From: Candidatus Helarchaeota archaeon
GTDB lineage: Archaea > Asgardarchaeota > Lokiarchaeia > Helarchaeales > RDOG01
NCBI GenBank assembly: GCA_029838215.1
Contig: JALGVI010000061.1
Location: 1 to 29,031 of the forward strand
Direction: 5' to 3'
Length of the DNA stretch: 29,031 nt
Shown here: positions 1-29,031 of the stretch, one piece after another
Layout of the letters: each line of letters starts with the position of its first letter
How positions within the stretch are numbered: position 1 is the stretch's first letter
Notes under the pieces: model-generated
Database searches by the model: none
What the model saw: the letters and a program-made list of their open reading frames with translations, nothing else
Told to the model about the DNA's origin: nothing
Program-made: the position numbers and the translations under genes

Positions 1-45
1 CGTGAATCTTCCGATTTATTCATGAAGAAAACTGAGGAACTGAAC

Positions 46-804
46 ATGTCGTCATTTGAGAATGAAAGTGTCAAGCGGGCCATTCAAGACTTGAACGTGG
101 GAAAATTCATCCTTGTTTATGATGTTGATGGTCGTGAGGAAGAGGTAGACTTGGTAGTTTTAGCCGAAAAAGTTACAAATGAACACGTTTACCATTTGCG
201 TCATGATGCGGGTGGTTTGATCTGTATTGCCATGGATAAAAAGATTGGTGATGGTTTAGGACTCCCATTTATGGCAGAAGTGTATTCAAAGCTGCGGAGT
301 GAATATCAAATTTTCGAATCCGTTGCACCATATGGTCATAAAGAGGAACGTTGTAGTTATGGCGACAAGCCTTCTTTTAGCATTACCATAAACCATCGCA
401 ATACACGTACAGGAATAACGGACCATGATCGTGCACTAACAATTTCAGAATTTGCAAAGCTTGGACGACAAGTATTTCACAACGGAGTGGATCCGGTGGC
501 ATATCGCGAGCAATTTGGTAAGAATTTTAGGGCTCCCGGACACACGCATTTACTTTTAGCTGCGCCTCAATTGTTGAAGGATCGAAAAGGACACACGGAA
601 TTAACGGTTACTTTGGCTCGGTTAGGAAATTTGACACCCGTTATTGTTCTCTGCGAAATGCTTGATGGCAAGACAGGTAGAGCACTTTCCTTGAAAAAAG
701 CGCGAGAATATGCCCGAGAACATGGTTTGGTAATGGTCGAAGGCAAGGAAATCATAAGCGCATTTAACGAGCAGTTCAAGGAGTTATTCATTCAAAATGC
801 CTAA
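46..804 (+). CDS. ribB: 3,4-dihydroxy-2-butanone 4-phosphate synthase, archaeal type
   Basis: Motifs REEEVD (cf. RENEGD), GGLICIA, TGITDHDRALT, PGH, RKGHTE, LCEML. ATG at 46 is preferred over 22 because GAGGA lies just upstream (34-38). The frame is also open back to position 1. Confidence 0.95.
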   Translation: MSSFENESVKRAIQDLNVGKFILVYDVDGREEEVDLVVLAEKVTNEHVYHLRHDAGGLICIAMDKKIGDGLGLPFMAEVYSKLRSEYQIFESVAPYGHKEERCSYGDKPSFSITINHRNTRTGITDHDRALTISEFAKLGRQVFHNGVDPVAYREQFGKNFRAPGHTHLLLAAPQLLKDRKGHTELTVTLARLGNLTPVIVLCEMLDGKTGRALSLKKAREYAREHGLVMVEGKEIISAFNEQFKELFIQNA

Positions 805-1270
805 AATAAAAGTTGGCATTGCAGACACGACCTTTGCCCGCGTGGACATGGGTGCCATGGCAATTGACGAGCTCCTTCAATTGACATCTAAAATCGAAGT
901 TGTCCGATATACTGTTCCTGGAATGAAGGATTTACCTGTTGCTTGTAAGATACTTTTTGAGCAACATGATTGTGCGATTTGCATGGCTATAGGGATGCCG
1001 GGACCTGCTGATAAAGATAAAATCTGTGCGCACGAAGCGTCGCAAGGAATTATCAATTGTCAATTGCAAACAGGCAGGCACATTATCGAATGTTTTGTCC
1101 ACGAAGATGAAGCAGAAACTCCGAAAGAATTAATAGAAGTATGTGAAAATCGGTCGCGAAAACACGCACGTAATATTTTTTATCTTTTATTTGATAAAAA
1201 ATGGTTCATAAAAAATGCAGGAAAGGGTCTTCGGCAGGGATTTCCTGATGCGGGACCCATAAAAGCTTGA
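797..1270 (+). CDS. ribC: Riboflavin synthase, archaeal (lumazine-synthase-like pentameric) type
   Basis: N-terminal KVGIADTTFARVDMG, RYTVPGMKDLPVACK, GMPG..DK.CAHEAS and HIIECFVHEDE are typical of the archaeal enzyme. Overlaps the ribB stop. Confidence 0.93.
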   Translation: MPKIKVGIADTTFARVDMGAMAIDELLQLTSKIEVVRYTVPGMKDLPVACKILFEQHDCAICMAIGMPGPADKDKICAHEASQGIINCQLQTGRHIIECFVHEDEAETPKELIEVCENRSRKHARNIFYLLFDKKWFIKNAGKGLRQGFPDAGPIKA

Positions 1271-1284
1271 AAATGGTGTGAAAC

Positions 1285-1713
1285 ATGTCTGAAGAAATAC
1301 GATTAGGATTTGTCGTGGGTGAATTCCATTACGACATCACTAGCATGATGCTTGAAAAAGCTAAAGAACACGCCGAATTCCTCGGTTGTAAGGTAATTAC
1401 CGTCTTTAAGGTTCCTGGTAGCTTTGACATGCCTTTAGCAATTAAGACTCTATTAAAGCGAGATGATATTGATGCCGTGGTTTGTATTGGTGCCGTTATC
1501 ACGGGTGATACGGATCATGACCAAATTGTTGCTCAGCACGCTGCACGAAAAATGGTAGATCTATCTTTGGAATTTGATAAACCCGTTGCTTTGGGTGTAT
1601 CGGGACCGGGCATGACAAGGCTTGAAGCCGTTGAAAGAATCGAAGATTTTGCACGGCGTTCTACAGAAAGCGCGGTAAAAATGGTTAAGAGAAAAAGAGA
1701 ACAATCTAAATGA
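1285..1713 (+). CDS. ribH: 6,7-dimethyl-8-ribityllumazine synthase
   Basis: [41 protein letters not shown] motifs; position in the rib operon. Confidence 0.95.
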
Positions 1714-1723
1714 GGAACTATCT

Positions 1724-2479
1724 TTGATTCAAATTACAATAATCCAATTAGATAATTTTGGTCCATACACGGAAACGCTAGGTGACGATAGAGAGCATGA
1801 TGTCCAAATAGTATTGGCAAAAGCTTACCTGCTCTTGCAGGATCTTTTCAGCCGGAAGAATGGGCTTGTTTTTCAAGCCTCCAAGGACAACATGATCGCC
1901 GTGACCAATGGAATCTCCATCAAAGAACACGAACAAATCATGAATCTATTCGAGCAAGAACTTCAAATCACGTGTTCCATGGGGATTGGTGTGGGAATAA
2001 CACCGATGGAAGCTCAGATAAAAGCTTCTAGAGCCCTGCAAAAGATGGGTAGTGCACAATCTTCTCGTCGGAAAGTTCTTGCGAATAATGGATCGATTCC
2101 AGAACCAAATGGAGCCATTCATATCGCCCACGTAGACATCAACGATTTCACGATTCACGCGACAGATAAAAATCCCATTTATGATAATTTTTATTTACTA
2201 AATCGAAGTTATCTCACGCTAATGGAGTCATTCCAAAAAATCGGAGCACTCTGTTTTTTTAATGGAGGAGATAACTTCGTTACAATTTGTCCTGAGAATT
2301 TCCCTCTTGATGAATTCAAGCGAATTATTTCAAATTATGAAAGACTCCATAGTCCATGGAAGCTGAAAGCAGGGATTGGAAAGGGCGACACTGCAAAAAT
2401 TGCCATGCTAAATGCGAATAAAGGATTGACAACCATTCGAAAGCACGAATCGGAAGACATGATTGTTTTGGTGGAGTAG
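1724..2479 (+). CDS. arfA: GTP cyclohydrolase III (IIa)
   Basis: IQITIIQLDNFGPYTETLGDDREHDVQ start; duplicated cyclase-like halves with KDN and GGDN motifs; TTG start after GAGGA. Confidence 0.9.
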   Translation: MIQITIIQLDNFGPYTETLGDDREHDVQIVLAKAYLLLQDLFSRKNGLVFQASKDNMIAVTNGISIKEHEQIMNLFEQELQITCSMGIGVGITPMEAQIKASRALQKMGSAQSSRRKVLANNGSIPEPNGAIHIAHVDINDFTIHATDKNPIYDNFYLLNRSYLTLMESFQKIGALCFFNGGDNFVTICPENFPLDEFKRIISNYERLHSPWKLKAGIGKGDTAKIAMLNANKGLTTIRKHESEDMIVLVE

Positions 2480-2482
2480 CGT

Positions 2483-3667
2483 GTGTCCTCAAATACTCTT
2501 TTTGTAAAACATGCCTTGATTGGAGAAGAATTGGAGCTCAAGCAAAACGTCGAATTGAAGTATTCTGAAGGATACATCGATAGGATTTCCATTGACGTCA
2601 AGGCATCGACTGAACCCAAAATCACGGATTGTCTTTTGATTCCAGGGCTCATTAACGGTCATACCCATATCGGTGATTCTTTTGCGAAGGAAATGGGGTA
2701 TGGAAAGACACTTTCAGAGGTAGTTGAGCCTCCAAACGGGATTAAGCATCGACTTCTATCAACCGTTTCCCAAGAAGAACTCATTTCTGGGATGAGATTA
2801 GCGATTAGGGAAATGCTTTCTAGTGGAACAACGTTATTTGCAGATTATCGAGAAGGTGGAATTGATGGCATTTATGCATTAAAGCAATTATTAAAAGAGA
2901 GCATGATTAAAAGCATCATTCTCGGGCGACCTCACCCTACGGTTGACATGGAGAAGTTGCAAAACGTTTTAAAAATGTCGGATGGTCTCGGAATCAATTC
3001 AATAAACCTCCTATCCGATTCCGAGTTAGAACTCGCGAAATTATTTTGCGTGGAAGGTCAGAAAATTATCTCGACCCATGCGTCAGAAACAAGCCAAGAA
3101 CGTGACATTTCTTTTCAAAAACACGGTAAATCAGACATCGAGCGAGCCATTAACACTTTCAATGCAGAGTATTTGATCCATTGCATTTATAGTAACGACA
3201 ATGACTTGGATTTGATAGCAAAAAAGAACGTTGCCGTAGGAATCTGTCCACGGGCTAACCATTATTTTGGCTTAGACGTGCCTCCCATCCAAAAGATGAT
3301 TGAACGTGACATAACGCTTTGTCTGGGAACGGATAACGTGATGGCAAATTCACCGGATCTCTTTCGTGAAATGGAATTTTTGGCGAAATATGCCTGTCAT
3401 TTGAAGAATCCCATTCCAGCAAGAGAGATTTTAAAGATGGTGACCATCAATCCTGCTCGTGTATTTCGCCTCGATCACATACTTGGATGCTTGAAAGAAA
3501 TGAACAGGGCAGATTTTTTTCTTCTTGATCTTACAGCACCAAATCTCCGTCCTATTAATCAATCTCATATCTATGAGACCATCGTATTACGTGCAAAAGC
3601 AAGTAATGTAGTTTCAACACACGTTAATGGCATGAAAACCCACGACCGGAGGGAGTTGCTGTCCTAA
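2483..3667 (+). CDS. Metal-dependent amidohydrolase-superfamily deaminase (candidate pyrimidine deaminase of riboflavin synthesis)
   Basis: PGLINGHTHIGD (HxH), THASE (HxxE), LIHC, LGTDN (catalytic Asp) and the C-terminal beta-sandwich strands. GTG start after GGTGGAG. The family is well supported; the specific function is inference. Confidence 0.85.
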   Translation: MSSNTLFVKHALIGEELELKQNVELKYSEGYIDRISIDVKASTEPKITDCLLIPGLINGHTHIGDSFAKEMGYGKTLSEVVEPPNGIKHRLLSTVSQEELISGMRLAIREMLSSGTTLFADYREGGIDGIYALKQLLKESMIKSIILGRPHPTVDMEKLQNVLKMSDGLGINSINLLSDSELELAKLFCVEGQKIISTHASETSQERDISFQKHGKSDIERAINTFNAEYLIHCIYSNDNDLDLIAKKNVAVGICPRANHYFGLDVPPIQKMIERDITLCLGTDNVMANSPDLFREMEFLAKYACHLKNPIPAREILKMVTINPARVFRLDHILGCLKEMNRADFFLLDLTAPNLRPINQSHIYETIVLRAKASNVVSTHVNGMKTHDRRELLS

Positions 3668-3690
3668 CCGACATCACCATCCCAAAATCT

Positions 3691-4377
3691 CGTCCGTATG
3701 TCATATTAAATGCAGCCATGAGTGTTGACGGCAAAATTGCTTCCAGAGTAGGGGATTGCGAGTTCTCTGATGACGAAGATTGGAAGCGCGTTCACAAGTT
3801 GCGTGCAAGCGTAGACGCGATCATGGTCGGCAGGAGGACAATTGAAACAGACGATTCGAAGTTGACGATAAAATCATTTCCAGATTTTAAAATTCCTATT
3901 TCAAAATTCCCCACGAGAGTCGTGGTTGATGGTTTGGCGAAGACACCAGCCACGGCGCGGATATTCACCGTAGAATTGGAACATTATCCATCAATTCTCG
4001 CTACTACGACAAATGCCCCGAAAGAGAAACTTGACGAAATCAGAGCATTAGGCGTGAAAGTATTGGTTTGTGGGAAGGGACCTCGAGTTGATCTCGTTCA
4101 CTTGATGAGAGACCTCCGCACGATGAACATTCGAACGCTCCTTTTAGAAGGTGGTGGAACTTTAAATTTCAGCATGTTGGAGAATGATTTAATAGATGAG
4201 GTGAGCCTTTCTGTGGCGCCTGTTCTTGTTGGTGGACTATCAGCCACTTCATTAATTGGTGGAAAGGGCTTTGATAAAATTAAGCAATCCTGTCAATTAG
4301 AACTCATTGAATTCGAAAAACTCGGAAAGAACCTCTTCGTGCGATATTTGGTTCGACGGAATGGCGAAAAAACGTGA
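3691..4377 (+). CDS. arfC: 2,5-diamino-6-ribosylamino-4(3H)-pyrimidinone 5'-phosphate reductase (RibD C-terminal domain family); true start unresolved
   Basis: RPYVILNAAMSVDGKIA, RVHKLRASVDAIMVG, LLLEGGGTLNFS, APVLVGG. The conserved RPYVILNAA (3691-3717) lies upstream of the first ATG (3718). Confidence 0.9.
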   Translation, partial: RPYVILNAAMSVDGKIASRVGDCEFSDDEDWKRVHKLRASVDAIMVGRRTIETDDSKLTIKSFPDFKIPISKFPTRVVVDGLAKTPATARIFTVELEHYPSILATTTNAPKEKLDEIRALGVKVLVCGKGPRVDLVHLMRDLRTMNIRTLLLEGGGTLNFSMLENDLIDEVSLSVAPVLVGGLSATSLIGGKGFDKIKQSCQLELIEFEKLGKNLFVRYLVRRNGEKT

Positions 4378-5033
4378 AAAGGAAAATACTTCCCATTGGT
4401 TCATTCGAACAGCACGGTCCACACCTACCGTTAGAAACAGATTCACTCATTGCAGAAAAAATTTCTCGAGAACTCTCGCGAAATATTCAGGCAGACCTCC
4501 TAGAGACGATCAAGGTGAGCTGTTCCGATGAACACGCGGATTTTTCAGGAACTAAAAGCATTTCAGGGGAAACTTTCGAAGAATTAATAATTAAAGTACT
4601 TAAAAAAGAACTCAATTCCACGCAACAATTAATTGTTTTCAATGCGCATGGTGGAAATTCTCAAATACTTAAGAAAATTGCAAGATCCAATCCAGAAGTC
4701 CTATTTCTCGATTTATTTGAAACCATTAAAGGCCATCTCATCCAAACCCGCGATTCTTCTTTGGGTGGAATATGTCATGCAGGTGAATTTGAGACTTCGT
4801 TAATGATGTATTTGTTTCCATCTTTAGTAAGGGTTCAAGAAATCAAGCCTGAAATCGTAACGCTCGTTCCAGAGCTCGACCCGGATTTTGACGGTAATCC
4901 GCCAAAAACGTGGAAGACGATAAAATTTAGTAAATCGGGCGTATTAGGAGATCCAACGAAAGCAACCAAATCAAAAGGGGAAGCTTGGTTTAAAATAATA
5001 ATTAAAGAATGCTTGAATCGCATTAATTGTTAA
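4374..5033 (+). CDS. arfB: Creatininase-family formamide hydrolase (FAPy 5'-phosphate deformylase)
   Basis: LPIGSFEQHGPHLPLETD, SDEH, NAHGGN, HAGEFETS metal-site motifs; GTGA overlap with the arfC stop; context with arfA and arfC. Confidence 0.85.
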   Translation: MKRKILPIGSFEQHGPHLPLETDSLIAEKISRELSRNIQADLLETIKVSCSDEHADFSGTKSISGETFEELIIKVLKKELNSTQQLIVFNAHGGNSQILKKIARSNPEVLFLDLFETIKGHLIQTRDSSLGGICHAGEFETSLMMYLFPSLVRVQEIKPEIVTLVPELDPDFDGNPPKTWKTIKFSKSGVLGDPTKATKSKGEAWFKIIIKECLNRINC

Positions 5034-5053
5034 AAAAAATGAAGAAAAACATG

Positions 5054-6313
5054 TTAATCTTTTTCTAGCTGATCCAATTTCGTGAAGATTATCTTCTTTG
5101 CCTGAATCCATTTCTCATATTCTTGCTTACAATTAGCATCCAGACCGAATTTTTGAAAAGTGGGTAGGTTTCCTTCAATCCAATTCGCCAAATCAGTATC
5201 GTAACCATCAATGCTGGTCCGTAATTCTTGACTTCGCGATACGACCAGTTCCATTAGCTCTGAAAGTTGTGTCATGTAATATGAAATACTTTCAGTAATG
5301 TTCTTTTCCATCTCTACTAGGAGGTTTTTAACAGGTTCTGGACTTGCCACGGTGACCGTCTTCTCGGCTACTTCACCGGGTCTAACAATTTCTTCCTTGA
5401 CACCTTCTGGTGCTAGTTGGTTGATGATATCTTTTATGGTATCTAGAAAAATCTGAGTTTTTTGATCTCCAAATTCCCCACTTATCGTATTAACTATGGT
5501 TCCAGCTTCGGAGAGAATTGGAGTGAATCCCTGTTTCAGGTCAAATAGACATTGGTATATCAAAGGTTCATTCTCCATTTGACCAGCATGACAAGTCATC
5601 ACGCCGCGCTTTTGATCTGTAAACACGACGGTAATTATAGGAGACCCAAGTCCGGTGCTTTCACCTTTTTCTTTAATGACGGCATCTAATGACAATAGTC
5701 CCCCTCCAAATGCATCAGCATCAACATTAATTTGATCTTGTTTATGAAAGGCAATTGGCAATCCCAACTCATTCGTAATGCTTTGTACAAGAATGAGCGG
5801 ATTTTTACCTTGAGTGAGAACGGCATCAATCACGTCGAAATCATCAATGGCTTCTTGATATATCCCAATGGAAGAAGCAGATCCTCTATATAACGTAGGG
5901 AGAACTTCAGATACACCTCTCACGACGGAGAAATCATAGCCTTGGAGTCCTAACTCATTTATCCACATATTTACAAGATCATTTAATGATGAACTAATAA
6001 CATCCGTGTCCAACGCAAATTGATCGCGATGGTCTAACAAAATTATGAGATATCCCAATCCAATTTCGATCCCGATGATGGTAAGATCATGAAAAATTGA
6101 GATGTGAACGACTTCTTTCCCTAGATTAAGGAATTCGCAAATTTCCTGAGCCGCCTTATAGCAACTCGACTCCATCGCCCCTAACCCTTCAATGGGTGAA
6201 ATTCGCAGGACTTTAGAGATAACCAACCCTACCTTATCACATATCAAGACTTCTTTTATTGATCTCGATGATCGCAAGATTTTTGCAAGTATTGTTTGAG
6301 GAGATATTGACAT
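5054..6313 (-). CDS. Protein with two Roadblock/LC7-like domains and a C-terminal helical/coiled-coil region
   Basis: Two alpha-beta-beta-alpha-beta-beta-beta-alpha units, each with the D/N-x-x-G-L hairpin signature (ICDKVGLVI; ITNELGLPI), followed by an amphipathic helical tail. Confidence 0.7.
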   Translation of the reverse strand: MSISPQTILAKILRSSRSIKEVLICDKVGLVISKVLRISPIEGLGAMESSCYKAAQEICEFLNLGKEVVHISIFHDLTIIGIEIGLGYLIILLDHRDQFALDTDVISSSLNDLVNMWINELGLQGYDFSVVRGVSEVLPTLYRGSASSIGIYQEAIDDFDVIDAVLTQGKNPLILVQSITNELGLPIAFHKQDQINVDADAFGGGLLSLDAVIKEKGESTGLGSPIITVVFTDQKRGVMTCHAGQMENEPLIYQCLFDLKQGFTPILSEAGTIVNTISGEFGDQKTQIFLDTIKDIINQLAPEGVKEEIVRPGEVAEKTVTVASPEPVKNLLVEMEKNITESISYYMTQLSELMELVVSRSQELRTSIDGYDTDLANWIEGNLPTFQKFGLDANCKQEYEKWIQAKKIIFTKLDQLEKD

Positions 6314-6481
6314 TTGATCTCTCTCTCCGAGCTCATTTCATGAAATATTTAATATTATCTATCAAATTAAGATATAATTATTCCTATTTTTTTCCATTTT
6401 TTTTTCAAATACAAGAACATACATGTATTTCTTAAATTTAATGATCATTTCATTTAGAAAAAATGAATGAATTTTAATTTA

Positions 6482-7939
6482 TTATTCGTCCTTTATCCAT
6501 TTGCTTTCAAATTTTTTTCCAGGGTTCAAGATATTATTCGGATCAAATACTTTTTTAATTTGCAACATGTAATCAATTGCTTTTCCGTGTTCATATTGGT
6601 TGAATCCTCCAAGACGATCTCCGTCTCCAATGTATGTTGACATTGTTCCTTCTAAATCGACTGCCATTTTTGACATGTCTTTCACGTAAGCGTAAAAGTG
6701 CTTCACTTCGTCAGGATCCATGTCATTCACGAAAACCGCAAATGAGATACTTGGTCCTATCCTATTTGGACGTTGCATGTATACGCACATGCCGAGAACA
6801 TCGATTTGATGTTTTTCCGTAAAATATAGATATTTTTCGTATGCTTCTTCTATTCTCCCGATGGGAATTCCCAAGTCGGCAGCTCCAAATTTCTTTTGCC
6901 GTTGAGAGTCAGGCCATTTTTGGTTAAATGGTTCAAATTCTAGCGTGTGTTTACTCTTCCACCAACTTCCCGTTAAATCCACTTCCTTCACGCGCTGTCC
7001 ACCGTGTTCATTTAACAACTTGAGGCAATATTTCTGCGAAAAATCGACCACTTCTTCATCCCCGCCAAAGGAAATGAATAAGAGAGCTGCTGCCCATTCA
7101 GGAATTTCTGGATCCTTTCCGTGTTTCATTCGATATGCGTGCGTGTAAAATCCCAATCGTTTTTTACAGTTAACATGAGCTGATTCAATACATAATCCGG
7201 CTTGTAACACGCGAATTAGCCCCTGAATGGCGTTTTTTACGGATGGAAAAATAATGGCTTCGATTCGTCTTTCCTTGGGAATGGGAAATATTTTCAACGT
7301 GCATTCTGTAATGACACCCAACGTTCCCTCTGCATTGATCATTAGCCAGTGTAATTTATAACCCGTGGAAGAACAGAGAGCTTTGCGATGTCCGAAGCGA
7401 ACGATGTCTCCAGTACCGGTAACCAGCACGAGATTTAACAAGTAATCGCCAATTTTTCCATATTTGATTCCAAATGTACTATCATTATCACAAGAAATAG
7501 CAGCTCCAACAGTAGACGAAGGTTTGGATTCAGGATCGTGCGGCCACCATAAATCGTATTTACTCAGTTCTTCATTCAATTTCAGAACCGTAATCCCTAC
7601 TTGCGTTGTTACGGTTAAATTCTCGGGATCCACCTCGATGACCTTGTCAAGCCCTTTAGAATCGATTACAATGCATCCATCAATTGGGACGGCTCCACCT
7701 CCCATTCCGGTCAAACCCGCTGCAGTCACGACAGGAATCTCATGTCTATTTGCAATGGATACAGCTTTTGACACGTCATCCGTGGTTCGTGGTCTCACGA
7801 CAATGCTGGGTAAGTGAGTTTCGGTCGATGGTCTTGGCGACCAATCCCGTGAATACGTCATTGAGTGAAACGAATCCGTTACGACTTTATCCTTACCAAT
7901 TGCAGCTCGAATTTCTTCAGCTATCTTTTCTACGTCCAC
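6482..7939 (-). CDS. FAD-linked oxidoreductase (VAO/PCMH fold, GlcD/D-lactate dehydrogenase-like), substrate unknown
   Basis: PSIVVRPRTTDDV, AGLTGMGGGAVP, STVGAAI, AEGTLGVITEC, KKVFDPNNILNPGK. GTG start. Confidence 0.88.
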   Translation of the reverse strand: MDVEKIAEEIRAAIGKDKVVTDSFHSMTYSRDWSPRPSTETHLPSIVVRPRTTDDVSKAVSIANRHEIPVVTAAGLTGMGGGAVPIDGCIVIDSKGLDKVIEVDPENLTVTTQVGITVLKLNEELSKYDLWWPHDPESKPSSTVGAAISCDNDSTFGIKYGKIGDYLLNLVLVTGTGDIVRFGHRKALCSSTGYKLHWLMINAEGTLGVITECTLKIFPIPKERRIEAIIFPSVKNAIQGLIRVLQAGLCIESAHVNCKKRLGFYTHAYRMKHGKDPEIPEWAAALLFISFGGDEEVVDFSQKYCLKLLNEHGGQRVKEVDLTGSWWKSKHTLEFEPFNQKWPDSQRQKKFGAADLGIPIGRIEEAYEKYLYFTEKHQIDVLGMCVYMQRPNRIGPSISFAVFVNDMDPDEVKHFYAYVKDMSKMAVDLEGTMSTYIGDGDRLGGFNQYEHGKAIDYMLQIKKVFDPNNILNPGKKFESKWIKDE

Positions 7940-8025
7940 GTAAACGCCACCAAAAAATTGAAGATGTTAAAAAACTCTACTTATTAACTAATGATTCATG
8001 TTGTTTTAAGGATATTGATCTTGCA

Positions 8026-8790
8026 ATGACCACGAAATGCATTATTTTTTTAGGTCCTGCGGGTGCGGGTAAGAGCTGCCTCTGTGGCACATTCGGAAGC
8101 TGGTTGAAACGTGAAAAATATGGAGTCAAATACGTGAACCTCGATGCTGCCACTAACTACATACCTTACAAAGCCGATTTCGACATTCGAGATTTTTTTA
8201 CAACTCAGGAAATCATGAAACAAGAGAAAATTGGTCCGAATGGCGCAATCTTGAGAGCAAATGAAAAGATCAACGAATTTTTTAACGTAATACTCGAATC
8301 ATTCGTATCGTGGAAGACCGAATTCATTCTAATTGACACGCCAGGTCAACTTGAAACATTTATTTTTCAACCATCCGGTCCGACATTCCTGCAAAATCTT
8401 CAGGAACATTTCGATACTGTTGGTATTTATCTCTTGGATGTTGAAACATTTGGCAAAAAATCACGAGCAAGTGAACTCGTGGTGAATTTACTTCTTTATA
8501 CAGCAGTGTTATTGAAAATTAACATAAATATTTTACCCGTATTATCAAAATCAGATAAAATTTCACGGGAAAGAGACCTCAGGAAAATGTTGCAGGACAC
8601 ATTATATTTGAAACAAGTAATCATGGAAAACAATGATATTGGAGCCATAAAAGGAGTCGTTTTACCAATAATCGAGCATATTTTGGAACCTTTTGCTCGG
8701 GTAATCTTGACTTCTAGTAAAACGAACGATTTTTCAAGCCTTTTCTCCTTGATCCACGAAAATTTCTGCTCTTGTGGAGACTTGTCCTGA
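8026..8790 (+). CDS. GPN-loop GTPase (SIMIBI class)
   Basis: Walker A GPAGAGKS, NLDAA, IGPNGAI (GPN loop), DTPGQLE, SKSD, C-terminal CSCGDL. True start is ATG 8026, not 7684. Confidence 0.93.
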   Translation: MTTKCIIFLGPAGAGKSCLCGTFGSWLKREKYGVKYVNLDAATNYIPYKADFDIRDFFTTQEIMKQEKIGPNGAILRANEKINEFFNVILESFVSWKTEFILIDTPGQLETFIFQPSGPTFLQNLQEHFDTVGIYLLDVETFGKKSRASELVVNLLLYTAVLLKININILPVLSKSDKISRERDLRKMLQDTLYLKQVIMENNDIGAIKGVVLPIIEHILEPFARVILTSSKTNDFSSLFSLIHENFCSCGDLS

Positions 8791-8893
8791 AATCAAACTA
8801 AATTCGAGAATTACATGAAGCATATTTATTATAATTAAATTCATATATATGGATATCATATTCTCAACACGAACTCGCAAATCTGGTGGAATC

Positions 8894-9325
8894 ATGGGAA
8901 AAGATACGAATAACAAGAAGCCGTCAAATCCCATTATTTCAATATCCATACCTGACTCGTTATTGGAAAAACTCGACACGATCATTAATGAACGGGGATA
9001 CTCATCAAGAAGCGAGGCGATTAGGGATTCGATTCGTGGATATATTAGCGATTATAATTGGGAGAGTAATCTTTCAGGCAATATAGATGTAATCATTGTA
9101 TTTACTTATGAAAAGACATCGAAGTTGGCAATTCACAAGATCTATGAGATCTTACACCAAGAAAAATACGATGAAATGATAGTTTCGAACCTTCATCTCC
9201 ATATAGAATCGGGTTGCATAGAGGTTCTCGTGGTGAAGGGCGATGCAAAATCGATAAGAGCTCTCCATGGTTCTCTTTCTGCTTTAAAAGAAATTAATTT
9301 GGTAAAAGTTTTACCCATTTCCTGA
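8894..9325 (+). CDS. nikR: Nickel-responsive ribbon-helix-helix regulator
   Basis: RHH motif ISISIPDSLLEKLD..I..RGYSSRSEAIRD; C-terminal ACT-like domain with H..HLH.....C Ni-ligand pattern. ATG 8894 preferred over 8849. Confidence 0.85.
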   Translation: MGKDTNNKKPSNPIISISIPDSLLEKLDTIINERGYSSRSEAIRDSIRGYISDYNWESNLSGNIDVIIVFTYEKTSKLAIHKIYEILHQEKYDEMIVSNLHLHIESGCIEVLVVKGDAKSIRALHGSLSALKEINLVKVLPIS

Positions 9326-9360
9326 ATATATTGAAGAAAAATTGGCATTTCCTGAGTATC

Positions 9361-10446
9361 ATGAAGTTTTCCAGGATCCTCATTCGTTATGGGGAAATTG
9401 CTTTGAAAAGCAAGCAAGTTCGGAAACGCATGGAAGAAAAGTTGCAGAGAAACTTACAGAAGCATTTATCTCATTTAAAAATTAGTTTCAAGATCAAGCG
9501 GTTACCCCTTCAAGGGCGATTATTTATAGAAGCCCCGGAACTCCAGCCTATCTTGGACGTTCTTCATCACGTGCTTGGGGTTGTTTCGTTCAGCCCCTGT
9601 TTTCAAACAAGCATTAATATGGACGATATTAAAGAAGCGGGACTGAGAATTGCGAGGTCTATCTTAAATCAAGATGAAAGCTTTGCAATTCGCGTGCGAA
9701 GGTCGGGTACACATGATTTTTCATCTCAAGAAGTGGCAAGAATCTTAGGAGAACACGTTCTTTCTAATCTAAAGAATCTAAACATCCGAGTTGATTTATC
9801 TAACCCACAAAAAACGATTCACGTTGAAATCAGGGATCAATCAACCTATCTTTTCTATAAAATATTCCGTGGAATAGGGGGGTTCCCGTTTGGTGTTCAA
9901 TCAGACCTCATCGCTATTATAAATGATGATTTGGAAGATTCATTAATTTCATCATTTCTCATGATGAGAAAAGGATGTCGCGTGTTTCCTCTAATATGCG
10001 AGGATGATCTATCACTTTGGGAGCAATATCTCGCTTGTTTAAAAAAATTCATCCCATCTAACGAGCTTACTTGCCATGTCATCTCAACACCCTCCGAATT
10101 TAACGTGATTCTACCGAAGGATAAATTAGCATTGCTCGTTAAACAAGCAGAACAATTAATCGATAGTATCAATGCCACGGGAATAGTAATTCCATTAAAT
10201 CTTTCAGGTAATGTAAATGAACAACTCGAAATCGTGTCATTCATCAACCAAGAGAAAAAAAGTCCTCGATTCTTTCCGTTGTTAGGAGTGACCGATGCAA
10301 TACGTGAAATCGTCCGAAGCATTCTCAAGTTGCCGAAGGAGAAAATCGGTCTGACTTCAGGACAGACTCGTGATTTAATCGTTAATAAATCAAAAAAAGG
10401 AAAAATTTCGGAGATTCCGTTAAGAATAAAAAAGTTAGTGCTTTAG
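9361..10446 (+). CDS. ThiI-like THUMP-domain protein with degenerate PP-loop
   Basis: ILIRYGEIALKS, GVVSFSP, SFAIRVRRSG.HDFSSQ, VDLSNP, GIGGFPFG follow the ThiI N-terminal and THUMP domains. SGGxDS is replaced by INDDLEDS. Confidence 0.85.
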   Translation: MKFSRILIRYGEIALKSKQVRKRMEEKLQRNLQKHLSHLKISFKIKRLPLQGRLFIEAPELQPILDVLHHVLGVVSFSPCFQTSINMDDIKEAGLRIARSILNQDESFAIRVRRSGTHDFSSQEVARILGEHVLSNLKNLNIRVDLSNPQKTIHVEIRDQSTYLFYKIFRGIGGFPFGVQSDLIAIINDDLEDSLISSFLMMRKGCRVFPLICEDDLSLWEQYLACLKKFIPSNELTCHVISTPSEFNVILPKDKLALLVKQAEQLIDSINATGIVIPLNLSGNVNEQLEIVSFINQEKKSPRFFPLLGVTDAIREIVRSILKLPKEKIGLTSGQTRDLIVNKSKKGKISEIPLRIKKLVL

Positions 10447-11301
10447 TTCTAAGCTTAGATGAGCTTGAAAAGAGTGCACTGAATGGATTAGATATCCCAA
10501 AGAAATGATATCCGGCTTTAACTTTGCGTATTCAATTAGATTATTTTCATTTATTCCGCCTGATAGTTCAATCAGGACTTTATTTCGTAGTTTATTTTTT
10601 TCCAGTTCTGTAATTACCCTTGAAGCATCCTCGGGTTCGAAATTATCAAGCATTAGAATGTCAATGTCATATTTTGCAGCTTTAATGGCATCTTCCATCG
10701 TTTCAACTTCGATTTCGATTTTTTTAGTAAAGGATTTTTTAGCCAAGACATTTTGTATGGCATTCTCAACACCGTTCATTGCCGCAATGTGATTATTCTT
10801 GATGAGAATCATGTCGCTCAGGTTAAATCGGTGAGTATCTCCCCCTCCCAGCCATACGGCTCGCTTTTCAAAATATTGAAATCCTGGAGTCACCTTTCTC
10901 GTGCATGCTACACGAGTCTTTGAGCTTATCTCTTGAACGATATTTACGGTCTCACGAGTTTTAGTGGCGATCCCACTCATTTTCATTATGAAATTAAGAG
11001 CAGTTCTTTCCCCCATCAAGACTTTATTTGGATCACCCTTCACAATTAGGACAGTCTGATCTTTTTCTACGGAAATGCCGTCCTTGGCACTTTCAAGGAC
11101 TTCAACTCCAGTAATTTCAAAAATGATCCTTGCTTCTTCTAATCCCGCTATGATTCCCTCTTGTTGCGTCAACACTCGAGCAATGCACTTTGAATCTTCT
11201 TCAAACATTATAGAAGTGATATCTCCGAACCCCAAATCTTCTTTAAGACATTCTATTAAACGATTCCATAAAATCTGCTTCGGTAAATACATCGTAATCA
11301 C
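10435..11301 (-). CDS. nadC: Nicotinate-nucleotide pyrophosphorylase (quinolinate phosphoribosyltransferase)
   Basis: EDLGFGDIT, ERTALNF, CTRKVTPG, GGGDTHRFNLSD.ILIKNNH, EIEVE, IMLDNF, SGGI. Start may be ATG 11292. Confidence 0.96.
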   Translation of the reverse strand: MITMYLPKQILWNRLIECLKEDLGFGDITSIMFEEDSKCIARVLTQQEGIIAGLEEARIIFEITGVEVLESAKDGISVEKDQTVLIVKGDPNKVLMGERTALNFIMKMSGIATKTRETVNIVQEISSKTRVACTRKVTPGFQYFEKRAVWLGGGDTHRFNLSDMILIKNNHIAAMNGVENAIQNVLAKKSFTKKIEIEVETMEDAIKAAKYDIDILMLDNFEPEDASRVITELEKNKLRNKVLIELSGGINENNLIEYAKLKPDIISLGYLIHSVHSFQAHLSLELKH

Positions 11302-11837
11302 TCACTAATCCTATTATGCTCATCTTTTAAATATTTAATTCTTGAGATGTTTCGGATCTTTTCTAATTCCTTAGTAATATTATCCCAATGATGTCCTTTC
11401 CAATAAATTTTGCCGCAAGTCCTTGTCTGACACACCCAGAATTCATCAAAATTTTCTAAAGATCCAAGGGGAACTCGATCGTTTACCACTTCCCTCGAGA
11501 CCACTTGTAGAATGCCATTACAGGCAGGACAGCGCGAAAAATTATTTGCACCAGAAATAAGTTTTTCTTTAAATTCGTATAACTCAGCTAGTTCAGCTAC
11601 TTCCTCTGAAGCTGACGGTCTATCTAAATACACGGAAACGACACCATCTCTCCGTGCCTTCTGAAAAAATGATTTGTCTTTCGTTAGTAAAATTCGGTCT
11701 TCTCTTTTTGCAATTTTTAACAAATCATCGTCTGTCACGTGAGGTGCGGCAGTATAAAAAGTGTCAAAACCTAAAATCCGCAACCATCTGGCCGTCTTGC
11801 CAAGCATGGCATCGCAGAGAAATTTCAAGGATTTCAT
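11298..11837 (-). CDS. Mut7-C RNase (PIN-like) domain protein with C-terminal Zn ribbon
   Basis: FLCDAMLGK.ARWLRILGFDT, DD, RILLTKD, SRCPACNG, C...CGKIYWKGHHW. Confidence 0.9.
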   Translation of the reverse strand: MKSLKFLCDAMLGKTARWLRILGFDTFYTAAPHVTDDDLLKIAKREDRILLTKDKSFFQKARRDGVVSVYLDRPSASEEVAELAELYEFKEKLISGANNFSRCPACNGILQVVSREVVNDRVPLGSLENFDEFWVCQTRTCGKIYWKGHHWDNITKELEKIRNISRIKYLKDEHNRISE

Positions 11838-12007
11838 TCTTCACGATCTTGCAATCTTGAATTTTTTATACTTTTAATATAGTCTTAATATAGTCAGGTT
11901 TTAAATAAAATTTTGAAAAAAATTCACTTTATTTGAAAAACAAATATAAATAGATAAAACAGCAATCATTAAGTAAATTCAATCAAAGGTTAAAAAAAGG
12001 TAGATGA

Positions 12008-12331
12008 GTGGACGGTACCGCTCTTACTCCTATATTTAACAGCAGCAACGGATGGATTAACTTGCCAAAAGAAAAAATAGATAAGGAAGATTTTATCAAA
12101 AAAGTTTACGAAAATGTCAATGATCTGAAGATTCCTTTAATTGATGAACGTTACTATAACAAGATCACGATGAAACCAGCACAAGTCAGCGTTTTCTTTA
12201 AATATGAAGGAGACGAAAAAGTAATTCGAGGATTTCTGGGGCTTGCCGACTATTTCAAAACAGTCGTCTTAAGGAAAAAGGAAACTTTTTACATTCCCGT
12301 AATGAACATGACCTTTGAGCTTTCGTGTTAA
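12008..12331 (+). CDS. Hypothetical protein (107 aa)
   Basis: Protein-like alpha/beta composition; fills a gap between divergent and convergent genes; followed by a T-tract. No family recognised. Confidence 0.7.
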   Translation: MDGTALTPIFNSSNGWINLPKEKIDKEDFIKKVYENVNDLKIPLIDERYYNKITMKPAQVSVFFKYEGDEKVIRGFLGLADYFKTVVLRKKETFYIPVMNMTFELSC

Positions 12332-12343
12332 AAATCCATAACC

Positions 12344-12360
12344 TTTTTTTCTTCTTTTCT
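12344..12360 (+). terminator. Possible archaeal oligo-T terminator
   Basis: TTTTTTTCTTCTTTTCT just after the 12331 stop. Confidence 0.4.
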
Positions 12361-12506
12361 TGCGAATTCGTAACGATCTTCAGCAATACTTATCTTCAGA
12401 AAATTAGTAAAATTTATTCAAAATCTAGTTTGGAGAAACTAAAAGAATTTTTTTTCAATTTTGATGAAAAAAGGAATAAAAAATAGTTCTTTGGATGAAT
12501 TTAAAT

Positions 12507-13157
12507 TCATCCGCCTTTCATTATACTCTTCAGGCGTTTTAATTCCTTCAACATTTCGTCCCGAAGACCTAATATTCCGCCCCCAGCAGGGGCTCCTGCA
12601 GGCTTAGGTGCAGAAGCCGCAGTCAAGGGAGATGCAGCCATAGGAGGTTTTACCATCGGAGGTCCCGCAGAGGGAGGCATTCTTGAAGGTCCGCCCACGG
12701 GTTTTGGGGGTCCCGCCATCGGTTTTGGAAGTCCACCCACGGGTTTTGGGGGTCCCGCCATCGGCTTTGGAGGTCCGCCCATCGGCTTTGGAGGTCCGCC
12801 CATCGGCTTTGGAGGTCCGCCCATCGGCTTTGGAGGTCCGCCCATCGGCTTTGGAGGTCCGCCCATCGGCTTCAATTGTGGCTCGACTTTTTGTCCCGTG
12901 AGAAGACTAATAAGCCGCGATCGTGAATCCACATCTTTAGAAGCCCGAAGTGTTGAGCGAAGTACACCAGCATCCATACCCGATCTTTCGGGAGCAGATA
13001 TGCCAAGATTTTGAAGGTCGGCACGGACTTTTTGAAGAGAATCCATTAGAGTATTAAGTGAAGAAGTAACATCATCTATAGTATCTTTAAAGTTATCTAG
13101 AGCATTATAGAGAAATCCTACTACACGTTCTATGACTTTTTCCTTATCTTCAACCAT
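12507..13157 (-). CDS. Coiled-coil / proline-rich repeat protein with C-terminal amphipathic (WH2/VASP-like) helix
   Basis: N-terminal heptad helix, nine KPMGGPP-type repeats, Pro/Ala linker, terminal GGILGLRDEMLKELKRLKSIMKGG. GGTGATG SD-like motif upstream. Confidence 0.8.
   Translation of the reverse strand: MVEDKEKVIERVVGFLYNALDNFKDTIDDVTSSLNTLMDSLQKVRADLQNLGISAPERSGMDAGVLRSTLRASKDVDSRSRLISLLTGQKVEPQLKPMGGPPKPMGGPPKPMGGPPKPMGGPPKPMGGPPKPMAGPPKPVGGLPKPMAGPPKPVGGPSRMPPSAGPPMVKPPMAASPLTAASAPKPAGAPAGGGILGLRDEMLKELKRLKSIMKGG
12685..12873. repeat. Intragenic 21-bp tandem repeat, 9 units
   Basis: Unit GGAGGTCCGCCCATCGGCTTT: four exact copies plus one single-mismatch copy at 12769-12873, and four degenerate copies at 12685-12768. 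Confidence 0.97.
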
Positions 13158-13490
13158 TACATCACCAAATATGTCTCTCTATTTCATCCATTGTACTTTA
13201 ATTACAAATGCTCGTGTGGAACCGACAATTTTTAATTAAACACTTTAACTTTTAAATACTTTTTCTGACCGAGAATCATCTCATCTTTCTCTTTATAAGT
13301 CGGACAGATGATTAAATTATTATAAGTCTTACTTTTTATTTTTTGCTTGAAATTGCCAAAAACAACTCCGTGAAAAATCTCTCGGCAGATTTTTTAGTTC
13401 TTTTTGGTTATCATGCTTGAAAAAAAACATATTTATATTCGAGAATAATCGTGTTCTCATAGCACTAAATCATGATAATCAAGAAAAATT

Positions 13491-14183
13491 ATGAGGATCC
13501 ATGCGGAGCGGATTTTCGTGGTCTATGATCGAATACAAAAAGTCAATCAAATTCAAATGAGAATCATTGATAATACCAACGATTACATGCGGAAAATACA
13601 TTCTGCCATACTAATTTTATCGGAAATGGTTGATGATTTGATAGATAACAATTCAGAAAACATACAAGATAAATTGAATCAAATCTCCCAATTCGAAAGA
13701 GAGGGAGAAGACATGAAAAATTACCTTTTCGATGAATTGGCAACTCCAGACCTTTTCCTACGACGTGGAGATTTTATGAGATTGGTGATAACAATAAACC
13801 AAATTGTCGATAAGATAGAAGGTACTGCATATCGGGTGAAGCGTTGTAAGAATTGGAAAATAAATGACAAGGTAGGGGCACAAGTTAAAAAAATAATGGA
13901 GACTCTCATCAAGCAAATACGAATAACTAAAGAAATGATCTTCACTTTGACACAAAATCCGAAAGAAACGCTGAAAAGAGTGAAAAATGTTTACGCTCTT
14001 GAGCAGGACATTGACAAGCTTCGGCGAGATCTAATGGAGGAGCTTTTTGATTTGGATATTGATACCAAGACACTCATGCAAGCTAGGGATCTTTTAGATG
14101 GTTTGGAAAACATTTCCAATTTATCTGAAAATGTGGCAGATGCAACACGCATTATTGCAGTTGGAAGAAGGGGTGCCCCCTGA
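13491..14183 (+). CDS. DUF47 / PhoU-like phosphate transport regulator family protein
   Basis: Two all-helical repeats with E.EGEDMK, RGDF, I.DKIE and E.DID.LRR motifs. Confidence 0.85.
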   Translation: MRIHAERIFVVYDRIQKVNQIQMRIIDNTNDYMRKIHSAILILSEMVDDLIDNNSENIQDKLNQISQFEREGEDMKNYLFDELATPDLFLRRGDFMRLVITINQIVDKIEGTAYRVKRCKNWKINDKVGAQVKKIMETLIKQIRITKEMIFTLTQNPKETLKRVKNVYALEQDIDKLRRDLMEELFDLDIDTKTLMQARDLLDGLENISNLSENVADATRIIAVGRRGAP

Positions 14184-14756
14184 GTGGTGAATGGGAAGGA
14201 CTCATCAAAAAAATCAAGAGTTCGGGCTGATTTAATCATTAACTCCGTAGTTGTTTTCAACATTGAAGATGGAAATGCTCTTTATAAAAATGGTTTTTAT
14301 GGCAAGCCACTAGGGATAAGAAAACCAAAGAATGCAGAATTTAATCGACCTTTGGAATTATCATTAATAGAAGCCTTCTATTTACTTGAAGAAGGTAAAA
14401 TTGAGATTTTTGAAGACGAAAAAATCCTTCAACTGGAAGAGTTCAAGCAAATTTCATTAAAATTTCATAAAAATTTTGATTCAAAATATTTGGTTTACAA
14501 AAATTTGAGAAAAAAAGGTTATGTTGTTCGTCCGGGGTTGAAATTTGGAGCTGATTTTGCGATCTATCAACACGGTCCGGGTATTGATCATGCACCATTC
14601 ATAATTCAAGTCTTACCAAACATGAATTCAATTTCTGCAATTGAAATGGTACGGGCGGGACGGCTTGCCACCAGTGTCCGCAAGAAGTTCATCATTGCCA
14701 CGATCCCTCTTCCGGACAAAATATCGTATTACATGTTCACGTGGTTTAAGCCCTGA
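14184..14756 (+). CDS. endA: tRNA intron endonuclease, catalytic single-unit subunit
   Basis: LELSLIEAFYL, YKNLRKKGYVVRPGLKFGADF.IY, GPGIDHA, GRLATSVRKK; Tyr-His-Lys triad present. Confidence 0.93.
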   Translation: MVNGKDSSKKSRVRADLIINSVVVFNIEDGNALYKNGFYGKPLGIRKPKNAEFNRPLELSLIEAFYLLEEGKIEIFEDEKILQLEEFKQISLKFHKNFDSKYLVYKNLRKKGYVVRPGLKFGADFAIYQHGPGIDHAPFIIQVLPNMNSISAIEMVRAGRLATSVRKKFIIATIPLPDKISYYMFTWFKP

Positions 14757-14840
14757 TCATCATAATTCCGCTTGATTCTTCGTTTTTAATAAGTTTTAAG
14801 ACCAACGTTTATCAGTAAAAATTTATATGAGTTTTCTAAT

Positions 14841-14864
14841 ACCAAATTTGCTAACCAAATTTGC
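14841..14864. promoter_or_regulatory. Direct repeat of ACCAAATTTGC containing the palindrome CAAATTTG, downstream of a TATA-like TTTATAT
   Basis: Copies at 14841-14851 and 14854-14864; TATA-like motif at 14822-14828; upstream of the 14920 gene. Confidence 0.35.
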
Positions 14865-14919
14865 CAAACGATTCTTATAGCTCATGTTTAAGTGAAAGAT
14901 GTAAGATATCGAACGAGGT

Positions 14920-15780
14920 TTGAAAATGTCAGAAGAACTCACTAAAAAGGTCAAGGATTTAGTCTTAGAATGGGGTGCTGATAAGGTCGGTATCGCGGAT
15001 GCGACATTGGCAGAGGACCCACCTCATGGTCATGGAGAGCCATTTAAGATCGTCAAATCTGCAAAATCGGCAATCGTTTACGTGCTAGCTTATCCTGACG
15101 GAGCTCTTGAAGTGGATCACACGGATGATCTCATTCACGGTGGTACTTTTGTTGCGGTTCAAAAAATGCTGAACGATGAACTTGAGAGGATAGGACTAAA
15201 GTTAGCGAGATATTTGGAAAAACAGGGTTACGATGCCACGCCGCTTGCACCTGAGCTCCCACGCGATGAGAAAAGATGGACTGGTGTGATGTCCCTCCGC
15301 TATTTAGGACAATTAGGAGGACTGGGAGAAGTTGGTCAGAGCAATCTTTTAGTCACGCCAGAATGGGGACCGAGAATTCAAATAGGTGCCGTTATCACGG
15401 ATGCGCCCTTACAGGAAGATGGTCCTGTTCTCATTGATAAAGTTTGCAAACACTGTAACAAATGCGTTGAAAAATGTCCACCACGGGCGATTTCTGCAGA
15501 GAATTATCCGCCTTACAATTATAATATTAACCGGTGCATGTGGGGCGTGAACGGGTGGTACAGGTTGACAAAAGTTGAAGAACCGCCTCGGGACTGGGTA
15601 GAAGCACGACCAACGGCTCAAATCATCATTCCAAAATATGAACGTCAATACCCGCAGATTAAAGAATATCAAGATTGGGAACAGCGTCTGGGATTTATTC
15701 CTTTATGTTGTGAATGCATGATCCATTGCACAGTAGGCGTAAAAGCCGCAGAAAAAAGACGTGCTAAAAAATCGGCTTAA
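14920..15780 (+). CDS. QueG / reductive-dehalogenase-like 2x[4Fe-4S] (probably cobalamin-binding) reductase
   Basis: GADKVGIA, S.RYLGQLGGLGEVG.SNLLVTPEWGPR.....VITD, CKHCNKCVEKCP and RC...CCECMIHC. Start may be ATG 14926. Confidence 0.82.
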   Translation: MKMSEELTKKVKDLVLEWGADKVGIADATLAEDPPHGHGEPFKIVKSAKSAIVYVLAYPDGALEVDHTDDLIHGGTFVAVQKMLNDELERIGLKLARYLEKQGYDATPLAPELPRDEKRWTGVMSLRYLGQLGGLGEVGQSNLLVTPEWGPRIQIGAVITDAPLQEDGPVLIDKVCKHCNKCVEKCPPRAISAENYPPYNYNINRCMWGVNGWYRLTKVEEPPRDWVEARPTAQIIIPKYERQYPQIKEYQDWEQRLGFIPLCCECMIHCTVGVKAAEKRRAKKSA

Positions 15781-15788
15781 GCCATTCC

Positions 15789-15795
15789 TTTTTTT
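15789..15795 (+). terminator. Possible oligo-T terminator
   Basis: T7 run 9 nt after the 15780 stop. Confidence 0.35.
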
Positions 15796-15838
15796 CTGTA
15801 TAGATCCTTTAAAAATAAAGAAAAAATTTAAAAAATAA

Positions 15839-16186
15839 TTAATCTTTGAATGTATCTTCTTTTAGTGTCTTCCAGCCTTCGTTATAGGAGAAAATCACCT
15901 TAATACCGAAAGCACCGAGTTCAATGATTATTAACACGATTCGCCAGATCCATGCTATCTCGGGCAGGAACGCCAAACCAGCTAATACTGTCGGATCCAA
16001 CCGTAGAAATAAGCTTGGAACGAGTAAAATTAATACAACAGATATAAGTAGTTCAAGCAGCACGTATAAGCTTTGCTTAGTCAATATCACGCCGATAATG
16101 TAGCTTACGAGAATTCCTAGCATTATTATTGCAAATAATAGATAGGCATCGATTGGAATGATACCCAATAACACGATAAAGCCCAT
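15839..16186 (-). CDS. Small integral membrane protein (about 3-4 TM helices)
   Basis: Nearly continuous hydrophobic segments; starts 10 nt after the upstream gene's stop. Confidence 0.75.
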   Translation of the reverse strand: MGFIVLLGIIPIDAYLLFAIIMLGILVSYIIGVILTKQSLYVLLELLISVVLILLVPSLFLRLDPTVLAGLAFLPEIAWIWRIVLIIIELGAFGIKVIFSYNEGWKTLKEDTFKD

Positions 16187-16195
16187 TTTTACACC

Positions 16196-16786
16196 TCACA
16201 TCATTAATTTAGCCACGCGCATTGCAGTGAATAGCTTTGTCAAGGGGCTTAGCCATACCTTTCGTTTGATCATGATTAATGCCACGTTTGCGAGCGCTGC
16301 CAAGCGGTGTCCAATTCCACCAACCATGATATCTCCTAAGTTCCCAATGTCCCAATGTGAACCATAGATAACGATATCTGCGTGTGGATGTTGCCAATTT
16401 TTGTATTTCAGTTTTCTTGAACCGCACCGAGGACATTCTCTCTGCACGACTTTTTTTGTTGGAGCACCAATGACAGATTCTTGAGCGGTATCAGGAAGTA
16501 CTATTTTTTCTTCTTTTATGGGTAGATCTTTCCATAGACCGTGCCATCCACATGCCTTGCATTTTATCCAAGGTGTCGAATGGCTTTCATAACGTACCCA
16601 TCTTTTCTTTTCGCCATCTACTTCCATCTCTTCAAAAATTATCACGAGTGCCTCTGTTAGATTAGGTAATGTGATTTGTGCTATCTTGCCGAACAGTTTT
16701 TTCATGTCTTTTTCTTGCTCTTCGCGTGTCTTAGAACGAAGTCCAGCAACAATCATCTCACCAATTACTTCGCCAGGACTTTTCAA
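16196..16786 (-). CDS. Hypothetical protein with C4 Zn-ribbon, possible SCP2-like fold
   Basis: CKACG and CPRCG knuckles; ADIVIYGSHWDI and ...KRKVWLS..KLFTAMRVAKL resemble SCP2 C-terminal elements. TTG start after GGAGAGGA. Confidence 0.7.
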   Translation of the reverse strand: MKSPGEVIGEMIVAGLRSKTREEQEKDMKKLFGKIAQITLPNLTEALVIIFEEMEVDGEKKRWVRYESHSTPWIKCKACGWHGLWKDLPIKEEKIVLPDTAQESVIGAPTKKVVQRECPRCGSRKLKYKNWQHPHADIVIYGSHWDIGNLGDIMVGGIGHRLAALANVALIMIKRKVWLSPLTKLFTAMRVAKLMM

Positions 16787-17024
16787 GTCAGTTCCTCTCC
16801 AAATTCGTCATTTTTTAATCTTTCGAGAGAAAACATGGCATGCATGAATTTTCTCTTTTGTTGGCACTTTGTGCTTTTGGATTTATCGCTTGAAAGATTA
16901 AAAATCTAACTCTTTTTCATTAAAGTATCGTTTTAAATTATGTTTGCTCTCTTTATAAAAATTCGTACAATCCTTACTAATAAGATAATCTTGATGAACC
17001 AATTTAATTACGAGTTTATAAAAT

Positions 17025-17858
17025 TCATTTTTTTTCTTCAGACTCGATTTTAAAAAGTCGCACGTATGGTTTGAAATATTTTTCAACAATTTTGTCAATA
17101 TCTTGAAATGCTTGAAGATCACCTGTTTGAAATTTTTTAAATGCCACGGGATATTCCTTGATAAATTCATCCAAGCATAATTTAAAATTGATCTTAACTT
17201 CTTTCGTAACGATATTGACAACCAACACGCCAATAATCTGTTCATGCATTAGTAAAATGATTTTATAACCGGTATCTTCATTTTCAATGATTTTATAACT
17301 GAGGTCATCAGCATCTTCGATAAATTGCATTACTTCAGGTTCAGCATCTATATTGAGAGTTTTTTCCAATAATGAATAAATCTGATTAACCTTTTTTTGT
17401 TTTTTATCTAATTGGAAAATATAAATTCCGATAATGTGGATGATTTTTTGATAAATATCGGGGCGCGTGGCAATAACGTCATCTATTGTAATGACTCCAA
17501 CCGGTCGATTTTTCTTTGTCATGACAGGTAGTCTCATGACTTTATTCTGGTTAAATAATTCAGCGGCTTCTTCAAGTGAAGCATTTTCATTTATGCTAAT
17601 GATTGGAGACATGATTTCTTGAACGTTGATTTGACGGATGTCGTGAGTGATCTTATCCAAATCCACGAGAACCTTGAATAGATCATATATAGTAACGACG
17701 CCAACAAATTTATTATTAAAAGTGATGAGAACTATTTCAACATCATGATCCGTCATGATTTTTGCTACGTCATAAATTGAATCGAAGGCATTGGCAATCC
17801 TGAGTTCCCTGGTCATTATCTGCTTGACGGTTTCGTATTTAAAAGGAGTGTCCGGCAA
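17025..17858 (-). CDS. CBS-pair (Bateman) protein with C-terminal longin-like domain
   Basis: VKQIMT, FVGVVTIYDL, VQEIMS, RLPVM, PVGVITIDDV form the CBS pair. Residues about 138-277 show a longin-like secondary-structure pattern (tentative). Confidence 0.8.
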   Translation of the reverse strand: MPDTPFKYETVKQIMTRELRIANAFDSIYDVAKIMTDHDVEIVLITFNNKFVGVVTIYDLFKVLVDLDKITHDIRQINVQEIMSPIISINENASLEEAAELFNQNKVMRLPVMTKKNRPVGVITIDDVIATRPDIYQKIIHIIGIYIFQLDKKQKKVNQIYSLLEKTLNIDAEPEVMQFIEDADDLSYKIIENEDTGYKIILLMHEQIIGVLVVNIVTKEVKINFKLCLDEFIKEYPVAFKKFQTGDLQAFQDIDKIVEKYFKPYVRLFKIESEEKK

Positions 17859-17917
17859 AATTACTCACGAAAGTGCCTAAATTCCATTCAATTTTAACTT
17901 ACGTAATTAAACGAGAA

Positions 17918-18328
17918 TCATTTTTCATTTGGTAGAACGATAGTTGGTTCGTGTGTCTGCATTTTATATAATAGTGAAATGGCATCGTACATTGAAAGAA
18001 CACCGTGCAATTTACCTTCTTTAAGAATCGCAATTGCTTTTACGCTTTTTTCTGCCATCAGTTTAATGGCATCTAGAAATTCGGTGCCTTCCCTGATTGT
18101 TTCTATGGGACCCATTAAGTCCCTCGCCGTAACCGAATTGGGATCTTTTCCTTCAATGATGCAAGTTTTTAATAGCGTATTTTTAATGATGGCTCCGAGA
18201 ACTTTCTCATCTTTGTCCACGACAATGGCTGTTAATATATTTGGTTCTGTTAATTTCTTGGTGACTTTTAGCGCTGAATCTTCAGGTTTTACGGTCGTGT
18301 ATTCGTCCGAAAGATATTCAATTTTCAT
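17918..18328 (-). CDS. Stand-alone CBS-pair protein
   Basis: TTVKPEDS, AIVVDKDEKVLGAI, TARDLM, AIAILKEGKLHGVLSMYD. Confidence 0.88.
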   Translation of the reverse strand: MKIEYLSDEYTTVKPEDSALKVTKKLTEPNILTAIVVDKDEKVLGAIIKNTLLKTCIIEGKDPNSVTARDLMGPIETIREGTEFLDAIKLMAEKSVKAIAILKEGKLHGVLSMYDAISLLYKMQTHEPTIVLPNEK

Positions 18329-18476
18329 TTTATAATGACTCCGAATAAAATGAATTCTTGCAATAATTGGTATGAAACTTAATTTCTCTGAGATGATAAT
18401 TAAATTTATCTCAGATGTTCTTTAAATTTGCTTTGAAAAAAATTAGATAAAAACAAAAAAAGAGAATATAAGTGCT

Positions 18477-20510
18477 TTAGATTTTCAGAGCGGCTTTCAT
18501 TCCTTCAGCAGTCGCTTCTAGGGCGGTTCTTGGTTTCTTTGCATCTCCAACCTTCTTTAGAAAAGTTTCTTTTGGCAACATTTCTTTGAGTTGATTGAAC
18601 AGCTTGTCATTGGACCTGACACCTACGGCGAGAACTATGGAATCGGCTTCCAGAAATTCTTGCTTGCCTTCTTTTTCAACGAGAACTCCAAAGGGTTTTT
18701 CAGTGATTTCAACGGCTTTTGTTTTGGGAATCATTTTGACGCCTCTCACGGCCAGATCTTTTAGAATGGTCCACCTGGTTGTAGGTCCGATTCCTCCACC
18801 CAAACTACCGAGCATCTCGATAACGGTAATGTCACGAGATTTCATTGACATCTGAAGAGCATCTTCAGGAGTCAGGGCTTTCCATTGCATTAAAAACATG
18901 GCTTGTTCATTAGTCAAGCTCCCTTCTTCTGCAAGGTATAATGCGGTTTCGCATCCCACGCCAGCACCACCAACAACGACGACTCTTTTTCCAGCATGTC
19001 TTCGCTTTGCCAGAATATCATAGGCATGAATTATCCTCGGATCGTCTTTCTTCATGCCTGGAATCTTGAGTTCTATTGGACTTGATCCCGTTGCCACGAT
19101 CACGGCATCGGCTCCCATTTCAATGATCATGTCTGCATCAATCTTGCTACCGAGATGTACCTTAACGCCCACTTTGGGAAGGATTCGTTCGTACCATTTT
19201 ATCAGTTCGTGAAATTCAGATCGACCCGGAGGCATTCCCGCATATCTCAAATCACCTCCAAGTTCATCTTCCGCTTCGAATAATGAGACATTGTGCCCCC
19301 TTAGAGCTGCCACTCGTGCGGCTTCACATCCTCCGGGACCGCCTCCGATCACTACGACCATTTTCTTTTTATCTGCAGGAGTTATCTTCCGTTTTTCTTC
19401 AAAACCGACTTGTGGATTTGCAGTACAAGTAATGGGACTAGCGGAGAAAACGGCATCAAAGCAACCTTGGTTGCAAGCAAGACAATGGCGGATTTCGTCA
19501 TATCTTCCTGTTTTTGTTTTCACCAAGAATTCAGGATCTGTTATCAACGCTCGCCCAAGAGCAATTATGTCCACGCGTTCTTGTCGCAAAACCGATTCTG
19601 CCAATAACGGATCACTTATGCGATTCGCCATGGATACCAGTACTCCCGTTCCTTCCACGGCGTTTTTAATGTTTTCGCCCAGATAAACGTAAGTACCTCG
19701 TGGCACGTTCATTGTCAGTTGTGGTATTCCTGTTTCATGCCAACCACCAGTCACGTTTATGAGGTCAATTTGTCCGGCTTGTGCAAGGGATTTCATTATA
19801 GGTGCGATCTCTTTATACGAGTTGCTACCCGGAACCATGTCATCTCCAGCAGCCCGATATATTACCAAGAAATCCTTTCCAACTTGTTTTCGAACTGCCG
19901 CAGTAACTTCGTGCATGAATCGCATTCGATTTTCAAGACTTCCTCCATACTCATCAGTTCGAAGATTTGTCAGGGGTGAGAGGAATTGACATATGAGATA
20001 ACCGGCAGAACCGATGATTTCGACGCCATCAAACCCTGCTTCCTTTGCCATGGCAGCACCACTTGCAAACTCCTGAATTGCATTCTTGATTTCATCAATA
20101 GTCATTTCACGTGGTGTTTCTTTTGTGAATTTAGTGTAAACCGCAGATGGACCAATGGCTTGTTTCTTACCACCAGGCATGGTGAAACTGTGAACATAGC
20201 GACCTCCATGATAAAGCTGGGCGGCACAAGGACATCCTACTTCGTGCATCGCATTAGCAAAATCGGTTAATCCTGGTAAAAACTTGTCATCATCCAATCC
20301 AATCATGGTTACAGGGCCCGCTAGAGGTCCAATTCGACATCCACCAATGAGAATGATTCCCACGTCATTTTTCGCACGTTCTAGGTAAAAATCGATAAGT
20401 CGCGGAGTAACGAACCCATCACCCTTTGTCATTCCTGTATGCATTGCAGGCATTAAGGTGCGTGTTCGTAATCGAGTCTGATTTACCGTGATTGGTTCTA
20501 ATAACTTCAT
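18477..20510 (-). CDS. fadH: 2,4-dienoyl-CoA reductase (FadH-type OYE TIM barrel + 4Fe-4S + FAD domain)
   Basis: MPAMHT, QLYHGGRY, GFDGVEIIGSAGYLI, RTDEYGGSLENR, GWHE, CLACNQGC..C, GGGPGG, GGAGVG. ATG 20510 preferred over 20582. Confidence 0.88.
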   Translation of the reverse strand: MKLLEPITVNQTRLRTRTLMPAMHTGMTKGDGFVTPRLIDFYLERAKNDVGIILIGGCRIGPLAGPVTMIGLDDDKFLPGLTDFANAMHEVGCPCAAQLYHGGRYVHSFTMPGGKKQAIGPSAVYTKFTKETPREMTIDEIKNAIQEFASGAAMAKEAGFDGVEIIGSAGYLICQFLSPLTNLRTDEYGGSLENRMRFMHEVTAAVRKQVGKDFLVIYRAAGDDMVPGSNSYKEIAPIMKSLAQAGQIDLINVTGGWHETGIPQLTMNVPRGTYVYLGENIKNAVEGTGVLVSMANRISDPLLAESVLRQERVDIIALGRALITDPEFLVKTKTGRYDEIRHCLACNQGCFDAVFSASPITCTANPQVGFEEKRKITPADKKKMVVVIGGGPGGCEAARVAALRGHNVSLFEAEDELGGDLRYAGMPPGRSEFHELIKWYERILPKVGVKVHLGSKIDADMIIEMGADAVIVATGSSPIELKIPGMKKDDPRIIHAYDILAKRRHAGKRVVVVGGAGVGCETALYLAEEGSLTNEQAMFLMQWKALTPEDALQMSMKSRDITVIEMLGSLGGGIGPTTRWTILKDLAVRGVKMIPKTKAVEITEKPFGVLVEKEGKQEFLEADSIVLAVGVRSNDKLFNQLKEMLPKETFLKKVGDAKKPRTALEATAEGMKAALKI

Positions 20511-20616
20511 TAATTTCACCTGATTTAAATAAAAATTAATCTCATTCAAGAATTCATGTTCATAATAAATAAAAAAAATCACAAATAAATGCTTTTTTCA
20601 AAAATTAAAGACGATA

Positions 20617-20629
20617 TCACGATTCGTGA
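20617..20629. promoter_or_regulatory. Perfect inverted repeat TCACGA-T-TCGTGA upstream of fadH
   Basis: 13-bp palindrome in an AT-rich intergenic region 107-119 nt upstream of the fadH start. Confidence 0.35.
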
Positions 20630-20751
20630 AATGAAACGGAAAAAAAAGAGAACGTCATTTTGATGATTGGTTTTCATTTTTGCATTAAAAAAGGATTTCT
20701 TTGGATTGAATTAAAAAAAATGGAAAGAACGGCTACTAATTTTTCGAGACT

Positions 20752-21270
20752 TTAATTTCCTTTCAATTGTTGCAATACAATTTCAGGAACTATCTTTTTA
20801 ATGCCTTCAATCTTACCTAACCAGTTTGAAATGAAAGAACTCAAGTATGCGCTATTTTTTGCCCAAAACTCAAACCTGATAAGATGATCTCCTGTAACGA
20901 TTTTTAAATTACGAATATCGGGGTGAGGCTCGAGTTTATCCAGAATTTCATGAACTCTTTCTGCCTCCACGTCCAATTTGATTTCAGCAACGACCTCGAA
21001 GTTGATGAGCTTGGGATCTATTTCAATAGTATATTTTTTAATGATTCCTTTCTCTTCAAGAGCATAAACGCGTTTTCGGATGGTTGATTCTGAGAGTTTC
21101 AGGTGTTTTGCAATTTCGGTAAAAGGAGTGCGAGCATTTTGTTTTAAAATTTCGAGAATGTTTAAGTCTTTCTCATCTAATGTAACTTTAATCGGGAAAT
21201 ATGGAAATTTTCTTGACTTGATATCGGCAAATTTTGTTTGTTTTTTCGCTCGAGTTAGAACATCCACCAT
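20752..21270 (-). CDS. Lrp/AsnC-family transcriptional regulator
   Basis: LDEKDLNILEILKQNARTPFTEIAK.L.LSESTIRKRVYALEEKGII HTH; RAM domain with VTGDH. Confidence 0.93.
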   Translation of the reverse strand: MVDVLTRAKKQTKFADIKSRKFPYFPIKVTLDEKDLNILEILKQNARTPFTEIAKHLKLSESTIRKRVYALEEKGIIKKYTIEIDPKLINFEVVAEIKLDVEAERVHEILDKLEPHPDIRNLKIVTGDHLIRFEFWAKNSAYLSSFISNWLGKIEGIKKIVPEIVLQQLKGN

Positions 21271-21559
21271 GTTATTTCTTATCTCCTTAAAAAATTTTCA
21301 TTTTAAAAACCAATAAATTCGTCATGAACTCGCCATTATACGAATTTTATCGTCAATACAGTAAATGGAATCTTTGCATATATATCACTGCTATATTGAC
21401 AGGAATCAGCTATACAAAACTAAAGTTATGCAGTTTTCAAGTCGCTTGCTAACCTACGGATGAAAAAATCAAATAAAGAAGGAAAATCAGTTACATGATA
21501 AATCATTATTGGTCTAAAACTCTAATTTACCAATTAATTCAGCAATCTTTTAAAATAGT

Positions 21560-22528
21560 TTATATCTTGCTTTCAGAATACCAACCACCTTGAATGTAGA
21601 GGAATGCGTTCACGGCTGCGGTTGCACCTTCTCCAACTCCTACACTAATTTGTAGGAAGCCTCCTGTTATGTCGCCTGCTGCATAAATGCCGTCCTTGCT
21701 GGTCTCCTGTCTGCGATTTACCAAGATATAGCCCTCGTCATCCAACTTGAGTCCAAGTTTTTTTGCCAATTCATTTTGGGGAATTTCTCCGATATTGATG
21801 AAAACACCATCAACGGGAATCTCTTGGAGCTCGTTCGTTTTCACGTTACGAATGACTATTGATTGAACGGAATCTTGTCCCTTGATCTCTTGGATGACAG
21901 AGTCCCAATATTTCTTGATATTTGGGTTTGATTTAACGGCTTCTTTCAAGAATTCTTCACCACGAAGCTCTCTTCTCCGATGAACGAGATTGACAACTGC
22001 TTCCAAATTCTCATTTAAATATCGCGCAGAAAGACAAGCATTATTCGAGCCACCGACCACAGCCACTTTTTTATTCTTGAAAAAAGGACCATCACAGGTA
22101 GAGCAATAAGAAACTCCCCGCCCCGCAAGTTTTTCTTCGCCAAGAACATTCAGCTTTCGGTGTTTTGTTCCCATTGCAAGGATGCACGCCTTACAATAGT
22201 ATTGTTCTTCATTTTCAGAAGTGCACTTGATTCGATATTTCTTTTCAATCGTGATATCGACGATTTTCGTTATTTCTATGATTTTTGCCCCTGCCGTTTC
22301 CGCATGTTCACGCATCTTATCCATGAGGTCCATGCCTGAAATGGCTTTAAAACCGGGATAATTCTCGATGAGTGGAGAAGTCGATGACAACCCACCCGTG
22401 ACCTTTTCTTCGATGATTGCGGTTTTCATTCCATACCGGGCAGAATAAATCGCAGCGGAAAGACCTGCGGCACCTCCACCAACGATTATGATGTCATATT
22501 CAAAAAACCCTGACAAAACAATCACCAA
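21560..22528 (-). CDS. trxB: Thioredoxin-disulfide reductase
   Basis: GGGAAGLSAA, IENYPGF, GRGVSYCSTCDG (CxxC), HRR, GIYAAGD. Exact start uncertain (TTG/GTG). Confidence 0.92.
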   Translation of the reverse strand: MVIVLSGFFEYDIIIVGGGAAGLSAAIYSARYGMKTAIIEEKVTGGLSSTSPLIENYPGFKAISGMDLMDKMREHAETAGAKIIEITKIVDITIEKKYRIKCTSENEEQYYCKACILAMGTKHRKLNVLGEEKLAGRGVSYCSTCDGPFFKNKKVAVVGGSNNACLSARYLNENLEAVVNLVHRRRELRGEEFLKEAVKSNPNIKKYWDSVIQEIKGQDSVQSIVIRNVKTNELQEIPVDGVFINIGEIPQNELAKKLGLKLDDEGYILVNRRQETSKDGIYAAGDITGGFLQISVGVGEGATAAVNAFLYIQGGWYSESKI

Positions 22529-22556
22529 GAAAAGAAATTAAAAAATAATAGAATAA

Positions 22557-23021
22557 TTATTTGAGCTCTATTTTACGCTTGACTACGGCTCTTGGAGCTT
22601 TGATTAGCACGACTCCTTGCTTGAATTCAGCAGTTGTTTCATCGGGCTTGATTGTTATGGGTAGATGAATTGATTTTTTGAAACACCTGAATTCTTGTTG
22701 ATGATGTTCCGTTCCCCACCTTTCAAATTTGACCTTTTCTCTCATTTCAGCTTCGATTTCGATGGAGTTCTCACTGGCATGAACTTCAATGTTTTCCTTC
22801 TCTACTTTTGGAAGGTCAACCGAAATAATCACTTCATCTTTTGTTATTTCATAATCCATCAATGGTTCAAGAGAGCATTGCAAGTTATCCCAACTGGGTT
22901 TTCCGAAATCGCGTAACTTGAAAGCGTTAAAGAACCGTCTTTCAAAATCATCGAGGATGCTGTCATAAATGTCGAATATTGATTCCCGTTTTTTAATCGG
23001 CAAACGTTTTTCATTTGACAT
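22557..23021 (-). CDS. hsp20: Small heat-shock protein (alpha-crystallin domain)
   Basis: EPLMD, VDLPKVEKENIEV, F..SI.LP..I, AEFKQGVVLI; GAGGTG upstream of ATG 23021. Confidence 0.92.
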   Translation of the reverse strand: MSNEKRLPIKKRESIFDIYDSILDDFERRFFNAFKLRDFGKPSWDNLQCSLEPLMDYEITKDEVIISVDLPKVEKENIEVHASENSIEIEAEMREKVKFERWGTEHHQQEFRCFKKSIHLPITIKPDETTAEFKQGVVLIKAPRAVVKRKIELK

Positions 23022-23031
23022 GATAAACACC

Positions 23032-23790
23032 TCATCCGAACATGGCAGGAAGGTCTGTCTGTTGCATTCCTCCTTGTTCCATCTGCCGTTGCATCATTTC
23101 TTGTGTTCGTGCCATCGTGTCCCGCAACTTCAAGCGAAGTTCTTCTGCTTTTTCTAATAGTTCTTTCACGTCGACATTAAGACCGGTGAGTTGATTCATC
23201 GTTTCGATTAAACTTGCAGCTGCTGCGGGGTCAGGATATTTAAGGAATGATTCCACGCCAAGTGCTATGATGTTTACCCTAGGTTCGACTTTTTTTGCTT
23301 CCCACAATATGCTAGCGTGTGCGCCTGCAAGCACGCCCGTATCTATAAACTTGATATCCTTAGATTTTAATGCTTCACTGGTCTCCTCAATTATTGCATT
23401 AGCAAACACGGTTGGTTTTTCGATGTTTAATCTATTTGGAATGGGAATACCGTAAAGAACGAAAACTTGCTTGATTTTTCGGTCTTGGACCCAATGAACA
23501 ATTGTTTCCGCTACAGGCAAAATGGCATCCGGAGGGATTGGTATTTCTGAAATAAGAAACGCTGTTTTATCCTTATAATAAATCCGTGCGGGAGATTTTA
23601 TTTTCCCACCGTGAAGAACAACGAGAGGAGGGAATAAACTAGAATCAAGATGTCCCAACTCCTCCATCTTCAAAGTATCAATTACATGCATACCTGAAAT
23701 CAATCCTACCAGACCGACATCAGGAAACCCAATTATGAGATTTTCTATTTCTTTTGTTTCATATTCGCTAATAAAAATTTGTGAATCCAT
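23032..23790 (-). CDS. Proteasome assembly chaperone family protein (PAC2/PbaA-PbaB-like)
   Basis: LIIGFPDVGLVGLI, FPPLVVL..G....PARIY, PDPAAAASLIE, VDVKELLEKAEE. ATG 23790 preferred. Confidence 0.85.
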   Translation of the reverse strand: MDSQIFISEYETKEIENLIIGFPDVGLVGLISGMHVIDTLKMEELGHLDSSLFPPLVVLHGGKIKSPARIYYKDKTAFLISEIPIPPDAILPVAETIVHWVQDRKIKQVFVLYGIPIPNRLNIEKPTVFANAIIEETSEALKSKDIKFIDTGVLAGAHASILWEAKKVEPRVNIIALGVESFLKYPDPAAAASLIETMNQLTGLNVDVKELLEKAEELRLKLRDTMARTQEMMQRQMEQGGMQQTDLPAMFG

Positions 23791-23987
23791 GATTACCAAA
23801 TTCTCCTTTTCACTGAGTTCTAAATTTAGTACGACTTTTCTAGTTTTTAAATCTTTAATTTTACGTCGATTACGTAATTCAAATAAGTTCCGTGTTTTAT
23901 GAAGAGCTTGATTTTTTTTCTATTAATCCATTTTAAATCATATCGAAAAATTGAATGAAAGGAAATTTATTGAATTGGTGAACAAAA

Positions 23988-25508
23988 ATGAAGTTCAACG
24001 TAAAAATCACGAGCCAAGCGAGTGAAGAAAAAGGAAACCTTTTAGTTTGTGGAATTTATCAAGAAAATGAAAAAAATCCGTCAAGATGCTTTGATAATTT
24101 GAACTCGTCAATGAAATCATTCATCACGGGGATTATTTCTCGTGGAGATTTTAAGGGGATTGTTGGTAATTCTTTAATCATCTACCCCAAAGGGGAAATT
24201 GGATTTGATAAGTTACTTCTCGTTGGAATGGGGAAAAAAGAGGAACTAAATGCTGAAAAAATCCGTCAAGTTGCCAGTGTCAGCCTAAAAGCCGTCAAAC
24301 GCATAAATCTCAAGTCGTTCTCGACCTTGTTATTTGGAATTGAACGCAATGACTTGCAATTATCCAATATCGTAGAAGCCATGATTGAAGGATTTGAATT
24401 GACCGATTATCGATTTACCGATTTCATCACAGAAAAGAAGGATGAAATCAAGAAGATTGATGAAATAACGCTCATTCATGACGAAAAAGAGGATGAAATA
24501 CGGAGTGCGGTAAAAATGGGAAAAATTATGGCAGATGCGACAGTTCTTGCCCGCAACATGGGGAATTGGCCTGCAAATATCGGTACTCCCACAAAGATTG
24601 CTTCGGTTGCTGAGGAATTGGCACGAACGCATGATCAATTGGAATGTGAAGTGTTTTCTCAGCCTGAATTAGAACAGATGAACTTTGGTTCATTTCTATC
24701 CGTTGCGAGGGGAAGCAACGAACCGTGTAAATTCATCGTGATTAAATATGAGCCATCAAGTTCTGCGAAACAGACCATCGTTTTGATCGGAAAGGGAATC
24801 ACGTTTGATTCCGGTGGAATTTCGCTCAAGACTCCCAACAAGATGTGGGAGATGAAGATGGACATGAGCGGGGCAGCGGCCGTAATTGGTGCTATAAAGG
24901 GCGTTTCAGAACTACAGCTTCCGTTGAGAGTTATCGGGCTCATTCCGGCGACCGAGAATCTTCCCGGTGGTATCTCCCCGAACAAGCCCGGAGACATTAT
25001 CACGAGTCTTTCTGGGAAGACAATTGAGATCATAAACACGGATGCGGAAGGAAGATTAATCTTAGTGGATGCAATAACCCACGCTGCAAAATATAAACCC
25101 GATATTGTAATTGATATAGCGACCCTTACAGGAGCGTGCATGGTTGCATTAGGTTCTTTTGCTTCAGGTATCTTTAGCGATGATGATGAATTAGTTGCAG
25201 AATTGGTCGAAGCGGGAAAACAGATTCATGAAAGACTCTGGCGGCTACCAGTATGGGAAGAATACGAAAAAGGAATGGAGAGCGAAATTGCTGACGTGAA
25301 AAATCTCGGTGAAAGAATGGGAGGGGCGAGTTATGCGGCTGCATTCCTCAAGCATTTCACGACAAAAGACTATAGATGGGCACACGTGGATATTGCGCCT
25401 ACAATGTTGTCCGAAAAGGAATCACATTACGTGCCGAAGGGGGCGACAGGAGTCGGCGTGAGGTTATTTTTGCAATTTTTACGAAATAGAAGTAAGATAG
25501 AGGAGTGA
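23988..25508 (+). CDS. pepA: Leucyl aminopeptidase (M17)
   Basis: GKGITFDSGGISLK, MKMDMSGAA, NTDAEGRL, DIATLTGA, HVDIA, GATGVGVR. Confidence 0.96.
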   Translation: MKFNVKITSQASEEKGNLLVCGIYQENEKNPSRCFDNLNSSMKSFITGIISRGDFKGIVGNSLIIYPKGEIGFDKLLLVGMGKKEELNAEKIRQVASVSLKAVKRINLKSFSTLLFGIERNDLQLSNIVEAMIEGFELTDYRFTDFITEKKDEIKKIDEITLIHDEKEDEIRSAVKMGKIMADATVLARNMGNWPANIGTPTKIASVAEELARTHDQLECEVFSQPELEQMNFGSFLSVARGSNEPCKFIVIKYEPSSSAKQTIVLIGKGITFDSGGISLKTPNKMWEMKMDMSGAAAVIGAIKGVSELQLPLRVIGLIPATENLPGGISPNKPGDIITSLSGKTIEIINTDAEGRLILVDAITHAAKYKPDIVIDIATLTGACMVALGSFASGIFSDDDELVAELVEAGKQIHERLWRLPVWEEYEKGMESEIADVKNLGERMGGASYAAAFLKHFTTKDYRWAHVDIAPTMLSEKESHYVPKGATGVGVRLFLQFLRNRSKIEE

Positions 25509-27553
25509 AATTGAAGAAACCTTCGAGCATACTTCGAGATTCTTTGGTAGAGAAAAAAGCTCGAGGTGCATTTTTTACTCCAAGGAGCACCGCTGATTTT
25601 CTCGTCTCTAAAACGCTTTATTTCCACCTTCAACAAGTTGAAAGCAAGTTAGAAGATTCAGCACGCATTGAACTCTTGTTTTCAAAGCTAAGACCTGTTC
25701 AATCAAGAAGAAAACTTCTACAACATCTTGAAAATGTTAGAATCCTTGATCCTGCGGTCGGAGATGGAATATTTTTGGAAACAATGGCAGACCATTTGCT
25801 CGTTTTGCATAAACAACTTGATGAAGATGTTGATGAAGAACAAATTAGAAAGGAAATTGTTTTGAAAAATCTTTTCGGATTAGACAGACATTTTGAATCA
25901 GTCAGGGATTGTAAAAAGAGACTTGAGCGTTGGATAACAGGAGGTGAAACTAAAAAATCAGCGAAATCCTTCAAGATACCAAATATCAAAATTGGAAATT
26001 GTTTAATCGGTTTCAATCCAATGGATTTTATTCGTCATGACTTCAAACCTTCTTTAGACGTATCCGTAAATGAGAAATTCTGTGAATTTTTAAATTCAGG
26101 ATTGAATTTAGCTTCAATTCAAGTTGATCAATTGAATGATTTACAGCCCTTTCATTGGGATGGTTCATCCAAAAATGACGGTTTTCCACCCGAATTTGAC
26201 ATTGTCATTGGTAACCCACCTTTTGGAAACATCTTATCTCCTTTAGAGAAGCAGATATTGAAGAAAAATTATCAAAAAAATATGACCTCAGGAATTGCTA
26301 AAGTTTTCGTGAGGAGAATCTTGGATCTGGTGAAAACCCGAGCAACCATTGGATTGGTTTTACCGAAGAGTGCTTGTTTTTATTCTTCTTGGCACCATAT
26401 TCGCAATATTCTCCTTGACATGAAAATACACGCGCTTTCTGATGTTGGATTGGGCTTTTCAGGCGTGGACTTCGAACAAATCATGCTTTCATTTTCCACG
26501 TGCCCTGTAAACGACAATAAAGTCAAGATTTATAGAGCAAATAAGGCTCATCAATCTTCAACAAAGACATTTCATAAAATTGGCGAGATTCCTCAGAGTT
26601 TTTTTTATCATAATCAAGTTTTTTTATTTTCTTTGTTCACAGATCTTGATCGCGAGTTGATTCGACAAATCACGCGAGTGAGCGTGAAATTGAAAGATTT
26701 AATACGTGATACTTGCCGCAGTATTTACGTTCCTGATAAAGAAAAAGCAAAATTGCACTCAGGTTCACACGTTTTTATTAATAAAGTTCCCGATGTTGGT
26801 TATTTTCGACTTAAAAGAATGCAATGCGTTGATTTAAATATGGACAAGTACAAGACTCGGTTAAAACGCATTTTAGTGCCAAAAATCTTTTTAAAGGTGC
26901 TGCGAGGACGTCGATTATTGGCATATCCTGATCCACACGGCGTGCTCGTGCCCACGGAGAAGTTAGTATGCTTATTTTTGACGCATTCATCCGAGCAGCG
27001 CATTTTAGCTTATTTAACGCTTTTAAACGGGCTTATTCCATCATACTACCTGCAAAAAATGGTGTTTAGTGACACGACAGAAACGGCACGAGTGATGGAT
27101 GCCTATTACACTAGTGGAATCCCATTACTTGAGTTATCGGAAATCGAGGAGAAAATAGCAAGTAACTTGGCAGGATGGCAGTTGATTCTAAACCAATCTG
27201 ATCAAGATGCGAAACTTCAGGATCTTGGATTTTCTCAGGATGTGCTATCCTTTTTCTCCACCATTTCGCTAATATTTTCGAGTGGACTTTATTTAAAAGA
27301 ACATCTCGGAAAATTATTAACTCCATTCATTGAAGAATTGAAATGTATTCCGAAACCACCCATTCTGAGTTGGTTAAAAAAACGATGGTCCTGTCGATTG
27401 GATGATGTCTATAAACAAGATATCTTGACTCTTCCCATTACACACCTCGATGTTTTTATTAAAGACCACTCTGATTTGTTACACGAAAAAATTGCACGAA
27501 TCAAGCAGAATGCTTTAATTAAGCATTTATTTAATTATTTCTCAGTTGCTTGA
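25505..27553 (+). CDS. Amino (N6-adenine-type) DNA methyltransferase, TaqI/Eco57I-like gamma class, apparently orphan
   Basis: GAFFTP (motif X), ILDPAVGDGIFL (motif I), LFGLD, FDIVIGNPPF (motif IV), C-terminal TaqI_C-like TRD segment (YLTLLNG). GTGA overlap with the pepA stop. Confidence 0.88.
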   Translation: MKLKKPSSILRDSLVEKKARGAFFTPRSTADFLVSKTLYFHLQQVESKLEDSARIELLFSKLRPVQSRRKLLQHLENVRILDPAVGDGIFLETMADHLLVLHKQLDEDVDEEQIRKEIVLKNLFGLDRHFESVRDCKKRLERWITGGETKKSAKSFKIPNIKIGNCLIGFNPMDFIRHDFKPSLDVSVNEKFCEFLNSGLNLASIQVDQLNDLQPFHWDGSSKNDGFPPEFDIVIGNPPFGNILSPLEKQILKKNYQKNMTSGIAKVFVRRILDLVKTRATIGLVLPKSACFYSSWHHIRNILLDMKIHALSDVGLGFSGVDFEQIMLSFSTCPVNDNKVKIYRANKAHQSSTKTFHKIGEIPQSFFYHNQVFLFSLFTDLDRELIRQITRVSVKLKDLIRDTCRSIYVPDKEKAKLHSGSHVFINKVPDVGYFRLKRMQCVDLNMDKYKTRLKRILVPKIFLKVLRGRRLLAYPDPHGVLVPTEKLVCLFLTHSSEQRILAYLTLLNGLIPSYYLQKMVFSDTTETARVMDAYYTSGIPLLELSEIEEKIASNLAGWQLILNQSDQDAKLQDLGFSQDVLSFFSTISLIFSSGLYLKEHLGKLLTPFIEELKCIPKPPILSWLKKRWSCRLDDVYKQDILTLPITHLDVFIKDHSDLLHEKIARIKQNALIKHLFNYFSVA

Positions 27554-27594
27554 AATTCAAAAATTTATTTCGATAAAAAAAGATCGGGAAAATC

Positions 27595-28719
27595 ATGAAT
27601 GATACGAAAAATATGCGCAAATTGGGACTTATAATCAACCCAATCGCAGGAATGGGCGGAAAAGTTGGCTTGAAGGGGACAGACGGACTTGTGGAGAAAG
27701 CCATCGAACTCGGAGCGAAGCCAATCTCCCAGTTTCGAACCAAAAAAGTACTTGATGCCTTGCGTCCGGTAAAAAACGCCATTCATTTAATCACTTATCC
27801 CAAAGAAATGGGCGAGAATGCCGCCATCGAAGCGGGTTTCAAACCTCAGGTCATTGGCACAATAAAAGAAGGTCAGACGACAGCTGAGGACACTAAGAGA
27901 GCGGCGCGCGAAATGAAAGATCTTGACGTCAACCTGATACTTTTCGTTGGTGGCGATGGAACTGCCAGAGATCTTGTTGCGTCCATCAATTCCGATGTGC
28001 CAGTTCTGGGCATTCCAAGTGGCGTCAAAGTATATTCCAGTTGTTTTTCCATCAAACCACGGGCGGCTGCTAGAATCACAATGAAATACTTGTGGGAGGA
28101 ATTACCTCTAAGAGAAGCTGAAGTTTTAGATATTAATGAAGAAAAATACCGACAAAATAAACTGGAGATTAAACTCTTCGGTCAGCTCCTAATTCCGTTT
28201 GAACCCACGCTCCTTCAAGCCAGCAAGATCGCAAGCCCCTTCACCATCACGGAACATGATAACCAAATCACCATTGCTCGTCATGTCATTGAAAACTTCG
28301 AAGAAGATGTAACTTACATCTTGGGTCCTGGCACGACGGTCATGGCAATTACCGAGATGCTGGGTGAGGAAAAAACCCTATTGGGCGTGGATATCCTGAG
28401 AAATAATAAGGTCATCGCAAAAGATGTTGGTGAAGAGGAGATATTAAAATTCATTCAAGAATCTAAAAAATCTAAAATCATCATTTCTCCTTTGGGGCAA
28501 CAAGGAATGTTACTAGGGAGAGGAAACCAACAAATCAGTCCAAGGGTTATTAGAAATGTGGGAAAATCTAATTTGATCGTGCTTGCCACGCGTTATAAGC
28601 TGCGAACAATTCAACGTTTTCGTGTCGATACCCAAGATTCTAGTTTGGATGAACAATTACGTGGATATGTTAGAGTGATTTGTGATTATAACGAGATCCA
28701 AATGAAAAAAATCGAATAA
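27595..28719 (+). CDS. ATP-NAD kinase-like protein (COG3199 type)
   Basis: LGLIINPIAGMGGKVGLKGTDG, GGDGTARD, GIPSGVKVYS..F, GPGTT, GRGNQQIS. Confidence 0.85.
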   Translation: MNDTKNMRKLGLIINPIAGMGGKVGLKGTDGLVEKAIELGAKPISQFRTKKVLDALRPVKNAIHLITYPKEMGENAAIEAGFKPQVIGTIKEGQTTAEDTKRAAREMKDLDVNLILFVGGDGTARDLVASINSDVPVLGIPSGVKVYSSCFSIKPRAAARITMKYLWEELPLREAEVLDINEEKYRQNKLEIKLFGQLLIPFEPTLLQASKIASPFTITEHDNQITIARHVIENFEEDVTYILGPGTTVMAITEMLGEEKTLLGVDILRNNKVIAKDVGEEEILKFIQESKKSKIIISPLGQQGMLLGRGNQQISPRVIRNVGKSNLIVLATRYKLRTIQRFRVDTQDSSLDEQLRGYVRVICDYNEIQMKKIE

Positions 28720-28796
28720 CGGAGATCAAAAAGGTTTTAAATTGAAGCAGATTTATTATCCTTAATTAATAAAAAGACACGTAAAGGAGATTGAAA

Positions 28797-29031
28797 ATGG
28801 CAGAGCAAGAGAATGAGAACCAATTTGTAAGGGCAACATATGTCCGAAAAGCACTTAAACGAGAAGGATTACGCCTGAGTTCTGAGGCAAAAGATAAATT
28901 TTTAGAATATTTAAACCAAAAAGTCTTGGAAGGAATTCAAGAGATCAAAAATAAGTTACCAAAGTTCTCAAAAGGTCCTAGAAAAGATCAGTTAAAAAGA
29001 TCCACGATTCGTTTAGAAGATTTGAAATCAT
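28797..29031 (+). CDS. Histone-fold protein, divergent archaeal histone variant (3' end beyond the window)
   Basis: Own translation: MAEQENENQFVRATYVRKALKREGLRLSSEAKDKFLEYLNQKVLEGIQEIKNKLPKFSKGPRKDQLKRSTIRLEDLKS... Shows RxS loop 1 and the RxTIxxED motif; AAGGAGA SD at 28784-28790; no stop in the window. Confidence 0.8.
   Translation, partial: MAEQENENQFVRATYVRKALKREGLRLSSEAKDKFLEYLNQKVLEGIQEIKNKLPKFSKGPRKDQLKRSTIRLEDLKS

What the first reader, a model, noticed from the sequence alone, without database searches (positions are those of the whole stretch)
2483..3667. Amidohydrolase embedded in an otherwise complete archaeal riboflavin operon: candidate for the unassigned pyrimidine deaminase
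Seen: ribB-ribC-ribH-arfA-X-arfC-arfB are co-oriented with gaps of 14 nt or less, or overlaps, apart from the unresolved X/arfC junction. X has the full amidohydrolase metal set (HxH, H, H, D) and the HxxE motif (THASE) of nucleobase deaminases. Established: the ArfA/ArfB/ArfC route yields 2,5-diamino-6-ribitylamino-4(3H)-pyrimidinone 5'-phosphate, which must be deaminated before RibH can use it. Bacteria use the cytidine-deaminase-fold RibD domain and fungi use Rib2. To my knowledge no enzyme is firmly assigned in archaea using this route. Inference: X is a non-orthologous replacement from a different fold. Similar neighbourhood-based suggestions may already exist for other archaea and should be checked.
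Basis: partly seen in the sequence, partly recalled or inferred. Interest (0 to 1): 0.82.

Follow-up and report, generated by a model that had tools for sequence, protein, structure and literature searches.

The report
Predicted archaeal riboflavin pyrimidine deaminase gene
The gene between arfA and arfC in this Asgard archaeon's vitamin B2 operon is a metal-dependent deaminase that very probably carries out the one archaeal riboflavin step never assayed, but its family (MJ0699, "PyrD") was already proposed for that job in 2010 and 2017, so this is a well-supported rediscovery.

Summary
On a Helarchaeales (Asgard) contig, ribB, ribC, ribH, arfA, X, arfC and a creatininase-type arfB candidate form one tight co-oriented operon.

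X (2483-3667, 394 aa) has the HxH, HxxE (H199-A-S-E202), H233 and D284 set. Its AlphaFold model (pLDDT 96.7) matches amidohydrolase-superfamily nucleobase deaminases.

- X scores above the curated cut-off of NCBIfam NF005552.
- I traced M. jannaschii MJ0699 (Q58110) to this same family: 589 bits, and 35% identity to X.
- MJ0699 and HVO_2483 are the published, still untested "PyrD" candidates (Osterman et al. 2010, cited in Rodionova 2017; Pfeiffer and Dyall-Smith 2021).
- Some database records already name members "Pyrimidine deaminase archaeal predicted".

Support measured here:
- X is directly followed by arfC in 64 of 78 usable loci from other archaeal species.
- In 121 Asgard genomes, X and arfC co-occur (53 both, 62 neither, 3 and 3 discordant). 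They are adjacent in 53 of 53 genomes with both.
- One natural X-ArfC fusion exists.
- The genome (94% complete) has no cytidine-deaminase-fold protein and no other deaminase-type amidohydrolase.

This scan has made the same rediscovery many times on other genomes. No enzyme assay was found in the literature I could search.

The parts
22..804 (+). [quoted passage not shown]
   Evidence: PF00926 7.4e-54; TIGR00506 205 bits, cut-off 177
797..1270 (+). ribC, archaeal riboflavin synthase
   Evidence: TIGR01506 ribC_arch 207 bits, cut-off 100.6
1285..1713 (+). ribH, 6,7-dimethyl-8-ribityllumazine synthase
   Evidence: TIGR00114 143 bits, cut-off 84.6
1724..2479 (+). arfA, GTP cyclohydrolase III/IIa
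   Evidence: PF05165 2.7e-59. NF002587 gives 210 bits, below its cut-off of 306
2483..3667 (+). X, an MJ0699-family ('PyrD') amidohydrolase-type deaminase. It is the predicted 2,5-diamino-6-ribitylamino-4(3H)-pyrimidinone 5'-phosphate deaminase.
   Evidence: NF005552 324 bits, cut-off 294. 35% identity to MJ0699, E 7e-64. AF2 pLDDT 96.7. Foldseek TM 0.82-0.87 to COG0402-type deaminases.
3673..4377 (+). arfC, diaminohydroxyphosphoribosylaminopyrimidine reductase. The 5' end is uncertain: the frame is open from 3628, the first canonical start is ATG 3718, and the probable start is ATC 3673 or ATC 3679.
   Evidence: PF01872 4.7e-44. TIGR01508 scores 192.9 bits over 3694-4347 in the genome search. 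The TIGR00326 match begins at 3685. All substitutions in 3691-3717 against two relatives are synonymous, and a relative has GTG where the window has ATC 3673.
4374..5033 (+). Creatininase-family hydrolase, a candidate ArfB (formamide hydrolase)
   Evidence: PF02633 4.2e-51. The NCBIfam ArfB model NF033501 gives only 40 bits against a cut-off of 180. The same gene follows arfC in L005, L009, L022, L050 and L118.

Best explanation
X is the archaeal pyrimidine deaminase of riboflavin and deazaflavin (FO/F420) precursor synthesis. It is a member of the MJ0699 ('PyrD') family.

Proposed mechanism (inferred from the superfamily):
- X is a mononuclear metal enzyme of the amidohydrolase superfamily.
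- H60, H62, H199 and D284 hold the metal and its water.
- E202 of the HxxE motif and H233 shuttle protons.
- The activated hydroxide attacks C2 of 2,5-diamino-6-(5-phospho-D-ribitylamino)pyrimidin-4(3H)-one, the product of the adjacent ArfC.
- Ammonia is released, giving 5-amino-6-(5-phospho-D-ribitylamino)uracil.
- After dephosphorylation this product feeds RibH, and in other archaea CofG/CofH.

X therefore replaces, from an unrelated fold, the cytidine-deaminase-fold domain of bacterial RibD and fungal Rib2.

Shown here: family membership, fold, ligand set, gene linkage, co-occurrence, and absence of the alternative deaminase.
Inferred: the substrate, the order of steps and the chemistry.
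For: (1) Family.
- X scores 324 bits on NF005552 (cut-off 294), far above any other deaminase model (next best 118 bits).
- MJ0699 (P0389 = AAB98692.1 / Q58110) scores 589 bits on the same model. It is 35% identical to X over 373 residues, E 7e-64.
- Methanocaldococcus lauensis members carry the source name 'Pyrimidine deaminase archaeal predicted'.

(2) Literature. PMC5397151 and PMC8305020 name this candidate (MJ0699, HVO_2483) for this step.

(3) Synteny.
- In 80 loci from other species, X is directly followed by arfC in 64 of the 78 with room downstream.
- Contexts are ribB-ribH-arfA-X-arfC (31 loci), X-arfC-cofG-cofH (21 loci), or full rib operons.
- RibH (riboflavin) and CofG/CofH (FO) both need the deaminated pyrimidine (established pathway knowledge).

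(4) Co-occurrence in 121 Asgard genomes.
- 53 have both X and ArfC, 62 have neither, 3 have only a weak X-like hit, and 3 have only ArfC.
- The two genes are adjacent in 53 of 53 genomes with both, and X is always single-copy.

(5) A natural fusion. P0250 (636 aa) joins an X-type domain to ArfC (TIGR01508, 197 bits) and sits just upstream of cofG and cofH.

(6) No alternative deaminase.
- PF00383 is absent from the whole genome, and the only RibD hit is the arfC reductase.
- Full-length RibD is absent from the 4 archaeal controls and from 151 Thermoproteota, but present in all 10 bacterial controls.
- The X family at E<=1e-40 shows the opposite pattern: it hits all 4 archaeal controls and none of the 10 bacterial ones.

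(7) Fold and active site.
- The AF2 model has pLDDT 96.7.
- Its nearest structures are adenosine/MTA, isocytosine and guanine deaminases and triazine hydrolases, TM 0.82-0.87.
- The ligands and the family-specific K88, R123/E124, R149, R257, N285 and R370 are invariant or nearly so.
- R123/E124, R149, R257 and N285 sit at the C-terminal ends of barrel strands, that is, on the catalytic face. K88 lies in a helix inserted between strands 1 and 2.
- R123/E124, R149, R257 and N285 are not shared with the closest solved structure, 3lnp.
- A cluster of basic residues fits a phosphorylated substrate (inference).

(8) Chemistry. Guanine, 8-oxoguanine and isocytosine deaminases of this same group remove the 2-amino group from a 2-amino-4-oxopyrimidine ring. 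The reaction therefore has precedent (established knowledge; structures listed).
Against: - No member of the family has been assayed. I found no biochemical or genetic test in the searchable literature.
- All the evidence is comparative.
- In Methanobacteria the gene stands alone, away from rib genes (10 loci), so linkage is not universal.
- X is the only deaminase-type amidohydrolase in this genome. A second role, for example on 5'-deoxyadenosine or MTA, cannot be excluded here by partition among paralogues.
- The fusion protein is a single sequence from one metagenome-assembled genome. It could be an assembly frameshift.
Confidence: 0.8

Rival explanations
1. X is a deaminase of the same pathway but acts on a different intermediate. 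It might act on the ribosyl form before ArfC reduction (the bacterial order), or on the dephosphorylated ribityl compound.
For: Gene order is arfA-X-arfC, with X upstream of the reductase, in nearly all loci. Nothing computed here fixes the order of steps or the phosphorylation state.
Against: In M. jannaschii the reductase acts on the diamino (not yet deaminated) compound, so deamination follows reduction (Graupner et al. 2002, as summarised in PMC5397151). Several invariant Arg and Lys residues on the catalytic face suggest a phosphorylated ligand (inference).
Confidence: 0.1
2. X is an ordinary salvage or detoxification deaminase, of DadD/MTA/SAH/adenosine, guanine or pterin type. Its position in the operon would then have no functional meaning.
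For: Its closest solved structures are such enzymes. It is the only enzyme of this type in the genome.
Against: - Scores on those models are far below their cut-offs: 5'-deoxyadenosine deaminase 112 of 522, MTA/SAH deaminase 59 of 779, guanine deaminase 78 of 375.
- X is only 15-22% identical to the solved enzymes.
- Adjacency to arfC holds in 53 of 53 Asgard genomes and across three phyla.
- X is absent exactly where ArfC is absent.
- M. jannaschii has MJ0699 in addition to a separate 5'-deoxyadenosine deaminase (MJ1541; from my own knowledge, not tested here).
Confidence: 0.04
3. X fills another open step of the pathway. It might be the formamide hydrolase (an ArfB substitute) or the phosphatase acting on the ribitylaminouracil phosphate.
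For: The thaumarchaeal operons ribB-ribH-arfA-X-arfC contain no arfB. The amidohydrolase superfamily includes deacylases. The phosphatase is still unassigned in archaea (PMC8305020).
Against: - X coexists with a creatininase-type ArfB candidate in this operon, elsewhere in the Nitrosopumilus genome G002, and in G001 and G003. The M. jannaschii control genome also scores for both the creatininase family and the X family.
- The invariant HxxE motif and mononuclear ligand set are the signature of the deaminase and dechlorinase branch.
Confidence: 0.04

Closest known systems
MJ0699 (UniProt Q58110) / HVO_2483 family. This equals NCBIfam NF005552 (PRK07213 'chlorohydrolase'), the SEED role 'Pyrimidine deaminase archaeal predicted', and 'PyrD' of Rodionova et al. 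2017.
   Same: - X scores above the model's curated cut-off and is 35% identical to MJ0699.
- It has the same invariant residues, which can be read in the alignment.
- It shows the same clustering with riboflavin genes that led to the published prediction.
   Different: - This is an Asgard (Helarchaeales) member sitting in a complete seven-gene operon.
- In this clade arfC lacks a canonical start codon.
- Neither this protein nor any other member has a demonstrated activity.
Bacterial RibD N-terminal domain and fungal Rib2 deaminase (cytidine-deaminase fold, PF00383)
   Same: The proposed reaction type is the same: removal of the 2-amino group of the diaminopyrimidinone intermediate. Both are linked to the RibD_C-type reductase by adjacency, and in one case by fusion.
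   Different: The fold and metal site are unrelated: a TIM-barrel amidohydrolase against a zinc CDA fold. PF00383 is not found in this genome. Like Rib2, X is expected to act after reduction, on the ribityl form.
COG0402-type amidohydrolase deaminases with solved structures: 3lnp, MTA/SAH/adenosine deaminases 4f0r, 4gbd and 4dzh, isocytosine deaminase 7ww2, guanine deaminases 6ohb and 2uz9, and AtzA 4v1x
   Same: The fold is the same (TM 0.82-0.87), as are the HxH, HxxE, H and D catalytic set and the chemistry of hydrolytic deamination of an amino-substituted heteroaromatic ring.
   Different: - Identity is only 15-22%.
- The family-specific K88 (PPxGxKH), R123-E124 (DFREGG), R149 (LGRP), R257 (CPR) and N285 (GTDN) are not matched in 3lnp, the closest solved structure.
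- X is about 40-70 residues shorter than most of these enzymes.

Membership tests
MJ0699 / NF005552 ('PyrD', predicted archaeal pyrimidine deaminase) | Score above the curated cut-off of the NCBIfam equivalog model | tested here: met
   324.3 bits against a cut-off of 294; 323.9 bits in the genome search
MJ0699 / NF005552 ('PyrD', predicted archaeal pyrimidine deaminase) | Full-length homology to the named candidate MJ0699 (Q58110) | tested here: met
   P0389 was identified as MJ0699 by its accessions. BLASTP gives 35% identity over 373 aa, E 7e-64. MJ0699 itself scores 589 bits on NF005552.
MJ0699 / NF005552 ('PyrD', predicted archaeal pyrimidine deaminase) | Chromosomal clustering and co-occurrence with riboflavin pathway genes, which was the basis of the published prediction | tested here: met
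   X-arfC adjacency in 64 of 78 loci. In 121 Asgard genomes: 53 both, 62 neither, 53 of 53 adjacent.
MJ0699 / NF005552 ('PyrD', predicted archaeal pyrimidine deaminase) | Deaminase activity on 2,5-diamino-6-ribitylamino-4(3H)-pyrimidinone 5'-phosphate | not testable with these tools
   No assay of any member was found in the searchable literature.
Amidohydrolase superfamily, mononuclear deaminase branch (COG0402 type) | HxH after strand 1, H in HxxE after strand 5, H after strand 6, D after strand 8 | tested here: met
   H60/H62, H199/E202, H233 and D284 are invariant in 94 sequences. They lie at strand ends in the model.
Amidohydrolase superfamily, mononuclear deaminase branch (COG0402 type) | (beta/alpha)8 barrel with an N/C-terminal beta-sandwich, matching solved members | tested here: met
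   AF2 pLDDT 96.7, pTM 0.95. Foldseek E 1.8e-28, TM 0.87 to 3lnp and 0.86-0.87 to 4gbd and 4dzh.
RibD / Rib2 cytidine-deaminase-fold pyrimidine deaminase | PF00383 zinc deaminase domain | tested here: not met
   X has no such hit. PF00383 has no match in the whole genome. TIGR00326 matches only the reductase part of arfC.
5'-deoxyadenosine (DadD) and MTA/SAH deaminases | Score above the NCBIfam cut-offs of NF005557 and NF012037 | tested here: not met
   112 bits against 522, and 59 bits against 779
Guanine deaminase | Score above the TIGR02967 cut-off | tested here: not met
   77.9 bits against 375.4

The most novel reading that the evidence does not exclude
X and ArfC work as an obligatorily coupled deaminase-reductase pair, a non-homologous analogue of bifunctional RibD. 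They are occasionally fused (P0250). In this Helarchaeales clade their expression is coupled so tightly that arfC has lost its canonical start codon. It would then be translated from ATC 3673, six nucleotides after the stop of X, by termination-reinitiation or near-cognate initiation.
Probability: 0.25. Interest if true: 0.45.

Novelty: new member of a known kind. Interest (0 to 1): 0.3.

Why it matters
The deamination step is one of the last steps of archaeal riboflavin and F420-precursor synthesis without an experimentally assigned enzyme. The dephosphorylation step is the other.

This locus adds a clean Asgard example to a candidate that has stood untested since 2010:
- a complete operon;
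- no competing deaminase in the genome;
- near-perfect co-occurrence and adjacency with arfC;
- a high-confidence structural model.

It does not change what is thought. Its value is to show that the published prediction also holds across Asgard archaea. It also supplies residues to mutate and a well-behaved candidate for the overdue assay.

Tried and rejected
- A complex prediction of X with ArfC, using paired alignments A4 and A5, gave 'no answer' (score 0.00). It says nothing about binding either way.
- A search for fused forms longer than 690 aa found none. The one fusion found (636 aa) came from the exhaustive representative search.
- I tried to reach M. jannaschii through the phylum of a Methanobacteriaceae genome. 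That sample appeared to contain only Methanobacteria-type sequences: the ten top-scoring loci I inspected had about 50% or 29% GC. It did show the family above cut-off in 199 of 201 genomes. MJ0699 was finally reached through Methanotorris igneus.
- Literature searches for MJ0699, HVO_2483, the SEED role name, 'chlorohydrolase' with riboflavin, and 'ribitylamino' with amidohydrolase found no experimental characterisation. The 2010 book chapter is not in the library and was not read.
- Assembly error at the X/arfC junction was considered and rejected. Two independent relatives (71% and 67% identical) have the same frame arrangement and the same 50-nt distance to the ATG, with no indels. Read mapping was therefore not run.
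- The idea that X substitutes for ArfB was considered and rejected, because the two coexist.

Full report
**What is there**

The window is one end of a contig (G000:C168) of a 94.3%-complete Asgard genome. The nearest relatives of X are labelled Helarchaeales and Helarchaeota.

Seven co-oriented genes open the window:
- ribB, 22-804
- ribC, 797-1270
- ribH, 1285-1713
- arfA (GTP cyclohydrolase III), 1724-2479
- X, 2483-3667
- arfC (RibD_C-type reductase), frame open 3628-4377
- a creatininase-family gene, 4374-5033

Gaps between genes are 14, 10 and 3 nt, or overlaps of 8 and 4 nt. X is 394 aa and starts at GTG, 3 nt after the arfA stop. It contains H60-T-H62, H199-A-S-E202, H233 and D284.

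The 'arfB' label needs care. The gene is a clear Creatininase-family member, but it scores only 40 bits on the NCBIfam ArfB model, whose cut-off is 180.

**What X is**

- Pfam places X in Amidohydro_1 (2.1e-38).
- NCBIfam places it above the curated cut-off of the equivalog model NF005552 (PRK07213, 'chlorohydrolase'; 324 against 294 bits). All other deaminase models fall far below theirs.
- An exhaustive search found 265 clusters (at 50% identity) with E<=1e-30.
- In 94 diverse members (27-71% identical to X), H60, H62, D65, G115, H199, E202, H233, G282, D284 and N285 are invariant. K88, E124, R149, C255-P256-R257, E296 and R370 are nearly so.
- An AlphaFold2 model built on this alignment has mean pLDDT 96.7 and pTM 0.95.
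- The model's strands end at 61, 123, 148, 171, 200, 233, 254 and 281. This places the ligands, R123/E124, R149, R257 and N285 at the C-terminal face of the barrel, where amidohydrolases bind substrate.
- Foldseek finds only COG0402-type deaminases and dechlorinases: 3lnp, adenosine/MTA deaminases, isocytosine deaminase, guanine deaminases, AtzA and TrzN. TM scores are 0.82-0.87 at 15-22% identity.
- No structure of this subfamily has been solved.
- R123/E124, R149, R257 and N285 are not matched in 3lnp.

**Link to the published candidate**

Rodionova et al. 2017 (PMC5397151) state that RibD-type deaminase domains are apparently missing in Archaea. They add that an archaeal-specific pyrimidine deaminase, 'PyrD', was proposed by Osterman, Overbeek and Rodionov (2010) from clustering and co-occurrence, and remained untested. 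Pfeiffer and Dyall-Smith 2021 (PMC8305020) name the candidates HVO_2483 and MJ0699 (Q58110). They say experimental confirmation is required.

Earlier notes of this scan asserted that MJ0699 belongs to NF005552. I tested this myself in five steps.
1. A representative of the family turned out to be the Methanotorris igneus protein.
2. Its homologues include a Methanocaldococcus cluster.
3. One member of that cluster, P0389, carries the accessions AAB98692.1, WP_010870204.1 and Q58110, and the name 'Uncharacterized protein MJ0699'.
4. P0389 scores 589 bits on NF005552.
5. P0389 aligns with X at 35% identity over 373 residues, E 7e-64, with all the family residues in place.

Two M. lauensis members are even named 'Pyrimidine deaminase archaeal predicted'. 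X is therefore a member of the published candidate family.

**Gene linkage**

A scan of species-representative genomes returned 80 loci from Asgard archaea, Bathyarchaeia, Nitrososphaeria and Methanobacteria. I searched their open frames with the window's own proteins and with cofG and cofH taken from L120.
- X is directly followed by arfC in 64 of the 78 loci with room downstream.
- 31 loci read ribB-ribH-arfA-X-arfC (ammonia oxidisers).
- 21 loci read X-arfC-cofG-cofH (Asgard).
- Several loci carry full rib operons like this one.
- 10 loci, from Methanobacteria, have X alone.

Both RibH and the FO synthase CofG/CofH consume 5-amino-6-ribitylaminouracil (established pathway knowledge). X thus travels with the reductase wherever that compound is needed.

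The two closest relatives of X (71% and 67% identical) have the same operon. One of them has a CTP-dependent riboflavin kinase gene divergently upstream.

**Co-occurrence**

I sampled 121 Asgard genomes of at least 85% completeness.
- The X family (E<=1e-40) is present in 56, always as a single copy.
- ArfC (TIGR01508, E<=1e-30) is present in 56.
- 53 genomes have both and 62 have neither.
- 3 genomes have only a weak X-like hit (142-150 bits), and 3 have only ArfC.
- In all 53 genomes with both, the two matches lie next to each other on the same contig and strand.
- Whole families have either both genes or neither. Examples: f2 22/25 for X and 23/25 for ArfC; f6 14/14 and 14/14; f18 6/6 and 6/6; f8 0/27 and 0/27.

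Related genomes are not independent, so I give no statistic.

In a Methanobacteriota sample, 199 of 201 genomes carry the family above cut-off.

**Absence of the alternative**

- PF00383 has no match in this genome.
- The only RibD match is the reductase part of arfC.
- Full-length RibD (E<=1e-45) was found in none of 151 Thermoproteota and none of the 4 archaeal control genomes. It was found in all 10 bacterial controls.
- The X family at E<=1e-40 hits exactly the 4 archaeal controls.
- The other amidohydrolases of this genome are a dihydroorotase, a prolidase-like protein and a PRK09061-type protein. None is deaminase-type.

**A fusion**

P0250 (636 aa, from a Promethearchaeota metagenome-assembled genome) joins an X-type domain (residues 56-382) to a full ArfC (415-630). 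NF005552 gives 171 bits, below cut-off. TIGR01508 gives 197 bits, above cut-off.

Radical-SAM genes follow the fusion gene directly, the second one carrying a CofH_C domain. This mirrors the deaminase-reductase fusion of bacterial RibD.

It is a single sequence, so an assembly frameshift cannot be excluded. None of the 80 loci is fused.

**The X/arfC junction**

The ArfC frame is open from 3628. The conserved N-terminal strand (3691-3717) precedes the first ATG (3718), and no ATG, GTG or TTG lies between 3628 and 3718.

The two closest relatives have the same geometry without indels. In the nine codons 3691-3717, all 11 differences from the window are synonymous, so this stretch is translated.

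The 71% relative has an in-frame GTG exactly where the window has ATC 3673-3675. The 67% relative also lacks a canonical start.

In 63 of 63 other loci, a canonical start lies at or shortly upstream of the equivalent position: 0-5 codons in 59 of them, 8-17 codons in the other 4.

The most economical reading is initiation at ATC 3673 (or ATC 3679), six nucleotides after the stop of X. A real fusion by frameshifting is not supported. This was partly followed up only.

**Rivals**

- X could act on another intermediate of the same pathway. This is not resolvable here.
- An unrelated salvage deaminase is made unlikely by the model scores and the linkage.
- An ArfB substitute is made unlikely because creatininase-type genes coexist with X in this operon, in the Nitrosopumilus genome G002, and in G001 and G003. 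The M. jannaschii control genome also scores for both families.

**Verdict**

It rediscovers a published and still untested prediction, and this scan has reached the same conclusion repeatedly on other genomes.

New here:
- the Asgard-wide co-occurrence and adjacency counts;
- the fusion example;
- the structural placement of the family-specific basic residues;
- the non-canonical arfC start in this clade.

Noticed in passing
window 3628-3718: arfC has no ATG, GTG or TTG upstream of its conserved N-terminal strand. The stretch is nevertheless under purifying selection: 11 of 11 substitutions against two relatives are synonymous. A 71% relative has GTG where the window has ATC 3673. A 67% relative also lacks a canonical start, whereas 63 of 63 other loci have one.
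   Followed up: partly
window 4374-5033: The creatininase-family gene that closes the operon scores best on the mycofactocin peptidase MftE model (133 bits, below its cut-off). It reaches only 40 bits on the NCBIfam ArfB model. The same type follows arfC in Asgard and Bathyarchaeia rib operons (L005, L009, L022, L050, L118). It may be a divergent clade of the formamide hydrolase.
   Followed up: partly
L120 6001-7911: A single 636-aa open frame in a Promethearchaeota metagenome-assembled genome fuses an X-type amidohydrolase to ArfC. cofG- and cofH-like radical SAM genes follow. It is a singleton cluster, so it may be a real fusion or an assembly frameshift.
   Followed up: partly
L005 630-632: In a Jordarchaeia rib operon, ribB carries an in-frame TAG inside the conserved T-G-V-T-D-x-D-R motif. 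It could be a sequencing error, a pseudogene or a recoded codon. The arfC of the same locus is interrupted only by a masked run of N.
   Followed up: no
window 5054-6313 (- strand): A 419-aa open frame directly downstream of the operon, on the opposite strand, has no Pfam or NCBIfam match at E<=0.001.
   Followed up: no
G000:C86:2999-3373: The genome's only CTP-dependent riboflavin kinase domain lies in a 241-aa frame about 3 kb from a contig end. That length suggests an RbkR-type regulator/kinase. In relative L118 this gene sits divergently upstream of ribB, and the window's contig begins at ribB. The two contigs may therefore be neighbours.
   Followed up: no

Follow-up and report, generated by a model that had tools for sequence, protein, structure and literature searches.

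In this Candidatus Helarchaeota archaeon, the riboflavin gene arfC is probably translationally coupled to the amidohydrolase gene directly upstream, and a reading of the junction places its start on a non-canonical codon between positions 3661 and 3681 of the window (the whole 29,031-nucleotide stretch analyzed here, contig JALGVI010000061.1 of assembly GCA_029838215.1). The two genes lie in separate frames with a conserved stop codon and a conserved Shine-Dalgarno (SD) motif at their junction, the startless stretch at the head of arfC is under coding constraint, and fused forms of the two genes are absent from the homologue and genome sets searched. The operon runs ribB-ribC-ribH-arfA-amidohydrolase-arfC-arfB-like, and the features that bear on the start of arfC are collected in Table 1.

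Table 1. Features of the amidohydrolase-arfC junction and its surroundings, in window coordinates
Feature	Position	Strand	Remarks
Amidohydrolase gene, full length	2483-3667	+	NCBIfam PRK07213 'chlorohydrolase' family; candidate archaeal riboflavin pyrimidine deaminase
SD motif GGAGGGAG, core GGAGG 3648-3652	3648-3655	+	Within amidohydrolase codons CGG AGG GAG
GTC, candidate non-canonical start	3661-3663	+	8 nt past GGAGG, inside the 7-10 nt optimum; ATC in L022, ATT in L023
CTAA, CTA homologous to the ATG of G001, overlapping the stop TAA	3664-3667	+	Degenerate form of the NTGA 4-nt stop/start overlap
ATC 3673-3675 and ATC 3679-3681	3673-3681	+	Sole near-cognate (table 11) starts upstream of the strand, excluding ATA 3703 inside it; 5 and 11 nt past the stop
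First β-strand RPYVILNAA of ArfC, 5′ of the first ATG	3691-3717	+	Conserved; synonymous-only differences; structure alignment
ATA, start in the deposited annotation of a sister assembly (protein P0003, MLNAAMS...)	3703-3705	+	Would lose RPYV
arfC, first ATG to stop, 219 aa	3718-4377	+	TIGR01508 and RibD_C matches, both beginning at the RPY residues
GTGA, canonical 4-nt start/stop overlap	4374-4377	+	arfC and creatininase-family (arfB-like) gene 4374-5033, same operon

The identity of arfC is clear from its profile matches (192.9 bits against TIGR01508, above the cut-off of 186.45; 2.9e-48 against RibD_C, PF01872, over profile positions 1-195 of 197) and from a match of 1.7e-49 to PDB entry 6p8c. 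Its frame is open from 3628, right after the TAA at 3625-3627, and the first ATG, GTG, or TTG within it is ATG 3718, exactly as an earlier, sequence-only reading of this DNA had reported. Thirty codons precede that ATG, those of RPYVILNAA among them, and the only alternative starts of translation table 11 that they contain are ATC 3673, ATC 3679, and ATA 3703. A run of 30 codons without a canonical start is not rare, since we estimate its chance at ~0.17 if such codons make up ~6% of all; we judge the arfC case to be real because the startless stretch is demonstrably coding. The nine codons of RPYVILNAA differ by 5 to 8 synonymous and 0 non-synonymous changes in every pair drawn from the window, L022, L023, and G001, which marks the N-terminal strand R/K-P-Y-x-I/L-L-x-A-A-M as a target of purifying selection, and the alignment to the solved ArfC structures 6p8c and 2azn begins exactly at this strand. 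Coding constraint and structures agree with the earlier claim that a conserved strand is encoded 5′ of the first ATG. Because the strand lies 5′ of the sole canonical start, its presence in translated ArfC would depend on a candidate non-canonical start.

It is unlikely that ArfC instead starts at ATG 3718, or at ATA 3703, without its first β-strand, as the product of a gene that is impaired, decaying, or tolerant of truncation. ATG 3718 is the sole canonical start, and the gene calls of three assemblies (P0003, P0005, and P0095) begin at it or at ATA 3703, but no SD stands ahead of 3718, and the M of AAMS is a conserved internal residue in all homologues. We consider ATA 3703 too far downstream, because RPYV would drop out of the conserved strand. 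The synonymous-only differences in the nine codons before the ATG span lineages that are ~30% diverged in protein, the strand is kept in ~100 homologous loci, and the rest of arfC is clearly constrained, with 21 to 26 synonymous versus 4 to 6 non-synonymous differences over codons 19-60 within the clade.

The same junction is found in relatives. In L021 (GCA_054383755.1), an independent assembly of the same species, it is base-for-base identical, with 6 mismatches elsewhere over 4675 nt. L022 and L023, which derive from unrelated samples and show ~70% amino-acid identity, have the stop position and frame offset of the window, and the amidohydrolase TAA at 3665-3667 is conserved in four assemblies. 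In all 19 of the more distant, class-level relatives arfC is a separate gene with an ATG or TTG start that lies 3 to 10 codons before R/KPY and mostly overlaps the end of the amidohydrolase. The sequence-only reading had itself said that two genes with a normal start nearby in relatives would argue against a fusion, and this is the arrangement that those genomes display. Within the clade the start codon turns over: GTG occurs at position 4 in L022 and ATG at position 5 in P0004, and the window and L023 are without a canonical start. A further clade member appears to keep a normal 4-nt overlap, the next gene on the contig of P0126 having its called start 4 nt ahead of where the amidohydrolase stop ends; the junctions of P0004 and P0126 are known from gene coordinates alone, and their bases, including the NTGA of the latter, are deduced from these. 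A scan of genome contigs yielded no closer relatives, and the 80 loci from a scan of metagenome contigs, every one at <=52% identity, added 0 new clade members. An unrelated lineage offers a parallel in the same gene and at the same type of junction: ACG in L025 stands opposite ATG in its close relative L028.

An SD-like motif at 3648-3655, also part of the earlier reading, is indeed present; it is identical in L022, has a GGGGG equivalent in L023, and has its anti-SD partner at the 16S rRNA 3′ end (...GGATCACCTCCT). It is made up of CGG (10%) and AGG (11%), the two least-used Arg codons of the genome. Across the genome, the first canonical start most often follows GGAGG at a distance of 7 to 10 nt. 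Positions 3661 and 3664 stand 8 and 11 nt past the GGAGG at 3648-3652; ATC 3673 is 20 nt from the SD, and zero canonical starts were counted at that distance genome-wide. The codons AUU, AUC, AUA, and ACG are near-cognate, rare starts in NCBI table 11. To our knowledge, GUC and CTA are not recognized as initiation codons, and for this reason a start at GTC 3661 is one that we infer. Alignment of G001 (MKDVIIPNGRPY) to the window (LTDITIPKSRPY) makes the G001 ATG homologous to CTA 3664. The codon at this position is TTA in both L022 and L023, a single change from CTA that is synonymous for Leu and that fits, if weakly, a codon read during elongation instead of by initiator tRNA. Farther downstream, ATC 3673 corresponds to a canonical GTG in L022, and ATC 3679 to ATT in L023. 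None of the candidates is both well spaced from the SD and a recognized start, and no one position has a start-like codon in all three of the startless or near-startless lineages. The stop codon overlaps or lies within a few nucleotides of the possible restarts at 3661, 3664, 3673, and 3679. The shortlist that the sequence-only reading had drawn up (GTC 3661, CTA 3664, and ATC 3673/3679) is the right one, and the evidence as a whole favors a non-canonical start, the last of its three options.

In more distant relatives the arfC ATG or TTG lies ~8 nt past an SD embedded in the last codons of the amidohydrolase. In the Helarchaeales-like clade the arfC start position coincides with the amidohydrolase stop, with NTGA deduced for one member and NTAA in the others, and the SD has moved along with it. 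We propose that a single G-to-A transition kept the stop (TGA to TAA) while the start was lost (TTG to TTA; CTA in this species). Ribosomes that finish the amidohydrolase and are held by the SD at 3648-3652 would (re)initiate on a non-canonical codon within 3661-3681, for which spacing favors GTC 3661 and codon identity favors ATC 3673 or 3679; the coupling mechanism and the exact initiation codon are what we infer from these features. The predicted product is a full-length ArfC of ~230 to 238 aa, made at a low level that would be enough for a vitamin pathway.

Such coupling has close parallels. In archaea, SD-aided termination-reinitiation at overlapping or closely spaced gene pairs has been demonstrated (PMC6728339, PMC10666635), and the amidohydrolase/arfC junction has the same 4-nt geometry as the coupled ATGA, GTGA, and TTGA overlaps of Haloferax volcanii and E. 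coli described in those studies. As in those pairs, the SD lies within the upstream gene at the usual distance and both genes belong to the same operon, whose neighboring arfC/arfB-like junction is itself a GTGA. Unlike the coupled NTGA pairs, the stop here is TAA, so that the overlapping codon is CTA or TTA instead of NTG, no canonical restart codon occurs from 3628 to 3717, and the coupling is predicted from sequence. Initiation at ATT, which in E. coli reaches ~0.3% of the efficiency of ATG, has been discussed for -5 overlaps (cited in PMC10666635). Near-cognate initiation would suit the two ATC codons just past the stop of the window, and the ATC of L022 and ATT of L023 that stand 8 nt past the SD, whereas the best-spaced codon of the window, GTC, is not near-cognate and its ATC codons are badly spaced from the SD.

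Two further routes, which we jointly regard as improbable and by which the clade would make ArfC with no start codon belonging to it, are that SD-tethered post-termination ribosomes resume on the non-cognate TTA, CTA, or GTC at the NTAA, or that a heptamer-independent -1 shift at the stop gives a true deaminase-reductase fusion. Resumption at an NTAA overlap would, if true, be a prokaryotic counterpart of the start-codon-tolerant reinitiation in eukaryotic viruses.

We think it very unlikely that a programmed -1 frameshift (recoding) in the last codons of the amidohydrolase, with GGAGG and CGG AGG as stimulators, produces a bifunctional amidohydrolase-ArfC. The arfC frame is the -1 frame, is open over the last 40 nt of the amidohydrolase, and has no canonical start available; in prokaryotes, -1 shifts are known to be stimulated by internal SDs and rare codons; and each of the three lineages has a Leu codon (TTA, TTA, and CTA) at the position homologous to the start. 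There is also one archaeal precedent, the -1 frameshift in fucA1 of Saccharolobus solfataricus (PMC8211752), which likewise involves overlapping ORFs in -1 relation with rare codons nearby. However, fucA1 has an in-phase A-AAA-AAT and splits one enzyme that has single-ORF orthologues, whereas the amidohydrolase/arfC pair has no heptamer and all of its orthologues are two genes. An in-phase X-XXY-YYZ is absent from the window, L022, and L023, in line with the sequence-only reading: the AAAA at 3635-3638, where the amidohydrolase codons are ATG AAA ACC, falls outside any in-phase heptamer, and neither the 40 nt of overlap in the window nor the 7 codons available in L022 contain one. In L022 the arfC frame is closed by a TGA that lies 7 codons ahead of the stop, which confines any shared shift site to those 7 non-conserved codons. 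The last sense codons differ (TCC, TCT, and TTT) and would re-pair poorly at -1. No stable stimulatory structure was found 5 to 9 nt downstream of a shift site, the local folds of -10.9, -10.8, and -8.7 kcal/mol having non-significant z-scores; the predicted hairpin is weak (z = -1.4, -0.4, and -1.0), with its 5′ arm ahead of the stop, and a 131-nt folding span at the junction gives z = +0.37. Relatives produce two proteins, and natural in-frame fusions are absent from the homologue and genome sets described below. Without a slippery site, good re-pairing, or a significant downstream structure, -1 recoding, which had been the second option of the sequence-only reading, gains no positive support.

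From a three-sequence alignment the folding analysis also predicted, with a few compensatory pairs, a conserved RNA hairpin that would sequester the SD and hold the stop codon in its loop. The single-sequence z-scores are not significant and L022 folds differently, and we note the hairpin as a lead only.

The remaining option was an indel that hides a genuine fusion. The idea is mechanically correct, in that one A added to the AAAA run at 3635-3638 would join the frames. The amidohydrolase ORF ends in ...HVNGMKTHDRRELLS, followed by the TAA at 3665-3667, and its C-terminus aligns in its own frame with those of relatives right to the stop; the tail past the proposed insertion site, THDRRELLS, aligns in this way with AYERRYNS and VYDRRESLS. 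In L022 the in-frame TGA lies 3′ of the A-run equivalent, and the second assembly is identical, so that a fusion by an indel at this site was rejected. The two domains do not share one ORF, as the frames are one apart with the conserved TAA between them. No RibD_C domain or fusion occurs among the best 120 amidohydrolase homologues, all of 360 to 420 aa, and no fused open frame occurs in 113 Asgard genomes, where the arfC open frames are all 218 to 267 aa; a search for fused arfC homologues of >436 aa found none at E<=1e-20, which is weak evidence. Judged by these comparisons, the amidohydrolase and arfC are separate genes, a hidden deaminase-reductase fusion is not supported, and the Rosetta-stone support that a fusion was to have lent the deaminase hypothesis falls away. 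That a sequencing or assembly error (indel or substitution) conceals a true fusion or a canonical start can be discounted almost entirely, since, although the organism is known from metagenome assemblies only, the source genome is a metagenome-assembled one of 170 contigs with 6.2% contamination, and the A run is a short homopolymer, the second assembly has an identical junction despite 6 other differences in 4.7 kb, L022 and L023 from unrelated samples show the same architecture, and the amidohydrolase tail keeps its homology, in its own frame, 3′ of the A run.

The non-canonical start proposed for arfC is probably accompanied by further ATA, ATC, and ATT starts in this genome. One candidate is an ATA that follows a GGAGG at the very position occupied by ATG or TTG in four relatives; were translation to begin at the next canonical start instead, an AbrB-type domain would be truncated. 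Behind GGAGG genome-wide, AUH codons account for 7 of 22 hits at spacers of 7 to 10 versus ~6 of 88 at other spacers. The count of startless open frames behind GGAGG is flat across spacers genome-wide, and hence there is no general excess of them; the AUH subset alone is enriched at spacers 7 to 10. A search of 12 relatives gave no homologue for a GT4-like ATC candidate (L106). A TTA on C87 that resembled a second TTAA case was rejected: it is intergenic, no upstream gene ends there, and a normal ATG follows 29 codons later.

The upstream enzyme matches Pfam Amidohydro_1 at 2.1e-38 and NCBIfam NF005552 at 324.6 bits (cut-off 294; profile positions 9-378 of 382). Amidohydro_1, Amidohydro_3, and PRK07213 are the only domain profiles that it matches, and profile searches found no N-terminal domain of the cytidine-deaminase fold (CDA/dCMP deaminase zinc-binding). 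The deaminase hypothesis has already been published as a prediction ('PyrD', PMC5397151; PMC8305020). The amidohydrolase gene directly precedes arfC in every one of the 23 Asgard loci examined, as it does in 7 of 80 loci from metagenomes, and it clusters with riboflavin genes, as proposed for 'PyrD' (MJ0699 / HVO_2483 candidates); PRK07213 also has matches in the M. jannaschii and H. volcanii control genomes, with 2 controls above the cut-off. The invariant, overlapping pairing of amidohydrolase and arfC across Asgard genomes is consistent with the published candidate for the missing archaeal pyrimidine deaminase. As in the bacterial bifunctional RibD, a putative pyrimidine deaminase is placed beside a RibD_C-type reductase in a riboflavin operon, ArfC being homologous to the C-terminal domain of RibD. 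Unlike RibD, the two are encoded in different frames with a conserved stop between them and are fused in no relative, and the upstream enzyme has the signature of an amidohydrolase (TIM-barrel metal hydrolase), whereas the N-domain of RibD is of the cytidine-deaminase type. The order of reduction and deamination in archaea is reversed relative to the bacterial RibD pathway (PMC5397151).

The finding chiefly corrects an annotation and supplies a natural case in which to study reinitiation. Gene callers shorten arfC to 217 to 224 aa by starting it at an internal Met or at ATA 3703, with loss of a strand that every homologue has, and a corrected gene model would place the start at ~3661-3679. The junction would be a natural example of a 4-nt NTGA overlap that loses its downstream start by one mutation silent for the upstream gene, and the startless arfC persists under purifying selection in lineages ~30% diverged. 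This suggests that weak or non-canonical codons can suffice for coupled reinitiation in Asgard archaea. Together with the other ATA, ATC, and ATT candidates, arfC may provide material on how start codons are selected in an archaeal lineage whose initiation factors are eukaryote-like.

The amidohydrolase ends in ...HVNGMKTHDRRELLS before its TAA stop (3665-3667), and the arfC frame, open from 3628, has its first ATG, GTG or TTG only at the ATG at 3718. The 30 codons before this ATG contain no canonical start, yet they encode the strand RPYVILNAA (3691-3717), and GGAGGGAG at 3648-3655 is a Shine-Dalgarno (SD) motif. On re-reading the sequence, we found all coordinates of the sequence-only reading to be correct, including the missing canonical start and the position of the SD. 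Across the nine codons of RPYVILNAA, pairwise comparison of the window, two clade members and a same-family genome (G001) gives 5 to 8 synonymous and 0 non-synonymous changes per pair. Alignments to the ArfC structures 6p8c and 2azn begin at this strand, which is immediately preceded by Met in 6p8c, and the strand is found in all of ~100 homologous loci. By these comparisons, the startless stretch (3628-3717) is coding, and the coding constraint, the structure alignments and the recurrence of the strand together place the translation start at or before ~3688. ATA 3703, the start annotated for the deposited sister-assembly protein (P0003), is too far downstream given this conservation. Gene models of arfC in Asgard annotations are probably often truncated; a deposited Lokiarchaeia ArfC (P0018, L024:1950-2000) is a 208-aa protein beginning MSADGK that was called from an internal Met, and a TTG start is available 11 codons before RPY in that locus.

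The junction in related Asgard genomes, which the sequence-only reading proposed to examine, consists of separate genes. All 19 class-level relatives have the amidohydrolase gene immediately ahead of arfC, and an arfC start codon, ATG or TTG, 3-10 codons ahead of R/KPY. In most of them this codon falls within the final 14-23 nt of the amidohydrolase, ~8 nt 3′ of a GGAG or GGAGG encoded by its ...KGE... or ...GG... residues. In G001, arfC begins ATG AAA GAC GTT ATA ATT CCT AAT GGA AGA CCG (MKDVIIPNGRP), and the aligned site in the window reads CTA ACC GAC ATC ACC ATC CCA AAA TCT CGT CCG (LTDITIPKSRP). This alignment makes CTA 3664-3666 the homologous start position, overlapping the stop as C-TAA; two diverged clade members, L022 and L023, carry TTA there (T-TAA).

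The 16S rRNA ends in ...GGATCACCTCCT, and genome-wide the distance from GGAGG to the first canonical start peaks at 7-10 nt (counts of 31, 22, 21 and 20), drops to 6 at 11 nt and is ~0 past 13 nt. The arfC SD is encoded by CGG AGG, the pair of Arg codons used least in the genome, and is identical in L022 and GGGGG in L023; this codon choice and the retention of the motif argue that the SD is itself under selection and serves arfC. Each lineage has a weak or canonical start no more than six codons from the stop, at a position that is not shared. In the window the candidates are a GTC, a CTA and two ATC codons (see table), none of which is singled out by sequence. We consider it probable that arfC is a separate, coupled gene that has lost its canonical start and uses a non-canonical (re)initiation site within 3661-3681.

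Features of the riboflavin operon, candidate arfC starts and apparent non-canonical starts elsewhere in the genome
Feature	Position	Strand	Details
ribB	22-804		
Archaeal riboflavin synthase	797-1270		
Lumazine synthase	1285-1713		
GTP cyclohydrolase III (arfA)	1724-2479		
Amidohydrolase	2483-3667		NCBIfam PRK07213, 324.6 bits (cut-off 294), full length
arfC			TIGR01508, 192.9 bits (cut-off 186.45)
Creatininase-family, arfB-like gene	4374-5033		
Candidate start GTC	3661		8 nt from GGAGG; ATC in L022, ATT in L023 (recognised rare starts)
Candidate start CTA	3664		11 nt from GGAGG
Candidate start ATC	3673		20 nt from GGAGG; GTG in L022
Candidate start ATC	3679		ATT in L023
AbrB/PhoU-type protein, ATA start (best case)	L110:1162-1164 = G000 C13:13091-13093	-	
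Further apparent ATA/ATC/ATT starts	L106:1298-1300, L107:1217-1219, L108:99-101, L109:1373-1375, L111:108-110, L112:109-111	-, -, +, -, +, +	

Experiments in an archaeon and in E. coli have demonstrated termination-reinitiation, often SD-aided, at overlapping or very closely spaced genes (PMC6728339, PMC10666635). A genome scan for open frames with an upstream stop nearby, no canonical start nearby and GGAGG upstream found ATC, ATT or ATA codons in 7 of 22 matches at spacers of 7-10 nt versus ~6 of 88 at other spacers. Several other genes of this genome seem to begin on one of these codons 7-10 nt after GGAGG. In the best case (L110/L116), ATA occupies the very position of an ATG or TTG in four relatives, and the next canonical start would truncate an AbrB-type domain. 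The six other candidates comprise a GT4-like glycosyltransferase, a radical SAM, a CCG-domain and a MazG-like protein, and two without a Pfam match. In an unrelated metagenome lineage (L025), arfC carries ACG at the position of the ATG in its close relative L028 (L025:1495-1510 versus L028:14-29). This ACG lies within the final codons of the amidohydrolase, 6 nt behind a GGGGTGA SD, and the canonical start of arfC has here been lost a second time, independently. The scan, the L110/L116 case, the L025 ACG and demonstrated termination-reinitiation support tolerance of non-canonical starts.

Trees of both proteins place L023, the window species, L022 and the lineage(s) of the proteins P0126 and P0004 in one strongly supported clade (100/99). 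On the P0126 contig, known from gene coordinates only, the next gene is called from 4 nt before the end of the amidohydrolase stop, a position at which only an NTGA overlap is possible if the start is canonical. P0004 has an ATG start at position 5, 8 nt after the stop, with the same stop-to-RPY distance as the window, and L022 has GTG at position 4. The simplest account would be an NTGA overlap hit by a single G-to-A transition that kept the stop (TGA to TAA) and destroyed the start (TTG to TTA), after which new downstream starts would have arisen in some lineages and not in others. The direction of this change is not fixed by the trees, since the TTAA-bearing L023 is the basal branch in both when midpoint rooted.

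A -1 frameshift near the end of the amidohydrolase, an option raised in the sequence-only reading, would also yield translation in the arfC frame. The frame relationship of the two genes fits such a shift, the SD and rare codons could serve as stimulators, and the TTA/CTA difference at the homologous start position is synonymous. However, the junction has no in-phase slippery heptamer, as that reading had also observed, whereas the archaeal -1 frameshifting gene fucA1 has an in-phase A-AAA-AAT (PMC8211752), and the last sense codons vary between lineages, so that poor re-pairing is expected. The only predicted structure, a hairpin at 3651-3683 that pairs the SD (GGGAG) with CCATCCC (3677-3683) and leaves the TAA stop in the loop, is weak and not significant against shuffled sequences; a similar hairpin is predicted in L023 but is not the minimum-energy fold of L022. 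We therefore regard recoding as very improbable.

The same reading's proposal of an indel or assembly error hiding a genuine amidohydrolase-arfC fusion is contradicted by a second assembly of the species, the architecture of relatives and the in-frame amidohydrolase tail. The second assembly (L021, GCA_054383755.1) matches the window throughout the junction and has 6 differences from it over 4675 nt. In both L022 (a Logan assembly, arfC 73% identical) and L023 (a Helarchaeales assembly, arfC 70% identical), the amidohydrolase TAA is at the same position, with a strong SD just upstream and arfC in the -1 frame. THDRRELLS, which follows the proposed insertion of an A, aligns in its own frame with AYERRYNS of G001 and VYDRRESLS of L022. 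Moreover, the arfC frame of L022 is interrupted by a TGA just 7 codons ahead of the stop, so the lineages cannot share a frame change at the site corresponding to the A-run. A search for fused forms returned none among Asgard genomes with arfC (113 of 251 searched; open frames of 218-267 aa) or among arfC homologues longer than 436 aa, the latter being weak evidence by the search's own caveat, and the best 120 amidohydrolase homologues are all 360-420 aa, with RibD_C in none. We reject the fusion and indel readings and conclude that arfC is a gene separate from the amidohydrolase.

The first 5 kb of the window are a riboflavin operon of co-oriented genes, from a genome of 170 contigs (completeness 94%, contamination 6%). 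GTGA at 4374-4377 is a normal overlap joining arfC to the creatininase-family gene, and ribB overlaps the riboflavin synthase gene by 8 nt (797-804); these ordinary overlaps are consistent with a tightly coupled operon. The creatininase-family gene matches Pfam Creatininase strongly (4.2e-51) and the MftE model (133 bits, cut-off 172) better than the NCBIfam ArfB model (a weak 40 bits, cut-off 180); it is assigned as the ArfB formamide hydrolase by context, not by family membership. In 23 of 23 Asgard loci (the window and L002-L024), the gene immediately ahead of arfC is a PRK07213-type amidohydrolase, and in most cases the two overlap; the window's is the only copy in its genome above the PRK07213 cut-off, and the family is detected in the M. 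jannaschii and H. volcanii control genomes. With no fusion, the Rosetta-stone support envisaged for a deaminase role falls away. The pairing itself matches the published 'PyrD', a putative archaeal pyrimidine deaminase proposed from gene clustering, with candidates MJ0699 and HVO_2483 (PMC5397151, PMC8305020), for the missing riboflavin pyrimidine deaminase (PMC5397151).

The finding corrects the annotation of arfC. It also shows, within a small clade, the loss and turnover of a start codon at a stop/start overlap, and makes the junction a naturally occurring test case for how stringent start-codon choice is in Asgard archaea.

Follow-up and report, generated by a model that had tools for sequence, protein, structure and literature searches.

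What could be the function of a protein that joins a pair of CBS motifs (a Bateman module) to a C-terminal domain without any direct match in Pfam? The question is raised by a gene encoding 277 aa in a Candidatus Helarchaeota archaeon (positions 17025-17858 on the minus strand, with a TTG start and the stop codon at 17025-17027), hereafter called CBS-longin. All positions are those of the window, i.e., the whole stretch of 29,031 nucleotides that was analysed, which is an entire 29-kb contig (C168) of a genome of 3.6 Mb that is 94% complete. A gene encoding 136 aa lies upstream on the same strand (17918-18328), separated from CBS-longin by 59 nt. It matches the CBS family of Pfam in two stretches (1.1e-13), so the stand-alone CBS-pair gene that a sequence-only reading of the window had placed there is real, and the pair is retained at the locus of an orthologue (L011), in the same order and with a gap of 57 nt. 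The next gene upstream encodes a 701-aa flavoprotein with Oxidored_FMN and Pyr_redox_2 domains in Pfam (18477-20582, minus strand). It is a conserved neighbour: the gene order flavoprotein, CBS, CBS-longin is common to both genomes. Positions 18387-18415, which are downstream of the flavoprotein gene and precede the stand-alone CBS gene by around 60-90 nt, form an inverted repeat of 8 bp without mismatch, TCTGAGAT ... ATCTCAGA, around a spacer of 13 nt, which is a possible operator or terminator.

The orthologue (P0005, from a genome labelled Candidatus Helarchaeales archaeon) is 82-83% identical to the CBS-longin protein. The first 14 residues are conserved between the two at the protein level, and we thus place the start of CBS-longin at or near the TTG codon. 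Between the two genes, pN is 0.10 and pS is 0.83 (saturated), with a pN/pS of around 0.12 in the CBS and longin halves alike. Judging from this comparison of sequences, both halves of the gene are under purifying selection. The low pN against a saturated pS in both of them indicates that the CBS and the C-terminal halves are functional coding sequence.

The N-terminal half is readily classed. The Pfam CBS profile (PF00571) matches it in two stretches, with a total of 79.4 bits for a cut-off of 24 (E 2.4e-22). The first motif, around aa 11-65 (17664-17828, minus strand; 39.7 bits), includes G53-V-V-T56-I-Y-D59, and the second, around aa 79-130 (17469-17624, minus strand; 51.9 bits), includes G121-V-I-T124-I-D-D127. 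This is a canonical CBS pair, in agreement with the clear Bateman module described earlier from the sequence. The pattern G-h-h-T-x-x-D is present in both motifs, at positions that are identical or conservatively replaced in the orthologue, and corresponds to G-h-h-[ST]-x-x-[DN], which we take to be the ribose-binding signature of CBS motifs for adenosyl ligands. The nearest relative of known structure is MJ1225 (3kh5, E 6.8e-15). Further solved relatives of the pair include PH1780, AcuB, CBSX (plant CBSX1/2), and AMPK gamma. MJ1225 is reported to bind adenine nucleotides. Two potential sources of the fused CBS pair within the genome were considered and rejected. One is recent duplication of the upstream CBS gene, but the two proteins show no BLASTP similarity at E<1e-3. 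The other is duplication of a CBS gene found near a Rag module on another contig (C83), and here too the answer is negative; the best paralogue of the fused pair is 26% identical.

The identity of the C-terminal half had to be sought by less direct means. Pfam has no match for aa 131-277, even at E<=1; phmmer with the same segment against 1.84 billion representatives returns only the protein itself or its cluster; and a pairwise search of its own genome with the C-terminal domain reveals no significant paralogue. The sequence-only reading had recognised a longin topology by eye in this region. The absence of a direct match in Pfam leaves room for a different reading, in which the domain is not a true longin and is instead a Roadblock/LC7-, profilin-, or GAF-like alpha/beta sandwich, or a lineage-specific look-alike of longins. 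Published work also shows that the roadblock and longin folds have a common core (PMC10933270).

We modelled aa 131-277 with AF2 from an alignment of 31 sequences (pLDDT 74.9, pTM 0.72). The predicted domain starts with two strands, at aa 142-151 (IIGIYIFQLD) and aa 156-164, followed by a helix (aa 174-182) and three more strands, at aa 186-192 (LSYKIIE), aa 199-205, and aa 208-214. A long helix (aa 219-235) comes next, then two short ones and another long helix (aa 254-273) that completes the fold, and the chain ends around 10 residues further on. The beta-beta-alpha-beta-beta-beta-alpha-alpha order that had been read by eye is thus borne out by the model, with nearly the same segments. The confidence of the model is medium overall and is lowest in the second strand and the first helix. 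When the full-length protein was modelled from a shallow composite alignment (pLDDT 59.8, with less than 55 in the CBS half), a helix was drawn in place of the second strand, a result that speaks for a fold other than longin.

The structural comparisons point to longins. We compared the AF2 domain model exhaustively with 48,161 PDB chains. The top match is the longin domain of VAMP7 (Z 12.5, 120 residues, 3.4 A), and other longins follow: SYBL1 (Z 12.0), synbindin (11.3), Sec22 (11.1), the SRX domain of the SRP receptor (10.6), and the longin domain of a Roadblock-Longin protein of Lokiarchaeota (8yqg_B, Z 10.6 over 130 residues). The next matches are the sigma and mu chains of AP complexes, Fuzzy, Lst4, NPRL, DENND, Mon1, and Ccz1. 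The solved longins superpose along 108-130 residues of the model, the C-terminal helices included. Roadblock, MglB, and LAMTOR folds match too (Z 7.5-8.3), as expected if the domain were one of them, but around 30 different longin-containing entries rank above the first Roadblock match, and the Roadblock alignments stop at around residue 108 of the model and therefore do not cover the C-terminal helices. The model also departs from Roadblock/LC7 in its architecture: the sole N-terminal helix has four residues, in a block with a mean pLDDT of 54, and there are two C-terminal helices. The bb-a-bbb-a-a order, with two helices at the end and no confident one at the start, is that of a longin and not of a Roadblock domain. 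The searches of structure databases gave similar results. The best Foldseek matches, a check proposed with the original reading, are longins (Ykt6 longin, E 1.3e-4). A shape search of the ESM Atlas retrieved hypothetical proteins of Asgard archaea, Arf-type GTPases of Thorarchaeota with an extra domain, and clusters of YKT6 and sybindin, and a feature search of the same resource gave weak scores (0.76-0.79), one of which corresponds to a Fuz_longin_1 cluster. The shape search also matched an HTH_47 cluster.

A sequence-level connection to longins was obtained through the relatives of the domain. A word-indexed search with the CBS-longin protein finds the 83%-identical orthologue alone. Six-frame searches of seven genomes of the order revealed weak matches (3.5e-6 to 8e-3) that correspond to a recurrent domain of around 130 aa in diverse proteins. 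Once aligned, these domains show one common secondary-structure pattern and a W-x-G-x4-F motif. The profile built from this alignment matches the C-terminal domains of MFS transporters and 265-aa proteins of Helarchaeota at 1e-26 to 1e-42, and scores the CBS-containing pair (the fusion and its orthologue) at 1e-31 to 1e-33. In the genome under study, the family profile (A2) has 51 matches, in open frames that range from 75 to 1695 aa. CBS-longin is thus a member of a Helarchaeales longin family present in around 50 copies.

Pfam scans of 30 of these paralogues show that most lack any Pfam domain. Three match PF19036 (Fuz_longin_1, the first longin domain of FUZ/MON1/HPS1): one of them reaches the cut-off, with exactly the gathering score, and the two others are just below it. 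All five PF19036 matches of the genome, and its single PF13774 match, fall within the 51-member set, and 14 control genomes have no match to PF19036 or PF13774. An hhalign comparison of the family alignment with the three PF19036-matching paralogues, which are not part of that alignment, gives a probability of 98.3% (E 2.2e-14, 131 columns). The connection of CBS-longin to the longin families of Pfam is therefore transitive, via these paralogues, and the family profile compared with the sequences of the PDB gives chance-level matches only (E>0.2). The lack of a sequence match in the PDB, like that in Pfam, would fit a look-alike of longins, but the profile-profile link to the Fuz_longin_1 paralogues runs against it, as do the topology and the ranking of the structural matches, and we find it very improbable that the domain is anything other than a longin. 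We assign to the predicted longin fold aa 142-273 (17040-17435, minus strand), based on the AF2 model, the structural matches, and the family profile (match at 17058-17444, 98.3 bits). The fold and the transitive profile evidence together place the domain in the longin expansion of Asgard archaea, as one of its divergent members.

The proteins that carry the family domain in Helarchaeota are varied: besides MFS transporters and other proteins of the membrane, they include TPR-like and wHTH proteins. The architecture seen most often in the subfamily has the domain at the cytoplasmic C-terminus of MFS transporters of around 500-530 aa (P0007-P0020, Helarchaeota; L009). Two other proteins (L006:1303-2415 and L007:1114-2424) have the domain at the N-terminus, followed by repeated winged helices of the HTH_47/DUF742 type. 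A simple hydropathy scan classed around one-third of the paralogues as membrane proteins, which suggests that the family domain serves as a general cytoplasmic docking module. Some family paralogues are adjacent and on the same strand (C60:3074-4552, C160:40606-42561, and C109:64893-67369). Transmembrane segments are predicted in both genes of the C160 and C109 pairs and in one gene of the C60 pair. These pairs of paralogues may encode heterodimers.

Do these longins work with GTPases? The sequence-only reading had proposed a one-protein link between energy status and GTPase signalling. In such a scheme, CBS-longin would sense adenylate energy and directly control a small GTPase, as GAP, GEF, or platform, and the AMPK-Ragulator/FLCN axis would have a counterpart in archaea. 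At the level of the family, such a link finds some backing. Dimers of roadblock and longin domains are known as interaction and GTPase platforms (PMC10933270). The genome holds 70 matches to Arf/Ras-type GTPases, and nine of the 51 family matches are within 1.5 kb of such genes, compared with 3.1 +/- 1.7 in random placements (maximum of 10 in 2000 trials). In one paralogue (L075), the family domain is at the N-terminus of an Arf/Roc/Ras GTPase. Another one (184 aa, contig C83, L083:4875-7129) is 3 nt before a Gtr1/RagA-like GTPase (320 aa), and a Ras-family GTPase (181 aa) comes next. A CBS gene of 132 aa is located 1.4 kb upstream of this last module, on the other strand and behind a radical-SAM gene.

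The copy studied here fits the proposal poorly. We found no Ras-superfamily GTPase of the Arf, Ras, or Rag type on the 29-kb contig. The only GTPase that it encodes is a GPN-loop protein (7684-8790, plus strand; PF03029 ATP_bind_1, 7.3e-43), which is 8 kb away and is not a switch of the Ras superfamily. The paralogues next to GTPases are distant members of the family, whereas the 16 best-scoring ones (CBS-longin itself excluded), which are the nearest to the CBS-longin subfamily, have no GTPase within 4.7 kb. Furthermore, not a single arginine occurs in the longin core (aa 133-267, flanked by R132 and R268), and the two arginines that the orthologue has in the region of helix 3 are glutamines in CBS-longin and are thus not conserved. 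These two observations exclude an arginine finger of the FLCN/NPRL2/SMCR8 type. We tried CBS-longin as a GAP of this type and rejected it: it has no arginine finger, no DENN or other C-terminal domain, and no cognate GTPase on the contig. The gene pair is also known from two genomes only. In the proposed link of an energy sensor to GTPases, what stands is the association of the family, whose members are enriched beside GTPases or fused to them; its extension to this copy is not supported. Direct regulation of a small GTPase by CBS-longin seems unlikely to us, and gene context indicates no partner for the longin domain.

The rest of the contig has a few other genes worth describing. A 419-aa protein (5054-6313, minus strand), 11 kb from CBS-longin, has no Pfam match (best E 0.088). 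Inspection by eye suggests two Roadblock-like alpha-beta-beta-alpha-beta-beta-beta units followed by a helical tail; it is the protein that had been described earlier as a tandem Roadblock. A 216-aa protein (12507-13157, minus strand), also without a Pfam family, has an N-terminal helix, a series of K-P-M/V-G-G-P-P repeats (around nine), and a basic, helical end that is short. The start of the window (22-5033, plus strand) is occupied by a co-oriented riboflavin run that includes DHBP synthase, two DMRL-synthase-like genes, GTP cyclohydrolase III, an amidohydrolase, RibD_C, and a gene of the creatininase family.

The conserved neighbourhood raises another possibility, namely that the role of the longin domain is limited to oligomerising or scaffolding the protein and that the two CBS proteins target a neighbouring enzyme, such as the FMN/FAD flavoprotein, in the manner of plant CBSX proteins, which tune redox enzymes. 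The succession of flavoprotein, CBS, and CBS-longin genes in both genomes fits this idea, and so do two further observations: the CBS pair has CBSX1/2 among its relatives of known structure, and a thioredoxin-reductase-like gene is located nearby. However, an Rce1-like gene on the opposite strand is inserted between the flavoprotein and the CBS genes in the orthologous locus (L011), and these genes therefore do not form one operon there. The comparison involves only two related genomes, and the synteny may reflect simple inheritance. Finally, the occurrence of the longin family on many unrelated proteins is better accounted for by a general docking module than by a scaffold dedicated to this enzyme. 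An enzyme next door as the target of the CBS proteins is, in our view, quite unlikely.

We consider it somewhat more likely than not that CBS-longin is a soluble, ligand-gated longin adaptor whose function involves the CBS protein encoded next to it. The N-terminal Bateman module, with its two CBS motifs, would be the sensor and the C-terminal longin domain the output. Binding of an adenosyl ligand, for which AMP, ADP, ATP, SAM, and similar compounds are candidates, would change the conformation or the pairing of the Bateman module, by analogy with IMPDH, MgtE, CNNM/CorC, ClC, CBS-pyrophosphatase, and AcuB. Depending on this change, the longin domain would or would not be able to dock onto a partner protein. 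In a dimer of CBS modules, the second Bateman module would probably come from the 136-aa CBS neighbour. Candidate partners of the longin domain could be found among the around 50 longin/roadblock paralogues or the around 70 small GTPases of the genome.

A more ambitious version of the ligand-gated adaptor can be formulated. CBS-longin and its CBS neighbour would together form a four-CBS adenylate sensor, with the longin domain docking a Rag/Arf-like GTPase or a longin/roadblock platform for one. The comparison with AMPK gamma shows how the arrangement differs from a four-motif chain bound to a kinase scaffold: the fusion chain has two CBS motifs, and the two others are in the neighbouring gene. 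No kinase was found near CBS-longin by Pfam analysis of the genes of the contig. We regard the four-CBS sensor as distinctly improbable. If true, it would provide a direct, one-protein link from energy charge to small-GTPase signalling in Asgard archaea, so that the logic of the AMPK-Rag/FLCN axis would have a forerunner in prokaryotes.

How widespread is the CBS-longin combination? When the full-length protein was searched against 160 other genomes of the class (E<=1e-12), no orthologue was returned. Among the matches listed in the family-profile searches ('longer' length class), PF00571 was present only in CBS-longin and its orthologue. As far as these sequence searches reach, the gene pair appears confined to two genomes, this one and one relative. 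Given this narrow distribution, the role of CBS-longin may be minor or very local. We did not find the combination in the literature that we searched. It is known that the longins of Asgard archaea are heavily shuffled, which results in narrow, lineage-specific fusion architectures, that Asgard archaea have 130 asCOGs of the Roadblock superfamily, and that NPRL2-like longins are fused to two-component domains (bioRxiv 10.1101/2020.10.19.343400). CBS-longin is a new domain combination within a well-known and heavily shuffled class of Asgard proteins. The longin and roadblock proteins of Asgard archaea are regarded as the material from which the GTPase regulators of eukaryotes were built. CBS-longin, as a simple, soluble protein of two domains whose input and output can both be assayed in vitro, could reveal what an archaeal longin binds and whether metabolites gate this binding. 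Its value for this purpose is limited by its presence in two genomes only and by a gene context that points to no partner.

Among the systems closest to this protein are the longin complexes FLCN-FNIP, NPRL2-NPRL3 (GATOR1), and C9orf72-SMCR8. They have the longin fold in common with CBS-longin (Z 8.6-9.7), and the notion of nutrient or energy sensing linked to a longin module is alike. In contrast to these GAP complexes, CBS-longin lacks the arginine finger, the DENN or other C-terminal domain, and a nearby Rag/Arf GTPase gene. The closest matches in structure are other eukaryotic longins: those of the SNARE type (VAMP7, Sec22, Ykt6), the TRAPP subunits synbindin and sedlin, and the first longin domain of the Mon1/Fuz/HPS1 group (PF19036), with Z of 10-12.5 over 108-127 residues. 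These are tied to CBS-longin at the sequence level by the family paralogues that reach PF19036. However, the identity is only 6-12%, and CBS-longin lacks the SNARE motif and the TRAPP or tri-longin context and has a prokaryotic sensor attached.

On the sensor side, the closest system is MJ1225 of Methanocaldococcus jannaschii (3kh5/3lfz), in which, as in the fusion, the CBS motifs are canonical and include the Thr/Asp signature of ribose binding. MJ1225 includes four CBS motifs in one chain of 280 residues, whereas here two are fused to the longin domain and two are in a separate neighbouring gene. To our knowledge, MJ1225 has no output domain.

Also among the nearest systems are the other longins of Asgard archaea (PMC10933270; bioRxiv 10.1101/2020.10.19.343400; 8yqg), which have the same fold, as seen in the match to the Lokiarchaeota structure. 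The expansions are of similar kind: 41 longin domains are known in Lokiarchaeum, where GTPase-longin fusions have been described (PMC10933270), against the 51 profile matches of this genome. In the published Asgard longins and in this family alike, the domain is fused to signalling, membrane, or GTPase domains. The published fusions involve GTPases, Roadblock, TRAPPC3/V4R, and two-component domains, whereas the partner here is a CBS pair.
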